NCBI GenBank assembly: GCA_963828345.1
Contig: CAWHEZ010000004.1
Location: 64,539 to 128,538, forward strand
Direction: 5' to 3'
Length of the DNA: 64,000 nucleotides
DNA from: an uncultured delta proteobacterium
GTDB lineage: Bacteria; Desulfobacterota; Desulfobacteria; Desulfobacterales; SpSt-501
Shown in pieces: positions 1 through 64,000 of the stretch; position 1 is the stretch's first letter, and every line of letters begins with the position of its first letter. The position numbers and the translations under genes are program-made. Under the pieces are notes generated by a model. The model did no database searches, was not told where the DNA came from, and was given only the letters and a program-made list of their open reading frames with translations.

Positions 1-501
1 CGCGAGACCCTGCCCCTGGTGCGCTGCATGCGGTTGGGGGTCGCGCCGGTTCTCGGGGAGGAACGGGCCCGGTTCTCGCTGCTGTTCGTCGAGGACCTGG
101 CCGATGCCGTTTGCCACCTGCTCGACACCCCGCACTGGCGGCCGGGGCCGTTCGAAATCCACGACGGGCAGGCGGGCGGGTACGGCTGGGGCGACCTGGT
201 CCGGACGGTGGGCCGGATCGTCGGCCGGCGGGTTCATGCCGTGCGCATCCCGGCCCCGCTCCTGCGGGTCGCCGCCCGGGTCAGCCTGGGGGTTGCCCGC
301 CGATGCGGCGGCCTGCCGATGCTCACGCCCGGCAAGGTCCGGGAGCTGACCCACCCCGACTGGGTGTGCGACGACGCCCCGCTGCGCGCGGCGACCGGCT
401 GGCGACCGGCGACACTGCTGGAGCCCGGCATGCGGCGCACGCTCGCGCGGCTGCGCGGCGGGCGCTGGGCGGACGGGCAGCGCGGATCGCGCAACCGTTG
501 A
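1..501 (+). CDS. NAD-dependent epimerase/dehydratase-family (extended SDR) reductase, C-terminal part; the 5' end lies outside the window
   Basis: Frame 1 is open from base 1 to the TGA at 499-501. The C-terminal region (LLFVEDLADAV, LTPGKVRELTHPDW) resembles extended-SDR/NDUFA9-like reductases. It lies directly upstream of ACP and an alpha-oxoamine synthase. Confidence 0.6.
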   Translation, partial: RETLPLVRCMRLGVAPVLGEERARFSLLFVEDLADAVCHLLDTPHWRPGPFEIHDGQAGGYGWGDLVRTVGRIVGRRVHAVRIPAPLLRVAARVSLGVARRCGGLPMLTPGKVRELTHPDWVCDDAPLRAATGWRPATLLEPGMRRTLARLRGGRWADGQRGSRNR

Positions 502-598
502 TTCTTTCGCGCCGTTCGTCTAAAAAGGAAACATCCTGAACGGATACGAGCGTGCCGCTGCCGGCGCGCGTTCATCGCAGATACGTCGAGGACCGGGT

Positions 599-847
599 AT
601 GCAGACATACGAAGAACTCCTGTCGCAGGTGATCGAGATGGTGCAGCCGCTGGCCCCTCAGGGGCGCAGCGTCCGCGAGGACACGGACTTGGTCTCCGAC
701 CTCGAGTTCGACTCCCTCAAGGTCATGAGCCTCGTCGAACGGGTGGAAGACCGGTTCGACATCTCGATCCCGCTCAACATCCTGCCGGACGTCCGCACCG
801 TTCGCGACTTTACCGTGCAGCTCCAGAAACTGTTGGGGAAAGTGTGA
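599..847 (+). CDS. acyl carrier protein
   Basis: 82 aa, acidic, with the phosphopantetheine-attachment motif LEFDSLKVMSL (DSL). Its stop overlaps or abuts the next gene's start. Confidence 0.85.
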   Translation: MQTYEELLSQVIEMVQPLAPQGRSVREDTDLVSDLEFDSLKVMSLVERVEDRFDISIPLNILPDVRTVRDFTVQLQKLLGKV

Positions 848-2052
848 CCATGGCGATTTTCGACAAGTTCCAGCAACTGGCCGCCACGCGCCAGGCCCTG
901 TCCGAAAGCGGGATCCAGGCGATCAGCGTGGTGATGGACCAGGTGGTTTCGGCCACCGAAGCGGTGGTGAACGGGCAGCGCGTCATCCTGGCCGGAACCA
1001 ACAACTACCTCGGGCTCACCTTCCACCCCGACTGCATCGAAGCCGCCTGCCAGGCGGTGCGCACCCAGGGCACCGGGACCACCGGCTCGCGGGCCGCCAA
1101 CGGCAGCTACTCGATCCACGTCCAGCTCGAGCGCGAGCTGGCCGATTTCCTCGGCCGGCGCGGGGTGATCGTCTTTTCGACCGGCTACGTGGCCAATCTC
1201 GGCATGCTGTCCACCCTGGCCGGCCCCGGGGATGTCTTCGTGATCGACGGGGACAGCCACGCCAGCATCTACGACGGGTGCCGCCTGAGCGGGGCGGAGA
1301 TCATCCGCTTCCGGCACAACGACCCGGCCGACCTGGACAAGCGGCTGCGCCGCCTCGGCGACCGGATCGCGAACACCCTCATCGTGGTGGAGGGCATCTA
1401 CAGCATGCTGGGCGACCGGGCGCCCCTGGCCGACATCGCCGCCGTCAAGCGCCGCCACCCGGGCGCGATGCTGGTGGTCGACGAGGCGCACTCGCTCGGG
1501 GTCCTCGGGGAGCACGGCCGGGGCATGGCCGAGGAGGCCGGGGTCGAAGCGGACGTCGACTTCGTCATCGGCACCTTCAGCAAGAGCCTGGGGGCGATCG
1601 GCGGGTACTGCGGCAGCGACCACCCCGAGCTCGACCTCATGCGCTTCGCCAACCGGCCCTACGTCTTCACCGCCTCCCCTTCGCCATCGATCATCGCTTC
1701 CACCCGGACCGCCCTCGCGGTCTTGCGGTCGCGCCCGGAGCTGCGCGATCGACTGTGGGAAAACGCCCGAACCCTCTACGGCCGCCTGCGCGACCTGGGG
1801 TATACTCTCGGCCCGGAGCCGAGCCCGATCATCGCCGTGCGTTTCGCGGAACGCGAGAAGGCCTTCGCGGCCTGGACGGCCCTGATCGAACGCGGGGTCT
1901 ACGTGAACCTCGTGCTGCCGCCCGCATCGCCCGACGGCGGGTCCCTGCTGCGCTGCAGCGTCAGCGCCGGCCACACCCCCGAGCAGATCGAGCACATCGC
2001 GCGGGCGTTCGGCGAGTTGCCGAAACCCATCGCCGGCCTGTCGGGCGCCTGA
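844..2052 (+). CDS. PLP-dependent alpha-oxoamine synthase (serine palmitoyltransferase / Kbl / BioF family)
   Basis: 402 aa. PLP-lysine motif GTFSKSLGAIGGY, plus GTTGSRAANG and DEAHSLGVLG motifs typical of the AOS family. Start is GTG 844 (overlapping the ACP stop) or ATG 850. Confidence 0.9.
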   Translation: MTMAIFDKFQQLAATRQALSESGIQAISVVMDQVVSATEAVVNGQRVILAGTNNYLGLTFHPDCIEAACQAVRTQGTGTTGSRAANGSYSIHVQLERELADFLGRRGVIVFSTGYVANLGMLSTLAGPGDVFVIDGDSHASIYDGCRLSGAEIIRFRHNDPADLDKRLRRLGDRIANTLIVVEGIYSMLGDRAPLADIAAVKRRHPGAMLVVDEAHSLGVLGEHGRGMAEEAGVEADVDFVIGTFSKSLGAIGGYCGSDHPELDLMRFANRPYVFTASPSPSIIASTRTALAVLRSRPELRDRLWENARTLYGRLRDLGYTLGPEPSPIIAVRFAEREKAFAAWTALIERGVYVNLVLPPASPDGGSLLRCSVSAGHTPEQIEHIARAFGELPKPIAGLSGA

Positions 2053-2101
2053 CGGGCTATCACCCTCCGGAGCAGGTTCTGAACGGGAAGCGTCTTCATT
2101 C

Positions 2102-3868
2102 ATGAGGCTTTTCTTTACACTCGCGCGGAAGTATCCGTGGCAGACGATTCTGACCCTGGTCGCTATCCTGTTCGCCGGGATATCCGAAGGCTTCGGCATC
2201 TCATCGCTGCTGCCGCTCCTCAACACGCTCTTTAACCAGGCCTCACAGGACGGCGCCGCCGCGGGTTCCCAACCTGCGTGGAGCCAGACGATAGACCAGA
2301 TTGTAAAGGAGGCCCTGGGGGTAATCGGCCTCGCCCCGAGCGTCGCGATCCTGTTGAGCCTGTTCGTCGCCTGCATCGCTCTCAAATGTCTGCTGGTCTA
2401 CCTGGCCAACAAGCAGATCGGGCTCACGGTGGTGATGATTGCCACCGACATGCGCCTGACCCTGCTCAAGTCCCTCTTCGCCTCCAACTGGGAATATTTC
2501 ATCCGCCAGCCGGTCGGGCAGCTGACCAACGCCGTCGCTACCGAGGCGCATCGCGCCTCAACCGCTTTCAGCTTCGGCGCCAAGATGGCGTCCATGCTGA
2601 TCGAGGCCATGGTCTACACGGTCCTGGCGCTCCTGGTCTCCTGGAAAGCCACGCTGATCGCGCTGGGCGGGGGCGTCTTCATCGTGGTCATCCTGCGGCG
2701 GCTGGTTCGCAAAAACCGACGGGCCGGCGCCAAGCAGACCGTCCACATGCAGTCCTTGATCGCCCAGATGACCGATGTCCTCATTTCGATCAAGCCGTTG
2801 AAAGCCATGGCACGTGAAAAGCAGTCCGACGTGGTGTTGACCGACACCACCCGTCGCCTGAACCGTGCGCTCCAAAAGCAGGTCCTGAGCAAAGCCGCAC
2901 TCGGCTCGTTCCAGGAGCCGCTCACCATGGTGTTCTTGGTTCTTTGCCTCTATATCGCCCTGTCGTATTGGGACCTGTCCCCCACGGCCATCATCGCCAT
3001 GGTCTTCTTCATCGGAAAAACTCTCAAGCAAATCGAAAAAATCCAAAAAGAATACGTGAACCTGGTCGAATACGACAGCGCCTACTGGTCGCTGCTCGAA
3101 AAAATCGAGGGGGCACGGAACGCCCGGGAACTGTTCACCGGGACGCTGCAACCGGTCTTCGCCCGCGAGGTCCGGATCGACGGCGTGAGTTTCGCCTATG
3201 GCGACCGCACGGTGTTGGACGACGTGTCGCTGGTGCTCCCGGCGGGGTCCTTTTCGGCGCTGCTGGGCCCTTCCGGTTCGGGGAAAAGCACTCTCGCAGA
3301 CCTGCTGACAGGGTTGCTTCGCCCACAGAAGGGTGATATCTGGGTCGACGGCGCGCCCCTGTCGCAGATCGATATCGGCAGCTGGCGCGAGATGATCGGA
3401 TACGTGCCGCAGGAAAACCTGCTCATGCACGACACGGTCCTCAACAACGTCACGCTGGGAGAGGCCGCCATCAGCGAAGAGGATGTGGAAACCGCGCTGC
3501 GGGCCGCCGGGGCATGGGATTTTGTCCAGCACATGCCCGAGGGTGTCCGCAGCATCGTCGGGGAACGCGGCAGCATGGTTTCCGGGGGCCAGCGCCAGCG
3601 CATCGCCATAGCGCGCGCATTGGTCAAGCGCCCGAAATTGTTGATCCTGGACGAGGCGACGACAGCGCTCGACCCGAAAACCGAAAGAGAGATCTGCGTG
3701 ACCCTCCAGCAGTTGAAGGGGGGCGTCACCATCCTGGCGGTTTCGCATCAATCGGCGGTCGTGGAATGTGCCGATTGGGCCTACCAGCTGAAGGAAGGCA
3801 AGCTGACTCAGATCAAGGCGCCGACGGGGCCGGTGACTCGGCCTGAATCGCTGAGGACGATTTCCTGA
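2102..3868 (+). CDS. ABC exporter with fused permease and ATPase (MsbA/lipid-flippase-like)
   Basis: 588 aa. Hydrophobic six-TM-like N-terminal half. C-terminal NBD with Walker A GPSGSGKST, signature VSGGQRQRIAIARAL and Walker B LLILDEATTALD. Confidence 0.9.
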   Translation: MRLFFTLARKYPWQTILTLVAILFAGISEGFGISSLLPLLNTLFNQASQDGAAAGSQPAWSQTIDQIVKEALGVIGLAPSVAILLSLFVACIALKCLLVYLANKQIGLTVVMIATDMRLTLLKSLFASNWEYFIRQPVGQLTNAVATEAHRASTAFSFGAKMASMLIEAMVYTVLALLVSWKATLIALGGGVFIVVILRRLVRKNRRAGAKQTVHMQSLIAQMTDVLISIKPLKAMAREKQSDVVLTDTTRRLNRALQKQVLSKAALGSFQEPLTMVFLVLCLYIALSYWDLSPTAIIAMVFFIGKTLKQIEKIQKEYVNLVEYDSAYWSLLEKIEGARNARELFTGTLQPVFAREVRIDGVSFAYGDRTVLDDVSLVLPAGSFSALLGPSGSGKSTLADLLTGLLRPQKGDIWVDGAPLSQIDIGSWREMIGYVPQENLLMHDTVLNNVTLGEAAISEEDVETALRAAGAWDFVQHMPEGVRSIVGERGSMVSGGQRQRIAIARALVKRPKLLILDEATTALDPKTEREICVTLQQLKGGVTILAVSHQSAVVECADWAYQLKEGKLTQIKAPTGPVTRPESLRTIS

Positions 3869-4074
3869 GCGGTCGCCTCTCCGCCCGGGCCTACTCGCCC
3901 GGATGGGACGGTTCGCGCCGCGTGAGCGCTTCAGCGTTTCCCGAGACCGGTCAGGTTCCGGGAGCCGACCGGCGACACCGGCGGCGATCCTGAAGAAATT
4001 CAAACCGCTTGAAAAAAACGACCGCTGCTGCGGTCGCACCACGTTTCACCATTAATTCAATGGGGGGGATAGAC

Positions 4075-5142
4075 ATGCACAGGTTAGTCATTGATCAAAA
4101 GACCATCGACGACACGACCGACTGTTATTCGATTGCGGAGATCGGGCACAACCATCAGGGCAAGGTGAAGACCTGTCTGGAGATGTTCAAGGTGGCCAAG
4201 GAGTGCGGGGCGGACGCGGTGAAGCTGCAGAAGCGCGACAACCGCAGCCTCTACACGGCCGCGGGCTATGCCAAGCCCTACGACAACGAGAACAGCTACG
4301 GGGCCACCTACGGGGAGCACCGCGAGGCGCTGGAGTTCGGGGAGAGCGAGTACCGGGAGCTGAAGGCCTACGCCAAGGAGATCGGGGTGACGATGTTCGC
4401 CACGGCCTTTGATTTCCCGAGCGTGGATTTTCTGGCCAAGCTGGACATGCCGGCCTACAAGGTGGCCTCGGGGGATTTGAAGAACACGCCGCTGCTGGCC
4501 TACATGGCGAAGGTGGGCAAGCCGATCGTCTTGAGCACGGGCGGGGGCACGATGGAGGACGTCAACCGGGCCTACGACACGATCATGCCGATCAACCCGC
4601 AGCTGTGCATCCTGCAGTGCACGGCGGGGTATCCGGCGGCCTTCGAGGAGTTGAACCTGCGGGTGATCACCACCTTCCGCGAGCGGTTTCCGCAGGCGGT
4701 GGTGGGGCTGTCCTCGCACGACAACGGGATTGCGATGGCGCTGGCGGCCTACCTGCTGGGGGCGCGGGTGGTGGAGAAGCACTTCACGCTGAACCACACC
4801 ATGAAGGGCACGGACCACGCCTTTTCGCTGGAGCCGATCGGGTTTCAGAAGATGGTGCGGGACCTCCGGCGGGTGCGCACGGCGCTGGGCGACGGGGTGA
4901 AGCGGGTGTACGACAGCGAGGTGACCCCGATGGTGAAGATGGGCAAGCAGCTGGTGGCGGCGCGGGATCTGCCGGCGGGGCACGCGATCCGGCGCGAGGA
5001 CATCGCCATCAAGTCGCCCGGGGGCGGTCTGCAGCCCTACGAGATCGACAAGGTCATCGGCCGCACCACGCGCGTGGCGCTCAAGGCCGACGACGCCTTC
5101 AGCTTCGAAACCCTCAACGGCGCCGGACCCCTGAAGAAGTAG
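4075..5142 (+). CDS. NeuB-family nonulosonic/sialic acid synthase with C-terminal SAF domain, closest in motif content to animal NANS-type (sugar-9-phosphate) synthases
   Basis: Motifs IAEIGHNHQG, ADAVKLQKR, YGATYGEHREALEF, ILQCTAGYP, LSSHDNG and KGTDHAFSLEP. Preferred start is ATG 4075, preceded by a G-rich RBS at 4062-4069; the ORF track starts at 4009. Confidence 0.9.
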   Translation: MHRLVIDQKTIDDTTDCYSIAEIGHNHQGKVKTCLEMFKVAKECGADAVKLQKRDNRSLYTAAGYAKPYDNENSYGATYGEHREALEFGESEYRELKAYAKEIGVTMFATAFDFPSVDFLAKLDMPAYKVASGDLKNTPLLAYMAKVGKPIVLSTGGGTMEDVNRAYDTIMPINPQLCILQCTAGYPAAFEELNLRVITTFRERFPQAVVGLSSHDNGIAMALAAYLLGARVVEKHFTLNHTMKGTDHAFSLEPIGFQKMVRDLRRVRTALGDGVKRVYDSEVTPMVKMGKQLVAARDLPAGHAIRREDIAIKSPGGGLQPYEIDKVIGRTTRVALKADDAFSFETLNGAGPLKK

Positions 5143-5147
5143 GCCGG

Positions 5148-5957
5148 ATGGACGCCTTCGACCTCAAGGGGGAGATCGCCGTGGTCACCGGCGCCCTGGG
5201 CAAACTGGGACCGGTGTGGGTGGAAACGCTCTTGGACGCGGGGGCGAACGTCCTGGCCATAGACCGTGCCGGGGCCCCACCGTCCAAGGCGTTCACGGAC
5301 CTCAGCGGGCGGTTCGGCCCGGAACGGCTGACCTGCGCCGCAGCGGACGTCTGCAGCCGGCCCGAGCTCGAAACGGCCCTCGCCCGCTGCACCGAGGTCT
5401 TCGGCTCCCCGACCATCCTCGTCAACAACGCCGGGATCGATGCGCCGCCCGCGGCCGACGGCAAAGGGTACCGTCTGGATGAGATCCCGCTGGCGGTGAA
5501 CCTGCGGATCCTCGAGGTGAACGCCGCGGGCCTGTTCCTGGTCTCCCAGGTGTTCGGCGCCGCCATGGCGGCCAACCGCCGAGGCTCCATCATCAACATC
5601 GGCTCCCTCTACGCCAGCGTCTCGCCGGACGCACGGTTTTACGACCACATCCCGTGCGATCCCCCGTTCATCAAGCCGCCGGCCTACGGGGCGTCCAAGG
5701 CGGCCGTCATCAACCTCACGAAATACCTGGCCGCCCATCTGGCGCCGCACGGGGTGCGCGTCAATGCCCTCTCCCCGGGCGGGGTCCTGGGCGGGCAGGA
5801 CGAGGACTTCAAACGCAAGTTCTGCGCGCGAGTCCCCCTCGGCCGCATGGCCACCGCGGAGGACCTGCGCGGCCCGCTCCTGTTTCTATCCTCGCCGGCA
5901 TCCGCTTACGTTACCGGGATCAACCTGAAAGTGGACGGCGGCTTCACCGTCTGGTAA
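5148..5957 (+). CDS. short-chain dehydrogenase/reductase (SDR)
   Basis: ATG at 5148, in frame within track ORF 4605..5957. TGALGKLG cofactor motif, NNAG, and YGASKAA catalytic YxxxK. Confidence 0.9.
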   Translation: MDAFDLKGEIAVVTGALGKLGPVWVETLLDAGANVLAIDRAGAPPSKAFTDLSGRFGPERLTCAAADVCSRPELETALARCTEVFGSPTILVNNAGIDAPPAADGKGYRLDEIPLAVNLRILEVNAAGLFLVSQVFGAAMAANRRGSIINIGSLYASVSPDARFYDHIPCDPPFIKPPAYGASKAAVINLTKYLAAHLAPHGVRVNALSPGGVLGGQDEDFKRKFCARVPLGRMATAEDLRGPLLFLSSPASAYVTGINLKVDGGFTVW

Positions 5958-5961
5958 GAAA

Positions 5962-6002
5962 TTGAAGTCCGCCGGGGCACCCCGGCGGACTTCAATTTTT
6001 TT
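5962..6002 (+). terminator. rho-independent terminator after the SDR gene
   Basis: Near-perfect stem TTGAAGTCCGCCGGGG / CCCGGCGGACTTCAA followed by a T7 run. Confidence 0.7.
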
Positions 6003-6035
6003 CTGAAGGGGGAGACCCAAACGACCTCAACCTCC

Positions 6036-7508
6036 ATGAGCTATCCCGGCATCCCCGGGCTCATACCGAACTGGATCGACGGTCGCGAGTCGGACACATC
6101 GACGGGCGAGACCCTGCCGAAGGTTTCCCCCGTCACCGGCAGAGAGATCTGCCGGTTGGCACGCTCGCGCTCGGCCGACGTCGGGCTGGCGGTCGCTGCC
6201 GCGGCCCGCGCCTTCGGGGACTGGTCCGCGCTCACGCCCGTGCGGCGCGCCGAGCTGCTGCTGGCCGTCGCCCGGGAACTCGAGCGCCGACGCGAGGAGA
6301 TGGCCGCCATCGTGGCCGCCGAAACCGGCATGTCCGTCAAGGCCGCGCTGGCCGAGACCGGCGGGGCGATCGCGCTCGGCGAGTTCATGGCCGGCGAGGG
6401 GCGCCGGCTTTACGGCCGCACGACGACCAGCGCCGTGCCGCACCGGACGACGATGACGGTACGCGAGCCCCTCGGGGTCGCCGGCCTCATCATTGCCGCC
6501 AACACCCCGATCGCCAACGTCGCCTGGAAGGTGTTCCCGGCCCTCGTGTGCGGCAACGCGGCCGTCCTGAAGGCCGCCGAGGACACCCCGGCCACGGCCT
6601 GGTTCTTCGGCCGCATCGCCCATGACGCCGGCCTCCCCTCCGGGGTGCTCAACATCGTCCAGGGGTTGGGCGAAGACGCCGGCGCCCCGCTGGTGGCCGA
6701 CCCGCGCGTGGCCGTGGTCAGCTTCACGGGATCGACCGCCGTCGGCCGCGAAATTGCACGCGTGGCCGGCTCGCGCCTGGCCCGGGTGTCGCTCGAGCTG
6801 GGCGGCAAGAACCCGCTGGTGGTCTGCGACGACGCCGACCTCGACCAGGCGGCCCGCTGGGCGGCCCTCTCGGCCTTCAGCAACGCGGGCCAGCGCTGCG
6901 CGGCCGGCAGCCGCGTCATCGTGTTCGACGCGATCTACGAGCGCTTCCGCGACCGCCTCGTGGCGCTCGCCGAGGGGCTGAGGGTCGGCCCCGCCGACGA
7001 CGACGATTTCGGGCCGGTCATCAACGCGAACCAACTCGCGGGCATGCTGGCCGCCGTCGAGCGCGCGCGCGCCGCAGGGGCGCGGGTCCTGACCGGCGGC
7101 AGGCGCCTCACCGACCCCGCACACGCGGACGGGTTTTACCTGGCGCCGACCCTGCTCGAGAACGTGGCGCCGGACGCCGAGATCTCGACCACCGAGGTCT
7201 TCGGCCCGGTCGCCTGCCTCTACCGCGTCCGCGACTACGCGTCGGCCCTGGCGCTCGCCAACCGCTCCCCGTACGGTCTGACCGCCTGCATCCACACCCG
7301 CAGCATCCACCGCGCGCTCGACTTCACCCGGCGGGTCCAGGCGGGGGTGGTCGTGGTCAACGCGGGGACCTTCGGCAGCGAGCCCCACATGCCCTTCGGC
7401 GGGGTCAAGCAGTCCGGCAACGGCTCCCGCGAACCGGGCACCGAAGCGCTGGATGTCTACTCCAACCTGAAAAACGTGATCATGACCTTCGACCCGGGTC
7501 AAACCTGA
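6036..7508 (+). CDS. NAD(P)-dependent aldehyde dehydrogenase
   Basis: 490 aa. ELGGKNP catalytic Glu motif and FSNAGQRCAAGSR catalytic Cys motif. Confidence 0.9.
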   Translation: MSYPGIPGLIPNWIDGRESDTSTGETLPKVSPVTGREICRLARSRSADVGLAVAAAARAFGDWSALTPVRRAELLLAVARELERRREEMAAIVAAETGMSVKAALAETGGAIALGEFMAGEGRRLYGRTTTSAVPHRTTMTVREPLGVAGLIIAANTPIANVAWKVFPALVCGNAAVLKAAEDTPATAWFFGRIAHDAGLPSGVLNIVQGLGEDAGAPLVADPRVAVVSFTGSTAVGREIARVAGSRLARVSLELGGKNPLVVCDDADLDQAARWAALSAFSNAGQRCAAGSRVIVFDAIYERFRDRLVALAEGLRVGPADDDDFGPVINANQLAGMLAAVERARAAGARVLTGGRRLTDPAHADGFYLAPTLLENVAPDAEISTTEVFGPVACLYRVRDYASALALANRSPYGLTACIHTRSIHRALDFTRRVQAGVVVVNAGTFGSEPHMPFGGVKQSGNGSREPGTEALDVYSNLKNVIMTFDPGQT

Positions 7509-7539
7509 GCGACCGAAATCCTATAACCCCCTGACCTCG

Positions 7540-8304
7540 ATGGACCCCATGAGCTCGACACCTCCCAAGCCGTCTTGCATCGCCCTGATCCCGGCCCGCT
7601 CCGGATCCAAGCGGGTCCCGGACAAGAACATCCGGCCGCTGGCCGGCCACCCGCTGATCGCCTATTCGATCTGCGCCGCGCTCCAGAGCGGCGTGTTCGC
7701 GTCTGTCGTGGTCTCCACCGACTCCGAGGCCTACGCCCGCATCGCCCGGGAGCACGGGGCCGAGGTCCCGTTCATGCGCCCGGCCGAGTTCTCCGGCGAC
7801 ACCTCGCCCGACATCGAGTGGGTCGAGTACACGCTCAAGCGCCTGGCCGAGCAAGGCCGGCGCTACGACTGCTTCAGCATCCTGCGCCCCACCAGCCCGT
7901 TCCGGCTGCCCGAGACGATTCAGCGCGCGTGGACGGAGTTCTGCGCGGAGGAGGGGGTGGATTCGCTGCGGGCGGTCGAGAAGTGCGGCCAGCACCCCGG
8001 CAAGATGTGGGTGATCCGCGGCCGGCGCATGCTGCCCCTGCTGCCGTTCGGACCGGCCGAGCAGCCGTGGCACAGCAGCCAGTACCCTTCCCTGCCGCTC
8101 GTCCACGTCCAGAACGCAAGCCTCGAGATCGCCTGGTCCAGGGTGGTGTTCGAAACGCGTACCATCGCCGGCAACGTGCTCATGCCGTTCCTGACCCGCG
8201 ACGAGGAGGGGTTCGACGTCAACCAGCCTTACGACTGGGCACTGGCCGAGCAGATGGTCGCAACGGGGGCGGCTCGACTGCCGTCCGTCGAAAAAGCCCG
8301 GTAG
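7540..8304 (+). CDS. acylneuraminate cytidylyltransferase family (CMP-nonulosonic/ulosonic acid synthetase)
   Basis: N-terminal IALIPARSGSKRVPDKNIRPLAGHPLIAY, typical of NeuA/CMP-NulO synthetases. 254 aa. Confidence 0.85.
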   Translation: MDPMSSTPPKPSCIALIPARSGSKRVPDKNIRPLAGHPLIAYSICAALQSGVFASVVVSTDSEAYARIAREHGAEVPFMRPAEFSGDTSPDIEWVEYTLKRLAEQGRRYDCFSILRPTSPFRLPETIQRAWTEFCAEEGVDSLRAVEKCGQHPGKMWVIRGRRMLPLLPFGPAEQPWHSSQYPSLPLVHVQNASLEIAWSRVVFETRTIAGNVLMPFLTRDEEGFDVNQPYDWALAEQMVATGAARLPSVEKAR

Positions 8305-8441
8305 GAGTGTCTCGCCGGCGATTCAACCGGGAACGTCTCTTCGGTTGACTCCAGGCGGGATCGGGTTGCCCGGCGGGTGGGACCGCACCCAACCGGTTGA
8401 GTGGGAGACCCGGTGCTTCAGGTGGGGGGAGTCGGGCTGTG

Positions 8442-9383
8442 TCAGCCCGGGACCTCTATCTCGTACCAGTCGTAGGCGATGGATCGCCCGCCGAAGTTCT
8501 CCTTGTAGAGCGCCAGCCCGGCGTTCAGAAAGCGGCCGGACTGCTCGGTCGAAATCCCGAAGTCGAAATACGTCCTGTCCGCATAGACCTCCCGGATGAG
8601 ATGGTCCAGCACCAGATCGGCCGCCCCGAATTCCCGCCCTTCGTCGGTCGACGAGATGTATTGCGCGTGGGCAACCCCGGCATCGGCATAGACGATGACC
8701 CCGGCCAGCATGCCCCCCTCCCGAAACGCGCCGAACAGCCGGATGTTCTCGGGGAAGCGCTCGGCCAGGAGCCGGATCTCGGCCGCGGAGTGAACGGGTT
8801 TGGTGCCGTGGTATTTGCGCAGGACGTACTCCTCGATGGCCATGAACGCTTCGAAGTCGAGGCTGGGCTCCACGCTCACACCCGCCTTCCTGGCCTTGTT
8901 GATGCTCCACTTGCGCCCCTTGGCGTAAGGGAGCGGGTGGCGGATGGCGATGGTGGTGGACAGGTCCCGCCGGATCAGGCGGGCGCCCGTGACGAAAAGG
9001 AGGTACAGGTCCTCCTCCGCGGGCAGCCGGTGGTAGATGTGCGGCACGGGCTTGTAGACCAGCCGGCGCACCCCTCGTTGCCGCAAGTGATCCAGCAGGA
9101 GATCGAACGCGGCGCGCATACCGTCGATCGTCATCCGCTCGTCGGTGACCACCCCGCCGAAGGTCAACCCCCCGTGGGACACCCACTCGTCGCCGACGTG
9201 GTTGGCCGGGAGCACCGCCGCGATTCGGCCGCCCTCAAAAAACAGCAGCGAGCTGTCCGCAAACCGGTCGGCGTGGTAGTCCATGTAGTCTCGGCAGAAC
9301 AGGAACACCCCGTTCTTCGAGCGGCGGACGAACTCGTCCCAGGCGGACCGGTGATCGGGCGTGTAGGGGGTGACCGTCAGCAT
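8442..9383 (-). CDS. GNAT/FemAB-like acyl- or aminoacyl-transferase (glycan-modifying, function uncertain)
   Basis: Start trimmed to MLTVTPYTPDHRSAWDEF (ATG 9383), just after the upstream gene's stop at 9392. Two-lobed GNAT-like sequence of a type common in O-antigen/NulO loci. Confidence 0.55.
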   Translation of the reverse strand: MLTVTPYTPDHRSAWDEFVRRSKNGVFLFCRDYMDYHADRFADSSLLFFEGGRIAAVLPANHVGDEWVSHGGLTFGGVVTDERMTIDGMRAAFDLLLDHLRQRGVRRLVYKPVPHIYHRLPAEEDLYLLFVTGARLIRRDLSTTIAIRHPLPYAKGRKWSINKARKAGVSVEPSLDFEAFMAIEEYVLRKYHGTKPVHSAAEIRLLAERFPENIRLFGAFREGGMLAGVIVYADAGVAHAQYISSTDEGREFGAADLVLDHLIREVYADRTYFDFGISTEQSGRFLNAGLALYKENFGGRSIAYDWYEIEVPG

Positions 9384-9391
9384 GCCCGGCC

Positions 9392-10303
9392 TCACTCCGC
9401 GCCGACGGCATATCCGAAACCGTCTCTGCCCATGTCGTTGCCGTTGTAGAACATGTAGGTCCGGTCTTTGTACGCCAGCAGAGACGGATAACACAACGTC
9501 CGGGAGTCCCACCCGGACTCCGAAAGCTCGATCCCGAGAGCCTCGTCGCGCCTCTGCCAGCGGATTCCGTCGGCTGACTCGGCGTACCCCGGGAAGTAGT
9601 TCCCCAGGGTGTCGCCCTTAGTGAAATACATCGCGTAGCCGCCGTTGCGTTTGTAGACCCGCGGCCGCCCGATCCGGTACTCCGCTCCCGCGACGTCGAT
9701 GCACAGCCGCCCCGGACGGTCGAACCGGATCCCGTCCGCAGACTCCGTATAGTGGATGTTGTATTTCGGATAGGGGACCCCGTTCAGCTCTTGCCAGCCG
9801 CTGCCGCTCGCGTACCACACCTTCCAGAGACCGTCTTCGAACAGGACGGTGTGAATGGCACGGATGAACAGCGAGCCGGCGTCCCGGTCCATGACCGGCG
9901 CCGGGCTGGTCCGCACGAAGGTCTCGCCGCCGTCGCGGCTGACGGCCAGCCCTGAGAAAGCCAGGAACTTGACCTGCTGCACCCGCTGAAAGCCGACGTA
10001 GTACATCCGCAGCGATTCGCCGTCCCGGACCACATCCCCCAGGATGACGCCGTTGTCGTCGAAGGCGCCCGGGACCCCGACGTCGAGGACCGGCCGGGCC
10101 GACACCTTGCGTACGACGGACGGGTTGTCCGCCGCGACGTCGACGTAGCCGATGCGGCTGACCCCCTCGGCGTCCCTGAAGCCGGCGTACACCCGGATCA
10201 CGTCCGGCGTGATCAGGATGGGCGTGGGCGTCAAGGCGGAGTGCCGCGCCCAGGGCGCGAACCCGCCCGGACCGTAAACCAATCCCTGCTTGATCCATTT
10301 CAT
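9392..10303 (-). CDS. hypothetical beta-propeller protein (GH32/43/130-like fold), function unknown
   Basis: 303-aa intact ORF with repeated Gly/Asp-rich blade-like segments (VYAGFRD, MYYVGF, VWYASGSG, MYFTKGD, MFYNGND). Tightly packed between glycan genes. Confidence 0.5.
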   Translation of the reverse strand: MKWIKQGLVYGPGGFAPWARHSALTPTPILITPDVIRVYAGFRDAEGVSRIGYVDVAADNPSVVRKVSARPVLDVGVPGAFDDNGVILGDVVRDGESLRMYYVGFQRVQQVKFLAFSGLAVSRDGGETFVRTSPAPVMDRDAGSLFIRAIHTVLFEDGLWKVWYASGSGWQELNGVPYPKYNIHYTESADGIRFDRPGRLCIDVAGAEYRIGRPRVYKRNGGYAMYFTKGDTLGNYFPGYAESADGIRWQRRDEALGIELSESGWDSRTLCYPSLLAYKDRTYMFYNGNDMGRDGFGYAVGAE

Positions 10304-10307
10304 GCGG

Positions 10308-10983
10308 CTAATCCGTTGGGACCCCGAAGGTCTCGTAACTCGATCTGGCGAGGGCCTTGGCCGGGTTGCCCACGTAGACCTTGCCCGGCTCGGTGTCCCG
10401 GACGACGACCGCCCCGGACCCGATGACGCAGTCCCGTGCGACGCGGATCTTGTCGTTGAAGGTGGCGTTCACGCCGACAAAGCAGGATTCGCCGATGTCG
10501 CAGAACCCGGAGATCACCGCGTGCGAGGCGATGTAGGCGTCTTGCCGGATCCGGGTCTGGTGCCCGACATGGTTCCCGCTCCAGAGAAATGACATTGTCC
10601 TCGACGACGACACCGTGCTGGATGACGTTGTTCTCGAGGATGAAGCAGTTTTCCCCTATGTGCGCCGTGCGCCAGACGAACGCCCGCGAGCTGACGTAGC
10701 TCGCGAATGCATAGCCCCTATCTTTCACCTGCCGGTAGATGCGGGCACGGACGCGATTGAGCTGGGTGTACGAGATGGCCACGAACGCCCGGTAGTCCTG
10801 CGGCGGGAAACGCTGCTCCACCGTTTCCAGGGGCACCACGGGCAGGTCGTAGAGCCGTTCCGTCTTTCTGTACTTCTCTTCGACGGCGAACCCGGCCACC
10901 CGCATGTCCGAGTCGTGCGTGAAGTACTCGCAGGCGAGTTGCGCCGTCTCTCCGTCCCCGATGATGATGAGTTCCTGTGGCAT
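10308..10983 (-). pseudogene. NeuD/PglD-family sugar N/O-acyltransferase (left-handed beta-helix), broken by one frameshift
   Basis: The N-terminal domain MPQELIIIGDGETAQLA...ENNVIQHGVVVEDNVI is in the frame of ORF 10300..11001. The hexapeptide-repeat C-terminus LWSGNHVGHQTRIRQDAYIASHAVISGFCDIGESCFVGVNA is in the frame of ORF 10308..10613. The junction is at an A3/T3 run around 10587-10589. Confidence 0.75.
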
Positions 10984-11047
10984 GGCACCTGCCGATCTCA
11001 AATGAGTGGAAAGATGTAGGTCACGATGAGCCCGGGGCGCCGGGGCT

Positions 11048-12109
11048 TCAATTCTTCATCTTCTTGAACGCCTTGCCTGTGATGGGGTTCCGCCCCAAGA
11101 CGCGCTTGAAGGAATACCTCAGCTCGATCCACGGCCGCCGCGCCAGCGACAGCAGCGCGAGCAGGAGCACGCCGGGATGGTAGCGGTAATACCTCAGGAT
11201 GCGGGCATCGCACATGTGGTCCACGTAATCCAGCGCCTGCTTGAAGGCCATGCGCTTGACGGCGGTGGCGTGCGGGCCCGGCATGTTCGCCCGGTAGAGA
11301 TTGTAAAAGACCACGAACTTGACCTTTTTCTTGGTCCGGATCCACTGCGGGTCGGACCGCGAGTAGGACTCTGCCGGAGTGCCGATCTCGCACACGCAGC
11401 GGGGCGAAACCGCCACGGACCCCACGGCGCTCAGGATGAAAATATATGCGCACACGTTGTCCTCGCCCGAGTTCAGCCGGCGGGCCAGGGGTGCGTTGAC
11501 CATGAAGGGCTCGTCGTACGCCCCCAGCGCCAGGGCCTTCTCGTGGTCCAGCACGATGGCCTGGGTCCAGTCCAGGCCGCCCCTCCGGTAGAGGCGGATG
11601 AACTCGTCCCCCGGCAGCACGTGCCAGTCCTCCTGGGAGCTCAGCGTGTCGGGGATTTCGAGCATCCGTCGGTCGCTGTTTTCAAACACGGAGTTCGCCA
11701 GGCAGAGGTGGCAACCGGGCCGGGAGCCCATCACCTGCACGGCGTCGGCGATGAAGCCGGGGTCGGTGAACCAGTTGTCGTGCGCGAAGGGCACCAGGTA
11801 CTTCCCCCGGGCTTGCCCGACGGTGAAGCGGAAATTGTCCATCACGCCGAGATTGCCGGTCTGGCGGTGGAATCGGATCTGAAACCGGTCGTTCTCGGCT
11901 CCTGCAAATTCGCGGACGACCCCCTCAAGCGGCCGGGGCGAGCAGTCGTCCGAGACGATCACCTCGAGCGGCCGGTACCGCTGCTCGAGCGCGGACTGCA
12001 GCGTTCGCCGCAGATAGTCCGGCTGGTTGTAGGCCGGGATGACGATGCTGACGAGATTTTCCTGGAGGGGCATTCGGCCGTCCTGGGCACGCTGAAATTC
12101 CGGGTGCAT
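11048..12109 (-). CDS. family 2 glycosyltransferase
   Basis: VSIVIPAYNQPDYLRRTLQSALEQ...VIVSDDCS (GT-A DxD region). 353 aa. Confidence 0.85.
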   Translation of the reverse strand: MHPEFQRAQDGRMPLQENLVSIVIPAYNQPDYLRRTLQSALEQRYRPLEVIVSDDCSPRPLEGVVREFAGAENDRFQIRFHRQTGNLGVMDNFRFTVGQARGKYLVPFAHDNWFTDPGFIADAVQVMGSRPGCHLCLANSVFENSDRRMLEIPDTLSSQEDWHVLPGDEFIRLYRRGGLDWTQAIVLDHEKALALGAYDEPFMVNAPLARRLNSGEDNVCAYIFILSAVGSVAVSPRCVCEIGTPAESYSRSDPQWIRTKKKVKFVVFYNLYRANMPGPHATAVKRMAFKQALDYVDHMCDARILRYYRYHPGVLLLALLSLARRPWIELRYSFKRVLGRNPITGKAFKKMKN

Positions 12110-12114
12110 GGGTA

Positions 12115-13219
12115 TTAACTGGGGCAGGCTGCCACAGCGTTTATGACCTGCTCCTGCAAGTCGGGCGTCAGATGAGGTCCCATGGGCAGGCTCAACACGG
12201 TTTCAGCGATGCGTTCGCTGACCGGAAACGCCCCGGGCCCGAAGCCCAGATCCGCATACGCATCCGAGCGGTGGGGCGGGATCGGGTAGTGAATCAACGT
12301 TTCCACTCCGGCTGCTGCCAGGTGCCGCTGAAGATCGTCCCGACGCGGATGCCGCACCACGAACAGGTGCCAGGCGGGTTCGACACCCTCGGGCACATGC
12401 GGCAGCCCGAGCGACGGCACCCGCGCCAGGCCCTCCAGGTAGCGCGCCGCGAGGGTCCGGCGCCGATCGTTCCAGTCGTCCAGGCGGGGGAGCTTGACCC
12501 GCAGCACGGCCGCCTGCAGCTCGTCCAGGCGCGCGTTGAACCCCTGGATCTCGTGGTGGTACTTCACCGCCGAGCCGTAGTTGCGCAGCCGCCGCACGCG
12601 GGCGGCCAGCGCGTCGTCGTCGGTCACCAGGGCGCCGGCGTCGCCCAGGGCGCCGAGGTTCTTGCCGGGGTAGAAGCTGAACGCGGCCGCGTCGCCGAGG
12701 CTGCCGGCGCGCCGGGTCCGGTAGCGTGCGCCCTGCGCCTGGGCGGCGTCCTCGATCACCTTCAGGCCGTGCCGCCGGGCCAGAGTCGACGATGGGCTGC
12801 ATGTCGGCCGGCTGGCCGTAGAGGTGCACCGGCATGACGGCCCGGGTCCGCGGAGTGATCGCCCCTCGACCCGGCTCCGCCGCGATGGTGTGAGTGGCCT
12901 CCTCCGGCTCGACCGGCACCGGGACCGCGCCGGTCCTGGACACCGCCAGCCAGGTGGCGATGAAGGTGTTCGTCGGCACGATGACCTCGTCGCCCGGACC
13001 GATCCCGTACCCTCGCAGCGCCAGCTCGAGCGCGTCGAGACCGTTGCTGATCCCGATGCAGTGGCGCGCCCCGCAGTAGGCGGCAAACTCGTTCTCGAAG
13101 CCCTCGACCTCCGGGCCCAGAACGTACCAGCCGGATGACACGACCCGCCGGACGGCGGCGTCGATCTCCGCCTGCAGCTCGCGGTAGGCGGCGCGCAGAT
13201 CCAGGAACGGGACGTTCAC
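12115..13219 (-). pseudogene. DegT/DnrJ/EryC1 sugar aminotransferase (FdtB/QdtB-like), broken by one frameshift
   Basis: The N-terminus from GTG 13219 ([16 protein letters not shown]...[17 protein letters not shown]) is in one frame. The C-terminus ([19 protein letters not shown]...[16 protein letters not shown]...) is in the frame of ORF 12115..13086. One extra nt lies around 12784. The start overlaps the fdtA-like stop (GTGA). Confidence 0.85.
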
Positions 13220-13638
13220 GCCGGGGTCTCCCGCACGCCGCGGATGAAGTCGGGGTAGTGGCGGTAGTAATCCGCTTCGTCGTAGAACTCGGAGGCCAGC
13301 GCGAGGCAGACCGAACCGGAGGAGAAATTGTCGATGTCGCGCCAGATCATGGGCGGGATGTAAAGCCCGTAGTAGGACCGGTTGAGGTGGAACTTGAGCT
13401 TGTTGAAGCCGTCGTCCACCGTGACGTCGAAGCTGCCGGACATGGCGATGAGGAACTGGTGCAGCGCCTTGTGGGCGTGACCGGCCCGCAGCGCTCCGCC
13501 CGGCACGTCGTAGAGGTAATACACGCGCCGGATGTCGAAGGGGATGTGGCGCGAGTTCTCCAGGAACGTGAGGTTGCCGCGCGCGTCGAGGATCTTGGGG
13601 AGGTCGATCAGCTTGCATTTGTCGGAAATCATGCTCAT
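13216..13638 (-). CDS. WxcM/FdtA-like cupin: dTDP-4-keto-6-deoxyhexose 3,4-ketoisomerase
   Basis: 140 aa. LPKILDARGNLTFLE...RVYYLYDVPGGALRAGHAHK motifs typical of FdtA/QdtA. Confidence 0.8.
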   Translation of the reverse strand: MSMISDKCKLIDLPKILDARGNLTFLENSRHIPFDIRRVYYLYDVPGGALRAGHAHKALHQFLIAMSGSFDVTVDDGFNKLKFHLNRSYYGLYIPPMIWRDIDNFSSGSVCLALASEFYDEADYYRHYPDFIRGVRETPA

Positions 13639-13967
13639 TCACCCTTTCATCCGGGGTCGGATCGGAGACAGCGCCGAGATGCCCCTGCAGCGGATGCACG
13701 GACCGGCTGCCTGCTCGAATCCGCAGCGGGTTCCTGATACAAAAAAAGGTGTTATGGACTACCTCACCGGCCAGTGATTGTCAACCAAACGCCCGCATCC
13801 GGGCCTGCGCCGGGCGGGGCGGCACGGGCGATCGCCGGGTCTATTCGGTTGACAACGCAACGCGGTTAAGGCAAAAAGGTTCATTTTTTCAGGATCCATC
13901 TGCCCTAGAGCGCGCACCGGCGGCCGCCCGCGCAATCCCCCGGTCCGATGAGGAGCTTCACCGGCAC

Positions 13968-15371
13968 ATGTCGACCACCCGGCACCTGCTCATACCCGTC
14001 GAAAACCAGGTTCGGGAGCTGGATCCCAAGCTGCTCCTGGCCTGTGTCGCGGCGCGGCGGGGATTCACGTCGGTCATCGGCTCCCGGCGCGAGATGGAGA
14101 TGCTGATCGACTCCTTCCCGCGCAGCATCTACCTCTCCAAGAGCATGACCGTGCGCAGCCTGCTCTTCTTCTGGGTGGCGGCCAAGTACGGGCACGAGAT
14201 CATCACCTGGGACGAGGAGGCCCTCGTCCACCTGCCCCCCGAAACCTACTTCAGCCGCCGCCTGCACCCGGCCGCCATCCGCTACGTCAGCCACCTGTTC
14301 GCCTGGGGGGAGGAAAACGCGGAGCTGTGGCGGCAGTACCCGGAGCTGCCCCGGGGGATCCCCATCCATGTCACCGGCAACCCGCGCAGCGACATGCTGC
14401 GGACGCAGATGCACCCCTACTACGCGGCCGACGTGGCGGCGATCCGCCGGGAGTTCGGCAATTTCATTCTCGTCAACACCAACTTCAACCACGTCAACGC
14501 CTTCGGGGCGGACATGAACCTCTTCAAGCCCGCCCGGCGGCCCGGGGAGCGGCCCCGCTTCGGCCGGGCCGCCCGCGGCATGAGCCGGGAGTACGCGGAG
14601 GGGCTGCGCGACCACAAGCAGGCGGTCATGGCCGACTTCGAGCGCATGATCCCCCTGCTGGAGGACAGCTTCCCGGAGGTCACCGTCGTCGTGCGACCCC
14701 ACCCCACCGAGAGCCACGACGTCTATCGCCGGCTCGCGGAAGGATGCCGCCGGGTGCGGGTGACCAACCAGGGCAACGTCGTGCCCTGGCTCCTGAGCGC
14801 CCGGGCGCTGATCCACAACGGCTGCACCACGGGGGTCGAGGCCTTCGAGCTGGGGGTCCCGGCCCTGAGCTACCGCGCCACGGTCAACGACACCTACGAC
14901 AACGGCTTCTACCGGCTGCCGAACGCGGTCAGCCACAACTGCTTCGGCTTCGACGCGCTGCGACAGACCCTGCGCGGGGTGCTGGACGGCGCGGTCACGG
15001 CGCCCGACACCGAGGAGCGCCGCCGGCTCGTCCGCCATCACCTCGCCGCCCAGGACGGCCCGCTCGCCTGCGAGCGCATTCTCGACGTCCTCGAGGGTGT
15101 CGCGACCGGGGCGCCCCGTTCCCGGTCCCTGCTCGGGCGCCTGGACGGCTGGGTCACTTCCAAGGGTCTGCACGCCCTGCGGCAGATCAAGTCCGTGCTG
15201 CCCGGCTCCCACAACCGGCCGGAGTTCCAGCGCCACCGCTACCCGGGCATGCCGCTCGAGGAAGTGGCCGAGCGCCTGGCGCGCTTCCAGAAGCTGCTGG
15301 GGGACACGACCCCGCTGGCGGTCGAGCCGGTCACGGCCACCATCTACCGCGTGCGGGCGGCAAGGGCCTGA
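13968..15371 (+). CDS. uncharacterised surface-carbohydrate biosynthesis protein, paralogue 1 (putative GT-B-like transferase)
   Basis: Start at MSTTRHLLIPVENQVRELDPK (ATG 13968). About 60% identical by eye to the next gene. Conserved blocks TWDEEALVHLPP, HVTGNPR, LVNTNFNHVNAF, VVVRPHPTE and HNGCTTGVEAF. Confidence 0.6.
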   Translation: MSTTRHLLIPVENQVRELDPKLLLACVAARRGFTSVIGSRREMEMLIDSFPRSIYLSKSMTVRSLLFFWVAAKYGHEIITWDEEALVHLPPETYFSRRLHPAAIRYVSHLFAWGEENAELWRQYPELPRGIPIHVTGNPRSDMLRTQMHPYYAADVAAIRREFGNFILVNTNFNHVNAFGADMNLFKPARRPGERPRFGRAARGMSREYAEGLRDHKQAVMADFERMIPLLEDSFPEVTVVVRPHPTESHDVYRRLAEGCRRVRVTNQGNVVPWLLSARALIHNGCTTGVEAFELGVPALSYRATVNDTYDNGFYRLPNAVSHNCFGFDALRQTLRGVLDGAVTAPDTEERRRLVRHHLAAQDGPLACERILDVLEGVATGAPRSRSLLGRLDGWVTSKGLHALRQIKSVLPGSHNRPEFQRHRYPGMPLEEVAERLARFQKLLGDTTPLAVEPVTATIYRVRAARA

Positions 15372-15381
15372 GGGCGCAGCC

Positions 15382-16791
15382 ATGTCCCGTCCACCGCTGA
15401 TCATCCCGGTCGAAAACCAGGTGCGCGAGCTCGACCCGAAGCTGCTGCTGGCGGCCGTCGCCGCGCGCCGGGGCTTCACCTCCATCCTCGGCTCGCACCG
15501 CGAGGTCGACTTCCGCATCGCCGCCTTCCCGCGCGGGCTCTACCTCAACAAGAGCTTCACCGACCGCAACCTGAAGATGTTCCAGATCATGCGCCGGCTC
15601 GGGCACCTCATCCTGACCTGGGACGAGGAGGCGCTCGTCCACCTGCCGCCGGCGATCTACTACTCGCGGCGGCTCTCCCCCACGGCCATCCGCTGCGTGT
15701 CCCATCTCTTCGCCTGGGGCGAGGACAACGCCGAGCTGTGGCGGCGCTACCCCGAGTTCCCCGCCGGGCTGCCGATCCACGTCACCGGCAACCCGCGCAA
15801 CGACCTGCTCCGGCCGGAGCTGCACCCGTTTTACGCGGACCAGGTGCGGGCCATCCGCGAGCGCTACGGCGACTTCCTGCTGGTCAACACCAACTTCAAC
15901 CACGTGAACGCCTTCTTCCCGGCCCAGAACCTGTTCCGGCCGGCGCAGACCCCCGGGGAGCCGCCCGTCTTCGGCAAGGCGGGCGTGGGCATGACGCGCG
16001 AATTCGCCGAGGCCCTGCGCGACCAGAAGCAGGCCGTGTTCGAGGCCTTCCTGCGCCTGATCCCGGAGCTCGCGCGCGCCTTCCCGCAGCTGGCCGTCGT
16101 CGTGCGGCCGCACCCGACCGAAGGGCAGGAGGTCTACAAGGGGCTCGCGGCCGGCAACGGCCGGATCCACGTCACCAACGAGGGCAACGTGGTCCCGTGG
16201 CTCATGGCGGCCCGGGCGCTGGTGCACAACGGCTGCACGACCGGGGTGGAGGCCTTCGTCATGCGCACCCCGGCCTTCAGCTACCGGCCCTCGATCTGCC
16301 CGGCGATCGACGACAGCTTTTACGTGCTGCCGCACGGCCTGAGCCACCAGTGCGTCACCGCCGCGGAACTGCTCGACCGGATCCGCGCGGTGCTGGACGG
16401 GCGGCTCGGCGCCGCCGGCGGCGACGCGCGCTCGGCGCTCGTCCACCGCTACCTGACCGGCCAGGACGGGGCGCTCGCCTGCGAGCGCATGGTGGACGTC
16501 CTCGAGACGATCGTGCAGGAGCGGCCCGGGCTGCCGGCCCCGCCGCTTCCGACCCGCGTCCTCGGCCGCCTGTTCGCCGAAGGCCGGTTCCTCGTGAAGC
16601 GGCTGAAAGCCTATTACCCCGGGTCCCACGCGCCCCCCGAGTTCCACCGGCACCGCTACCCGGACGTCACCGGGGAGGAGATGCTGCGGCGCATCCGACG
16701 CTTTCAGGACATCCTGGGGGACGATACCCCGATTCGCGTAGAGCCGATCGCCCCGCGCATCTTCCGCATCGCGCCCGAAGGCCGCCCGTAA
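15382..16791 (+). CDS. uncharacterised surface-carbohydrate biosynthesis protein, paralogue 2
   Basis: Start at MSRPPLIIPVENQVRELDPK (ATG 15382), 10 nt after paralogue 1. Carries the same conserved blocks. Confidence 0.6.
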   Translation: MSRPPLIIPVENQVRELDPKLLLAAVAARRGFTSILGSHREVDFRIAAFPRGLYLNKSFTDRNLKMFQIMRRLGHLILTWDEEALVHLPPAIYYSRRLSPTAIRCVSHLFAWGEDNAELWRRYPEFPAGLPIHVTGNPRNDLLRPELHPFYADQVRAIRERYGDFLLVNTNFNHVNAFFPAQNLFRPAQTPGEPPVFGKAGVGMTREFAEALRDQKQAVFEAFLRLIPELARAFPQLAVVVRPHPTEGQEVYKGLAAGNGRIHVTNEGNVVPWLMAARALVHNGCTTGVEAFVMRTPAFSYRPSICPAIDDSFYVLPHGLSHQCVTAAELLDRIRAVLDGRLGAAGGDARSALVHRYLTGQDGALACERMVDVLETIVQERPGLPAPPLPTRVLGRLFAEGRFLVKRLKAYYPGSHAPPEFHRHRYPDVTGEEMLRRIRRFQDILGDDTPIRVEPIAPRIFRIAPEGRP

Positions 16792-16892
16792 ACGGCGGAG
16801 GGGTATCGCTTGACAGCCGAAGACCGGTTCGGGTATAGATCACCGGCACGGACGCGTCACCGTCCGATTTTTTATTTTAGGGGTAGACGGAT

Positions 16893-17753
16893 ATGAAAGT
16901 CTTGATCCTGGGGTTGGGGAAATCCGGCACCACCGGCATGGTGTACAAGGTTGCGGGCGGGCTCCCGAACTGCCACGCATTTTCGGGCGGCAAGCCCGGC
17001 AAGTACAGCGGCGACTACGAAAACGCAGTCTACAAGCACACCTACGAAGAGCGCAAGGGCAAGAACTTCGAGGTCTACCGCAAGCACTTCGCCCGGTTTC
17101 AATACGACCGCAAGGTGTGGATGGCGCGCGACCCCCGGGACGCCGCCGTGAGCCGCATCCTCTACCGCTTCCACAAGGGGCTGCTGTTCAACCGCAAGCA
17201 GTACGAGGCCTACTTCGATCTCATCCTGAAAAAGGAGCAGAACCCCCGGGCGGTCCCGTTCATCGAGATCTGCCGCTACGCCAGCCACCTGGATTGGCCG
17301 GTCAGCCGTGAGAAGGTGATCGAGGAAGAGCGGGTGCGCTACAGCCGCATGCGGGATTTCGTGAAGGGCCTCGGCGAGGGGTGGTACCTCTTCAAGTACG
17401 AGGACATGGTCACCGGGCAATTCACGGACATCAACCGGTACCTGGGGTTCGAGCTGAAGTCCGAGGCCGAGGTGCCCAAGGGCACCGGCAAGGACAAGGT
17501 GGTGCGCAAGAAGGCCTTCGGGGACTGGCGCCACTGGTTCACCGAGGAGGACGTGGCGCTGTTCAAACCGGCCTACCTGCCCTACATGGAGGCGATCGGC
17601 TACGACTGCGAGGACTGGGCCCCGGCGGCCGATCCCGTGATCGAGCCGCAGTTCTCGTCGGTCTACGTCAAGAACCTGGCGAGCAAGGGCCACTCCAACG
17701 TCATCAAGCGGTTCTACGACAACCTCATGCAGCGCTACTACGCGCGGACCTGA
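16893..17753 (+). CDS. sulfotransferase-family protein
   Basis: N-terminal GLGKSGTTG resembles the PAPS 5'-phosphosulfate-binding loop and ARDPRDAAVS resembles the 3'-phosphate-binding motif. 286 aa. Confidence 0.7.
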   Translation: MKVLILGLGKSGTTGMVYKVAGGLPNCHAFSGGKPGKYSGDYENAVYKHTYEERKGKNFEVYRKHFARFQYDRKVWMARDPRDAAVSRILYRFHKGLLFNRKQYEAYFDLILKKEQNPRAVPFIEICRYASHLDWPVSREKVIEEERVRYSRMRDFVKGLGEGWYLFKYEDMVTGQFTDINRYLGFELKSEAEVPKGTGKDKVVRKKAFGDWRHWFTEEDVALFKPAYLPYMEAIGYDCEDWAPAADPVIEPQFSSVYVKNLASKGHSNVIKRFYDNLMQRYYART

Positions 17754-17779
17754 CCGGACCCGCGTTCGGCCCGTACCGA

Positions 17780-17810
17780 GACCACCGGCGAACGCCGGTG
17801 GTCTTTTTTT
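17780..17810 (+). terminator. rho-independent terminator after the sulfotransferase gene
   Basis: GACCACCGGCG-AA-CGCCGGTGGTC stem followed by T7. Confidence 0.7.
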
Positions 17811-17831
17811 GGGGCGGAATGGCGCCCGGCG

Positions 17832-18747
17832 TCAGTCGAACCGGATTTCCTTCAGGCGCAGGTCCACCCGGCCGATGACGGGAAACTCGCAGGCGCCCGC
17901 CAGCGGCAGGCGGCCGTCCGCGCTGACGGTGAGCTGGGCGTCCTTGAAAAAAGGTTCCACGTCGCCGTGGTATGAGCCGATCGGCGTGGCGCTCAACCGG
18001 ATGGTCACCGCGCCGGTCGATCCCGCGCGCCGCTCGGCCGCCTCCGCCGCGTCGCTCCAGGTAGTCGAAGGCGACCTGCGCCCGCCGCTCCGCCCGGAAG
18101 CGCACGAGGTGAAGCTGGCGCTTGTGGAAGACGCACAGCGGGTCGAGCTCGAAGATGCCCTGCGCGGCCGAGCTCGACATGCGGTAGACCAGCATCAAGG
18201 TCTCGGCCAGCGACGGGCAGCGGGCGGCGTCGGCCGGGCCGGCGTAGGCGTTCTCGCTCACGCGCGTCCAGTTCTCGGGCGGCCCGGCCGCCTGGGCGCG
18301 GTCCAGGGGTTCGTGCTGGCGTCTGAAAACCCCCTCCCGGCCGAACACGAACCACTGCGCATAATCGTCGCTGCCCTCGCGGCTGCGGATCGTGCGCAGC
18401 GGCGTCCCGGTCGCGGGGTCGAACCACACCCGGCCTTCCAGCCGGATGGGGGCGATCCCGATCGGGTCGATGGTGGCGAGGACCGTGAGCTTGAGCACGG
18501 TCGGGCCGCTCGGCCGCAGGGGCTCGCCGCGCACCGACGGCCACAGCCCGGCGGGCAGGGGCGCGGCCGGCTCGGGGTCCACCCGGACCTCGACCGTGAC
18601 CCGGCTGCCCAGCCGCTCGGCTTCGAAGCGAAACGACGTCCAGGGGACCGCCGGGGCGGCCTCCGACGCGGCCGGGGCGGGCCCGCCGCAGACCAGGCCG
18701 ACCAGGAGGGCCGTCGCGGCCGCGAGGGCATGGCACCGGCGGGTCAT
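17832..18747 (-). pseudogene. secreted hypothetical protein with signal peptide, broken by one frameshift
   Basis: The start ATG 18747 overlaps the upstream stop (ATGA). Signal-like MTRRCHALAAATALLVGLVCGGPAPAASEA. After ...QVAFDYL (about 18060) plausible coding sequence continues in another frame (AAEAAERRAGSTGAVTIRLSATPIGSYHGDVEPFFKDAQLTVSADGRLPLAGACEFPVIGRVDLRLKEIRFD) to the TGA at 17832-17834. The unshifted frame would instead run through the terminator into the sulfotransferase gene. Confidence 0.55.
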
Positions 18748-21332
18748 GCGGGCTCCGCCTCGAAGCGGTAGTTGCCCTGCATGAACTGCTCGACGTACCA
18801 GTCCACCTGGCGATCGTCGGACAGGTTCATGTCCAGCAGACGCACCGTCCCGAGCAGCCGCCCCAGGAGGTCGAGCTTCTCCACGAGCGCCGATTCCTCG
18901 TATTTCTTGATCTCGCCGCGCACCATGTCGCCCTTCAGCTCGACCTTGAAGTCCAGCTGCTTGAGGATCTGCGCGATCATGAGCGCCCGCCGCGAGCGGC
19001 GCCCGATGTCGGCCGCGCCGCCCTTGAAGTAGAAGGTGATGTAGTTGTCGTTCACCGCCTGCCCGCAGAAGCTGTCGATGGTCGTGAAGTGGTAGCCCAG
19101 CCGCGAGTTGAAGTTGAGGTAGTGCCCGGCGATGACCGCGTAGCTCGGCGCGCCCATGCGCCCCTCGGCCACCGGGTCGCGGATCGCGCTCTGGGCCACG
19201 ATCGAGGCGAACCCGCCCCAGCTGACCCCCGCGGTGCGCGACCAGTCCACCCGTTCGTGCTTCATCCCGTTCAAGAGCGCGCGGAACGGGATGGAGGTCA
19301 CGTCCTCCAGCTCGGCCTGGCGGCCGGCCCAGCCCTGGCGCAGCCCGTTGCCCAGGTCCACCACGAGGACCTTCATGGGCAGGTAGACCCGCAGCGGGAC
19401 GGCGATGCAGTCGTCGGGGGAGACCTGATCGGTGATCCGGAACATCTCCCGCATGGACATCTCGTGGGCGAAACGGATGATGTCGTGCAGGGTCTTGCAG
19501 CCGGAGGGTGCGAAGCTCTCCTTCTGCGGGTCGGTCAGGTTCAGGGGCGCGATGCGCTTGAGGACCGATTTGACGAGGTTGTAGGTGGGGCTGTTCTTCA
19601 TCGGGTTGACGGGCGGTTTCTCCTTGAGGAGCGCGTCCACCCGGCCGCGGTAGACGACGCCCCGGGTCGCGTCGACGGTGATCTCGTCGCCGTGGCCGAT
19701 CGCCGCGGTCCCGTTGCCGGTCCCCACGAGGGTCGGGATGCGGAACTCGCGCGCGACCGAGGCCATGTGGCCCGTGACGCTGCCCACGTCGGTGATGAAG
19801 GCGCGAATGCGGCCCATGAGCGGTACGTAGCGCGGCGAGGTCTGGCGGGCGACCACCACGACCCCCTCCGGGATGTGGTGCAGCATGTGGTCGGACTCGA
19901 TGACATAGGCGGTGCCCGCAGCCGTCCCGTCGCAGGCCGTCTGGCCGCCCCGCAGCAGGACCGGGTTGGCGACCTCCGCGGCGTCCCCGGGGGCGGAGGC
20001 CGCTTCTTCGGGTTCCCGGCTGGGGCGCTGGGAGCGCTTCAGCGGCCGGGCCTGCAGGATGTAGAGCCGGCCGTTCGCGTCGATCGCCCACTCGATGTCG
20101 AGGGCGTACCCGTAGTGGCGCTCGAGCTTCAGGCCGTACTCGGCCAGCAGTCGCAGCTCGACGGCGGACAGGCAGGCCGTCTGCTGCATCTCCGGCGGCA
20201 GCGACTCTTCGCTCACGCCGTCCGCGGCGTCCACCTTCAGACGCCGCTTCTTTTCGGCCACCGTTTGGCTTTCGAGCGCGAGGGTGCGCTTGTCCACCTG
20301 GAAGAAGTCGGTGGCCACCGACCCCTCGACGGCATCGGCCGCCAGGCCCCAGACCGCGCTGATCATGATCACCGAGTGGCGGCTGTCGTTGGGGTCCACG
20401 GTGTACATCACGCCGCTGACCTTGGCCGGGATCATGACGATGACGGCGACGCTCATGTTCACGTCCTGGTCGCGGTACCCGCGCCGGCGGCGGTAGTAGA
20501 TCGCCCGGGGGCTGAAGGTGCTCGCCACCACTTCCTTGTACGCCTCGACCAGGTTGGCCTCGCTCACGTTGAGCACGGTCGAGTGCTGGCCGGCGAAGCT
20601 CGCCTCGGAGTCCTCGCTCGTCGCGCTGCTGCGCACCGCGAGCTTGAGGTCCGCCGCGACCGTCTCGCGCAGCTCGCGGGCGGCCTGCAGGATGGAGCTC
20701 TCGAGGTCGGCGGGCAGGTCGGCGTCCATGATGCGGTTCTGGATCTCCTGGCTCACGGCCATGAGCGCGTCGGTGTCGTTGATGTCGAGCGGTTTGAGCT
20801 TACGCGCGATGAGATCGGAGAGATCGTTGTAGTCGAGAAAGAGCTGGTACCCGTAGGCCGTGATGGCGAAGCCGGGCGGCACGGGCAGGTTGGCGCGGTT
20901 GCAGACCTCGCCGAGGTTCGCGGCCTTCCCGCCCACTTCGGACGCGTTTTCCAGGCTCAGGCGCTCGATGGGCAGCACGAAGCTGGTGTCCTCGAAGTGG
21001 CGCTCGTGGAGCAGCTCCGAGAAGATCTTGCCGGAAATTCGCTGCGTGGCCTCCGCCAGCTCCGCATACCGCTCGCCGGACAGGGCGTTGAGCTCCTTGA
21101 CCAGGGTGTTCACCTCGACGGACAGGGCTTCCGTCTGCGAGACGGCCCACATGTAGGTGAACGGCTTGTCCTGGTAGATCGTGTGCTCCAGGTCGGCGAT
21201 GATCTCGAGCGCCCGGTTGTTCGCCAGCAGGAGTCCTTTGAAGCTGGCGTACTTGCGGTGAAAGACGGAGGTCTCGGGCAGCCCGCACTCGGCGGACCGG
21301 TCCCTGCGGAACCAATCGAAGAATTTGAACAT
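18744..21332 (-). CDS. PEP-utilising enzyme family protein (PpsA-like ATP-grasp plus phosphohistidine swivel domain, non-canonical N- and C-terminal regions)
   Basis: Start at MFKFFDWF (ATG 21332). GGKAANLGE and SSATSEDSEASFAGQHSTVLNV (PPDK_N type). Swivel-domain His in GSVTGHMASVAREFRIPTLVG. The C-terminal ~330 aa lack the usual PEP-binding TIM-barrel motifs. Confidence 0.8.
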   Translation of the reverse strand: MFKFFDWFRRDRSAECGLPETSVFHRKYASFKGLLLANNRALEIIADLEHTIYQDKPFTYMWAVSQTEALSVEVNTLVKELNALSGERYAELAEATQRISGKIFSELLHERHFEDTSFVLPIERLSLENASEVGGKAANLGEVCNRANLPVPPGFAITAYGYQLFLDYNDLSDLIARKLKPLDINDTDALMAVSQEIQNRIMDADLPADLESSILQAARELRETVAADLKLAVRSSATSEDSEASFAGQHSTVLNVSEANLVEAYKEVVASTFSPRAIYYRRRRGYRDQDVNMSVAVIVMIPAKVSGVMYTVDPNDSRHSVIMISAVWGLAADAVEGSVATDFFQVDKRTLALESQTVAEKKRRLKVDAADGVSEESLPPEMQQTACLSAVELRLLAEYGLKLERHYGYALDIEWAIDANGRLYILQARPLKRSQRPSREPEEAASAPGDAAEVANPVLLRGGQTACDGTAAGTAYVIESDHMLHHIPEGVVVVARQTSPRYVPLMGRIRAFITDVGSVTGHMASVAREFRIPTLVGTGNGTAAIGHGDEITVDATRGVVYRGRVDALLKEKPPVNPMKNSPTYNLVKSVLKRIAPLNLTDPQKESFAPSGCKTLHDIIRFAHEMSMREMFRITDQVSPDDCIAVPLRVYLPMKVLVVDLGNGLRQGWAGRQAELEDVTSIPFRALLNGMKHERVDWSRTAGVSWGGFASIVAQSAIRDPVAEGRMGAPSYAVIAGHYLNFNSRLGYHFTTIDSFCGQAVNDNYITFYFKGGAADIGRRSRRALMIAQILKQLDFKVELKGDMVRGEIKKYEESALVEKLDLLGRLLGTVRLLDMNLSDDRQVDWYVEQFMQGNYRFEAEPA

Positions 21333-21497
21333 CGGTGTACCCCCCCGATCCTGCTGGTGTGCCCCCCCGTTGGGGCCACGCCGATCATACCCGTTTTCGC
21401 CGCGACTACAAGAGGGTTTGCAGCACCCGTGCAGGCTTGTCAAAGCGCGGGCGAGCCGCTATGATGCGCCGCAACTTCACGGCAGGAGGACGGCACA

Positions 21498-23366
21498 ATG
21501 ACCGGCGGCTACATGGGGAAAATCGCGTTCGTGGACCTGACGCAGGGGGCCGTGCGCACGGAGGAGCTGTCGGACGAGGTCGCTCGCGGGTTCATCGGCG
21601 GTTACGGGATCGGGGCGCGGGTGCTCTTCGAGCGCATCCCCAGGGGCGCGGACCCACTGGGGCCCGAGAACGTGCTCGGGTTCGCGGCCGGCCCGCTGAC
21701 CGGAACCCGGGCGCCCACCGGCGGCCGCTACATGGCGTGCTGCAAGTCCCCGCTCACCGGGGGCTGGGGGGACGCCAACTCCGGGGGCTACTTCGGCAGC
21801 GAGCTCAAGGCGGCCGGCTTCGACGCGATCTTCGTCTCAGGCGCCGCGGCGGCCCCGTGCTACCTGCGGGTCGCCGACGGGCGGATCGAAATCCGGGACG
21901 CCGCCCGCTTCTGGGGCCTGGACACGATCGCCGCGGAAGAGGCCCTCCAGCGCGAGCTGAACGACCCCAAACTCCGGGTAGCGGCGATCGGGCCCGCCTC
22001 CGAGCGCCTGTCCCTGATCTCCGGGATCGTCAACGATCGCGGGCGGGTGGCCGCGCGCTCGGGCGTGGGCGCGGTCATGGGGTCCAAGCGCCTCAAGGCC
22101 GTGGCCGTGCGCGGCACGGCCGCGGTCCCGGTGGCCGACCCGGACGCCCTCGGCCGGCTTTCCAAAGACTTTGCCCGCGCGCTGCGCGAGCTCCCGGGCA
22201 TGGCGCAGGTGCTGATGAAGCACGGCACGTGCGGGTTCACCGGCGCGCTGGTGGCCGGGGGGGCAACGCCCCTGAAGAACTGGCAGCTCGCGGGCGAGCA
22301 GGCCTTCCCCGCGGTGAAACGGGTGACGGACGGGGATGCCTTCGTCCGCTTCCAGACGCGCAAGTACGGTTGCGCCTCCTGCCCGATCAGCTGCGGCGGC
22401 ATCTGCGACGTGTCCACCGGCAAGTACCCCGTGGGCGAGGTCCACAAGCCCGAGTACGAGACGATCGGGGCGTTCGGACCGCTCTGCATGTGCGACGACA
22501 TCGAAGTGATCATCAAGCTGCACGACCTCTGCAACCGCAGCGGCCTGGACACCATCTCCGCCGGCCACGTCCTCGCCTTCGCCATGGAGTGCTTCGAAAA
22601 GGGGATCCTGACCGAGGGCGACACCGACGGCATCCGCATCGGCTGGGGCGACGGGGCGGCCATGGTCGCCCTGCTCGAGAAGGTGATCCGGCGCGAGGGG
22701 ATCGGCGACGTCCTCGCCGACGGGGTCAAGGCGGCCGCGGCAAAGATCGGCCGCGGCGCGGAGGCCTGCGCCATGCACGTCGGGGGACAGGAGCCCGGGC
22801 TGCACAGCGCGCTCTTCCTGCCGAGCCGCGGCACCGGGTTCGTGTGCGACCCGACGCCGGGACGCCACACGGCCGCGCCGATGGCGCGGATAGAGGGCGG
22901 GCCGGGGGCCTACGCGCCCTACCCCGAGCTGAAGATCGGCGCCTTCGAACGCCACGCCTACACCGGCAAGGGCCCGATGAGCGCCACGGCCTCCTGCTAC
23001 CTGCAGATCGGCAACTGCGCCGGGGTGTGCGTCATGCCGTTCATGTTCTTCGGGAACTACCCGCTCGTCGACCTGCTCAAGGCCGTCACCGGCTGGGACC
23101 TCGACGTGGCGGAGGCCCTGCACACCGGGGCCCGCATCCAGGCGCTGCGCCAGAGCTTCAACCTGCGCGAGGGGGTCACGGCCGGCCAGGTGCGCCTGCC
23201 CGACCGCATGACGGGCCGCCCGCCTCAGGCGCAGGGGCCGCTCGCCGGCGTGACCGTCGACGTGGACAACCTCGCCCGCGAGTTCCGCGCGGCCATGGGC
23301 TGGGATGCAGAGACCGGCGTACCGACCGCGGATACGTTGAAAGACTTGGGATTGACGATTTCGTAA
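21498..23366 (+). CDS. aor: aldehyde:ferredoxin oxidoreductase (tungstopterin AOR family)
   Basis: 622 aa. N-terminal MGKIAFVDLTQGAV...GGYGIGARVL, and an internal AOR-type C-x-x-C region (KYGCASCPISCGG). Confidence 0.9.
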   Translation: MTGGYMGKIAFVDLTQGAVRTEELSDEVARGFIGGYGIGARVLFERIPRGADPLGPENVLGFAAGPLTGTRAPTGGRYMACCKSPLTGGWGDANSGGYFGSELKAAGFDAIFVSGAAAAPCYLRVADGRIEIRDAARFWGLDTIAAEEALQRELNDPKLRVAAIGPASERLSLISGIVNDRGRVAARSGVGAVMGSKRLKAVAVRGTAAVPVADPDALGRLSKDFARALRELPGMAQVLMKHGTCGFTGALVAGGATPLKNWQLAGEQAFPAVKRVTDGDAFVRFQTRKYGCASCPISCGGICDVSTGKYPVGEVHKPEYETIGAFGPLCMCDDIEVIIKLHDLCNRSGLDTISAGHVLAFAMECFEKGILTEGDTDGIRIGWGDGAAMVALLEKVIRREGIGDVLADGVKAAAAKIGRGAEACAMHVGGQEPGLHSALFLPSRGTGFVCDPTPGRHTAAPMARIEGGPGAYAPYPELKIGAFERHAYTGKGPMSATASCYLQIGNCAGVCVMPFMFFGNYPLVDLLKAVTGWDLDVAEALHTGARIQALRQSFNLREGVTAGQVRLPDRMTGRPPQAQGPLAGVTVDVDNLAREFRAAMGWDAETGVPTADTLKDLGLTIS

Positions 23367-23494
23367 GCGGTACGGTAGCGGTTCGAGGAGGTCGCGTCCC
23401 GGGGGAGGCAACTTCGAGAGTGTTACGTGTAGAACCGTTCTCCAGTCGTTCAATCGGCTCGGCCCAAGTGCTCGAGAGCAAGGCGTCGCGAATT

Positions 23495-23529
23495 GCGCGG
23501 CGCGAGGCGTACTCCCAGTACGCCGCAGC
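23495..23529. repeat. dispersed hairpin repeat, copy 1 (GCGAGGCGTACT..AGTACGCCGCA)
   Basis: GCGGCGCGAGGCGTACTCCCAGTACGCCGCAGCG, with an internal inverted repeat GGCGTACT/AGTACGCC. A close copy lies at 45486-45518. Confidence 0.5.
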
Positions 23530-23581
23530 GCCCGCGCGATGAGCGCAACCAGCTATCAAACCTAAAACCGAACCACTCTTT

Positions 23582-24430
23582 CTACTCGTAAAGCTGCGGA
23601 TAATGCTCCTTCCACCGCCGCATGAGCCAATGCCACTGCTCCGGATGCTCCCGCACCACCCGCTCGATCACGTCCGTGATGCGCTGCGTGTTCTCGACCA
23701 GGTCGGCCCGCAGGTCCCGTGAGCGCCGCATCTCGATCGGCGGGTGGCCGTGGATGCCGATCACGCCGTCCGGCTCGCGCACGCAGAAGACCGGCACGAC
23801 CGGGCAGCGGCAGCGCAGCGCCAGCATGGCCACCGCCGGGGTGGCGGTCGCCTTTTTGCCGAAGAACGTGACGTCCACCCCGTCCTTGCGCCGCGCCATG
23901 TCCATCAGCACGGCGAGCACCCCCCCGCCGCGCAGAATGGCGGTCATGTCCGCCAGCGACCCCTTCTTGTAGAGAATCGAATTCCCGAACCGGGTGCGGA
24001 TGTAGTGCAGCCAGCGCTCGAAGCGGTTGTTCTTGAACCGCTTGGCGACCGCCGTCACCTTCCCGTCGAACATGCACGGCATGGCCTGGACCCCGAGCTC
24101 CCAGTTCCCCAGGTGCGCCGAAACCGCGATGACGCCGCGATGTTGGACGTAGGCGTCGCGGAAGTGCTTGATGCCGTATAGCCGGATCCGTCCTTCGACG
24201 TCCGCAGGGGTCATGAAGCCGAGCTGCAGGATCTCGACCAGGGTGATCCCGTAGTTGCCGAAGACGCGGCGCGAGCGCGCGCGCACCGCGGCCGGGGAGA
24301 GGTCCGGAAAGGCGAACGCGAGGTTGCGCCGGACGGTTCGCCGCGCGGCGCGGTCGCAAAGGTAGAGGCCGTGCCCGAGCAGGTGCCCGAGCGGCCGGGA
24401 CGGCAGCTTCGTGATCAGACGGTTCAGCAT
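23582..24430 (-). CDS. lysophospholipid/lipid A late acyltransferase (LpxL/HtrB family)
   Basis: Start at MLNRLITKLPS (ATG 24430). HLGNWE catalytic HX4E-type motif. 283 codons including the stop. Confidence 0.8.
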   Translation of the reverse strand: MLNRLITKLPSRPLGHLLGHGLYLCDRAARRTVRRNLAFAFPDLSPAAVRARSRRVFGNYGITLVEILQLGFMTPADVEGRIRLYGIKHFRDAYVQHRGVIAVSAHLGNWELGVQAMPCMFDGKVTAVAKRFKNNRFERWLHYIRTRFGNSILYKKGSLADMTAILRGGGVLAVLMDMARRKDGVDVTFFGKKATATPAVAMLALRCRCPVVPVFCVREPDGVIGIHGHPPIEMRRSRDLRADLVENTQRITDVIERVVREHPEQWHWLMRRWKEHYPQLYE

Positions 24431-24497
24431 AGTGGCGCCACTTCTCCTCCGCTCCCGCGCACGGGAGCCGGTCTCATACCAAAGCGGCCGAGGGCTG

Positions 24498-26645
24498 TCA
24501 ACGCGCGCGGGTCCGGGCCGGGCGGTCCGGCCCGAGCCCGCGAACCTGAAAGCGCACCCGGTCCCCGCCCCCGTCCGGCGCGGACACGCAGAGCTCGTGC
24601 CGCCCCGGTTCGGGCGCCCAGGCGATCGTGCTCCCGGTCTCCGCCAGGAGGCGGCCGTCGAGGGTCCAGCGCAGCTCGACCGCAGGCGCCTGCGCGGCAA
24701 AAACGACCCGCTGCCGCTCGGCGGGGATGTCGGGATCGAGCGCGAACACCGTCTCCGGCGGCGGGTAGGTGATCCGCACCTCGACCCGGCCGGAGGCCGC
24801 GGCACCGGCCGGGACCGTGCCCCGGATGAACCACTCCGCGCGCGCCGGAACGCCGGCCTCGGCCCGCACCAGGCCGGCGGGCGCTTCTCCCGGCAGGAGG
24901 GGCTCGTCGTCGCGCAGGAAGTTCATCAGCTCCATCCAGAGCGGGGCGGCGCCCGTGACCCCGCTCACCTCGCGCATCGGCGCGCCCGAGTAGTTCCCCA
25001 CCCACACGCCCACGGTATAGCGCCGCGAGTACCCGATGCACCAGTTGTCCCGCATGTCCTTGCTCGTTCCGGTTTTCACCGCCGCCGGGAACCGCGGGGA
25101 CAGCGGGTTTTCCAGGCCGAAGGTCGCGCTGCGCGCCTCGCGGTCCGCCAGGATGTCGGTCACGAGAAAGGCGGCTTCGGCCGAGAAGACGCGGCGGCCG
25201 GGCGGGGCCTCGGGTGCGGGCGACAAGCGGATGGCGCCCGCCACGCCGCTCGCGGCCAGTGCCCGGTAGGCCGCGACCAGCTCCCAGAGACTCACGTCGG
25301 CCGTTCCCAGGGCGAGGGAGGGACCGTAGAAATCCCCGTCCTCCTCCAGGCCCCCGAGACCGAGCTCGCGCAGGGTTTTCAGAAACAGCTCGACGCCTGT
25401 CATCTCAACCGTACGCACGGCCGGGATGTTCATCGAGGCCGCCAGCGCCGCCCGGGCGGTGACCGGGCCCTGGTAGCCGCTGTCGAAGTTGCGCGGCTGG
25501 TAAATGCCGCCGGCAACCGGGACGTCGAGCGGGCGGTCGTCGAGCCGTGTCGCCGGGGTGAGGATGCGCCGGTCGAAGGCCAGTGCATACAGGAACGGCT
25601 TCAGCGTCGACCCGGCCTGGCGCCGGGCCGTCACCCCGTCCACGTAGCGCGAGCGCGCGGGGTCGCGGGTGTGGACGGCGTAGGCGAGCACCTCGCCGGT
25701 CCGGTTCGCGACCACGAGCACCGCCCCCTCGCCGACCGCGCGGCCCTGCAACAGCTCGAGCTGACGGGCGAGGCGTTCACGGGCAAAGGCCTGCAACTCC
25801 GCATCCAGCGTGCTCGCCAGGAACGGGCCGGGTCCTCCGGCGGCGGCCAGGCGCCTGGCCGCGTGGGGGGCGAGATCGGCCCCGCCGGCGAAGGCGTGCG
25901 GCCCCGCCAAGGCCCGGGCGGCGGCCTGGCGGACGGCGTCGTCGTCCACCGCCGCCCCGAGGGCCGACTTCAGCCGCAACGCGCGGACGGCGACCCGCTC
26001 GGGGTCCGCGTTCGGGGAGCGCACGAGCGCCGCCAGCACCAGCGCCTCGGGAGCGTCCACGCCGTGCGGGGACTTGCCGAACAACGCGCGGCAGGCCGCG
26101 CCGACCCCCTGGATCTCCCCGCGGAAGAACACGAGGTTGAGGTAGGCCTCGAGCATCTCCTCCTTGCGCCAGCGGGCGTCGAGCTCGCGCGCCGCCAGCA
26201 CCTGGCGCCACTTCTGGCCGAGCGACCGCCCCCCCTCCCCGGCCCGGAGCGCCGGGTCGAGCAGCGCCGCGAGCTGCATCGGGATCGTGCTGGCCCCGCG
26301 GAAGGTCCAGCCCGGCACCCCGCGCAGCGCGGCCGCCGCAAGCGCCCGCCAGTCGACCCCGGCGTGCTCGTAGAACCGACGGTCCTCGGCGCCCACCACG
26401 GCGCTCAGCAGCGCCGGGGAGACCTCCTCTATCGGCACCCAGGCCAGCCGCCGCACCGTGCGGTCGGTGCGCAGCTCCTGCAGCGGGCGGCCCCGGCGAT
26501 CGAGCAGCACGGTTTCGGAAGACCGGTAGCCGGCGCGCACCTCGTCGTAGGCGGGCAGCGCCAGAGCGGCACCGGAGAGGAGCAGGACGGCGAAACAGGC
26601 GCAGCCCATGTGCAGGCCGCTGTTAGCGATTCGGGTTGCGACCAT
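24498..26645 (-). CDS. pbpC: penicillin-binding protein 1C (glycosyltransferase plus transpeptidase)
   Basis: 715 aa. GT51 motifs EDRRFYEHAGVD and GASTIPMQLA, a transpeptidase region including KTGTSKDMRDNW, and a PBP1C-type C-terminal domain. It lies immediately downstream of an alpha-2-macroglobulin gene, as in the known yfhM-pbpC pairing. Confidence 0.85.
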   Translation of the reverse strand: MVATRIANSGLHMGCACFAVLLLSGAALALPAYDEVRAGYRSSETVLLDRRGRPLQELRTDRTVRRLAWVPIEEVSPALLSAVVGAEDRRFYEHAGVDWRALAAAALRGVPGWTFRGASTIPMQLAALLDPALRAGEGGRSLGQKWRQVLAARELDARWRKEEMLEAYLNLVFFRGEIQGVGAACRALFGKSPHGVDAPEALVLAALVRSPNADPERVAVRALRLKSALGAAVDDDAVRQAAARALAGPHAFAGGADLAPHAARRLAAAGGPGPFLASTLDAELQAFARERLARQLELLQGRAVGEGAVLVVANRTGEVLAYAVHTRDPARSRYVDGVTARRQAGSTLKPFLYALAFDRRILTPATRLDDRPLDVPVAGGIYQPRNFDSGYQGPVTARAALAASMNIPAVRTVEMTGVELFLKTLRELGLGGLEEDGDFYGPSLALGTADVSLWELVAAYRALAASGVAGAIRLSPAPEAPPGRRVFSAEAAFLVTDILADREARSATFGLENPLSPRFPAAVKTGTSKDMRDNWCIGYSRRYTVGVWVGNYSGAPMREVSGVTGAAPLWMELMNFLRDDEPLLPGEAPAGLVRAEAGVPARAEWFIRGTVPAGAAASGRVEVRITYPPPETVFALDPDIPAERQRVVFAAQAPAVELRWTLDGRLLAETGSTIAWAPEPGRHELCVSAPDGGGDRVRFQVRGLGPDRPARTRAR

Positions 26646-26659
26646 CGGCTAAGACCATG

Positions 26660-26797
26660 AAATTCGAAATCCGAATATCGAAATCCGAAACAATACGGAA
26701 TGACCGAAACTGCTGGGGCACTGCCGGGTTGCCGTGTTTATCCGTTTGGTCATTTGGGCTTGTTTCGGATTTCGGGATTCGTGCTTCGGATTTGAAG
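26660..26797. repeat. long imperfect palindromic element built from CGAAATC-type heptamers
   Basis: The left arm CGAAATC CGAATAT CGAAATC CGAAACA pairs with the right arm TGTTTCG GATTTCG GGATTCG..TTCGGATTTG. Inner pair AATGACCGAAAC / GTTTGGTCATT. The tract is AT-rich relative to its flanks and lies in the A2M-pbpC spacer. Confidence 0.7.
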
Positions 26798-26834
26798 CAA
26801 CTCCGCTCCTCATCACATGAGCCGAATCCCCGCC

Positions 26835-29800
26835 TCACGGCGCCACCTCAATGGCGGCGTTCGGCATCTCGCCGAACATCTCCGGCGCGTAGAGGGCTTC
26901 GACCCGGGTCGGGGGCAGCAGGAAGGTGCCGTCCTGGTTGAGCCGCAGCGTGTACTCCAGCGACCACGTCCCCCGCGGCAGGAACTCGTAGTAGGCGCGG
27001 AAGGCGTCGAAGGCGCGCTCCTCCCAGGCCGGACGCACGCCGCCCGGGCGCGCCTCGTTCCGCGTCATGAGCTGCGAGTCCCGCCCCAGGCCGGAGCCCA
27101 GGACGGCGGCGCCGGCGGGCACCGGGTCGCTCACCGCGACCCAGGTCATGTCGGCCGAGGCCTCCAGCTCGAGGCGCACCCGCAGCACGTCCCCCCGGCT
27201 CCACCGGTCCGGCAACCGGCGGCTCACGGCCGCGACCGTGCGGCGGACCCGGTACCCGGCGGCCAGCTCCTCGGTGAGCGGCACGGCCGCGACGCTCTGC
27301 ACGGACAGCCAGGGACGACCGCCGCCCGCATGCGCCGCCGTGAGCTCGGAGCGGCCCTCCGGCCACGCGAAGAGCACGCCCTCCCCTTCGGGCGAGCGGT
27401 CCCAGTCCACCTGCTGCGAGCGGCCGTCCCATCCCAGCCGGGTCGACCCGGTCACCGGCTCCTGTTCGTGGTCGCGCGAGAAGCGCTGCAGCGCCAGGAC
27501 CCCCCAGGCGTTGGCGGTCGTCAGGTCCCAGTGGCCGCGCACCTGGCGGGCGAGCAGGCCGCGCACCAGCCGCGGCAGGTCCTCCCGCCAGCCGTCCAGC
27601 CGCAGCGCCGCCAGCAGGGTGCGGGCGGCATTGACGTCGGTCGAGACCATGAGCCACCACAGGCGGTCGGACGACGCCGACGAGAACCCCACGACCGAGC
27701 CCTGGTAGACCACGCGCGTCCGCAGGACCCGGTCGGCCTCTGCGAGCCGCCGCGCGCGGTCCGGGGCACTCTCCAGGTGGTGCAGGATGTCGATCCAGTC
27801 GATGACGGCCGAGGTGGGCCAGAGCTCGGGCTCGACCGTCACGGACCCGAGCAGCTTCGGCTCGGCGAGCCCGACGCGCGCCAGCGCCCCGATGGCCGCG
27901 AGCTTGCGCAGGGTCAGGTCGACCGTCGGCAGCGGGGCATGGCGCTGCAGGGAGCCCTCGACGAAGCGCCGGAGGCCGACGGCCGCGGGCCCGAGGACGC
28001 CGTCCGGCAGCCGCCACCCGGCCTCGTGCGTCACCGCGACGACATAGGCCGTGAGGACGGGGTCGCCGGAGGGAGTCGCGGGGAAATATTTCAGCAGCCC
28101 GTCCGCGTCCGTGTAGGCCGGGAGGTCTGCCGCCAGCCGTTCCCAGCGCGCCGCGTCCCGCAGCGCCACGGCCGCGGAGACCTTCTGCTCCAGGCACCCG
28201 TGGGGGTAGGCGCGCATGTAGTCCGCGACGCCGTCGAGACCCTCGGCCAGACGCGGGCGCAGCTGGACCTTCACCCCGCCGACCGGCAGCGCCCCTGCGG
28301 GCCGCTCGAGCGGCAGGCCGACGGCCGGCGCGAGCCGGTCGACGAGGGCCTGAACCACCCGGGGCGGGACGGCCGGCACCACGGTCTGGGCCACCCGCAG
28401 GCGGTCGCGCTCGCCGGTTTCGCGCGCGAGCGTTTCGAATTCCCACGACAGCCGCTCGACCCCCGGCGGGACGGTCACCTCCCAGGCGAGCTCCCGCGCT
28501 TCGCCCGGCCGCAGGACGGCGGACTGCGCGTCGAGCGCCGGCGCGATGCCGGGGGCGGCCGGCCGGGCCTCCACCGTCATGGCGGCGGCCGAGGCGTTGC
28601 GCACGGTGACCGTCGCCCGGAAGCGGTCGCCGGTGCGCACGAGCGGCGGCAGACCGGCGAACACCATGAGATCGCGGCTCGAGCGGATCGTGGTCTCGCC
28701 CGTCCCGAAGAGGCCCGCGCCGGCCGAGGCGACGGCGACGATGCGGAAGGCGGTGATGCTGTCGTTCAGCGGCACCGCGACCGTCGCCTCGCCGTTGGCG
28801 TCGAGCGGTACGCGGGCCTGCCACGCCAGCAGCGTGTCGAACAGCTCGCGGGTCACCTGCCGTCCTCCGCCCCCGCCCGGCGGGAGCGCCTTGACCCCGA
28901 AGTGGCGCTTGCCGACCACCTGCATCTGGGCGGTCGCCGTCTTCACCTCGCAGCCGCGGCGCCCCATCATGGCGGAGAGCAGGTCCCAGCTGCGGTTGGC
29001 CATGAGCTCCAGCAGGCCCTCGTCCACGGCCGCGAGCGCCACCTCGGCGCCGGCCGGCGGGGGCTGGCCGCCGGCCGTGACCGCGCGCACGCGGATGCGA
29101 GCGGTGTCCCGCGTCGGGTAGACGGGCCGGTCGGCCGCAACCGAGACCCTCAACTCGTGGGCCCGCCAGCCCACCCGGATCTCGGCCGTCCCCAGCTTGA
29201 AGGCGGGCTTGCCCAGGTCGGCCATGGCGGTCGGAGCCGGACCGGCCACGCGGCCGCGGACCGCGAGGACCGATACGAAGACGTTCGGGGCGTGGTGCCC
29301 CTCGACCGGGATCCGGACGACCGGCTCGCGGCGGGTGAGCCTCTCCACCCGCGCCTCCATGACCCCCTCGCGCTCGACGGTCACCAGCGCGGTCGCCGCG
29401 TCGAAGGGCATGCGCACCTGGAAGACCGCGGTGTCGCCCGGCTCGTAGCGCCTGCGCTCGGGCAGCAGGTCCATGCGGTCGTGGTTGTCGGCCTCGAACC
29501 ACCACCCCCGCCGGTCGGCCACCCAGACGGCGCGGTGCGCGAGGCTGCGGTTGCCCTCGCCGTCCCGGGAGGCGACGACCAGGATGATCTCGCCGGTCGC
29601 CGGGGGCCGCACCTCGCAGTGCAGCACCCCGCGGGCATCGGTCCGGCCCTCGGCCAGGCTGCCCACCCGCCGGGTCGCGACCGCGTGCTCGTAGGCGTAG
29701 AACCCGCCGGCCAGGCGTTTGCGGTGGGACATCACCTGCCGCTCGTAGATGTCCACCGTCACGGGCGCGCCCGCGACCGGACGGCCCGCGAGGTCGACCA

Positions 29801-32525
29801 CGGCCGCGTCGAAGACCAGGGTCTCCGCGCCCGCCGACCCGCTCTCCGGCCTGATCCCGGCCAGCACCCCGGCGTTCCAGAGAGGCACCCGCGCGGCCAC
29901 GGTCTGGACCTCGCCGCTCGGGTCCCTGAACTCCATCTCGGCGGTCAGCTCGAGCGGGGTCTCGACGTGCCGGCAGCCCGCCGAGCACGGCGCGCCCGGT
30001 CCCGGCGGGGTCGAGGGTCAGCTCCTGCGCGGGCAGCGCCACGCGGCGGGGGGCCGCGGCCGTGTCGTCGGGGTCGCCGCGGCGCACGGTCCCTTCCCGC
30101 ACCCCGCCGTTGGCGAAGACGAACTCCTCGAAGCCCTCGAAGGCCGGGAGCGTGCGCGGCGCAGCCTCGGAGCGCACCGTCACCGGGAGCTCCGCGGCCC
30201 CGCCGCCGGCGAGGTAGCGCACGGCGAGATCGAGCGCGACCTCGCGCGGTCGGACCTGGGGGGCCGCCGGCGGCTGGACCACCGCCTGCAGGAGCGGGAC
30301 CCGGAACTCCTCGACGCGGAAGCGGCCGGCCCTCAGCCGGCCGGGCTCGCCGTCGATTGCATCGTCCTCGTCGTCCGGGTTCTCGTCCGCCGATTCCGAC
30401 GGCGGGTCGTCGCTCCGCGTCCGCACGAGCGTCACCTCGTATTCGCCGAGGGGCGCCTCGCGCGGGATCGCCCAGGCGGACTCGGCGGTCCCGGCGTCAT
30501 CCCAGGTCAGCGCCAGCGTGAAGCTGCGCCGGCTGCCGCGGTGCTGCAGGGAGACGGTGTCCGGCAGGCTCGCCGGTCGACCGCGGCGAACCCGGCCCGG
30601 GTGTGGCGCCGGATGAAGTGCTTCATGTGCAGGGTCTCGCCCGCCCGCAGCAGGCTGCGGTCGAAGACGCTGTGCGCCGCCACGGGCCCGGCGACCGTGT
30701 CGCCCGGGATCCGGAAGCGCCAGGCTTCGATCCCCTGGTCCCAGCTGGAGTGCACGAAGCTCATGTCGGCGCCCAGCCGTGCGGTGACGAACAGCCCGCC
30801 GTCGAGGCGCCGCAGCGCGGCGAGCTGCGCGTAGTCGTGCCCGTCCGGCTCGCAGGGGCAGGACGGCAGGCCGCGATCGGAGGGCAGCGCCCGCTCGACC
30901 CGCGCGACCCCGTCCGCACCGGTCTCCCCTTCCCAGAGCACGCGGCCCTCGCAGTCGGCCACGGTGACCGCCGCGCCGCCGACCGGCTCGGCCCGGTCCA
31001 GGGTGGTCACCCACACCAGCGAGGATTCGCGGCCGCGCTTCAGGTGCACCGCCAGGTTGGTGACCAGGGCGGCCGCGGGCACGAACATGGGCTTGGGCGG
31101 GCTGAGCAGGGATTTCCCCAGCAGCGCGCTTTCGATCTCGACGATGTAGAGCCCGGGCCCCTGCAGCGGGATGCCGATCACGTCCGTGGCGCTCGCCCCC
31201 GTCGCGGCGGGGAGCGCGATCGCCGCAGCCCCCGCGGCCTCCCGCAGCAGCGAGGTCTCACGCGAGGCGGCCGCGACCCGCCGCAGCCAGCCCTGGGCCA
31301 GGTCGGCCCGCTCGGCCGGGACCGCCAGCACCTTGGCCCGCAACGCATCGCCCGCGGCGGCGTCGGGCGATGTCGCCTGCCCCCGTGCCGCGGGCCGCGG
31401 CTCGAGATTGCGCACCGCCACCGGCAGGACCGGGTCCGATGCCTCGAGGATCCCGAAGCGCGCCGAGAACTTGGCCAGCGGCGGGTAGCCCCCGGTGCGC
31501 ACGCGCAGCGGGAACCGGTCCGCGTTCAGCAGCGGCCGGCCGGCGTCGTCGCGCAGCTCGCGCGGGATCTCCAGCCGCAGCTCGGCCTTCGCCGGGAACG
31601 GTCCCTCGAAGACGACCGCCCCGTCCGGCGTCACCGGTGCGCGCCAGGTCCGTCCGGCCGGCCCGTTCAGCACGGCCTCGGCCCCGTCCGGCGCCGTCAG
31701 CGGGGCGTTGAACCGCAGGGTCATCGGCAGCACGGGGATGCACCCGGCGCGGGGGCTCTCGCGTTCGCAGCTGAACTCGGCCAGGAACGCGGCCCGGGTC
31801 TCGAAGGCCAGCACCTGGTCGCGCTCGGTGGCGACGCCCGACAGCGACCGGATGCCCTTGCCCCACACCAGGCTCACCCGGGCCTTCACCGGCAGCCGCT
31901 GGACCGCCTGGACGAGCACGTGCCGCGCGGGGTCGGGCTCGCGCTCCAGCAGCCACGGCTGGGCGGCGAGGATCTGCTCGCGTTCCGCGCCCCGGAGAAT
32001 GCGCAGCCCGATGCGGTCCTGGAGGCCGGGCGCCGCGACCCCGGCGTGGGCCGCGACCGAGGCTTCGTCCGGCGCGGCGTCGAGGGTCAGGATGAACACC
32101 TGGTCCTCGCTGATCGCGCGGTGCCCCGCGAACGGGAGCGAGCTCACGACGGCGGGGCCGCCGGTCGAGAAGCGGAAGTCGCGTTTCCCCGAACGTCCCG
32201 GCCGCTGAGGGCCCGCATCCCGGGCTTCAGCTGAAAGGCGCAGCCCGTGCCGCCCGGCACCTCGCGCTCGAAGTCGTACACCCAGGTGCGCGGGTCGAGC
32301 CAGCGCCCCCGCCCCGCCTCCGCGCACTCGACCGCGAACGGGTCGCCGGCGCCGCGCGGGTCGCCGAAGGGGACCATGGGCTCGCTGAAGGCGGCCCGCA
32401 CCTGGCGCACGTTCTTGACCGTGCCCTGGGGGGAAAACGTGGCGACCCGCGGCGGTTCCGCCGCCAGGGCGACGGAGCACAGAACCGACCAGGCTGACCA
32501 GGAGGGCAAAAGGGGCGCGGGACAT
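26835..32525 (-). pseudogene. bacterial alpha-2-macroglobulin (YfhM-like, thioester-containing), about 1,900 aa, interrupted by at least four frameshifts
   Basis: The thioester motif YPHGCLEQKV is present. Coherent A2M-like sequence is recovered by hopping frames. MSRAPFALLVSLVGSVL runs from 32525. CSVALAAEPPRVATFSPQG...LKPGMRALSG follows in the frame of ORF 32144..33379. KRDFRFSTGGPAVV...HMKHFIRRHTRAGF follows in ORF 30507..32525. ASLPDTVSLQHRG...LTLDPAGTGRAVLGGLPA follows in the frame of ORF 26848..31014. VETPLELTAEMEFRDPSGEV... to the stop follows in ORF 26835..29936. Confidence 0.85.
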
Positions 32526-32676
32526 GGAAGGCCTCTCAGTCGGAAGGGTTTCGGAGAAGAACGCGGGACCGGTGTCCCATCGGATGGCGCTCGACCGCGC
32601 CGTGGGCGAGGATGCCCCGATTCCGGTCGGAAGGGGCAGCGGGCGGCGTGCACCGGCGACAGGCGCGACAGTGTCC

Positions 32677-33379
32677 TCAGAGGCCCAGGAAGGCCTCCTT
32701 CACCTTCTGGTCCGCGAGCAGTTCGGCTCCCGTGCCCTCCATGACGATGCGGCCGTTTTCGAGCACGTAGGCCCGGTGGCACATGGAAAGGGTCTGCTTC
32801 ACGTTCTGCTCGACGAGCAGAACCGTGACGCCCTCCTCGTTGACCTTGCGGATCATGCGGAAAATCTCGGACACGAGGATGGGCGCCAGTCCGAGCGATG
32901 GCTCGTCGAACATCATGATCTTGGGCAGGGACATGAGGCCCCGGCCGATGGCCACCATCTGCTGCTCGCCGCCGGAGAGGGTCCCGGTCAGCTGGGCCTT
33001 GCGCTCTCTGCAGCCGGGGGAACAGCGCGTACACGCGCTCGATCGTCTTGGCCCGGCGGGCTTTGGCCTGGCCGTGCAGGGAGCCCATGATGAGGTTTTC
33101 CTCGACGCTCATCTGCGTAAAAAGCCGCCGGCCCTCGGGCACGTGGACGATCCCGTGCTCGATCACCCGATACGCGGGAATCTGGTCGATGCGCACGCCG
33201 TCGAACTCGACGCTGCCCTTGCGCGGCTTGATCAGTGCGGAAACCGTCTTGATGATCGTGGACTTGCCGGCCCCGTTCGCGCCCACCAGCACGACGATCT
33301 CGCCCGGCCGCACCTCGAAGGAGACGTCCCAGAGCACCTGCAGGTCGCCGTAAAAAACATCGATCCCGTTAACCCTCAT
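32677..33379 (-). pseudogene. livF: branched-chain amino acid ABC transporter ATPase LivF, one frameshift
   Basis: N-terminus MRVNGIDVFYGDLQVLWDVSFEV..GANGAGKST...ERVYALFPRLQ in one frame. The continuation ERKAQLTGTLSGGEQQMVAIGRGLMS...LVEQNV... lies in the frame of ORF 32677..32958. One extra nt around 33009. Confidence 0.85.
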
Positions 33380-34100
33380 AATCCTCTCCCAGGTAGGCCT
33401 CGATGACGGCCTTGTTGTCGGCGACCTCCTTCGGCGTCCCCTCGGCGATGGTCTGGCCGAAGTTGATGGCGTGGATGCGGTCGGAGATGGTCATGATGAC
33501 CTTCATGATGTGCTCGACGACGAGGATCGTGATGCCGTCGTCGCGGATGCGCTTGATCAATGCGATCGCCTCGTCCACCTCGGTCGGGTTCAGGCCGGCC
33601 GCGGTCTCGTCCAGGAGCAGGAGCGTCGGCCGGGTGGCGAGCGCGCGGGCGATCTCGAGCCGCTTGCGCCCGGCGATCGGCAGGCTCTTGGCGGGCTTGG
33701 CGCTGACCATGTCCAGGTGGCAGTACTCCAGCATCTCGTCCGCCACGCGCTGGGCGTCGCGGATCGTGTTCACCCGGCAGAAGGCCGAGGCGGTGACGTT
33801 GTCCCGCACGGTCATGCGCGCCAGCGGCTTCACGACCTGGAAGGTCCGACCAATGCCGGCCTGGCAGATGCGGTGGGTCTTCAGCCCCTTGATGCTTCTG
33901 CCGTTGAAGACGATGTCCCCGGAGGTGATCGGGAAGAATTGGCAGATGCAGTTGAAGGTGGTGGTTTTCCCGGAGCCGTTCGGGCCGATGAGCCCGAAGA
34001 TCTCGCCCTTCTCCACCTTGAAACTGACGTCGTTTACGGCCATCAGGCCGCCGAAGGCCTTGGAGACGTTCTTGAGTTCGAGCAGCGGCATCGATTCCAC
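33369..34100 (-). CDS. livG: branched-chain amino acid ABC transporter ATPase LivG
   Basis: LELKNVSKAFGGLMAVNDVSF, Walker A GPNGSGKTT, Walker B LLLLDE. Confidence 0.9.
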   Translation of the reverse strand: MESMPLLELKNVSKAFGGLMAVNDVSFKVEKGEIFGLIGPNGSGKTTTFNCICQFFPITSGDIVFNGRSIKGLKTHRICQAGIGRTFQVVKPLARMTVRDNVTASAFCRVNTIRDAQRVADEMLEYCHLDMVSAKPAKSLPIAGRKRLEIARALATRPTLLLLDETAAGLNPTEVDEAIALIKRIRDDGITILVVEHIMKVIMTISDRIHAINFGQTIAEGTPKEVADNKAVIEAYLGEDYEG

Positions 34101-34116
34101 TCCCGTGCAGACCGCG

Positions 34117-35070
34117 TCAGCGGGCCCGCGAGAAAAGTCCCTTGATCTTCCGCCAGTCGCCCACGACCCCGTTGGTGAGGAACATGATCACGAAGATCAC
34201 CATCAGGCCGAACACCAGCGCGTGCCCCTGGCTGACCCACTTGGGCGCCAGGCCGAAGAACGAGCTGCGGAAGGTCTCCTGCACCATGACCATGATGAAC
34301 GCGCCCACGGCCGGGCCCCAGATCGTGGCGACCCCGCCGACGATCGCCACCAGGATGGCCATGATGGAGACGTAGTTGAGGTGGAACACCACCTCCGGGT
34401 CGATGAAGCCCATGTAGTTCATGTAAAAGGCGCCGGCCGTGCCGGTGAAGAAGGCGCTGATCAAGAGCGAGATGTTCTTGTAGAGCGAGGTGTTGATCCC
34501 CATCGCCTCGGCCGTGTCCTGATCCTCGCGGATCGAGACGAAGTAGTAGCCCCACTTGGATTTGGTCACGAAGTGGATGGTGTAAATGCAGGCCGCAGCG
34601 AGCGCGAGTGCGATGTAGTAGTACGGCAGCTTGCTCCGAAAGGTCTGCATGACGAGGATCCCGACCATGCCCTCGGTCAGGCTCTCCCAGTTGGTGGCGA
34701 CCAGCCGCACGATTTCGCCGCCCGCCAGGGTGGCCAGCGCAAAATACGGCCCGCGCAGCCGGAAGCACACCCAGCCGACGAAGAGCGCGAAGGCCATGGC
34801 GACGACCCCGCCGAAGGCCATGCCCCACCAGGCGGAGATCCCCAACTGGGTGACGAGAATGCCGGCAGTGTAGGCCCCGACACCGAAGAAGATCGCGTGG
34901 CCGAAGGAGACCTGCCCCGTGTAGCCCGCGAGCAGGTTCCACGAGGAGCCGATCACGACCCACATCAGCACGATGATGATCAGGTGCTGGTAGTAATCGG
35001 AGGGAACGATCAGGGGAAAGAGGAGAACGAACAGCCCCAGAAGAGTCCAGACGATGCGGCGCGCCAGCAT
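34117..35070 (-). CDS. livM: branched-chain amino acid ABC transporter permease LivM
   Basis: 317-aa polytopic membrane protein adjacent to livH and livG. Confidence 0.9.
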   Translation of the reverse strand: MLARRIVWTLLGLFVLLFPLIVPSDYYQHLIIIVLMWVVIGSSWNLLAGYTGQVSFGHAIFFGVGAYTAGILVTQLGISAWWGMAFGGVVAMAFALFVGWVCFRLRGPYFALATLAGGEIVRLVATNWESLTEGMVGILVMQTFRSKLPYYYIALALAAACIYTIHFVTKSKWGYYFVSIREDQDTAEAMGINTSLYKNISLLISAFFTGTAGAFYMNYMGFIDPEVVFHLNYVSIMAILVAIVGGVATIWGPAVGAFIMVMVQETFRSSFFGLAPKWVSQGHALVFGLMVIFVIMFLTNGVVGDWRKIKGLFSRAR

Positions 35071-35080
35071 GGGTATCCCC

Positions 35081-35956
35081 CTAGATCTTGGTGAGCTGTT
35101 TCAGACCGCCGGGCAGGAAGATCAGCACCAGCACGAAAATGATGAAGCCGACCATTTCCTTGTAGCCCATGCCGAAGTAGGTCGCCCCGAGCGATTCGGC
35201 GATTCCCAGCACGAGGCCGCCGAAGATGGCGCCCACGGTGCTCCCCATCCCGCCCAGGACCGTGATGACGAAGGCCTTGAGGGTGAACGGCCGCCCCAGG
35301 TCGGGATAGAGGTAGAAGATGGGCAGCAGCAGGACGCCCGCGCAGGCGACCAGGGCGGCGCCCAGCCCGAAGGTGATGACGGTGATGCGCTCGGTGTTGA
35401 CCCCCATCAGCGTCGCGGCGTCGCGGTCCTGCGCCGTGGCCCGGATGGCCCGTCCCGTGTCGGTCTTGAGCAGGAACCAGAAAAGCGCGAGCGTGAAGAC
35501 CACCGCGAACAGGAACGCGATGCACATCGGCAGGTTGAACGAAATGCCCCCCACGAAAAAGGCCGTGGAGCTGTAGGAGGTCTTCACCGACTTGTAGTCC
35601 GAGGAGAAGATCAGCCGGGCGACCTCGGTCAGGACGGTCCCGACCCCGACCGTCATCAGCACCTGGGTGTGCGGCAGGATCGACTCGACCTTCATCAACG
35701 GGCTGAGGGTGTAGCGCTGGATGAGGACCCCCAGCAGGAACAGGGCCGGCATGGCAACGAGAAGAGAGAGGTAGGGGTCCAGCGCAAACCACTCAAACAG
35801 AAGGTATGCCACGTACATGGCCACCATCATCAGCTGACCGTGGGTCAGGTTGATGATGCCCATGACGCCCATGATCAGGCTCATGCCGATCCCGATGAGG
35901 CTGTAAATGCCGCCGATGAGAACCCCGGCCACCAAGGTTTGCAGGAATACCGCCAT
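35081..35956 (-). CDS. livH: branched-chain amino acid ABC transporter permease LivH
   Basis: 291-aa polytopic membrane protein. The N-terminus MAVFLQTLVAGVLIGGIYSLIGIGMSLI is typical of LivH. Confidence 0.9.
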   Translation of the reverse strand: MAVFLQTLVAGVLIGGIYSLIGIGMSLIMGVMGIINLTHGQLMMVAMYVAYLLFEWFALDPYLSLLVAMPALFLLGVLIQRYTLSPLMKVESILPHTQVLMTVGVGTVLTEVARLIFSSDYKSVKTSYSSTAFFVGGISFNLPMCIAFLFAVVFTLALFWFLLKTDTGRAIRATAQDRDAATLMGVNTERITVITFGLGAALVACAGVLLLPIFYLYPDLGRPFTLKAFVITVLGGMGSTVGAIFGGLVLGIAESLGATYFGMGYKEMVGFIIFVLVLIFLPGGLKQLTKI

Positions 35957-36005
35957 CGCGCGTCCTTTCGAAAAACCGCTTCAGCCGTAAGTGCGGACCG
36001 GAACG

Positions 36006-36035
36006 GGACGGGCCGCCCCCTCGGGCAGCCCGTCC
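36006..36035 (-). other. intercistronic GC-rich stem-loop between livK and livH
   Basis: GGACGGGC...GCCCGTCC inverted repeat about 40 nt downstream of the livK stop. An analogous hairpin follows the second livK at 60301-60329. Confidence 0.4.
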
Positions 36036-36074
36036 TTCGCAAACCGGAGCGCCCCGCGAGCGGGGGCACGGTCA

Positions 36075-37273
36075 TCAGTAGCCCCAGATCTTCAGCCAGT
36101 CGATCGGGTACTCGAACTTCTTGGTCTGCGAGATTCGCGGGCCACACCAACTCGAGCCTCCCGCCGATCCACTGGACGACGTAGGTGGGCAGCTTGTTCT
36201 GGTTCTTGTGTTTGCCGTAGGCGATGAACTTGACCGGGCCGAACACGGTCATCATGTCGGTTTTCTCGAGCGCCGACTTGATATCGGCGGCCTTGGTGGA
36301 ACTGGCGCGCTTCAGCACGTCGGCGATGACGTAGGCGGCCGCATAGGCTTCGGCCCCGTGGTACTCGGTGTCTTTTTTAAACGTGTTGACGAATTTCGTG
36401 TAGTAGTCCATCGCCCCCGGGTAGGGCAGGCTCTGGAACCAGAGGGTCGCGGAGATCACCTTGTCGGCGGCGATTGCCCGCGTTCTGGGCGAACTCGGGC
36501 AGGGTGAATCCTGCCCCGCCGCCGATGAACATCTTAGGCGTGAACTTGAGCTCCTTGGACTGTTTCATGAGCAGCGAGGCATCCATGACGTAGGACACCA
36601 TGTAGACGATGTCCGGGTTCTTCTCCTTGACCTGCACGAGAACCGGTTTGAAGTCGATCCCGCCGGCCTGGTAGCCCTCCTTCAGGACGACCTGGATCCC
36701 CAGCTCTTTACAGGACTTCTCGAACTCCTTGGCGCCCGAGGTCCCGAACAGTGAGTTCTCGTAAAGGATGGCGGCCGACTTGGGCTTGATGACCTCTTTC
36801 AATAGGTTCTCGATCGCCTCGGCGTACTCGCTCACGGGCGAATTCAGCCGGAAGACATAGTCCCAGTTGGACTGGGTGATGTTGTCGGCCGAACCGGTGT
36901 TCACCAGGAAGGGGATCTGGTTCTGCTGGCAGACGCCCGCCACGGCGTAGGTGACCGAGCTGCTGTACCCGCCGCCGATCATCACGACCTTGTCTTTGGT
37001 GATGAGTTTCTCCACCACCGAACGTCCGACCTCGGGCCGGCCGGTGTCGTCCTCGATCACGAACTCGAGCTTCTTGCCGTTGATACCGCCCTTGGCGTTG
37101 ATCTCTTGCAGGGCCAGGTCGAACGAGAGCTTTTCGATTTCACCGAACTTGGCCTGCTCGCCCGTCAGGGGCAGCACGATGCCCACCTTGATGGTATCCT
37201 GCGCGGCGCATGGCAGCACACCCCAGGTGGCGACCAGGAGCGTCAAGCCGAGAAAAATAGAGAACTTTTTCAT
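36075..37273 (-). pseudogene. livK: Leu/Ile/Val-type periplasmic substrate-binding protein (LivK/LivJ family), two frameshifts
   Basis: Signal peptide MKKFSIFLGLTLLVATWGVLPCAAQ. Frame 1 runs to ...LPEFAQNAG (about 36474). Frame 2 carries IAADKVISATLWFQSLPYPGAMDYY...LVWPANLAD (about 36123). Frame 3 carries KKFEYPIDWLKIWGY to the stop at 36075-36077. Confidence 0.85.
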
Positions 37274-37470
37274 TAAATCGGCCCCCTTTCAGTTTTTGAA
37301 TGGAAATTGGGAAGTGGAAATAAGCTTTAATAAGAGTCACGCGAACTGTCAATACCAATCCGCGTCTAGTAATCGCAAAATACGGGAGAGCGGCCCAGGT
37401 TCTGCCGCCCTCCCCGTATACCATTGCTCAGCTGGGCTTTAGACCCTGGAGACCGACGCCGTTCGCACGC

Positions 37471-39026
37471 TCACGCCAGCCCCACCAGCGGGAGCAGGAT
37501 CCACAGCCCGGCCCAGATCACCAGCCCCCCCAGGATGTCGAAGAAGATGCCGGCGCGGATCATCTTGGTGATCGGGATCATGCCCGACCCGTAGACGATC
37601 GCGTTGGGCGGGGTGGAGACCGGCAGCATGAATCCCCAGCTCGCACCCAGAGTGGCGCCGATCGCCGGCGGGATGGGGTTGACCCCGGCCGCCTGCGCCA
37701 GCGAGATCATGACGGGGATGACCATGTTGGCGGAGGCCGTGTTCGAGGAGGTCTCGCTCACCAGGATGGCGATGAAGATCGCCCCGAAGGTGATGCCCCA
37801 CATGGAGGTCGCCCCGCTCATCTCGAGCAGATTCTTGCCGATCACCTCGGCGAGCTTGGACTCGAACATGAGGTTGCCGAGCGTGAGGCCGCCGCCGAAG
37901 AGCAGGAGCGTCCCCCAGTCGATCTTGGTGGCCTGGCTCCAGGTCACGGTGAACTGGCGTTCCTTCCAGTTCACCGGCATCAGGAAGAGCAGCATCGCGC
38001 CGATCAGGGCGGCCACGCCTTCGGGCATGAACTTGCCGTAGCTTCTTGGAGATCGGGGCGTCGGTGCCGTAGAACACCGCCAGGAAGCCCGGGATGAGCC
38101 AGAGTACGACGGTGATCCCGAATGCGATGCACGCGTTCTTCTGGGCCCGGGTCCATTTCCCGAGCTGGGCGCGCTCGCGCGCGACGTACTCGGCGCTGCC
38201 CTCGATGTTCGAGAGCTCGGGCTTGTGCAGGAAGTACATCAGCACGAACAGCAGGCCGAAGAGCAGGATCAGCAGCGGGATCGCGAAGACCATCCACTGG
38301 AAGAAGGCGATTTTCACGCCGCAGAACTTCTCGATCATGGCGATGCCGATCAGGTTGGGGGGCGTGCCGACGGGGGTCCCGATGCCGCCGGCCGAGGCGG
38401 CGTAGGCCGCCATGAGCATCATGCCGGTGCCGAAGCGCAGCTTGGTCGGGTCGACGCTCTTGCCCGTCTGCCGGCCCATGATGTCGCCCATGGCGTAGAC
38501 GATGCCCGAGGCCGATCGGGAACATCATGGCCGTCGCGGCCGTGTTGCTGATCCACATCGACAGGAAGGCGCAGATGACGCCGAAGGCCAGCAGGATGCG
38601 GCCGGTGCTGTTGCCGACCGACTTCATGGACATGATGCCGTAGGCGAAGCGCTTGTCCAGGCCGTGGATGGCCATGACTTCGGCCAGCACGAAGCTGCCG
38701 AAGAAGAGCCAGATGATCGGGTCGGCGAACGGCGCGAAGACCTTGCGCACGTCGGCCACCCCGCAGAGCACGCACAGCATCGCGCCCAGCATGGCGGACA
38801 TGGGCAGGGGCACCGGCTCGGTGACCCACCAGATGCCGACCCAGCTGATAATGGCGGCCAGGATGTGGGCATTGGGCGTCAGGCTCGGCATGGGCGTGAG
38901 ATAGACCAGGAGGGCCACCAGGGGGCCTAATCCCAGCCCGATCGTGTTGCGCCAGCGTTCGAACTTCTCCTCCTGTTCGGAGAGGGTGGCCTCGATTGTG
39001 GGGGGGGTCTGGATCGTTTCCGCCAT
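37471..39026 (-). pseudogene. DASS-family (SLC13-like) anion:sodium symporter, two frameshifts
   Basis: Three consecutive membrane-protein ORFs in different frames join seamlessly. The first junction is ...NTAATAMMFPIGLG | IVYAMGDIMGRQTGKS (about 38505). The second is ...FYGTDAPISKK | YGKFMPEGVAALIGAMLLF (about 38042). Confidence 0.8.
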
Positions 39027-39086
39027 CGCTTGAGTCCTCCTAAAATTGAGTGTCGGTTCAGACGTTCACGCCGGGAAACGACCGGT

Positions 39087-39557
39087 TCACTTGAGCGGCC
39101 GGATGACGCCGTTCATGACGAGGTTGAAGACGTCGCTCATGCGCAGGATCCCGACGGTGGTGCCCTGGGCGGTCACGACCAGGTTGTGCAGCTTGCTGTG
39201 GATCAGCTTGGGCACGGCTTCGGCCAGCGATGCATCCTCCTCGATGTGATCCTCCTTGCCGTAGCGGGTCATGGCATCCTTGACCAGCCCGCTGCGGGCG
39301 GCCTCCCCGAGGCTGGCGAAGACCTTGTCCCACTCCGGCTTGTGCGCCCCTCCGAGCACGCGCATCATGCCGGTGTGGTCCAGCCCGCCGATCAGGTTGA
39401 AATCGGCGTCGTGCACGAGCACCACGCGCGGCCGGTACTCCTTGCGCGCGAACCGCTTGCGGTGGGCTTCCAGGATGTTGAAGGCGTCAAAAACGCTGCG
39501 ATCTTCCGCCACTCTCGGGTAGTCGGTCACCGGGACCATGAGCTCTTTCACCTTCAT
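39087..39557 (-). CDS. CBS domain pair protein
   Basis: 156 aa. MKVKELMVPVTDYPRVAEDRSVFDAFNIL, with a second CBS repeat VKDAMTRYGKEDHIEEDASLAEAVPKLI. Confidence 0.8.
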   Translation of the reverse strand: MKVKELMVPVTDYPRVAEDRSVFDAFNILEAHRKRFARKEYRPRVVLVHDADFNLIGGLDHTGMMRVLGGAHKPEWDKVFASLGEAARSGLVKDAMTRYGKEDHIEEDASLAEAVPKLIHSKLHNLVVTAQGTTVGILRMSDVFNLVMNGVIRPLK

Positions 39558-39775
39558 GGACGCACTCCTCTTCTGTGGGGTTCCGGGAATGGATGGCTCA
39601 TTGCCGTCGGCGCATGCGGCACCCTGTGTTGATTTCGCCGAGATACAGGGGCGCCGGTGCGCGCATCGCCGGCAAATTGGAAAACGGTGGAGTAGGTAAA
39701 ACGTTCAGCGATAAGGAACTGGGCCCGATAAAACACCGGGAAGGCCCTCGTTGTCAACGGGCAGCAGACAGAAGC

Positions 39776-39804
39776 GGGCGCCGCACCGAGATCGGTGGGC
39801 GCCC
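39776..39804 (-). terminator. possible terminator hairpin after the 2-hydroxyacid dehydrogenase gene
   Basis: GGGCGCC-GCAC...GTG-GGCGCCC stem 30 nt after the stop at 39835. The downstream tract is only moderately T-rich. Confidence 0.3.
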
Positions 39805-39834
39805 CTAAGCGACGGTCAGGAATACCCGACTCGT

Positions 39835-40971
39835 CTATTTCCCCTGCCACCAGCGGAAGATGCGGTAGTCGTCCAGCATCCGCGGCTCCTTCTTCACGAA
39901 CAGCAGCGGCGGGATGAGGTTGAGTTCCTTGATGTCGCGCACGGTCGTGGAGCGGACGAGCGAGTTGAGGTTCGAGAGCATGGTGGCGGACATGCGCGCC
40001 CGCGTGTCGGCGTCGGCCGTGGCGCTGTGGGGCGTGAAGATGAAGCGCAGGTCCGGCCGGTCGACCGAGATCTGGCGGAACTCGGCGAGCGTGCGCTCCG
40101 GGATGGGCTCGTCCTCGTAGACGTCGAAGGCCAGGTGGAGCGCGACGTCGCGGCTCTTGAGCAGGCGGATGAGCGCCTCGAAGTCGATGATCGCCCCCCG
40201 CGCCGTGTTCACCAGCAGCGCGCGCGGCCGCATCAGCCGCAGCAGGCGCTCGCCCACGAAGTGGTGCGTCGACTCGTCCAGCGGGATGTGGATCGAGAGG
40301 ATGTCGGCCACCTTGAACAGCTGCTCGACGTCCTCGTAGTAGGTCAGGTTGGGGTACTTCTCCTCCATCTCGGCGCTCTGGAAGATGTCGTGGTAGCCGA
40401 TGTGGATGCCCCAGGGCGCCACCCGGTTGACGACCTCCCGCCCGATCTCGCCCAGCCCCATGATGCCGTAGGTGAGGTTCTCGGTGTTCTTGGTGATGTG
40501 CCGGTCCAGGTCCCAGCGCTCATCCGCCTTCCACTGCCCGGTCCAGACGAAGTCGTTGAGACCGACGACGTTCCTCAGGTTGGAGAGGATCAGCGAGAGG
40601 GTGTAGTCGGCGATCGTGCCGGCGAGGACCCCGGGGGTGTTGGTGACGATGACCCCGGGGTGGGCGAAGATGTGGTTCCACCCCACGTTGCTGGTCGAGA
40701 CGGCCTTGACGCTGGGCAGCGAGACGATCTCCTCGGGGATCTGGTGCCCGATGTGGCAGCCGATGAAGTCGACCTCGTTCTCCTCGATCGTCTGCCGCAT
40801 CTCCTCCACGGTCGGGAAACGGCTGGGCGCGACGATCACGTTGGCCGCGGAGTTGAGATTGCTCCAGACCTTGTTGATGAGGAACTTGTACTTGACCGAG
40901 ACTTTCGGGTGGTCGGCGATTTCCCGGAAAACCGGCGATGTCAGGTAGACTTGGGGGGTTGATCCTTTCAC
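39835..40971 (-). CDS. D-isomer-specific 2-hydroxyacid dehydrogenase family protein
   Basis: NAD motif GIMGLGEIGREV, LVNTARGAIID, and a His region FTPHSA. Preferred start is GTG 40971, 7 nt after an AAGGAGG RBS; the track ORF starts at 41025. Confidence 0.85.
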   Translation of the reverse strand: MKGSTPQVYLTSPVFREIADHPKVSVKYKFLINKVWSNLNSAANVIVAPSRFPTVEEMRQTIEENEVDFIGCHIGHQIPEEIVSLPSVKAVSTSNVGWNHIFAHPGVIVTNTPGVLAGTIADYTLSLILSNLRNVVGLNDFVWTGQWKADERWDLDRHITKNTENLTYGIMGLGEIGREVVNRVAPWGIHIGYHDIFQSAEMEEKYPNLTYYEDVEQLFKVADILSIHIPLDESTHHFVGERLLRLMRPRALLVNTARGAIIDFEALIRLLKSRDVALHLAFDVYEDEPIPERTLAEFRQISVDRPDLRFIFTPHSATADADTRARMSATMLSNLNSLVRSTTVRDIKELNLIPPLLFVKKEPRMLDDYRIFRWWQGK

Positions 40972-41107
40972 GGGTGTTCCTCCTTTTGCACTGCGCTTGC
41001 CGTCCGTTGCCGACGGGGCGCGCACCGGTGCGCCCCGCGGGGCCGCCGCATCCTACACAACCGCCGTCGGGGGAGTCAAACCCCCTCGCCCGGCCGCTTG
41101 AACGTTC

Positions 41108-42559
41108 CTACCTCGGCTCGGGCCACTGCCGCACGACCCGGTTTTCGGAATCCAGCAGGGTGATCTGCACACCGTGATCGCCGTCCAGGCGATGCGTGGC
41201 GCAGCTGATTCAGGGATCGTAGGCGCGCACCGCCATTTCGATCCGGTTGAGGATCCCCTCCGTCACCGGCTCGCCCTGGATCAGCATGCGGGCAGCCTGC
41301 TTCACGCTCAGGTTCATGGGGCCCAGGTTGTGGGTGGTCCCGACGATCAGGTTGGCGCGCGTAATCAGCCCGTTTTCGTCCGTCGAGTAGTCGTGGATCA
41401 GCGTCCCGCGCGGGGCTTCCACGCACCCGACGCCGCGGCCGGCGCGCGGCTCGACCTTGGCGCGCACGTTCGGGTCGGTGATCGCGGGGTCCTCCAGGAT
41501 CTCGATCGCGCGCTCGCAGGCGTAGACCTCCTCGATCAGCCGGGCGTAGTGGTAGAGCAGGGTCGCCTGCGCCGGCCGCCCGAAGAGGGAGCGGAACTCC
41601 TCGAGCTCGGCCTGCGCGCGCGGGGTGGCCATGCGGTCGGCCACGTTGATGCGGGCCAGCGTGTTGGCGCGGTAGATGCCCTTGGGGTGGTCCACGTCGA
41701 GCGCGAACCCCTCGTTCCAGCAGCGCGCGTAGGGGAACTTCCCGTAGGAGTTGGGCTCGACGTGCTCGCCCAGGTAGTCCGCGTAGTCCTGGGGGTCGAA
41801 GTCGATGAAGGTCCCGTCGGGCTTCATCAGCCGGATCCGGCCGTCGTAGAGGTTGTGGGCGCCGTCGGCGTCCACCGTCCCGATGAAGCCGGTCGTGATC
41901 ACCCCCAGGGTCCGGATCGCGTCCATGTACTTCGGGAAGACGTTCTGCTTGGCGAAGTCGATCGTGAAGAGCGCGAAGTCGAGCACCTGGCGCATCTTGG
42001 CCAGGATGTCCACGCGATCCTCCTCGAGCATGGGCTTGGAGAAGCCGCCCGGGACGCCCGCGATCGGGTGGATGGTTTTGCGCGAGAACTTGTCCAGGAT
42101 CATCTTGACCATGTACCGCATCTTGACGACCTGGGTCGCCAGCTCCGGGTTGGCCTTGGCGATTCCGACCACGTTGCGCACCGCGTAGTCGGCGTCCGGG
42201 CCGATGACGAAATCCGGGGCCGCGAGGAAGTAGAAGTGCAGCAGCTTGTCCTCGGCGTGGGCGATGGTCTGCATCAGCTCGCGCAGCCGGTGGCCGGTCG
42301 GGGTCGGCGTCACCCCGAAGCAGCGGTCCACGGCCTTGTTGGAGGCCAGGTGGTGCATCCAGGGGCAGATGCCGCAGATGCGGCAGACGATGTCCGGCAG
42401 CTCCTCGGCCGGCTTGCCTTCGACGAACTTCTCGAACCCCCGCAGGGACATGTAGTTCACGCGGGCATCCGTGTAGCGGCCCGCCTCGTCCAGCCAGATC
42501 TTGATGGACGCATGGCCCTCGATGCGGGTGATCGGTTGAATGGTGATGGGCGAGGTCAT
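41108..42559 (-). CDS. mvhA: [NiFeSe] hydrogenase large subunit (Mvh/Vhu-type, group 3c-like) with in-frame UGA selenocysteine
   Basis: N-terminal Ni-ligand motif RICGICP. The C-terminal motif reads RAYDP-TGA-ISCATH, that is DP[U]xxCxxH, with the TGA at 41210-41212. The frame stays open for 33 more codons to the TAG at 41108-41110, consistent with a protease-cleaved tail. Confidence 0.85.
41177..41193 (-). promoter_or_regulatory. candidate SECIS hairpin for the mvhA UGA
   Basis: 16 nt after the UGA: AUCGCC-UGGAC-GGCGAU (6-bp stem, G-containing pentaloop). Confidence 0.6.
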
Positions 42560-42560
42560 G

Positions 42561-43501
42561 TCAACTCGATCTCCTTTCGTGAGGTATCGGTTTGAGCAGG
42601 GAGTGCGCCCCGGAGAAGCGCAGCAGCAGCGGCCGGTTGGGGATGGACCGGACGTCGATGCCGTTGGAGGCGAGCGCGTTCACCATGTCCAGCAGCTGGT
42701 TGCCGTCCGGGCGCACCGGCCCGGAGCAGCCCCGGCAGGGCACCCGGGCCGAGATGCAGCGCGGGGTCACCCCGTCGCCCCCGCAGCCGGCGCGCGTGAC
42801 GGGCCCCATGCACAGGAACCCCTGCTCCAGCAGGCAGCGCATCCGGTCGAGCGGCTCGCCCGGTTCGTGGTAGAAGGGCGCCTGCAGGAAGCGCCGCACC
42901 TGCTTGACCTCGCCCTTGCCCTTGCGCACGGTCGGGCAGGTGTCGCACACACTGTGCGACGGCACCTTGAGCGGGGTGCCCTGCACGAGGGCGACCAGCG
43001 CGCTGAAGATGTGGTCCGGGTGGGGCGGGCAGCCGGGCAGATGGATGTCCACCTTGATCTTCTCGTCCACGGCGTAGCAGGCATCCAGCAGCTCGGGGAT
43101 GTCCTCGGACGGGTAGGCATCGGGCCGGTCGGTGGTCTCGGTGGAGAAGGCCCGCTCCAGGATCTCGCCGTGGTGAACGAGTTGGCCAGCGCCGGGATCC
43201 CGCCGTGGGTCGCGCAGGTCCCGAGCGCGATGATGATCTTGCACTTCTTGCGCATCTCGTGCGCGACCTCGAGGTGCTCCGAGTTGCGGATCCCGCCGCT
43301 GATGAGGCCGACGTCGGCTTCCGGCAGATCCATGTGCGCCTTCTCCCCGGTCTGGCCGTAGTATTTGCTGTCCACCAGCGCGGGGAGGTGGACGATGTCC
43401 GCCACCTGGAGCACGTCCAGCAGGCGCTCGCCCATGTCGAGAATCGAGATCTCGCACCCCGAGCACGAATTCAACCACTCGCTTGATACGCGGACACCCA
43501 T
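42561..43501 (-). pseudogene. mvhG: [NiFe] hydrogenase small subunit (MvhG-like), one frameshift
   Basis: MGVRVSSEWLNSCSGCEISILD...ALGTCATHGGIPALANS is in the frame of ORF 42767..43501. VHHGEILERAFS...HLPGCPPHPDHIF...PCRGCSGP follows in the frame of ORF 42561..43478. One nt is missing around 43180. The stop is 1 nt before the mvhA ATG. Confidence 0.85.
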
Positions 43502-43529
43502 GGGTCGGTCCTCCGGGAGATTTCGGACG

Positions 43530-43610
43530 TTTTAGTGTTGGTGTTCAGTGTTTAGGTGTTTAGGTGTTTGGGTCGTGCTTCGAAACACGTAACACCGCAA
43601 CACTTAAAAC
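43530..43610. repeat. GTGTTT(A/G)G tandem-repeat hairpin element
   Basis: The left arm AGTGTTGGTGTTCAGTGTTTAGGTGTTTAGGTGTTTGGG pairs with the right arm CGAAACACGTAACACCGCAACACT. It lies in the spacer between the hdrCB-like gene and mvhG. Confidence 0.6.
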
Positions 43611-43623
43611 TCTTGTTCCCCAG

Positions 43624-44919
43624 CTACAGTCCTACTTCGGCCAGCTCCGGGCCGAGGTAGGCGCGTTCGTTTTCGCCCAGGCAGCCCATGGCGAGGCAGA
43701 TCAGCGTCCAGAGGTGCACCGTGTGCCAGCCGCCCTTGAAGTGCTCGCTCAGGTCGTGGATCTGCGAGTGGCAGTTGTGGCACGGGGCGATGCAGTACGG
43801 CGCGCCGGTCGCCAGGATCTGGTCGGTCTTGATCTTGCCGAAGGCGCGCCGGCCTTCGGCGTAGCCGGCCTGGAGCGCGCCGCCGCCGCCGCCGCAGCAG
43901 TAGTTGTTCGAGCGGTTGGGCGTCATGTCGACGAAGTTCTCCTCGCCGACCACCCGCTTGACGACGTAGCGCAGGTCCTCGGCGTAGGCGTCGCCGAAGG
44001 TCTTGCGCACCTGGTTGCAGGGGTCCTGCACCGTGAACTTGACCCGGAGGTCCTTGTTCCAGTCCGCGGACACCCGCAGCCGGCCCTCGCGCAGCCACTG
44101 CGCGTAGAGCTGGACGATGGTGGTGATCTCGAAGGAATGAGGGATGTTGTACTTTTGCAGTCCGGCCCGGACTGCGAAGAGCTCGTGCCCTCACTCCGTG
44201 TTGACCCAGTATTTACAGCCCAGGTCGTCGACGGCCTTGGCCTTGATGCGCACGATGCGTTCCCAGCTCTCGTCGTCGGCCAGGAACATGCAGTAGTTCT
44301 CGGCGGCCCAGCCCTTGGTGCCGTAGGTCCAGTCGGCGCCGACCGCGTGCAGGATCTTCCAGAGCGGCACCATCTCGTCGGGCTCGGTCACCGGCTCGCG
44401 CGAGTTCTGGTTCACGAAATACGTCGCCCCCCGCTTGTCCAGAGGCGCCTGGAGGGTCTCCCAGCCGGGCTGGTTGGCGCGCACCTCCTCGAGGACGTCC
44501 TCCACCACGAAGCGGAAGTCCTCCTCCGAGGCGCCCATGGCGCTGCAGCTCTCGTGCTTGAGCGCCATGTCGCAGGAGCCGCGGATGCCCTTGGGCCGCT
44601 CCTCGCGCGGCCAGCTCTTGCGCGCGTGGTAGACCAGCTGCGGGATGTCGATCTTCATCGGGCAGACGTAGATGCAGCGCCAGCAGAGCGTGCAGTTCCA
44701 CACCCACTCGGTCTTGAGGATCTGCTCGTCCAGGCCCATGCTGGCCATGCGCAGGAACTTGCGCGGGTCCATCCCGGCGATCCCGGTGGCCGGACAGCCC
44801 GAGGCGCAGGCGCCGCACGTCAGGCAGGCGTTCAGGTTCCCGCCCTCGGGCAGCAGCTGCATGACCCGGTCTTTGAAGATGCTTTTGCGTTCCTTCGGGA
44901 GCACGATCGGTTCGGTCAT
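43624..44919 (-). CDS. fused HdrC/HdrB-like (HdrD/GlpC-type) Fe-S oxidoreductase with in-frame UGA selenocysteine
   Basis: Two ferredoxin motifs, CLTCGACASGCP and CTLCWRCIYVCP. CCG-domain motif NYCCGGGGG and APCHNCHSQ. The TGA at 44191-44193 sits in WVNTE-TGA-GHELF, where homologues carry ECGH. ORFs 44191..44919 and 43624..44073 are in the same frame. Confidence 0.8.
44157..44175 (-). promoter_or_regulatory. candidate SECIS hairpin for the hdrCB-like UGA
   Basis: 15 nt after the UGA: GCAGUCC-GGGCC-GGACUGC (7-8 bp stem). Confidence 0.6.
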
Positions 44920-44922
44920 GGC

Positions 44923-45378
44923 TCACCTCGCTGCGGCCGACGCCGGGGCCGCCACGGCGGCCTTGCGACGCGGGATGGGGTTCGGGCCGATGCCGCGGAT
45001 CTTTTCGGTGAAGCAGGTCACCACCTCCGCGAAGCGCGGCGCTTCGGCGGACGACACCCACTCGACGCCGTACCGTTCGGGGTCGACCCCCTGGGTTTCG
45101 AGGACCATGCGGACGGCTTCGCTGCGGGCCAGGGCTTTGTGATTACCATCCAGGTAATGACATTCGCCCAGGTGTCAGCCCATCAGGATGACGCCGTCGG
45201 CCCCGCGGCGGAAGGCCTCGACCACCAGCTCCGGGTGCACCATGCCGGAGCACATCACGCGCACCGCGCGCATGTTGGGCGGGTACTGCAGGCGCGAGAC
45301 CCCCGCCAGGTCGCCCCCGGCGTACGCGCACCAGTTGCAGAGGAACCCCAGGATCACCGGTTCGAATTTCTCGCTCAT
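44923..45378 (-). CDS. mvhD: methyl-viologen-reducing hydrogenase delta subunit (MvhD) with in-frame UGA selenocysteine
   Basis: MSEKFEPVILGFLCNWCAYAGGD...GADGVILMG-TGA-HLGECHYLDGNHKA. The family motif is GCHxGxCHY. The TGA lies at 45175-45177. ORF 44923..45108 is in the same frame. Confidence 0.85.
45142..45158 (-). promoter_or_regulatory. candidate SECIS hairpin for the mvhD UGA
   Basis: 16 nt after the UGA: AUUACC-UGGAU-GGUAAU (6-bp stem, pentaloop nearly identical to the mvhA one). Confidence 0.6.
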
Positions 45379-45485
45379 TTTCCTCTCCTTTTCAGCAGCT
45401 CCTTCGGGTTGGAAGCTGTTCGATTATGCGAAAGGATCCGGAAGTCGTTGCCCAATGTCCAGTTCTCAAGGCGGGCGAGCGCCAC

Positions 45486-45518
45486 GCGGCGAGGCGTACT
45501 GGCAATACGCCGCAACGA
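45486..45518. repeat. dispersed hairpin repeat, copy 2 (GCGAGGCGTACT..ATACGCCGCA)
   Basis: CGCGGCGAGGCGTACTGGCAATACGCCGCAACG in the hdrA-mvhD spacer, with a partial third copy GCCGCGAGGCGTCGGCG at about 45531-45548. Related to 23495-23529. Confidence 0.5.
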
Positions 45519-45551
45519 CGTTTCCTAACGCCGCGAGGCGTCGGCGAAACA

Positions 45552-48500
45552 TCAGGCGACGTCCTCGAGGGCGGCGGCCACCTGCGCCTTCAGCTGCTCC
45601 TGCGTGAAGCCGTGGACGAAGACGCCGCCCTTCGGGCAGGTGGCCGCGCACAGGCCGCACCCCTTGCAGAGCGCCGCGTCGGTGCGGATGCGCCGGTGGG
45701 AGCGACCGTCCTCGCCCGGGTAGTCCTCCAGCGCGATGGCGCGGTAGGGGCAGACGTCCAGGCACAGCGCGCACCCGTCGCAGCTCTCCGTGACGCAGGA
45801 CTTGATGGCGTCGAGCGTCATCTCCGTCTGCGCGAGGATGCTCCCGGCCCGCACGGCGGCCGCCTTGGCCTGGGCGATCGTCTCGTCCATGGGCTTGGGG
45901 TAGTTGCAGAGGCCGGCGACGAACAGCCCGTCCACGGACATGTCCACCGGCCGCAGCTTCGGATGGGCCTCGTTGAGGAAGCCGTCGGCGTTGGCGGCGC
46001 ACTTGAAGAGCTCGACCAGGCCACGGCTTTCGCGCGGCTCGACCGCGGCGGCGAGCACGAGGTAATCCGCCGCAATGGCGAGCGGCAGCTGCAGGATGGG
46101 GTCGAAGACGTCGATCCGCAGGTCGCCGCCCTCGCGCCGGACGAGCGGCTTGCGCTCGAGCTCGTACCGGATGAAGATCACCCCCAGGTCGCGCGCCTTG
46201 CGGTAGAGACCTTCGCGCTCGCCGTAGGTGCGGATGTCGCGGTAGAGCACGTAGACGTTCATCTGCGGGTTGAGGCCCTTCAGCGCCGCGGCCGCCTTCA
46301 CGGCGTGCGTGCAGCAGATCCGGCTGCAGTAGGGGCGGTGCTCGTCGCGCGAGCCGACGCACTGGATGAAGGCCACACTCTGGGCGCGCTTCAGGGCGGC
46401 CGGGTCCTCGCGCAGCAGCCCGTCGAGCTCCAGGTGGGTCAGGACCCGGGGGTCCTCCCCGTAGAGGTACTCGGTCGGCTGAGACTCCTGGCCGCCGATG
46501 GCGAGCACGGCCGCCCCGTAGGCGACCTCGCGCTCCTGGCCGTCGACCTTGACCCGGCTGACGAAGCTGCCCACCGAGCCGGCGGTCGAGGCCAGCTCGG
46601 CCTTCTTGAGCACCTCGATGCGCGGGTGCCGCTCCACGGTCGCGATGAGGGATTCCAGGTGCGGCCGCACGGCCTCGCCCTGGTCGGTCGTGTTGATCCG
46701 CCAGGCGTTGCCGCCGAGCTGGGCGGACTGCTCCAGGAGGGTGGTCTGGAAGCCCTGCTCCGCCAGGCCCAGCGCGGAGTGCATGCCGGCCACCCCGCCG
46801 CCGATCACGAGCGCCTTGGGGATCACGTTGACCCGGCCGCTCGCGATCGGAGTGCTCAGCGCGGCCTTGGCGACCGCCATGCGCACCTGGTCCTTGGCCT
46901 TGGCGGTCGCCCGTTCCGGTTCGCGCTGGTGCACCCACGAGTTCTGATTGCGGATGTTGGCCATCTCGACCAGGTAGGGGTTGAGCGAGGACTCGCGCAG
47001 CGTGTCCTGGAAGAGCGGCTCGTGCGTGCGCGGCGTGCAGGCGGCGATGACGACGCGGTTCAGGCGGTGCTCGGAGATCTTCTTGCCCATGAGCTCCTGG
47101 GTGTCGGCCGAGCAGCTGAAGAGGTTGTTCTCCGCGAGCACGACCCCCGGCAGCGTGCGGGCGTACTTCACGACCTCGTCCACGTTGACGATTCCGGCGA
47201 TGTTGATGCCGCAGGAGCACACGAAGACGCCGATGCGCACCGGTTCGGCGCCTAAACTGCGCTCGGCCGGGTAGCTGCGGGTGCGCGTGAGCTCGCCGCG
47301 GGCGGCGATCAGGGTCGCGGCCGCCTCGCAGGCCGCGGTCGAGGCCTCGGCGACCGAACGCGGGATGGCCTTGGGGGCCTGGAAGGCGCCGGCCACGAAC
47401 ACGCCGGCCCGGTTGGTCGTCACCGGCGCGAAATCCGAGGTGCGCGCGAAACCGTACTCGTCGAGATCGAACTTGAAGACGCGCGCCAGTTCCTGGGCGT
47501 CGCCCGCGGGCTCGAGCCCGACCGACAGCACCGCCAGGTCGAACTCCTCGACCTTGACCTCTCCCTCGTCGGTGCTGTAGCGCATCGACACGCCGTGGTT
47601 GCCGGCCCCGGCCTCGATCGAGTGCGGACGGGCGCGGACGAAGCGCACGCCCTTGTCCTTGGCCCCCTCGTAGAAGCGGTCGAAGTCCTTGCCGTGGCTG
47701 CGGATGTCCATGAAGAAGATGGCCTGCTCCAGCCCGCCGCCGGAGGTGTGCTCCGCGGTCACGAGCGCCTCCTTGATCGCGTACATGCAGCAGACGCTCG
47801 AGCAGTAGCCGTTCTTGCACTGGTTGGTGTTGCGCGAGCCCACGCACTGGATCCAGGCGATGCGCCGCGGCTCCGTGCGGTCGGAGGGCCGCACCAGGTG
47901 CCCCATGCAGGGGCCGCTCGACGAGAGCAGCCGCTCGTACTCGAGGCTGGTGACCACGTCCGGGATGCGCTTGTAGCCGTAGAAATCGAACCCGGAGGGG
48001 TCGAAGGGCTTGAAGCCCGGGGCGAGGATCACCGCGCCGACGTTGAGCGTGGCCACCTCTTCCTTGTCCTCGAAGTTGATGGCCGAGGTGGGGCAGAACT
48101 TCTCGCAGGCCTTGCACTTGCCGCGGGTCAGGTAGATGCAGGTCTGGCCGTCGATCGCGTACTTCAGGGGCACGGACTGGCCGTACTTGATGTAGGCCGC
48201 TGTGCGGTCGTTCAGGCCCAGGTTGAACTCGTCACGGACCTTGCGGGGGCATTTCTGGGCGCAGAGGCCGCAGGCAATGCACTTGTCCATGTCGATGTAG
48301 CGGGGTTTCTTCTTGATCGTGACGGTGAAATTTCCGACGTCACCGGAGACGTCGACCACTTCGGACAGGGTGAGCAACTCCACATTCAGATGCCGGCCGA
48401 CCTCGACCAGTTTGGGTGAGATGATTCACATCGCGCAGTCGTTGGTCGGAAAGGTCTTGTCCAGCTGGGCCATCACGCCGCCGATCCCGGCGCTTTTCTC

Positions 48501-48605
48501 CACCAGATGGACGAAGTAACCCGAGTTGGCGAGGTCGAGGGTCGCCTGCATGCCGGCGATGCCTCCGCCAACCACCAATACGGAACCGATGGGTTTGCCT
48601 GACAT
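45552..48605 (-). CDS. hdrA: large HdrA-like flavoprotein with two tandem HdrA modules and in-frame UGA selenocysteine
   Basis: ATG 48605 with an AGAGGTG RBS. MSGKPIGSVLVVGGGIAGMQATLDLA...DKTFPTNDCAM-TGA-IISPKLVEVGRHLNVELL, with the TGA at 48426-48428. A second FAD module starts at KALVIGGGVAGMHSALGLA. Several CxxCxxCxxxCP ferredoxin motifs. 1,017 aa if read through. Confidence 0.85.
48393..48410 (-). promoter_or_regulatory. candidate SECIS hairpin for the hdrA UGA
   Basis: 15 nt after the UGA: CUGGUC-GAGGUC-GGCCGG (6-bp stem including two G-U pairs, loop containing GGUC). Confidence 0.55.
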
Positions 48606-48872
48606 AGTCACCTCTTTGGCCGTGGAATGAAGGGGGGGGGTGATGCGCGCATCACCCGGGAGGGGAACCGAGTTGGAAAGGACGATCTCCTGCATGACGG
48701 CGACCGGGATGAGTTGCTCGCGGCAGAACTCCGCGAACGCATCCTGCGCGATCATGTATTTCTTCCCGACGGTGGCGCTCGCCCGCAGCTTGCCGCTGCG
48801 GATCCAGTTGGTGACGGTGTTGCGGTGAACGCCGAGCTTTTCGGCGAGCTGTCCGACGCGGATTTCGATCAT
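48606..48872 (-). CDS. excisionase/MerR-like helix-turn-helix DNA-binding protein; in this assembly it has no stop codon and runs in frame into hdrA
   Basis: ATG 48872 with a GGAGG RBS, overlapping the protease stop (ATGA). MIEIRVGQLAEKLGVHRNTVTNWIRSGKLRA is a classic HTH. No stop occurs before the hdrA ATG at 48605. Removing one G from the G9 run (48632-48640) would create a TGA 2 nt before that ATG. Confidence 0.6.
48638..48657. promoter_or_regulatory. 20-bp perfect palindrome upstream of the hdrA start (candidate operator or RNA stem)
   Basis: GGGTGATGCGCGCATCACCC equals its own reverse complement. It lies 33-52 nt upstream of the hdrA ATG and overlaps the end of the G9 run. Confidence 0.6.
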
Positions 48873-49381
48873 GATTCCTCCGATGCATTTGGCGTGGGTC
48901 CGATGGCCGCCAGGATCCGGGCGCACATGGCCGGAATGGCCCGCTGCATGGGCTCGGACAGCCCGGGCCTCACCTCGGACGGCATGCCGGCCACCTGGGC
49001 GACGAACACGTTGATGTCGACCCGCGTTTCGTCCCGGATCTCCTTGAGCAGGTTGATGCCGGGGAACTGGTGCAGCGCGAAGTCGCAGCGCTTCTCGGGC
49101 CGGATCTGGTCGATGTCGATCTCGCAGATTTCCCCGGGGGTCATCGCACGGGAGTCGGTGACGTCGACGATGATGACCTGCCGCGGCTTGCGCGGTGAGA
49201 GGATGATGTCGAAGAGGATGTCGCGGATGGATGTGCCGCAGTCGATGAGGGCCACGGAGTCCGGCAAGGAGTGGTGCTCTTCGAGATGATGAATGACCGC
49301 CGGTCCGAACCCGTCATCTCCGATGAGGAGATTGCCGCAACCCAGAACGAGGCAATCGTATTCGGCGACCGGCTTGAGCAT
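48869..49381 (-). CDS. hydrogenase maturation endopeptidase (HycI/FrhD/HoxM family)
   Basis: LVLGCGNLLIGDDGFGPAV...LIDCGT and ALHQFPG motifs. Preferred start is ATG 49381 (MLKPVAEY); the track ORF uses TTG 49390. Confidence 0.8.
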   Translation of the reverse strand: MLKPVAEYDCLVLGCGNLLIGDDGFGPAVIHHLEEHHSLPDSVALIDCGTSIRDILFDIILSPRKPRQVIIVDVTDSRAMTPGEICEIDIDQIRPEKRCDFALHQFPGINLLKEIRDETRVDINVFVAQVAGMPSEVRPGLSEPMQRAIPAMCARILAAIGPTPNASEES

Positions 49382-49388
49382 GTTGTGC

Positions 49389-49418
49389 AAATTAGGCCAA
49401 AATCAAAAGCGCTGTCAA
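49389..49418 (-). promoter_or_regulatory. candidate sigma70-type promoter of the Hdr/Mvh operon (possibly leaderless)
   Basis: On the minus strand: TTGACA (49418-49413), 18-nt spacer, TAATTT (49394-49389). The ATG at 49381 lies 7 nt downstream and no Shine-Dalgarno is visible. Confidence 0.3.
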
Positions 49419-49753
49419 GCAGAATTTATGCGATCTGTGCAAAGCCCGGCCTCCGCTTTGTTTTATTGCTCAGCACTTTAGAAAAGCAAAAGTACACAGC
49501 CCGGCTATGATAAGTAGCTAAACAAATTGATATTATTTTTAATTTTTTATTATGAACCTCGTTTATTTTCAGAGTATATGTAAAAGTACTTCGAATCGAT
49601 CGTCAATGTTCGCATGCATTCAATTAAGGAAGGGGTGGGGATTGCATGGGATGAGCGCCGCGCAACACCGGCTCAATTTTAAGGCTCACCCCCGGCGCGC
49701 CGCCCCCCGACTCGCGGCTCGAGCCCTTGCCGGATAGCCGGTCATGCGGCCGA

Positions 49754-52312
49754 TCATCCCCTCCGGGGCTTGCGCCCTTGCGCGCGGCGCGTCGGGAGGG
49801 CGTGCCGTGGATCCTCCGGCCAGGGGTGCTTCGGGTAGCGGCCGCGCAGTTCCTTTCTGACCTCCCGATAGCTCCCTGCCCAGAACCCCGCCAGGTCCGC
49901 GGTCACCTGGACGGGCCGGCCGGCCGGCGAAAGCAGCTGCAGCAGCACCGGTTGCCGGCCGCCCGCGACGCGCGGCGTGTCCGTGCAGCCGAACATCTCC
50001 TGGACGCGCACCGCGAGCACGGGGCTCTCGCCGGAGTAGTCCAGCCGGAGGCGGGACCCGGAGGGGACCTCGACGTGGGTCGGCGCAAGCTCGTCCAGGC
50101 GCCGGCGCTGCGGCCAGGGCAGCAGCGACTCGAGCGCGGCCGCGAGGTCGATCCCCTTGAGCCCGGCCGGCCGCGTCACCCCGCCGACATACGCTGCCAG
50201 CCAGGTTTCCAGGACCGCGCTCAGCCTCTCGTCGCCGACATCCGGCCACTCGTCCCCGCCCAGCACCCGCCGGAGGAAGAGCACGCGCTGCTGCCAGCGC
50301 CGCAGGCCCGGGGTCCAGGGGAGGCATTCGAGACCCATCTCCCGGATCCCCTCCAGCATGGCCAGCGCCACCCGGCCGGGGTCGGCGGCGACGATCGTCT
50401 CGGTCCGCAGGGTCAGTGCCCCCAGGCGCACCGCGCGCTGCGCTACGACCGCGCGGCTGCGCCGGTCCCAGCGGACGATCTCCTCGGGCCGCAGCGTGCC
50501 GCTGAAATCCTCGGGCAGGAAGACCGGGTCGCAGGCGGCCGCGAGAAAAATGCGCGCTTCGCGGCGGTCGCCGTCCAGGTGGGCCGCCACCACGCATTCG
50601 GACGAAGACAGCGGTTCGGGACCCGCGAAACAGGCGCCCCGGCCGTTGGCAAGCAGGTAGCGCCCCGGCTCGCCCGGCCGCCGCAACCCGATCCGGTCGG
50701 GGTAGGCCCAGGACAGGGCGCGGCCGACGTCATCCGCGGCCGACGGACGGCTCGGCCGCCCGGACCGGCCGAGCACGTCCGCGACCTGCACGGCGCGGCG
50801 GCAGGCGGACCGGTCGATGCGGATGCCGCCGGCCTCCGGCCAGCGGCCGGAGCGCGCGGCCGCCATCACCTCCAGGCGCAGCTTCAGGTCCGAGTCGCCC
50901 TGCCCGGGCGGGAACCCGATGAAATCGCGTTCGCTCAGGACGGCCGCGAGGTCGCAGGCCGCCTGCCCCATCCCCAGCTCGCGGGCCCGGAGCACCATGT
51001 GGGCCAGGCGCGGGTGCAGCGGGAGTTCGGCCATGCGTCGTCCGTGCGCGGTCACCCGGCCGCGGCCGTCGAGCGCGGCGAGACCGCCGAGCAGCTCGCC
51101 CGCCTGCCGGCAGGCGGCGGCCGGGGGCGGGTCGAGCCAGCGCAGGCGGCCGGGGTCGTCCACGCCCCAGATCGCGCACTCCAGCACCAGACCCGCCATG
51201 TCGGCCTGCAGGATCTCCGGCGGGTCGAAGGGCCGCAGGCCCCCGTGCTCGGACTCGTCCCACAGCCGGTAGCACACCCCCGGCCCCGTCCGGCCGGCCC
51301 GGCCGCGGCGCTGCTCGGCGGCGGCCTGCGACACCCGCTGCGTCTCCAGCCGGGTCATGCCGCTGCGCACGTCGAAACGCGGCGCGCGCGCCAGCCCTCC
51401 GTCCACCACGACCCGAATGCCTTCGATCGTGAGGCTGGTCTCGGCGATGTTGGTGGCCAGGACGACCTTGCGCCGGCCGGGCGGCGCGGGCGCGATCGCG
51501 CGATCCTGCTCGTCCTTGGAGAGGCTCCCGTAGAGCGGGGCGACGATCCACTCCGGGTCGCGGAGAGCGGCGGACAGCAGCGCGCAGGCTCGGCGGATCT
51601 CCGGCGCGCCCGGGAGGAACGCGAGGATGCTGCCGGTCTCGGAGCGCGCGGCGGCCAACACCGCCTGCGCCACGGCAGCGTCCGGCCGCTCCGCGGCCGG
51701 ACGCCCCAGGTAGCGCGTCTCGACCGGAAACCGGCGGCCCTCGCAGCGGACGACCGGGGCATCCCCGAGCAGCCGGGCAACCGCCTCGCCCTCGAGGGTG
51801 GCCGACATCACCAGCAGCCGCAGGTCGGGATTGAGCACGCCCTGGAGGTCCAGGCACAGCGCCAACCCGAGGTCGGACTCGAGGTGGCGCTCGTGGAACT
51901 CGTCGAAGACGACCAGCCCCACCCCTGCCAGGGCCGGATCCCGCTGAAGCATGCGCGTCAGGACGCCTTCGGTCACCACCTCGATGCGGGTGTCCGGCCC
52001 GACCCGCGTGTCCAGGCGCACGCGGTAGCCGACCGTCCGCCCGACCGGCTCCCCGCGCAGCTCCGCCATGCGCATGGCGGCCGCGCGCGCGGCCAGCCGC
52101 CGCGGTTGCAGCACGAGGATGCGCCGGCCCGCGAGCCACGGCTCGCCCAGCAGGGCCGGGGGCACGAGCGTGGTCTTGCCCGCGCCCGGCGGGGCCTGCA
52201 GCACGACCGCCGGCCCGGCGCGCAACGTCGATGCCAGATCGGCCAGCACGTCCTCGACCGGGAGGCGGTCGGCGGGGGCTTCGGATGTCCGGGCGTCGGT
52301 CAAAGACGTCAC
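49754..52312 (-). CDS. hrpB: ATP-dependent RNA helicase HrpB (DEAH-box)
   Basis: 852 aa. Walker A APPGAGKTT, DEFHERH box, and an HrpB-type C-terminal domain. Confidence 0.9.
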   Translation of the reverse strand: MTSLTDARTSEAPADRLPVEDVLADLASTLRAGPAVVLQAPPGAGKTTLVPPALLGEPWLAGRRILVLQPRRLAARAAAMRMAELRGEPVGRTVGYRVRLDTRVGPDTRIEVVTEGVLTRMLQRDPALAGVGLVVFDEFHERHLESDLGLALCLDLQGVLNPDLRLLVMSATLEGEAVARLLGDAPVVRCEGRRFPVETRYLGRPAAERPDAAVAQAVLAAARSETGSILAFLPGAPEIRRACALLSAALRDPEWIVAPLYGSLSKDEQDRAIAPAPPGRRKVVLATNIAETSLTIEGIRVVVDGGLARAPRFDVRSGMTRLETQRVSQAAAEQRRGRAGRTGPGVCYRLWDESEHGGLRPFDPPEILQADMAGLVLECAIWGVDDPGRLRWLDPPPAAACRQAGELLGGLAALDGRGRVTAHGRRMAELPLHPRLAHMVLRARELGMGQAACDLAAVLSERDFIGFPPGQGDSDLKLRLEVMAAARSGRWPEAGGIRIDRSACRRAVQVADVLGRSGRPSRPSAADDVGRALSWAYPDRIGLRRPGEPGRYLLANGRGACFAGPEPLSSSECVVAAHLDGDRREARIFLAAACDPVFLPEDFSGTLRPEEIVRWDRRSRAVVAQRAVRLGALTLRTETIVAADPGRVALAMLEGIREMGLECLPWTPGLRRWQQRVLFLRRVLGGDEWPDVGDERLSAVLETWLAAYVGGVTRPAGLKGIDLAAALESLLPWPQRRRLDELAPTHVEVPSGSRLRLDYSGESPVLAVRVQEMFGCTDTPRVAGGRQPVLLQLLSPAGRPVQVTADLAGFWAGSYREVRKELRGRYPKHPWPEDPRHALPTRRAQGRKPRRG

Positions 52313-52334
52313 CTCGATTGCGGACGCTCGCGTC

Positions 52335-52460
52335 CAGGGTTCAGGGTGTCGGGGTTCAGAAAAGAGGGCGCAAGGGTTCGGGGTTCAGGGGTCAGCCAAA
52401 AGAACAACGTCGATGCGGGGTCTTGATCTTCCTGAACCCTGATCGCTGAACCCTCTTTTC
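52335..52460. repeat. GGTTCAGGG-type repeat hairpin element
   Basis: The left arm GGGTTCAGGGTGTCGGGGTTCAGAAAAGAGGGCGCAAGGGTTCGGGGTTCAGGGG faces the inverted right arm CCTGAACCCTGATCGCTGAACCCTCTTTTC. Confidence 0.6.
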
Positions 52461-52504
52461 GGTGACGTCATTTCACCGCCACCGGGCCATCCGGACCTGT
52501 TTTA

Positions 52505-52605
52505 GCCTCCCAGCCTCCCAGCCTCAAGCGTTTTTCCCTGCCGGCCCAAACACCCGACACCTAAACCCCCATCCCCCAAACACCAAACACAAAACACCAA
52601 ACACC
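52505..52605. repeat. tandem simple repeats: (CCTCCCAG)n followed by (CAAACAC)n
   Basis: GCCTCCCAGCCTCCCAGCCTC at 52505-52525. CCCAAACACCAAACACAAAACACCAAACACC at 52575-52605 is the reverse complement of the GGTGTTT repeats at 57420-57450. Confidence 0.6.
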
Positions 52606-52714
52606 GGCCCCCCACCCTCTTGCTTTTCAGTGTCAACTTCATTTAGCAAGAACGCTCCATTGGCCCGACACCCCGCCCTGCCCATCTCCGGCGGTCGACC
52701 CCAAAGGAGGAGAC

Positions 52715-55930
<3,216 letters not shown>

Positions 55931-56009
55931 CAAAAGGGCAAGGAGATAATTTCGACCGGCAACGGCGCTTCAGGCCATCACAACCGTCACATCCAATTAA
56001 GGAGCCCCC

Positions 56010-57413
56010 ATGGGCGGAATGTTCGGCATCGCATCCAAGGAAAACTGCGCCGCAGACCTCTTCTACGGCACCGACTACCACTCGCATCTCGGCACCCGCT
56101 ACGGCGGAATGGCCGTGCGCAACCGCACCGGGTTCGAGCGCGCGATCCACACCATCGAGAACAGCTATTTCCGCACCAAGTTCGAATCCGAGCTGCCCAA
56201 GTTCCAGGGCGGCACCGGCATCGGGGTCATCAGCGACACCGACCCGCAGCCCATCTTCATCCGCTCCCACCTCGGCACGTTCGGGGTCGTGACGGTGGGC
56301 AAGATCACGAACATCGACCCGCTGGTGCGGGAGGCCTTCGAGCGGCGCCGCTATTTTTCGGACGTGAACGGCGACAGCATCAACCCCACGGAGCTCGTGG
56401 GGGCGCTCGTCAGCGAGGCGCCCACCTTCGAGGAGGGCATCCGCCGGGCCCAGGAGGTCATTCAAGGGTCCTGCACCCTGCTGCTGCTCTCCGAGACCGG
56501 GCTCTACGCGGCGCGCGACCGCCTCGGCCGCACCCCGCTCGCGATCGGCCGCCGCGAGGGCGCCTTCGCGGTCAGCTCCGAGACCTGCGCCTTCCCGAAC
56601 CTCGGCTTCGAGATCGAACGCTTCGTCGGCCCGGGTGAGATCGTGCGCGTCACCCCCGAGGGGTGCGAAACCCGCGTGCCGGCCGGGCCGCGCATGCAGA
56701 TCTGCTCCTTCCTGTGGGTCTACTACGGCTACCCCGCCTCCGAGTACGAGGGCATCAACGTGGAGCAGGTGCGCAACACCTGCGGCGCGGCGCTGGCCGC
56801 CCGCGACGACGTCGAGATCGACTACGTGGCCGGCATCCCGGACTCGGGCATCGGCCACGCGATCGGGTACGCCACGGCGCGCGGCCTGCCCTACCGGCGG
56901 CCCTTCGTGAAGTACACGCCGACCTGGCCGCGCAGCTTCATGCCCCAGAACCAGCAGATGCGGGACCTCGTGGCGCGCATGAAGCTGATCCCCGTGCGGC
57001 CGCTGATCCGCGACAAGCGGCTGCTCTTCTGCGAGGATTCGATCGTGCGCGGCACCCAGCTGAAGGACACGATCCGGTTCCTCTTCGACTGCGGCGCCCG
57101 CGAGGTCCACATGCGGCCGGCCTGCCCGGTGTTGATCCACCCCTGCGAGTTCATCAACTTCTCGAGCTCGCGCTCGACCCTCGACCTGGCCGGGCGCAAG
57201 GCCATCCAGGACCTGGAGGGCGCGGACGGCGTCCACCTGGAGGAGTACGCCGCGGCCGGGTCGGCCAGGAACACGGCGATGATCGAGGGCATCCGCAGCC
57301 GGCTGCGGCTGACCACCCTGAAGTACCAGCGCCTGGAGGACCTCGTGGCGGCTATCGGGCTGCCCAAGGACAAGCTGTGCACGCACTGCTGGGACGGAAC
57401 TTCCTATTTCTAA
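56010..57413 (+). CDS. amidophosphoribosyltransferase (PurF)-like protein lacking the N-terminal nucleophile Cys
   Basis: 467 aa. Class-II GATase-like N-domain plus a PRTase domain (LLFCEDSIVRGTQ). The position after the initiator reads MFGIAS instead of MCGI. Confidence 0.8.
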   Translation: MGGMFGIASKENCAADLFYGTDYHSHLGTRYGGMAVRNRTGFERAIHTIENSYFRTKFESELPKFQGGTGIGVISDTDPQPIFIRSHLGTFGVVTVGKITNIDPLVREAFERRRYFSDVNGDSINPTELVGALVSEAPTFEEGIRRAQEVIQGSCTLLLLSETGLYAARDRLGRTPLAIGRREGAFAVSSETCAFPNLGFEIERFVGPGEIVRVTPEGCETRVPAGPRMQICSFLWVYYGYPASEYEGINVEQVRNTCGAALAARDDVEIDYVAGIPDSGIGHAIGYATARGLPYRRPFVKYTPTWPRSFMPQNQQMRDLVARMKLIPVRPLIRDKRLLFCEDSIVRGTQLKDTIRFLFDCGAREVHMRPACPVLIHPCEFINFSSSRSTLDLAGRKAIQDLEGADGVHLEEYAAAGSARNTAMIEGIRSRLRLTTLKYQRLEDLVAAIGLPKDKLCTHCWDGTSYF

Positions 57414-57419
57414 TATGCT

Positions 57420-57450
57420 GGTGTTTGGTGTTTGGTGTTTGGTGTTTGGT
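57420..57450. repeat. (GGTGTTT)4 tandem heptamer repeat
   Basis: GGTGTTTGGTGTTTGGTGTTTGGTGTTTGGT, starting 7 nt after the purF-like stop. Confidence 0.7.
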
Positions 57451-57500
57451 AGGATACGGCGCGCGGCGCCACTTTAGCGGCAAGAAGGGTTTTGGTCTTT

Positions 57501-57550
57501 GTGGGAGAGGCTTTCAGCCTCGATCGTCGCGGCTGGAAAGCCGCTCCCAC
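57501..57550. repeat. REP-like palindromic element (GTGGGAG..CTCCCAC)
   Basis: GTGGGAGAGGCTTTCAGCC-TCGATCGTCGC-GGCTGGAAAGCCGCTCCCAC, about an 18-bp imperfect stem. Confidence 0.65.
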
Positions 57551-57630
57551 AGGAAAAAATGCCGACTGACCAGAAAGACGGTTGGTGAAAACTCCGTACC
57601 GGGCGGGCAGGTGCATTTTGAAGATGGGCT

Positions 57631-57670
57631 CCCGCGCAATGCCGGATCACGGCCCGAGACGCCGTTTTTC
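57631..57670 (+). repeat. dispersed repeat, copy 1 (..GGATCACGGCCCGAGACGCCG..)
   Basis: CCGCGCAATGCCGGATCACGGCCCGAGACGCCGTTTTTC. About 35 of 39 nt are identical to the reverse complement of 62284-62321. Confidence 0.6.
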
Positions 57671-57741
57671 CTGAGAGGCGACCCCATGACGGCTCGCAGC
57701 CCGCCCTGCTTTCCCCGGGAGGCCGCCCATTTTCACCCCGT

Positions 57742-57779
57742 TCCCCCTCCCCTTGCGGGAGGGGCCAGGGGAGGGGGAA
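57742..57779. repeat. C/G-tract hairpin (CCCCCTCCCC..GGGGAGGGGG)
   Basis: TCCCCCTCCCCTTGCGGGAGGGGCCAGGGGAGGGGGA, immediately upstream of the next gene's ATG region. Confidence 0.5.
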
Positions 57780-57806
57780 ATCCCCTTCCGATCACGGCAG
57801 GCAACC

Positions 57807-58871
57807 ATGTCAGACCGCAGGAAACCCAGGCTGAGCCTGGCGCCGATGCGCCGGTGGCGGCCGCCCAAGGGGTGGCAGCGCATCACGGCGATCGACCTCC
57901 ACACCGGCGGGGAGCCGTTCCGCGTCATCACGGGCGGGTTCCCGGACCTGGGCGGCGCGACCGTGCTCGAGCGTCGGCGCACGGTGAAAGAGCGCTACGA
58001 CCACCTGCGCACCGCGCTGATGTGGGAGCCGCGCGGCCACGCCGACATGTACGGCTGCCTCGTGACGCCCCCGGTCACCCCGGGGGCGGACATCGGGGTG
58101 CTCTTCATGCACAACGAGGGCTACAGCACCATGTGCGGCCACGGGATCATCGCCGTCACCAAGGTGGTGCTCGAGACGGGGCTCGTGCCGGTCCGCGGCC
58201 CCGAGACGACGGTCCGCATCGACAGCCCGGCCGGGTTGATCACCGCCTGCGCGGTCGTCTCCGGCGGCGCGGTCGAACGGGTGCGCTTCCAGAACGTCCC
58301 CGCGTTCGTGCTGGCGCTGGACGAGACGGTCGCGGTGCCCGGCCTGGGCCGGGTGCGCTACGACCTGGCCTTCGGCGGCGCCTTCTACGCCTATGTCGAC
58401 GCCCAGGCCGCAGGCGTGCGCTGCGTTCCCGAGGATTTCCGGCCGCTGATCGAAAAAGGCATGGCGATCAAGCGCGCCGTCATGTCGACCCGGGACATTC
58501 AGCACCCGTTCGAGCCGGACCTGGGGTTTCTCTACGGGACCATCTTCATCGGCCCGCCGCAGGGGGCCGACGCCCACAGCCGCAACGTGTGCGTCTTCGC
58601 CGAGGGCGAGGTCGACCGCTCGCCCACCGGCACCGGGGTCAGCGCGCGGCTGGCGATCCACCACGCCCGCGGCGAGATCGCCTTCGGCGAGCGCATCGTC
58701 GTCGAGAGCATCATCGGCAGCCGCTTTGCCGGCCGCGTGCTCGCGACGACCGTGTTCGGCCCGCACGCGGCGGTGGTCCCGGAAGTCGAGGGGACGGCCC
58801 ACATCACGGGCCGCCAGGAATTCCTGATCGACCCGGCCGACCCCTTGCGCAATGGCTTCATCCTGAGATGA
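57807..58871 (+). CDS. proline racemase superfamily enzyme of the Cys/Thr type (predicted trans-3-hydroxy-L-proline dehydratase)
   Basis: The first catalytic motif STMCGHG retains Cys. The second reads VDRSPTGTGVSA, with Thr in place of the second Cys. Start chosen at ATG 57807, downstream of the repeat element; the track ORF starts at 57753. Confidence 0.75.
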   Translation: MSDRRKPRLSLAPMRRWRPPKGWQRITAIDLHTGGEPFRVITGGFPDLGGATVLERRRTVKERYDHLRTALMWEPRGHADMYGCLVTPPVTPGADIGVLFMHNEGYSTMCGHGIIAVTKVVLETGLVPVRGPETTVRIDSPAGLITACAVVSGGAVERVRFQNVPAFVLALDETVAVPGLGRVRYDLAFGGAFYAYVDAQAAGVRCVPEDFRPLIEKGMAIKRAVMSTRDIQHPFEPDLGFLYGTIFIGPPQGADAHSRNVCVFAEGEVDRSPTGTGVSARLAIHHARGEIAFGERIVVESIIGSRFAGRVLATTVFGPHAAVVPEVEGTAHITGRQEFLIDPADPLRNGFILR

Positions 58872-58902
58872 CTCGGGGCTTCGGAAAGGCGCCGGTTGGA
58901 CC

Positions 58903-58931
58903 TTGACAGCAAATGGTCCATCCATTATAAA
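58903..58931 (+). promoter_or_regulatory. candidate sigma70 promoter for the second liv operon
   Basis: TTGACA (58903-58908), 17-nt spacer, TATAAA (58926-58931). This implies a leader of about 240 nt before the livK ATG at 59178. Confidence 0.4.
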
Positions 58932-59177
58932 ATCAGCCTCCAATCCGCAGAGCACCCGAATTTCAGAACAGGAAAGCGGCAGAGCCTGCACGGGGCGCGC
59001 CACCGCAGGCCGTCCGACGCCGCCGTCGCCGGGCGCCCTCTCATCGCAGCCGTATCGTGGTTCACCACCGCCCCTCCAGCGGGGAATGGAGGCGGGCGGA
59101 CGCAGCCGGCCGGCGGCAACCGCCGGTTCTCCCCGACTCGACGCATCCACACCCAACCGCACAGAAGGAGGCAGCTC

Positions 59178-60281
59178 ATGAGGAAGATCGCGTTGCTGTT
59201 CGCAGTATCGGTTCTCGTGGCCGGACTGGCCGGCCCGGCCATGGCCGACATCAAGGTCGGCATCATGGTCCCCACCACCGGCTCGGAAGCCACCTACGGC
59301 AAGGACATGGAAAACGCGGTGAAGATGGCGGTCGATGAGCTCAACGCCAAGGGCGGGGTGCTCGGCCAGAAGTTCACGACCTTCACCGCCGACGACGGCT
59401 GCGACCCGCAGATGGCGACCGCCGCGGCCAGCAAGATCACCTCCGCGGGTGTCGACGCGGTGGTGGGCGGCTACTGCTCCGGCGCCACCCTGCCGACGCT
59501 GAAGATCTACGCGGACGCCGGGATCCCCTTCGTCATCACGGCCGCCAACTCCAGCAAGTTCAGCGACATGAACCCGGGCAACGCCTTCCTGGTCAACGCC
59601 ATCGGCAGCTACCAGGTCGAAACCGCCGTGGCGCTCTTCAAGAAGCTGGGCGTCAAAAAGCTCGCCATCGTCCACCAGGGCGACGGCTACTCCGAGGACC
59701 TCGCCAGCCTGACCCAGAAGAAGTGGAAGGAGCTGGGCAACGAGGTGGTGGCCTACGAGCTGGTCAACAAGGGCGAGCAGGACCAGTCCGCGCTCGTCAC
59801 CCGGCTGAAGTCCAAGAACCCGGACATGGTCTTCTGGACCGCCTACTACGCCGACGGCGGCCTGCTCATCAAGCAGCTGCGGCAGGGCGGCTACAAGGGC
59901 AAGATCGCCGTGGGCGACGGCTCGACCGACGCCAAGCTGCTCCAGATCGGCGGCAAGGCGACCGAGGGCGTCTACGCCCTGGCCAACCCGCTGCCCGAGT
60001 TCCTGACGACGGGCAAGAAGTTCATCGCCGACTACAAGGCCAAGTTCAAGGCCGACCCCGGCCCCTACTCGGCGCTGACCTACGACGGCATGATGCTGCT
60101 GGCCGACGCGATCAAGCGCGCCGGCTCCGCCGACAAGAAGGCCGTCACGGCCGCCCTCAAGAAGACCGACAAGTTCCCCGGCCTCTCCGGCCCGGTCTCC
60201 TTCACCGACAAGAACCTGCTGGCCACGTCCAACTTCGTGGTCCTGCTGGTCAAAGACGGCAAGTGGAGCCTGTCGAAGTAG
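59178..60281 (+). CDS. livK: Leu/Ile/Val-type periplasmic substrate-binding protein (LivK/LivJ family)
   Basis: ATG 59178 after a GAAGGAGG RBS. Signal peptide MRKIALLFAVSVLVAGLAGPAMA. IKVGIMVPTTGSEATYGKD is typical of type-I PBPs. Confidence 0.9.
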   Translation: MRKIALLFAVSVLVAGLAGPAMADIKVGIMVPTTGSEATYGKDMENAVKMAVDELNAKGGVLGQKFTTFTADDGCDPQMATAAASKITSAGVDAVVGGYCSGATLPTLKIYADAGIPFVITAANSSKFSDMNPGNAFLVNAIGSYQVETAVALFKKLGVKKLAIVHQGDGYSEDLASLTQKKWKELGNEVVAYELVNKGEQDQSALVTRLKSKNPDMVFWTAYYADGGLLIKQLRQGGYKGKIAVGDGSTDAKLLQIGGKATEGVYALANPLPEFLTTGKKFIADYKAKFKADPGPYSALTYDGMMLLADAIKRAGSADKKAVTAALKKTDKFPGLSGPVSFTDKNLLATSNFVVLLVKDGKWSLSK

Positions 60282-60300
60282 TCGCTCCGTCTCACTCCCC

Positions 60301-60329
60301 GGGCCCGCGCCGCGCTCCGGCGCGGGCCC
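60301..60329 (+). other. intercistronic GC-rich stem-loop after livK
   Basis: GGGCCCGCGCCG-CGCTC-CGGCGCGGGCCC, a perfect 12-bp stem with no T-run. Likely an mRNA stabiliser or attenuator rather than a full terminator. Confidence 0.5.
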
Positions 60330-60360
60330 TCACCCGCTCAGCCGCGAGAGGAACCGTCCC

Positions 60361-61275
60361 GTGGACACCCTCGACATCATCAGCCAGCAGATCGCCAACA
60401 GCCTCATCCTGGGGTCGTTCTACGCCCTGGTCGCCCTCGGCTACTCGATGGTCTACGGGATCATCAAGCTGTTGAACTTCGCCCACGGCGACGTCTACAT
60501 GGTCGGCGCCTTCATCGGGTTCACGCTCCTGTCGCTCCTGTCGGGCTTCCTGGGCGACGGCTGGCTGGGGATCAGCGCCGCGGTGGTGCTCTCCATGATC
60601 GCCACCGGGTTCCTGGGCGTCGTGATCCAGCGCATCGCCTACCGCCCGCTCCTGTCCGCGCCGCGGCTGTCGATCCTGATCACCGCCATGGGGGTCTCGC
60701 TGGTGCTCTTCAACGCGGTCATGGCCGCCACCTTCGGCGAGTACAAGGCCTTCGAGACCGGCCTGGACTTCGAGGGCGTCGATTTCGGCAGCATTCACAT
60801 CAGCCACACCCAGATCGTGCTGGTGCTGGCGACCGCGCTGCTGATGACGGGGCTGACCCTCTTCATCAACCGGACCATCTACGGCAAGGCCATGCGCGCC
60901 ATCTCGATCGACATGGACGCCTGCCGCCTGATGGGCATCGACGTCAACAAGATCATCGCCCTGACCTTCTTCGTGGGCTCGGCCCTGGCCGCGGCCGCCG
61001 GCGTCATGGCCGGCGTCTACTACGGGTCGATCCACTTCTTCATGGGCTTCATCATCGGCCTGAAGGCGTTCACCGCCGCGGTCTTCGGCGGCATCGGCAT
61101 CATCCCGGGGGCCATGCTGGGCGGGCTGCTGCTCGGGGCGCTCGAGTCCTTCGGGACGCAGATGCCCTGGATCGGCACGGAGTGGAAGGACGTCTTCTCG
61201 TTCGGCCTGCTGATCCTGATCCTGGTGTTCAAACCCAACGGCCTGATGGGCCGCAACGAAATCGAGAGGATGTGA
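60361..61275 (+). CDS. livH: branched-chain amino acid ABC transporter permease LivH
   Basis: 304-aa polytopic protein with a GTG start. LILGSFYALVALGYSMVYG is typical of LivH. Confidence 0.9.
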   Translation: MDTLDIISQQIANSLILGSFYALVALGYSMVYGIIKLLNFAHGDVYMVGAFIGFTLLSLLSGFLGDGWLGISAAVVLSMIATGFLGVVIQRIAYRPLLSAPRLSILITAMGVSLVLFNAVMAATFGEYKAFETGLDFEGVDFGSIHISHTQIVLVLATALLMTGLTLFINRTIYGKAMRAISIDMDACRLMGIDVNKIIALTFFVGSALAAAAGVMAGVYYGSIHFFMGFIIGLKAFTAAVFGGIGIIPGAMLGGLLLGALESFGTQMPWIGTEWKDVFSFGLLILILVFKPNGLMGRNEIERM

Positions 61276-61278
61276 GCC

Positions 61279-62274
61279 ATGGCCGCGAACGACGAGACGG
61301 CCGCCGTGCGCCGGACCGGGATGGCCGGCATCGAGGACCGCATCGCCGACGTTCTGGAGGACCGCAGCAAGCGCGCCGCCGTCTTCGCCGCGCTGGTCCT
61401 GACGGCCGTGCTGGTGCCGAGCGTCGGCAGCAACTACACGCTGGAGATCCTCACCAACTCCTTTCTCTACATCGTGCTCTGCCTCGGCCTGAACATCATC
61501 GTGGGCTACGCGGGCCTGCTCGACCTGGGGTTTGCCGCCTTCTTCGCGGTGGGCGCCTACAGCGTGGGGATCCTGACCTCCAAGTTCGGCTGGAACTTCT
61601 GGCTGGCCATCCCGCCGGCGCTCCTGCTCACGGTCGTCGTGCGCGTCGTCATCGGCGCGCCGACGCTGCGCCTGCGCAGCGACTACCTGGCGATCGTCAC
61701 GCTCGGCGCCGGCGAGATGATCCGCATCATCGCCCGCAACATGAAGGACCTGACCGGCGGCGCCAGCGGCCTGATCGGCATCCAGCGCCCCAGCATCTTC
61801 GGCCTGGAGCTCAACCAGATCAGCCACTACTATTACATCTTTCTGATCCTCGCGATCCTGGCCGTCTTCGCCAGCGACCGGCTCGAGAACTCGCGCCTGG
61901 GCCGGGCCTGGAAGTACGTGCGCGACGACGAGGACGCCGCCGAGGCGATGGGCATCGACCGCGTGGCCGTCAAGCTGTCGGCCTACATCATCGGGGCGCT
62001 CTTCGCGGGGCTCGCCGGCTGCTTCTACGCGGCCAAGATGACCGCCATCTCGCCCGAGACCTTCCAGTTCATGCAGTCGATCATGATCCTGGTGGCCGTC
62101 GTGCTGGGCGGCATGGGCAAGATCGCCGGCATGGTGGTCGGTGCGCTCGCCATGGTGCTCTTCCCGGAGATCTTCCGCGAGATCGGCTCCATGCGCATGC
62201 TGGTCTTCGGCGTGATCCTGATCGTGATGATGATCTTCAGGCCGCAGGGCCTGTGGCCCGACCGCCGGCACTGA
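61279..62274 (+). CDS. livM: branched-chain amino acid ABC transporter permease LivM
   Basis: 331-aa polytopic protein. GYAGLLDLGFAAFFAVGAY motif. Confidence 0.9.
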   Translation: MAANDETAAVRRTGMAGIEDRIADVLEDRSKRAAVFAALVLTAVLVPSVGSNYTLEILTNSFLYIVLCLGLNIIVGYAGLLDLGFAAFFAVGAYSVGILTSKFGWNFWLAIPPALLLTVVVRVVIGAPTLRLRSDYLAIVTLGAGEMIRIIARNMKDLTGGASGLIGIQRPSIFGLELNQISHYYYIFLILAILAVFASDRLENSRLGRAWKYVRDDEDAAEAMGIDRVAVKLSAYIIGALFAGLAGCFYAAKMTAISPETFQFMQSIMILVAVVLGGMGKIAGMVVGALAMVLFPEIFREIGSMRMLVFGVILIVMMIFRPQGLWPDRRH

Positions 62275-62283
62275 CAGGCTGCT

Positions 62284-62321
62284 GAAAACCGGCGTCTCGG
62301 GCCGTGATCCTGCGTTGCGCG
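62284..62321 (-). repeat. dispersed repeat, copy 2 (inverted relative to 57631-57670), inside the livM-livG spacer
   Basis: GAAAACCGGCGTCTCGGGCCGTGATCCTGCGTTGCGCGG, followed by a second palindromic stretch TTTGGGCA..TGCCCAAA at about 62325-62370. Confidence 0.6.
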
Positions 62322-62417
62322 GCCTTTGGGCATGCTCACATACTACGCGTATGCTGCGCTGCCCAAAAGACCGGGCGCCTTGGCTGACGGCCCGATACTG
62401 GGTTTTCAACACCCTGC

Positions 62418-63212
62418 ATGCATAAGGATGATTCTATGGCCATTCTGGAAGTCCAGGATCTGACGTTGCGGTTCGGCGGGCTGGAGGTCATCGACCGGCT
62501 CAGCTTCGAGGTCGAGGAGGGCGGCATCGTCAGCCTGATCGGGCCGAACGGGGCCGGGAAGACCTCGGTGTTCAACTGCCTGACCGGGTTTTACAAGCCG
62601 AGCTCGGGCGACATCCGCTTCAAGGGCGAGTCGGTGATGAGCCTCAAGCCGCACAAGATCACCGGACGCGGCATGGCGCGCACCTTCCAGAACCTGCGCC
62701 TGTTCAAGCAGATGACCGTCATCGAGAACGTCAAGTCCGGCCTGCACTGCCGCACCCGCGAGGGCGCGCTGGGGGCGATGCTGCGCAGCCCCGGCCAGCG
62801 CCGCGAAGAGGATCGGATCCGCAGCGCGGCCGAGGAGTGCCTGGCCTTCGTCGGCATCCTCGAGCACAAGGACCGCCTGGCGCGCAACCTGCCCTACGGC
62901 GACCAGCGGCGCGTGGAGTGGGCCCGCGCGCTCGCGACCCAGCCCAAGCTGCTGCTCTTCGACGAGCCCGCCGCGGGGTTGAACTACGACGAGAAGGAGC
63001 GGCTGATGACCCTCATCCGCCGCATCCGCGAGGAGCTCAAGATCACGGTCTTCCTGATCGAGCACGACATGGGGCTCGTGATGCGCGTCTCGGAGAAGGT
63101 GGTCGTCATCGACTATGGCCGCAAGATCGCCGAGGGCAACTGCGCCGAGGTCCAGAACGACCCCAAGGTCATCGAGGCCTACCTGGGCAAAGAGGACGAA
63201 GAGGGCAACTGA
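62418..63212 (+). CDS. livG: branched-chain amino acid ABC transporter ATPase LivG
   Basis: LEVQDLTLRFGGLEVIDRLSF, Walker A GPNGAGKTS, Walker B LLLFDEP. An alternative start is at 62436 (MAILEV). Confidence 0.9.
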   Translation: MHKDDSMAILEVQDLTLRFGGLEVIDRLSFEVEEGGIVSLIGPNGAGKTSVFNCLTGFYKPSSGDIRFKGESVMSLKPHKITGRGMARTFQNLRLFKQMTVIENVKSGLHCRTREGALGAMLRSPGQRREEDRIRSAAEECLAFVGILEHKDRLARNLPYGDQRRVEWARALATQPKLLLFDEPAAGLNYDEKERLMTLIRRIREELKITVFLIEHDMGLVMRVSEKVVVIDYGRKIAEGNCAEVQNDPKVIEAYLGKEDEEGN

Positions 63213-63213
63213 G

Positions 63214-63942
63214 ATGAACGAACCGGTTCTCCAGATCGACGGCCTGCAGACCTACTACGGCAAGATCCACGCGCTCAAGGGCATCAGCCTCGTCGTCCGG
63301 CGCGGGCAGATCGTGACGCTGCTCGGCGCCAACGGCGCCGGGAAAAGCACCACGCTGAAAACCATCTCCGGCCTGATCCGGGCCGCCGCCGGGACGATCG
63401 TGTTCGAGGGCACGGACATCACGGCCGCCCCGCCCCACGACATCGTGCGCATGGGCCTGATCCACGCCCCCGAGGGGCGCCGCATCTTCAAGGGCATGAG
63501 CGTCCAGGAAAACCTCGACCTCGGCGGGTTCACGGACCACCGGAACAAGGCCGAGCTGGAACGGCGGCGGCAGTACGTCTTCGAGCTGTTCCCGATTCTC
63601 TACGAACGCCGCGCCCAGGACTCCGGCCTGCTCTCCGGCGGCGAGCAGCAGATGCTCGCCATCGGCCGGGCGCTGATGACCAACCCCAAGCTCATGCTCC
63701 TGGACGAGCCGTCGATGGGCCTGGCCCCCTTCCTGGTCCAGGCCATCATGAAGATCATCCGCAAGCTCAACCAGCAGGGCGCCACCATCCTGCTGGTCGA
63801 GCAGAACGCCAAAGTCGCGCTCAAGCTGGCCGACTACGGCTACGTGCTCGAGACCGGGAAGATCGTCATCGAGGGCGACGGCGCCACCCTGCGCCAGGAC
63901 GAGAGCATCGTGAAGGCCTACCTCGGCGGCGGCAGCCACTGA
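63214..63942 (+). CDS. livF: branched-chain amino acid ABC transporter ATPase LivF
   Basis: ATG 63214. LQIDGLQTYYGKIHALKGISL, Walker A GANGAGKST, signature LSGGEQQMLAIGRAL, Walker B LMLLDEPS. Confidence 0.9.
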   Translation: MNEPVLQIDGLQTYYGKIHALKGISLVVRRGQIVTLLGANGAGKSTTLKTISGLIRAAAGTIVFEGTDITAAPPHDIVRMGLIHAPEGRRIFKGMSVQENLDLGGFTDHRNKAELERRRQYVFELFPILYERRAQDSGLLSGGEQQMLAIGRALMTNPKLMLLDEPSMGLAPFLVQAIMKIIRKLNQQGATILLVEQNAKVALKLADYGYVLETGKIVIEGDGATLRQDESIVKAYLGGGSH

Positions 63943-64000
63943 CAATAGCTCCGCACCCATCACCGCCGGCGCCAGGCTATTCGCCCCTGCTGCCGCGAGC

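Follow-up and report, generated by a model that had tools for sequence, protein, structure and literature searches.

An in-frame UGA, probably a selenocysteine codon, in an HdrD-like gene of an uncultured member of the Desulfobacterales

Described selenoproteins and Hdr-type relatives

Kryukov and Gladyshev reportedly described in 2004 a selenoprotein family under the name "Fe-S oxidoreductase (GlpC)". The same name is listed as a selenoprotein family by Zhang et al. (2006; PMC1794560), with the operon glpC-hdrA-frhD-frhG-frhA, and a 2026 review gives the family motif as UGH, describes a four-selenoprotein operon and calls the functional relations unclear (PMC13188914). A selenocysteine (Sec)-containing HdrD, hdrD4, was recorded in 2009 in the genome paper on Desulfobacterium autotrophicum (PMC2702500). 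Outside the selenoproteins, the nearest described group is that of the CCG proteins with a single noncubane cluster, which share two CxxCxxCxxxC motifs, one CXnCCGXnCXXC motif and, in a degraded second motif, (G/T)ECGH; the cysteine of that last motif in DsrK, Cys329, is the sole residue left of the distal noncubane cluster that HdrB has and DsrK has lost, and GECGH is common to HmcF and TmcB (PMC10861901).

The locus described here lies in a stretch of 64,000 nucleotides, analysed as a whole and called the window below, from an uncultured Desulfatibacillaceae-like member of the Desulfobacterales. It shares with the published GlpC selenoprotein family the U-G-H motif and the type of protein, the operon partners (Sec-HdrA, Sec-FrhD/MvhD, FrhG/MvhG and Sec-FrhA/MvhA) and the phylum, the former Deltaproteobacteria, in which Syntrophobacter fumaroxidans, Desulfotalea psychrophila and Desulfovibrio vulgaris are published hosts. 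It differs in its host and in gene order, since here the gene sits inside the operon (hdrA-mvhD-hdrD-mvhG-mvhA), whereas the 2006 paper places glpC ahead of hdrA. Sec-HdrD4/HdrF2 of D. autotrophicum HRM2, likened here by its description, is also a selenoprotein of the Desulfobacteraceae and a soluble HdrC + HdrB fusion ("HdrD, HdrCB homologous protein"), and has a Sec-HdrA and a Sec-MvhD alongside; the position and role of its Sec are not discussed in that paper (PMC2702500).

Two further systems resemble the locus in part. The methanogen HdrABC-MvhAGD complex (PDB 5ODC and related entries) has the same partners HdrA, MvhD, MvhG and MvhA, and its subunits match the protein by HdrB fold and by HdrC sequence. 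HdrB and HdrC are separate in the methanogen complex but fused here, and methanogen HdrB holds two noncubane clusters and no Sec, whereas here the distal site is degraded to C...E-U-G-H. With DsrK, HmcF and TmcB the protein shares two cubane motifs, one complete CCG motif and the invariant E-(C/U)-G-H, but it has Sec instead of Cys, scores far under the NCBIfam cut-offs for all three, and is soluble, with HdrA and MvhADG as partners and no membrane cytochrome. DsrK differs further in that the last CCG ligand is Asp, which is Cys here, and in that Cys116, Cys210 and Cys235 are extra here.

An earlier note on this DNA had held the Sec site in this subunit to be the least expected in the operon and less widely recognised than Sec in HdrA or MvhD. 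That assessment has to be withdrawn, given a published UGH family in this very type of operon (PMC1794560; PMC13188914) and a Sec-HdrD already on record (PMC2702500). Family, motif and operon are known, and the finding is a correct re-discovery in a new metagenome-assembled genome (MAG) that adds nothing to the selenoprotein catalogue.

A reading frame continuous across the UGA

On the minus strand, ORF 44191..44919 (242 aa) and ORF 43624..44073 form one frame, between whose halves stand only the TGA at 44193-44191 and 39 sense codons; standard ORF calling accordingly splits the locus in two. The earlier note had described this arrangement, and translation bears out its coordinates and sequence context: with the TGA read as U, the frame runs ...GCKYWVNTE-U-GHELFAVRAGLQKY... 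over residues 234-257. The first possible start of the distal ORF is the GTG at 44073, 39 codons after the TGA, and the codons in between align residue for residue with full-length homologues. Third-position GC content (GC3) stays between 0.91 and 0.99 in the HdrD-like frame from ~45400 to 43850, unbroken over the TGA. Two genuinely separate genes, which the earlier note had named as the outcome that would speak against Sec, are not what was found: we detected no independent start for the part of the locus after the TGA, and both homology and GC3 cross that codon. The features of the locus and its operon are collected in Table 1.

Table 1. Features of the HdrD-like locus and its operon (positions in the window; all on the minus strand)
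Feature	Position	Strand	Remarks
hdrA, double-module, ~1017 aa	45552..48605	minus	probable Sec codon 48428-48426 (..NDCAMU..); translation
mvhD	44923..45378	minus	probable Sec codon 45177-45175 (..LMGUHLGECHY..); translation; hairpin apical loop UGGAU
HdrD-like / "GlpC-type" Fe-S oxidoreductase, putative selenoprotein gene	43624..44919	minus	431 aa, HdrC-like + HdrB-like fusion, one UGA read through
HdrC-like 2x[4Fe-4S] ferredoxin domain	44650..44835	minus	residues 29-90; Pfam Fer4_8 + Fer4_17
Probable UGA codon for Sec243 in T-E-U-G-H	44191..44193	minus	aligned Cys and conserved TGA
Candidate bacterial SECIS-type hairpin	44157..44175	minus	7-8 bp stem, G-rich apical loop; folding and covariation
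Complete C-terminal CCG domain	43759..44034	minus	residues 296-387; Pfam PF02754, E 2.5e-9
Stop codon TAG of HdrD-like gene	43626-43624	minus	
mvhG, hydrogenase small subunit	42561..43501	minus	two reading frames, 1-nt deletion near 43168
mvhA, [NiFeSe] hydrogenase large subunit	41108..42559	minus	probable Sec codon 41212-41210 (DPUxxCxxH); translation

The operon runs on the minus strand in the order small helix-turn-helix gene, hdrA, mvhD, HdrD-like gene, mvhG and mvhA, with the mvhD stop only 4 nt ahead of the HdrD-like start. Three more Sec codons, one each in hdrA, mvhD and mvhA, stand at known motif positions. The helix-turn-helix ORF (MerR/excisionase-like; window 48605-48872, minus strand; MIEIRVGQLAEKLGVHRNTVTNWIRSGKL...) lies directly upstream of hdrA and shares its frame. 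Between the HdrD-like gene and mvhG, the spacer at 43530-43620 is built of AAACACC/TAAACAC repeat units, which also occur, at varying length, in a congener (G013). The deletion in mvhG falls at 43167-43168 in a GGG run, which reads CACGACGGGCGAG in this 97%-identical congener and CACCACGG-CGAG here. Either mvhG is a real pseudogene or the indel comes from assembly; with this frameshift, the operon copy that carries the HdrD-like gene may be impaired, unless the assembly has indel errors.

The residue aligned with the TGA is cysteine, within E-C-G-H, in each of 120 full-length database homologues, and the E, G and H of the U-G-H motif are invariant or nearly so in the homologue alignments. In 40 related genomes searched in six frames, nearly every orthologue and paralogue has one internal TGA: among the 52 loci examined there, the TGA stands exactly in the E-U-G-H column in 46, which span three subfamilies down to ~35% identity, and the remaining six, the Cys forms, have TGC there. 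Both checks had been proposed in the earlier note, and both came out in favour of its reading; the ECGH-type cysteine that it gives for HdrD/GlpC/DsrK-type proteins at this spot is likewise matched by the GECGH of this genome's own DsrK and HmcF/TmcB-like protein.

The pattern extends to public Desulfobacterales and Desulfobulbales genomes, MAGs as well as isolates, in which all 80 best-matching loci have the TGA, those of Desulfonema magnum, Desulfosudis oleivorans and Desulfocicer vacuolatum among them. Together with the 46 loci above, 126 of 126 TGA-bearing relatives keep the TGA in that one column. By contrast, a large protein database yielded only Cys forms as full-length relatives. Standard gene callers split the gene, and the Sec forms are thus systematically mis-annotated in Desulfobacterales genomes and MAGs.

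The genome itself holds two further E-U-G-H selenoprotein genes (G000:C29:201570 and G000:C3:199200). A paralogue with 75% identity is one of them; the other, a member of a distant "WPEUGHAY" subfamily with ~35% identity, lies inside a 1441-aa read-through frame.

The downstream hairpin and the decoding machinery

Bacterial Sec insertion depends on a SECIS element, the RNA structure bound by SelB to deliver the Sec-tRNA. The earlier note had pointed to a strong hairpin beginning 15 nt past the TGA, and both folding and covariation uphold it at 44175-44157. It reads GCAGUCC(G)-GGC-(C)GGACUGC, that is GCAGUCCG-GGC-CGGACUGC, with an apical loop of GGC or GGGCC. The 71-nt RNA region has a folding energy of -32.4 kcal/mol (z = -4.85), and none of 200 shuffles is as stable; for the 55 nt from the UGA onward z is -2.89, and one of 200 shuffles is as stable. 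An outer helix in the minimum free energy fold, UGAGGG/CCCUCA, was considered as part of the element and rejected, being conserved only in the closest relatives.

All Sec forms keep the hairpin, with compensatory changes such as those from G-C to U-A, from A-U to U-A and from U-A to C-G. Across 44 Sec-form sequences, 86.6% of cells are paired compared with 75.5% in shuffles; five of the eight hairpin pairs show changes on both sides, and slid controls reach at most 49%. The unpaired cells come mostly from the "WPEUGHAY" subfamily, because its hairpin is shifted by one position relative to the main-subfamily register. In the six Cys forms there is no equivalent hairpin, and the encoded peptide there is STFSVW... 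instead of the ELFAVR... of the Sec forms. Within the operon, the G-rich apical loop lies at nt 26-30 counted from the UGA in the HdrD-like gene, mvhD and mvhA alike, a common position that fits one SelB reading all three. A scan of the operon against Rfam at E <= 1 returned no family, and the hairpin was thus compared with the published SECIS consensus only; it has the anatomy and the covariation of a bacterial SECIS.

Turning to the machinery, the organism's own genome contains selA (608 bits) and a Sec-containing selD with an in-frame TGA of its own. The 51-contig, 97.5%-complete assembly lacks selB, as judged by TIGR00475, the Pfam SelB wing domain and tblastn with a congener SelB, and lacks tRNA-Sec, as judged by Rfam, ARAGORN on all contigs, a regular-expression scan and blastn with tRNA-Sec sequences of congeners. 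A single "tRNA-???" call by ARAGORN (C18:31591-31688) was dismissed as a false positive, lying inside a 684-aa ORF and having no Rfam match. Next to selA lie genes for a TPR protein and for a CheD-like protein; selB is not there. In the same genus, however, 23 of 24 genomes have selB, and ARAGORN and Rfam detect tRNA-Sec(UCA) in three of the four congeners to which they were applied. We read the absence of selB and tRNA-Sec as an assembly gap; it is the main caveat for this organism, in which decoding of the UGA is inferred from selA, selD and the congeners because those two genes are missing from the assembly.

Many Sec genes are present in this assembly in spite of the missing selB and tRNA-Sec. 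Five congeners (G005, G007, G012, G018 and G022) have two selB genes each, and in two of them the second, more divergent selB (~280-305 bits; G012:C15:55099-57119 and G018:C27:257492-259514) adjoins a second, divergent tRNA-Sec(UCA), possibly a duplicated Sec-decoding pair. Beside selB in congeners such as G013 we also observed a ~70-nt repeat, 90-97% identical copies of which occur on at least six contigs of the organism's own genome (C29, C14, C9, C47, C35 and C3); it is a REP- or MITE-like element and may explain assembly breaks.

Taken together, we read the UGA at 44193-44191 as a selenocysteine codon, with a probability of roughly 0.9 on the comparative sequence evidence. A true stop would leave two genes, or a pseudogene made by a nonsense mutation or sequencing error, and in either case a 242-aa HdrC-like product with or without a C-terminal fragment. 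The divided ORF calls, the assembly without selB and tRNA-Sec and the indel in neighbouring mvhG all lean that way, but a TGA in the exact column of 126 independent loci is incompatible with random nonsense mutation. Against a stop there also stand the lack of any start in the 39 conserved codons past the TGA, the continuity of GC3 and homology, a covarying hairpin limited to the TGA forms and the invariant Cys in alignment, so that we regard a true stop as very improbable. Still less credible is that the UGA is read as some other amino acid, whether by genome-wide reassignment (TGA as Trp or Gly, for instance) or by Cys insertion. Nothing specific favours this, apart from the general point that read-through alone leaves the inserted residue unspecified. 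A reassigned code is excluded by the use of TGA as the ordinary stop of hdrA, mvhD and mvhG in this same operon, and taking all TGAs as sense gives frames with dozens of odd codons; in-frame TGAs are instead found only at known Sec/Cys positions, a hairpin following each, in a genome that has selA and a Sec-containing selD.

Domains of the 431-residue protein and the place of Sec243

With the UGA decoded as Sec, the product would be one 431-aa cytoplasmic iron-sulfur protein, which is 63-70% identical over 100% of its length to the 120 full-length homologues, annotated as (Fe-S)-binding proteins. A Pfam scan returns Fer4 families and a single CCG match. In the ferredoxin domain, Cys 32, 35, 38 and 42 and Cys 76, 79, 82 and 86 are invariant, and PDB HdrC chains match the N-terminus at E values of 1e-11 to 1e-17 in sequence and profile searches. 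The C-terminal CCG domain, a profile match to residues 134-270 of HdrB 5odc_B, has the ligand pattern C301...C341-C342-G...C380-xx-C383, whose cysteines are invariant in every subfamily except for the Asp of DsrK at the last position, and is the predicted site of a single noncubane [4Fe-4S] cluster. It is also the only complete CCG motif, since E-U-G replaces the "CCG" triad in the N-terminal lobe, with an invariant His after it. From secondary structure, U243 had been guessed to occupy a CxxC position; the C210-x32-EUG spacing and the literature place it in the "CCG" triad, and the guess was dropped. An hhalign comparison of the N-lobe with the C-lobe for internal duplication was uninformative (probability 0.2).

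An AlphaFold2 model built from 44 homologues (mean pLDDT 88.4, pTM 0.88) supports a two-lobe, HdrB-like fold: in Foldseek it matches HdrB chains 7bkb_B, 5odc_B and 8rvu_B at E ~1e-5 (TM 0.59-0.68, target-normalised) and Mycobacterium smegmatis EtfD (9ojn) at E 2e-9 (TM 0.67, query-normalised). The fusion of HdrC-like and HdrB-like parts proposed in the earlier note is borne out by Pfam, the PDB profile matches and Foldseek, and on the modelled fold the predicted protein is an HdrC + HdrB fusion, "HdrD-like". The best NCBIfam models are HmcF (NF045711; 166.4 bits against a cut-off of 750), TmcB (NF045724; 160.9 against 735) and DsrK (NF045796; 111.9 against 400), each score being far under its equivalog cut-off. 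As used in the literature, "GlpC" is a label of the COG kind that does not imply orthology, and it is misleading because the true GlpC model, TIGR03379, gives 28.6 bits against a cut-off of 279.9, in a match confined to the ferredoxin domain.

A true DsrK is encoded by a separate gene in the same genome (710 bits), and BLASTP aligns NTEUGH of the HdrD-like protein with GGECGH of that DsrK; DsrK and the HmcF/TmcB-like protein of this genome both have GECGH at the aligned position. The HdrD-like protein shows the whole motif set of the single-noncubane-cluster proteins, with Sec in place of Cys. Universal among the Sec and Cys subfamilies, DsrK and the TmcB-like protein are the eight cubane cysteines, E-(C/U)-G-H and the five C-terminal CCG ligands, the last being Asp in DsrK. 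Cys116, Cys210 and Cys235 are, on the other hand, specific to the subfamily, in which the first two are invariant and the third is at least 90% conserved. As judged by alignment, then, Sec243 stands where DsrK, HmcF and TmcB have the cysteine of (G/T)ECGH, which is Cys329 in Archaeoglobus fulgidus DsrK.

In a limited literature search we found no publication linking the Sec column to DsrK Cys329, and selenocysteine goes unmentioned in the two sources on the DsrK cysteine (PMC10861901; bioRxiv 10.64898/2026.08.25.746951). We regard the equivalence as a small connecting insight, not a discovery. It ties an old, functionally unexplained selenoprotein family to a newly characterised active site, that of DsrK with its single noncubane cluster and GECGH cysteine, which would give the family a concrete mechanism and the DsrK model a natural Sec/Cys-pair argument.

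In DsrK, Cys329 is non-ligating, appears as a persulfide in cryo-EM maps and is placed between the single noncubane cluster and the sulfur of the substrate; it has been proposed to act as a sulfur relay, with His331 as the likely proton donor (bioRxiv 10.64898/2026.08.25.746951). A catalytic role for Sec243 is inferred from this homology. The contrary view is that Sec243 is a metal ligand that, with Cys116, Cys210 and Cys235, binds what is left of the distal cluster, or a modified form of it, in the N-terminal CCG lobe, comparable to the modified [3Fe-4S] cluster of BamD (D4), so that selenium tunes a cluster and is no free nucleophile. The C210-x32-E-U-G spacing fits the Cx31-39CCG part of the CCG motif, the conservation of the three cysteines within the subfamily is high, and BamD illustrates that degraded distal sites can hold unusual clusters. 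The N-lobe motif, however, has no CxxC part. None of the three extra cysteines occurs in the distant Sec subfamily, in DsrK or in the TmcB-like protein, all of which keep E-(C/U)-G-H, so the conserved function of the column needs none of them. As the equivalent DsrK cysteine is moreover seen as a persulfide and ligates nothing, we consider a ligand role for Sec243 improbable. Given those three cysteines, the N-lobe may still bind some metal centre.

We favour a redox role for Sec243. A further-reaching reading, to which we give less than even odds, starts from selenium for sulfur at the DsrK-Cys329 position in several HdrD-like subfamilies, even in those that have no other N-lobe cysteines: this may be independent evolutionary evidence that the residue in this column works as a free redox nucleophile, or relays sulfur, next to a single noncubane cluster. 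On that reading HdrA-MvhD-HdrD(Sec)-MvhGA may be an H2-driven, electron-bifurcating reductase whose substrate is a di-, per- or trisulfide, either of low molecular weight or bound to a protein, such as a DsrC-type carrier. By analogy with DsrK, the selenol of Sec243 would not ligate a cluster but, next to the single noncubane [4Fe-4S] cluster, would act as nucleophile or relay sulfur. Its attack on a disulfide, persulfide or trisulfide would yield a Se-S intermediate, which the cluster would reduce in one-electron steps with His245 as the proton donor; Cys116, Cys210 and Cys235 are possible resolving partners. The electrons would come from H2, by way of the co-encoded [NiFeSe] MvhAG, MvhD and a flavin-based bifurcating HdrA.

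What the first reader, a model, noticed from the sequence alone, without database searches (positions are those of the whole stretch)
48606..48872. HTH DNA-binding domain reads into hdrA without a stop; the junction depends on a G9 homopolymer
A classic excisionase/MerR-like HTH (MIEIRVGQLAEKLGVHRNTVTNWIRSGKL) starts at ATG 48872 with its own GGAGG RBS, overlapping the protease stop. It continues in frame with no stop into the hdrA ATG at 48605, which has its own AGAGGTG RBS. The linker contains a run of nine G (48632-48640 on the plus strand). With eight G the HTH ORF would end at a TGA 2 nt before the hdrA ATG, giving a tidy separate 85-aa regulator gene. So this is one of three things: a regulator-HdrA fusion, a length-variable (slippage-prone) tract switching between fused and separate products, or a homopolymer miscall. 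A transcription-factor-like gene embedded between a hydrogenase protease and hdrA is notable in its own right.
Basis: seen in the sequence. Interest (0 to 1): 0.62.

Follow-up and report, generated by a model that had tools for sequence, protein, structure and literature searches.

The report
DNA-binding domain fused to HdrA
A small DNA-binding domain really is joined in frame to the front of the selenium-containing, electron-splitting enzyme subunit HdrA; the join is conserved in many sulfate-reducer genomes rather than caused by a nine-G sequencing slip, and the domain probably lets the enzyme switch its own hydrogenase operon.

Summary
ATG 48872 (minus strand, GGAGG in front) opens an HTH_17/excisionase-type winged helix-turn-helix. 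It runs without a stop through a C9 tract (G9 on the plus strand, 48632-48640) into hdrA at ATG 48605. C8 would give a TGA 2 nt before that ATG.

The fusion does not depend on the homopolymer. Of 49 species genomes carrying this HTH subtype, 48 have it in frame with HdrA. Their linkers come in at least 17 lengths and mostly lack any homopolymer. The Cys-type clade has no Met at the junction, so there the fusion is obligate.

Contigs from five independent DNA runs (plus two runs of unrecorded kind) cross the tract with no gap. A miscall is very unlikely. Slippage cannot be excluded, because only contigs were available.

The HTH models as a Xis/BldC-like fold on a disordered tether. Tandem 9-bp direct repeats (TnGCAYAAn) flank the -35 box and cover the -10 box of the operon promoter here and across genera. 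This matches BldC-type binding to 9-bp repeats.

Most likely this is an enzyme-tethered autoregulator of the protease-hdr-mvh operon. In the Sec clade an internal SD+ATG probably also gives HTH-less HdrA. I found no paper describing it.

The parts
49425..49442 (-). Candidate operator site 1: two tandem 9-bp direct repeats, TTGCACAGA TCGCATAAA, ending 6 nt upstream of the -35 box
   Evidence: Read. It is the top hit of a genome-wide PWM dimer scan (26.4 bits). It is an exact match to TNGCAYANNTNGCAYA. The same element sits at the same offset (about -570 from the HTH ATG) in relatives.
49413..49418 (-). -35-like hexamer TTGACA
   Evidence: Seen in the sequence and conserved in same-genus loci. 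The consensus scanner did not call it, because the -10 box is weak in this genome.
49382..49399 (-). Candidate operator site 2: TGGCCTAAT TTGCACAAC. It overlaps the -10-like TAATTT (49389-49394) and ends 1 nt before the protease ATG.
   Evidence: 20.5 bits; 1 mismatch. Relatives read TCGCATAAA TTGCACAAC at the same place.
48869..49381 (-). Hydrogenase maturation protease (HycI/FrhD type). It is the first gene of the operon, and its stop overlaps the HTH start (ATGA).
   Evidence: Pfam PF01750, E 1.4e-17. It lies directly upstream of the HTH-HdrA gene in most related loci.
48877..48881 (-). Shine-Dalgarno GGAGG of the long (HTH-HdrA) form
   Evidence: GGAGG is kept before the HTH ATG in the relatives (upstream 60 nt printed).
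48705..48872 (-). Winged helix-turn-helix domain (residues 1-56; HTH_17 / TIGR01764 'excise'; Xis/BldC-like)
   Evidence: AlphaFold gives pLDDT 84-88 with beta-alpha-alpha-beta-beta-alpha topology. Foldseek top hits are 4j2n, 6amk, 6ama and 5i44. Mean column identity is 79% over 119 homologues.
48606..48704 (-). Helix 4 (residues 57-68) plus a disordered Pro-rich linker (residues 69-89) tethering the HTH to HdrA
   Evidence: pLDDT is below 50 for residues 69-88 and 70-90 in the full-length model. Column identity is 33-35%. At least 17 different lengths occur among relatives, all in frame.
48632..48640 (-). C9 (G9 on the plus strand) homopolymer, encoding part of Thr-Pro-Pro-Leu
   Evidence: Logan contigs span it without gaps in DNA runs X2, X7, X5, X6 and X10, and in X39 and X40, whose kind is not on record. 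It is shared only with the nearest relative.
48638..48657 (.). Perfect 20-bp palindrome GGGTGATGCGCGCATCACCC inside the linker coding region; probably incidental
   Evidence: It is one of 50 perfect palindromes of 20 bp or more in the genome. Relatives keep only the ATGCGCAT core. The local RNA fold is not unusual (z = -0.25).
48609..48615 (-). Internal Shine-Dalgarno AGAGGTG before the hdrA ATG (48603-48605)
   Evidence: GAGGTG plus ATG is kept in 28 of 33 Sec-type loci although the linker around it is hypervariable. It is absent in the Cys-type clade.
45552..48605 (-). HdrA body (two HdrA-like modules, 1017 aa) with selenocysteine TGA at 48426-48428
   Evidence: NCBIfam HdrA/HdrA2 models align from profile position 141 onward. 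Full-length model pTM is 0.75.

Best explanation
The reading frame is real. The second gene of a protease-hdrA-mvhD-hdrCB-mvhGA operon encodes one polypeptide. It consists of an N-terminal Xis/BldC-type winged-HTH domain (about 56 aa), a short helix, a disordered Pro-rich tether of about 20 aa, and then a selenocysteine-containing double-module HdrA. The G9/C9 tract is just the Pro codons of that tether in this lineage; it is correctly assembled and is not what makes the fusion.

Shown: the fusion is a conserved architecture of Desulfobacterales and some Desulfovibrionales. Inferred: the HTH arm(s) of the (presumably dimeric) HdrA bind tandem 9-bp direct repeats (TnGCAYAAn) that flank the -35 box and cover the -10/+1 region of the operon's own promoter. 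The bifurcating enzyme would thereby feed back on synthesis of its hydrogenase partner and of itself, as a trigger enzyme in the manner of PutA.

In the Sec-type clade, including this window, a conserved internal SD+ATG most likely also yields HTH-less HdrA. Cells would then hold a mixture of tethered and untethered subunits.

Sub-confidences: the fusion is real and G9 is correct, about 0.93; the HTH binds the 9-bp repeats and autoregulates, about 0.55-0.6; there is an internal second start, about 0.7.
For: (1) Frame conservation. All nine same-genus loci, and one locus from another family, have the HTH in frame with HdrA despite different linkers. In 49 species genomes found with the HTH alone as query, every HTH lies directly before HdrA. 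In 48 of them there is no stop between the two, with at least 17 different linker lengths.

(2) Public ORFs. At least 119 clusters of 133-159 aa combine HTH_17 with the first 59 aa of HdrA and are cut at the Sec TGA; they are named 'excisionase family DNA binding protein'. Full-length fusions of 1096-1138 aa occur where Sec is Cys; they are named 'FAD-dependent oxidoreductase' or 'heterodisulfide reductase subunit A'. 13 of 17 Cys-type loci have no Met at the junction, so the fusion is obligate there.

(3) G9. Gap-free contigs come from DNA runs X2, X5, X6, X7 and X10, plus X39 and X40 of unrecorded kind. Several carry SNPs and are therefore other strains. The nearest species (93% aa identity) has the same C9.

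(4) Fold. pLDDT is 84-88 for the HTH and below 50 for the linker, both alone and in the full-length model. The best PDB matches are all DNA binders: Pukovnik Xis, BldC-DNA complexes, RacA and MerR-family proteins.

(5) Cis element. The pattern T.GCA[CT]A..T.GCA[CT]A occurs 41 times in 364 kb of 50 loci, always 200-900 nt upstream of the HTH ATG, against 0 for the reversed control. In this 4.4-Mb genome, the best and third-best of only 4 dimer hits are at this promoter. In the window there are 2 hits against 0.26 expected. The element also sits in the shared intergenic region where the hydrogenase genes are divergent. BldC binds 9-bp direct repeats head to tail (PMC5859096).

(6) The operon is transcribed in sediment metatranscriptomes, with nothing laid in the 49422-49727 gap.
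Against: There is no experimental evidence for DNA binding, for the long protein, or for the internal start.

The link between the HTH and the repeats rests on co-location only. Congeners without the HTH lack the whole operon, so presence/absence cannot separate this HTH from some other regulator. In this window the first unit of site 2 is degenerate (TGGCCTAAT) and the -10 box is weak. Eighteen of 50 loci have no strict tandem pair; some are cut short upstream.

A winged HTH can also be a protein interface in HdrA-type complexes, as in BamF (bioRxiv 10.64898/2026.04.10.717634).

Only assembled contigs, not reads, could be laid. Unitigs of three RNA-type runs and one DNA run stop at the tract, so length heterogeneity is not excluded.

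One relative has the HTH as a separate 64-aa ORF (L013/L040).
Confidence: 0.62

Rival explanations
1. The winged HTH is a structural or protein-docking module of the Mvh-Hdr complex. It would take the place of the N-terminal domain of archaeal HdrA and would not bind DNA. The 9-bp repeats would then be the site of a different, unlinked regulator.
For: HdrA family models align only from profile position 141, so the HTH plus linker sit where archaeal HdrA has its N-terminal domain. BamF of class II benzoyl-CoA reductase uses a winged HTH as an interface in an HdrA-type complex. The HTH-repeat link is only co-location.
Against: The domain hangs on a predicted disordered, hypervariable tether of 30-65 residues, which is unusual for a fixed structural module. 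The recognition helix and wing (GVHRNTVTNW, GKKY) are nearly invariant, and domain pI is 9.9. All close structural neighbours are DNA binders. One genome keeps the HTH as a free 64-aa protein. A repeat of matching 9-bp period sits at the operon's promoter and almost nowhere else in the genome.
Confidence: 0.22
2. The C9 tract is a slippage-prone switch, acting in DNA (phase variation) or in RNA (transcriptional slippage). It would toggle between a fused HTH-HdrA (C9) and a free 87-aa HTH plus HdrA started at its own SD (C8).
For: Both outcomes are viable by sequence. The tract is one of only 16 G/C runs of 9 or more in the genome, a class about 17-fold depleted. Unitigs stop at or in the tract in RNA-type runs X25, X27 and X28 and in DNA run X3.
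Against: No contig with G8 or G10 appeared in any run laid. The tract is lineage-specific and relatives manage without it. It has stayed C9 across two species and several strains. Unitig breaks at low depth (2-5x) and G-run sequencing dropout explain the stops equally well.
Confidence: 0.07
3. Homopolymer miscall: the true sequence is G8, and the HTH is a separate small regulator gene ending 2 nt before hdrA.
For: C8 would give a tidy gene boundary with a stop 2 nt before an ATG that has its own SD. One relative (L040) does have separate genes.
Against: Independent assemblies of five DNA runs, plus two of unrecorded kind, give G9 without gaps; some carry flanking SNPs. 48 of 49 related species have the in-frame fusion without any homopolymer.
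Confidence: 0.02

Closest known systems
BldC of Streptomyces (PDB 6amk, 6ama; PMC5859096)
   Same: It is a small MerR-like/excisionase-type winged HTH. It is among the best fold matches (TM 0.65-0.70 on the target, rmsd 2.2-2.6 A over about 49 residues) and sequence matches. BldC binds 9-bp direct repeats head to tail in variable numbers, the same period as the repeats at this promoter.
   Different: BldC is a free 68-aa protein with a large regulon. Here the domain is the N-terminus of a 1106-aa redox enzyme, and the repeat is essentially confined to its own operon. The BldC residue aligned as the base-reading Arg (TVTRW) is an invariant Asn here (TVTNW). The repeat consensus differs: TnGCAYAAn against AATTxxxx(C).
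Excisionases / recombination directionality factors (mycobacteriophage Pukovnik Xis gp37, PDB 4j2n; NCBIfam TIGR01764)
   Same: It is the best sequence match (E 1e-4 with the profile) and the best fold match. It passes the TIGR01764 cutoff, which is why databases name the truncated ORF 'excisionase family DNA-binding protein'.
   Different: There is no integrase, att site or mobile-element context. It holds a conserved position inside a hydrogenase/Hdr operon in 25 of 174 sampled genera of the order and is fused to an enzyme.
PutA (proline utilisation A) and other 'trigger enzymes' (BirA, NadR); established knowledge, not tested here
   Same: PutA is a flavoenzyme with an N-terminal DNA-binding domain on a flexible linker. 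In PutA that domain represses the enzyme's own operon and is released according to the redox state of the flavin. This is what I propose the HTH-HdrA fusion works like.
   Different: PutA uses a ribbon-helix-helix domain and membrane binding. The enzyme chemistry is different. No redox dependence or repression has been shown for HTH-HdrA.
HdrA of MvhADG-HdrABC of methanogens (PDB 5ODC), and Sec-HdrA1 next to mvhADG in Desulfobacterium autotrophicum (PMC2702500)
   Same: They share the FAD Rossmann motif, the C-x-M-C/U motif, ferredoxin domains, and the neighbouring mvhD, hdrC/B-like, mvhG and mvhA genes.
   Different: The roughly 140-residue N-terminal domain of archaeal HdrA is missing and is replaced by the HTH plus tether. 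There is a second HdrA-like module. It falls below the curated NCBIfam HdrA cutoffs (950 bits against 1100). No HTH is mentioned in the D. autotrophicum paper.
BamF adaptor of class II benzoyl-CoA reductase (bioRxiv 10.64898/2026.04.10.717634)
   Same: It has a winged HTH motif inside an HdrA-type electron-bifurcating complex.
   Different: There the motif is part of an MvhD-like adaptor and serves as a protein interface. Here it is an excisionase-type domain on a disordered tether at the N-terminus of HdrA.
HdrR of Methanosarcina barkeri (PMC11218639; title and abstract only)
   Same: It is a transcription factor dedicated to a heterodisulfide reductase operon.
   Different: It is a separate protein in an archaeon and is not fused to the enzyme.

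Membership tests
HTH_17 / excisionase-type wHTH (Pfam PF12728, NCBIfam TIGR01764) | Profile match above the curated cutoff | tested here: met
   PF12728 scores 44.9 bits against 27. TIGR01764 scores 37.8 bits against 28.8.
HTH_17 / excisionase-type wHTH (Pfam PF12728, NCBIfam TIGR01764) | Winged-helix fold (beta-alpha-alpha-beta-beta-alpha) like Xis/BldC/MerR N-domains | tested here: met
   This is a predicted model only: pLDDT 84-88. Foldseek top hits are 4j2n, 6amk, 6ama and 5i44, with probability 0.98-1.00.
BldC family (stand-alone MerR-like wHTH regulators) | Small protein made of the wHTH only, with no other domain | tested here: not met
   The domain is fused to a 1017-aa HdrA in 48 of 49 species. 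Only L040 has a free 64-aa form.
BldC family (stand-alone MerR-like wHTH regulators) | Cooperative head-to-tail binding to tandem 9-bp direct repeats | not testable with these tools
   Circumstantial only: tandem 9-bp repeats at the operon promoter across genera.
HdrA (heterodisulfide reductase subunit A family) | FAD Rossmann motif, Cys/Sec motif, ferredoxin-type clusters, and hdr/mvh gene neighbours | tested here: met
   Pfam Pyr_redox_2 and Fer4 domains. NDCAM-U-IISPK motif. Neighbouring mvhD, hdrC, CCG-domain hdrB, mvhG and mvhA genes.
HdrA (heterodisulfide reductase subunit A family) | Score above the curated equivalog cutoff, with the full-length archaeal architecture including the N-terminal domain | tested here: not met
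   Scores are 950 bits against 1100 (HdrA2) and 727 against 1400 (HdrA). The alignments start at profile position 141. It is therefore HdrA-like, not an equivalog.
Trigger enzymes of the PutA type | DNA-binding domain covalently joined to a flavoenzyme | tested here: met
Trigger enzymes of the PutA type | Operator in the enzyme's own promoter, bound by that domain | tested here: inconclusive
   A conserved candidate operator was found. Binding was not tested.
Trigger enzymes of the PutA type | DNA binding switched by substrate or redox state | not testable with these tools
   Requires biochemistry.
Homopolymer contingency (phase-variable) locus | Tract length differs between reads, strains or samples | tested here: inconclusive
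   Every contig that crosses the tract does so without a gap, in seven runs. However, contigs drop rare variants, and four unitig sets stop at the tract. No raw reads were on offer.
Homopolymer contingency (phase-variable) locus | Tract kept at this place in relatives | tested here: not met
   Only the nearest species has C9. The other same-genus loci have mixed Pro/Ser/Thr codons there.

The most novel reading that the evidence does not exclude
The whole Mvh-Hdr electron-bifurcating complex is itself a hydrogen/redox-sensing transcription factor. The two tethered HTH arms of an HdrA dimer would sit on the 9-bp direct repeats at the hydrogenase/hdr promoter. They would be released or engaged according to the flavin/FeS redox state or to assembly with Mvh, so that enzyme activity directly sets the synthesis of its own hydrogenase. 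In the Sec clade the ratio of tethered to untethered HdrA would be set by the internal start. In this lineage it might also be tuned by slippage at the C9 tract.
Probability: 0.2. Interest if true: 0.85.

Novelty: new variant of a known kind. Interest (0 to 1): 0.6.

Why it matters
Flavin-based electron bifurcation by Hdr/Mvh-type complexes is central to energy conservation in anaerobes, yet almost nothing is known about how sulfate reducers regulate these operons. A DNA-binding domain carried by the bifurcating subunit itself, with a matching conserved operator at its own promoter, would be a direct and testable link between the state of an energy-converting enzyme and gene expression. It would be a new example of the trigger-enzyme principle.

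There is also a practical point. The selenocysteine TGA cuts the ORF after 148 aa, so hundreds of database entries call this gene an 'excisionase family DNA-binding protein'. That hides both the HdrA and the fusion, and it could be mistaken for a mobile-element marker.

Tried and rejected
1. Palindrome 48638-48657 as the operator or as a regulatory RNA hairpin. It is not kept in relatives beyond the nearest one. It is one of 50 perfect palindromes of 20 bp or more in the genome. The RNA fold of the region is ordinary (z = -0.25). It does not resemble the conserved repeats.

2. Reading TTGCAC-N3-TTGCAT as a sigma-54 promoter. The GG of the -24 element is missing, the spacing is 2 nt too short, and a TTGACA/-10 pair lies beside it (sequence).

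3. Looking for a wider regulon. A PWM dimer scan of the whole genome gave only this promoter plus two weak sites. One of these (C38:10113) lies at the 3' end of an unrelated gene.

4. Co-occurrence test of motif and HTH in relatives. This was uninformative. Exact-pattern hits outside the operon are at the level of the reversed control, and HTH-less congeners lack the orthologous protease/operon altogether.

5. Transcription start from RNA runs. Only assembled contigs are kept, so no ends are available.

6. The consensus promoter scanner does not call the -35/-10 pair in this window.

7. Weaker HTH hits (E 1e-11 to 1e-17) in the order are unrelated HTH_17 proteins (receiver-domain or Cys-rich/PAS-like partners) and carry no repeats.

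8. HTH_17 paralogues in this genome (L002-L004) are unrelated.

9. Four literature searches for HdrA combined with an HTH, excisionase, MerR or DNA-binding domain found no description of the fusion.

Full report
**Observation.** On the minus strand the sequence reads GGAGGAATC-ATG (ATG at 48872). The ATG overlaps the TGA of the upstream ORF (ATGA). The frame then runs MIEIRVGQLAEKLGVHRNTVTNWIRSGKL... without a stop through CACCCCCCCCCTTC (C9 = 48640-48632) and AAAGAGGTGACT to ATG 48605 (MSGKPIGSVLVVGGGIAG...). The frame next meets TGA at 48428-48426 inside NDCAM-TGA-IISPK, the known Cys/Sec position of HdrA. Read as Sec, the frame goes on to 45552, giving 1106 aa. Pfam calls HTH_17 on residues 6-52 and HdrA-type FAD/ferredoxin domains on the rest. 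The upstream ORF is a HycI-type hydrogenase maturation protease.

**Context.** The minus-strand order is:
- hrpB helicase (52312-49754);
- an AT-rich gap;
- protease (49381-48869);
- HTH-hdrA (48872-45552);
- a short MvhD-type ORF;
- an HdrC-like dicluster ORF and a CCG-domain HdrB-like ORF;
- NiFe hydrogenase small and large subunits (43478-41210).

The genome is a 51-contig, 4.4-Mb, 66% GC assembly. Its relatives in public records are named Desulfobacterales or 'uncultured Desulfatibacillum sp.'.

**Is the fusion an accident of the homopolymer? No.**
- With the HTH alone as query, nine other genomes of the same genus and one of another family have the HTH in frame with HdrA and no stop. Their linkers differ in sequence and length. 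Only the nearest species (93% aa identity) shares the C9. The others read, for example, ATCGCCCCAACCCC or ACCCCCTCAAGCCC at that place.
- A scan of one genome per species with an HTH-only profile returned 49 strong loci. The named genera are Desulfatibacillum, Desulfosudis, Desulfococcus, Desulfatitalea, Desulfobacula, Desulfocicer, Desulfotignum, Desulfamplus and Desulfothermus, plus Desulfohalobiaceae. In all 49 the HTH lies directly before HdrA. In 48 there is no stop between them. The Rossmann motif starts anywhere from residue 96 to 127, in at least 17 different fused lengths, all multiples of three apart. Only L040 (the same locus as L013) has three stops and a separate 64-aa HTH.
- In a sample of 401 species of the order, 37 carry this HTH, in 25 of 174 genera.
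- In the protein database the top 119 clusters matching the 148-aa ORF are all HTH_17 plus the HdrA N-terminus cut at the Sec codon. They are named 'excisionase family DNA binding protein'.
- Where the Sec is a Cys, gene callers give full-length 1096-1138-aa HTH-HdrA proteins, named 'FAD-dependent oxidoreductase' or 'heterodisulfide reductase subunit A'.

**Is G9 correctly called?** Only Logan contigs, not reads, were on offer.
- Contigs crossing 48632-48640 with no gap were found in DNA runs X2 (2 SNPs), X7 (two overlapping contigs, 4 SNPs), X5, X6 (depth 25) and X10 (a SNP at the base next to the run). Gap-free contigs were also found in X39 and X40, whose kind is not on record.
- X8 holds a relative whose linker is 9 nt longer, again in frame.
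- No contig showed G8 or G10.
- Unitigs of DNA run X3 and of RNA-type runs X25, X27 and X28 stop at or inside the run. At depths of 2-5x, and given the known weakness of sequencing at G runs, this proves nothing. It is the one observation that keeps slippage alive.
- G/C runs of 9 or more are rare in this genome: 16, against about 270 expected.

**Two kinds of junction.** In Sec-type loci the otherwise hypervariable linker ends in a nearly invariant E-V-x-M-S, which at the DNA level is GAGGTG-N3-ATG. 28 of 33 Sec-type loci have an SD plus Met there. In Cys-type loci 13 of 17 have no Met and the remaining 4 have no SD. Column identity across the regions is as follows:

| Region | Column identity |
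|---|---|
| HTH | 79% |
| Linker | 33-35% |
| Junction | 77% |
| HdrA start | 91% |

I infer that the Cys clade makes only the fusion. The Sec clade, including this window, makes the fusion (from the GGAGG-ATG at 48872, an SD kept in relatives) and also HTH-less HdrA from the internal start.

**What is the domain?**
- AlphaFold with 119 homologues gives a confident beta-alpha-alpha-beta-beta-alpha winged helix (pLDDT 84-88), a fourth helix, and a linker with pLDDT below 50 (residues 69-88). The full-length model (pTM 0.75) shows the same low-confidence linker at residues 70-90.
- Foldseek against the PDB puts Pukovnik Xis (4j2n), BldC-DNA complexes (6amk, 6ama), RacA-DNA and MerR-family regulators on top. 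Profile and sequence searches agree. All of these are DNA binders.
- The recognition helix GVHRNTVTNW and the wing G-K-K-Y are nearly invariant. The domain pI is 9.9.
- The BldC residue aligned with the invariant Asn22 is the Arg of TVTRW. By the paper's numbering I take this to be the base-reading Arg30. That would mean a different specificity, which is inference.
- HdrA family models align only from profile position 141. The HTH plus tether therefore stand where archaeal HdrA has its N-terminal domain.

**A candidate operator.**
- Aligning the DNA upstream of the protease gene in same-genus loci showed a conserved promoter: TTGACA, 17-18 nt, then TAAATT / TATATT / TAATTT, 7 nt before the protease ATG. 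It is framed by tandem 9-bp direct repeats. TTGCACAnn TTGCATAAn lies just upstream of the -35 box, and TCGCATAAA TTGCACAAC lies over the -10 box up to the ATG. In this window these are 49425-49442 and 49382-49399.
- The same units (TnGCAYAAn, two to four in tandem, period 9) recur at the equivalent place in other families. They include the Desulfohalobiaceae in inverted orientation. They also occur in the shared intergenic region of the Cys-type loci, where the hydrogenase genes are transcribed divergently.
- The pair pattern T.GCA[CT]A..T.GCA[CT]A occurs 41 times in 364 kb of 50 loci. Every occurrence is 200-900 nt upstream of the HTH ATG. The reversed control gives 0.
- In the whole 4.4-Mb genome a PWM dimer scan gives four hits, and the first and third are this promoter. 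In the window there are 2 hits against 0.26 expected.
- BldC binds 9-bp direct repeats head to tail in variable numbers (PMC5859096). The match of fold class and repeat period, and the fact that the HTH is the only DNA-binding domain in the operon, make HTH-HdrA the obvious candidate binder. A site over the -10/+1 region suggests repression.
- This step is inferred. Congeners without the HTH lack the whole operon, so co-occurrence cannot exclude another regulator.

**Expression.** Sediment and soil metatranscriptome contigs cover the protease, the HTH and the hdrA start. Nothing is laid in the 49422-49727 gap, which fits a promoter near 49380-49420.

**The palindrome.** It is kept only in the nearest species. 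It is one of 50 such palindromes in the genome and gives no unusual RNA fold. I treat it as incidental to the codons of P-G-D-A-R-I-T-P.

**Literature and earlier notes.** Four searches found no paper describing an HTH on HdrA. The D. autotrophicum genome paper describes the equivalent Sec-HdrA1/mvhADG cluster without it. A preprint describes a winged HTH used as a protein interface in BamF of an HdrA-type complex, which is the main rival reading. After I had derived the repeats myself, the scan's own notes showed that other agents had reported the same fusion and 9-bp repeats in other genomes, and HTH fusions to HdrD-like subunits. I did not verify the HdrD cases.

**Verdict.** This is a real, conserved domain fusion and not a homopolymer artefact. 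The G9 run is a lineage-specific detail of a disordered linker. The most likely function is tethered autoregulation of the hydrogenase/Hdr operon through 9-bp direct repeats. An HTH-less HdrA isoform probably comes from an internal start in the Sec clade.

Noticed in passing
window 49379-49418 (minus strand): The -10-like hexamer ends 7 nt before the protease ATG and there is no Shine-Dalgarno, so the first gene of the operon looks leaderless. GCACAAC-ATG directly after the -10 box is kept in all same-genus loci.
   Followed up: partly
L040 / L013 (G027, MAG Desulfobacterales MO_071.B1), locus positions about 3998-4310: This is the only relative in which the HTH is a separate 64-aa ORF. Three in-frame stops and an AT-rich spacer precede an hdrA with its own SD. 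It is either the ancestral state or a secondary split, and it shows the HTH can exist untethered.
   Followed up: partly
L044, L046, L049, L051, L058, L062, L064, L065: In Cys-type (Desulfobacula-like) loci the Mvh hydrogenase genes are transcribed divergently from HTH-hdrA. The shared intergenic region carries three repeat units with spacings of 9 and 16 nt on the hydrogenase strand.
   Followed up: partly
whole genome G000: G/C homopolymers of 9 or more are about 17-fold depleted (16 found, about 270 expected from composition). The run in the HTH-HdrA linker is one of the 16.
   Followed up: yes
window 45552-48605: HdrA has two tandem HdrA-like FAD modules (second Rossmann motif at residues about 686-720 of the fusion) and a terminal 2x[4Fe-4S] domain. 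It scores below the curated NCBIfam HdrA cutoffs and lacks the archaeal N-terminal domain.
   Followed up: partly
G000 C38:10113-10130 (minus strand): The second-best genomic match to the repeat dimer (TTGGACAGT TTGCATAAA, then TATG) lies at the 3' end of a plus-strand ORF that ends in a Fis-type HTH. It is probably chance.
   Followed up: partly
window 48599-48640, runs X25, X27, X28, X3: Unitigs of three RNA-type runs and one DNA run end at or inside the G9 run, while seven other runs cross it. The cause could be low depth, G-run sequencing dropout or length heterogeneity. It is unresolved.
   Followed up: partly
L037 (MAG Deltaproteobacteria WY5.bin12): Just after the Sec TGA the HdrA frame breaks off (IIWVGKL*...), and no further HdrA match is found in the locus. 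This is probably an assembly join or a disrupted gene.
   Followed up: no
same-genus genomes G003, G005, G007, G010, G019, G020, G023: These congeners lack the orthologous protease-HTH-hdrA operon; their best protease hits are only 32-39% identical. The operon is therefore an accessory unit, present in roughly a third of the genus.
   Followed up: partly
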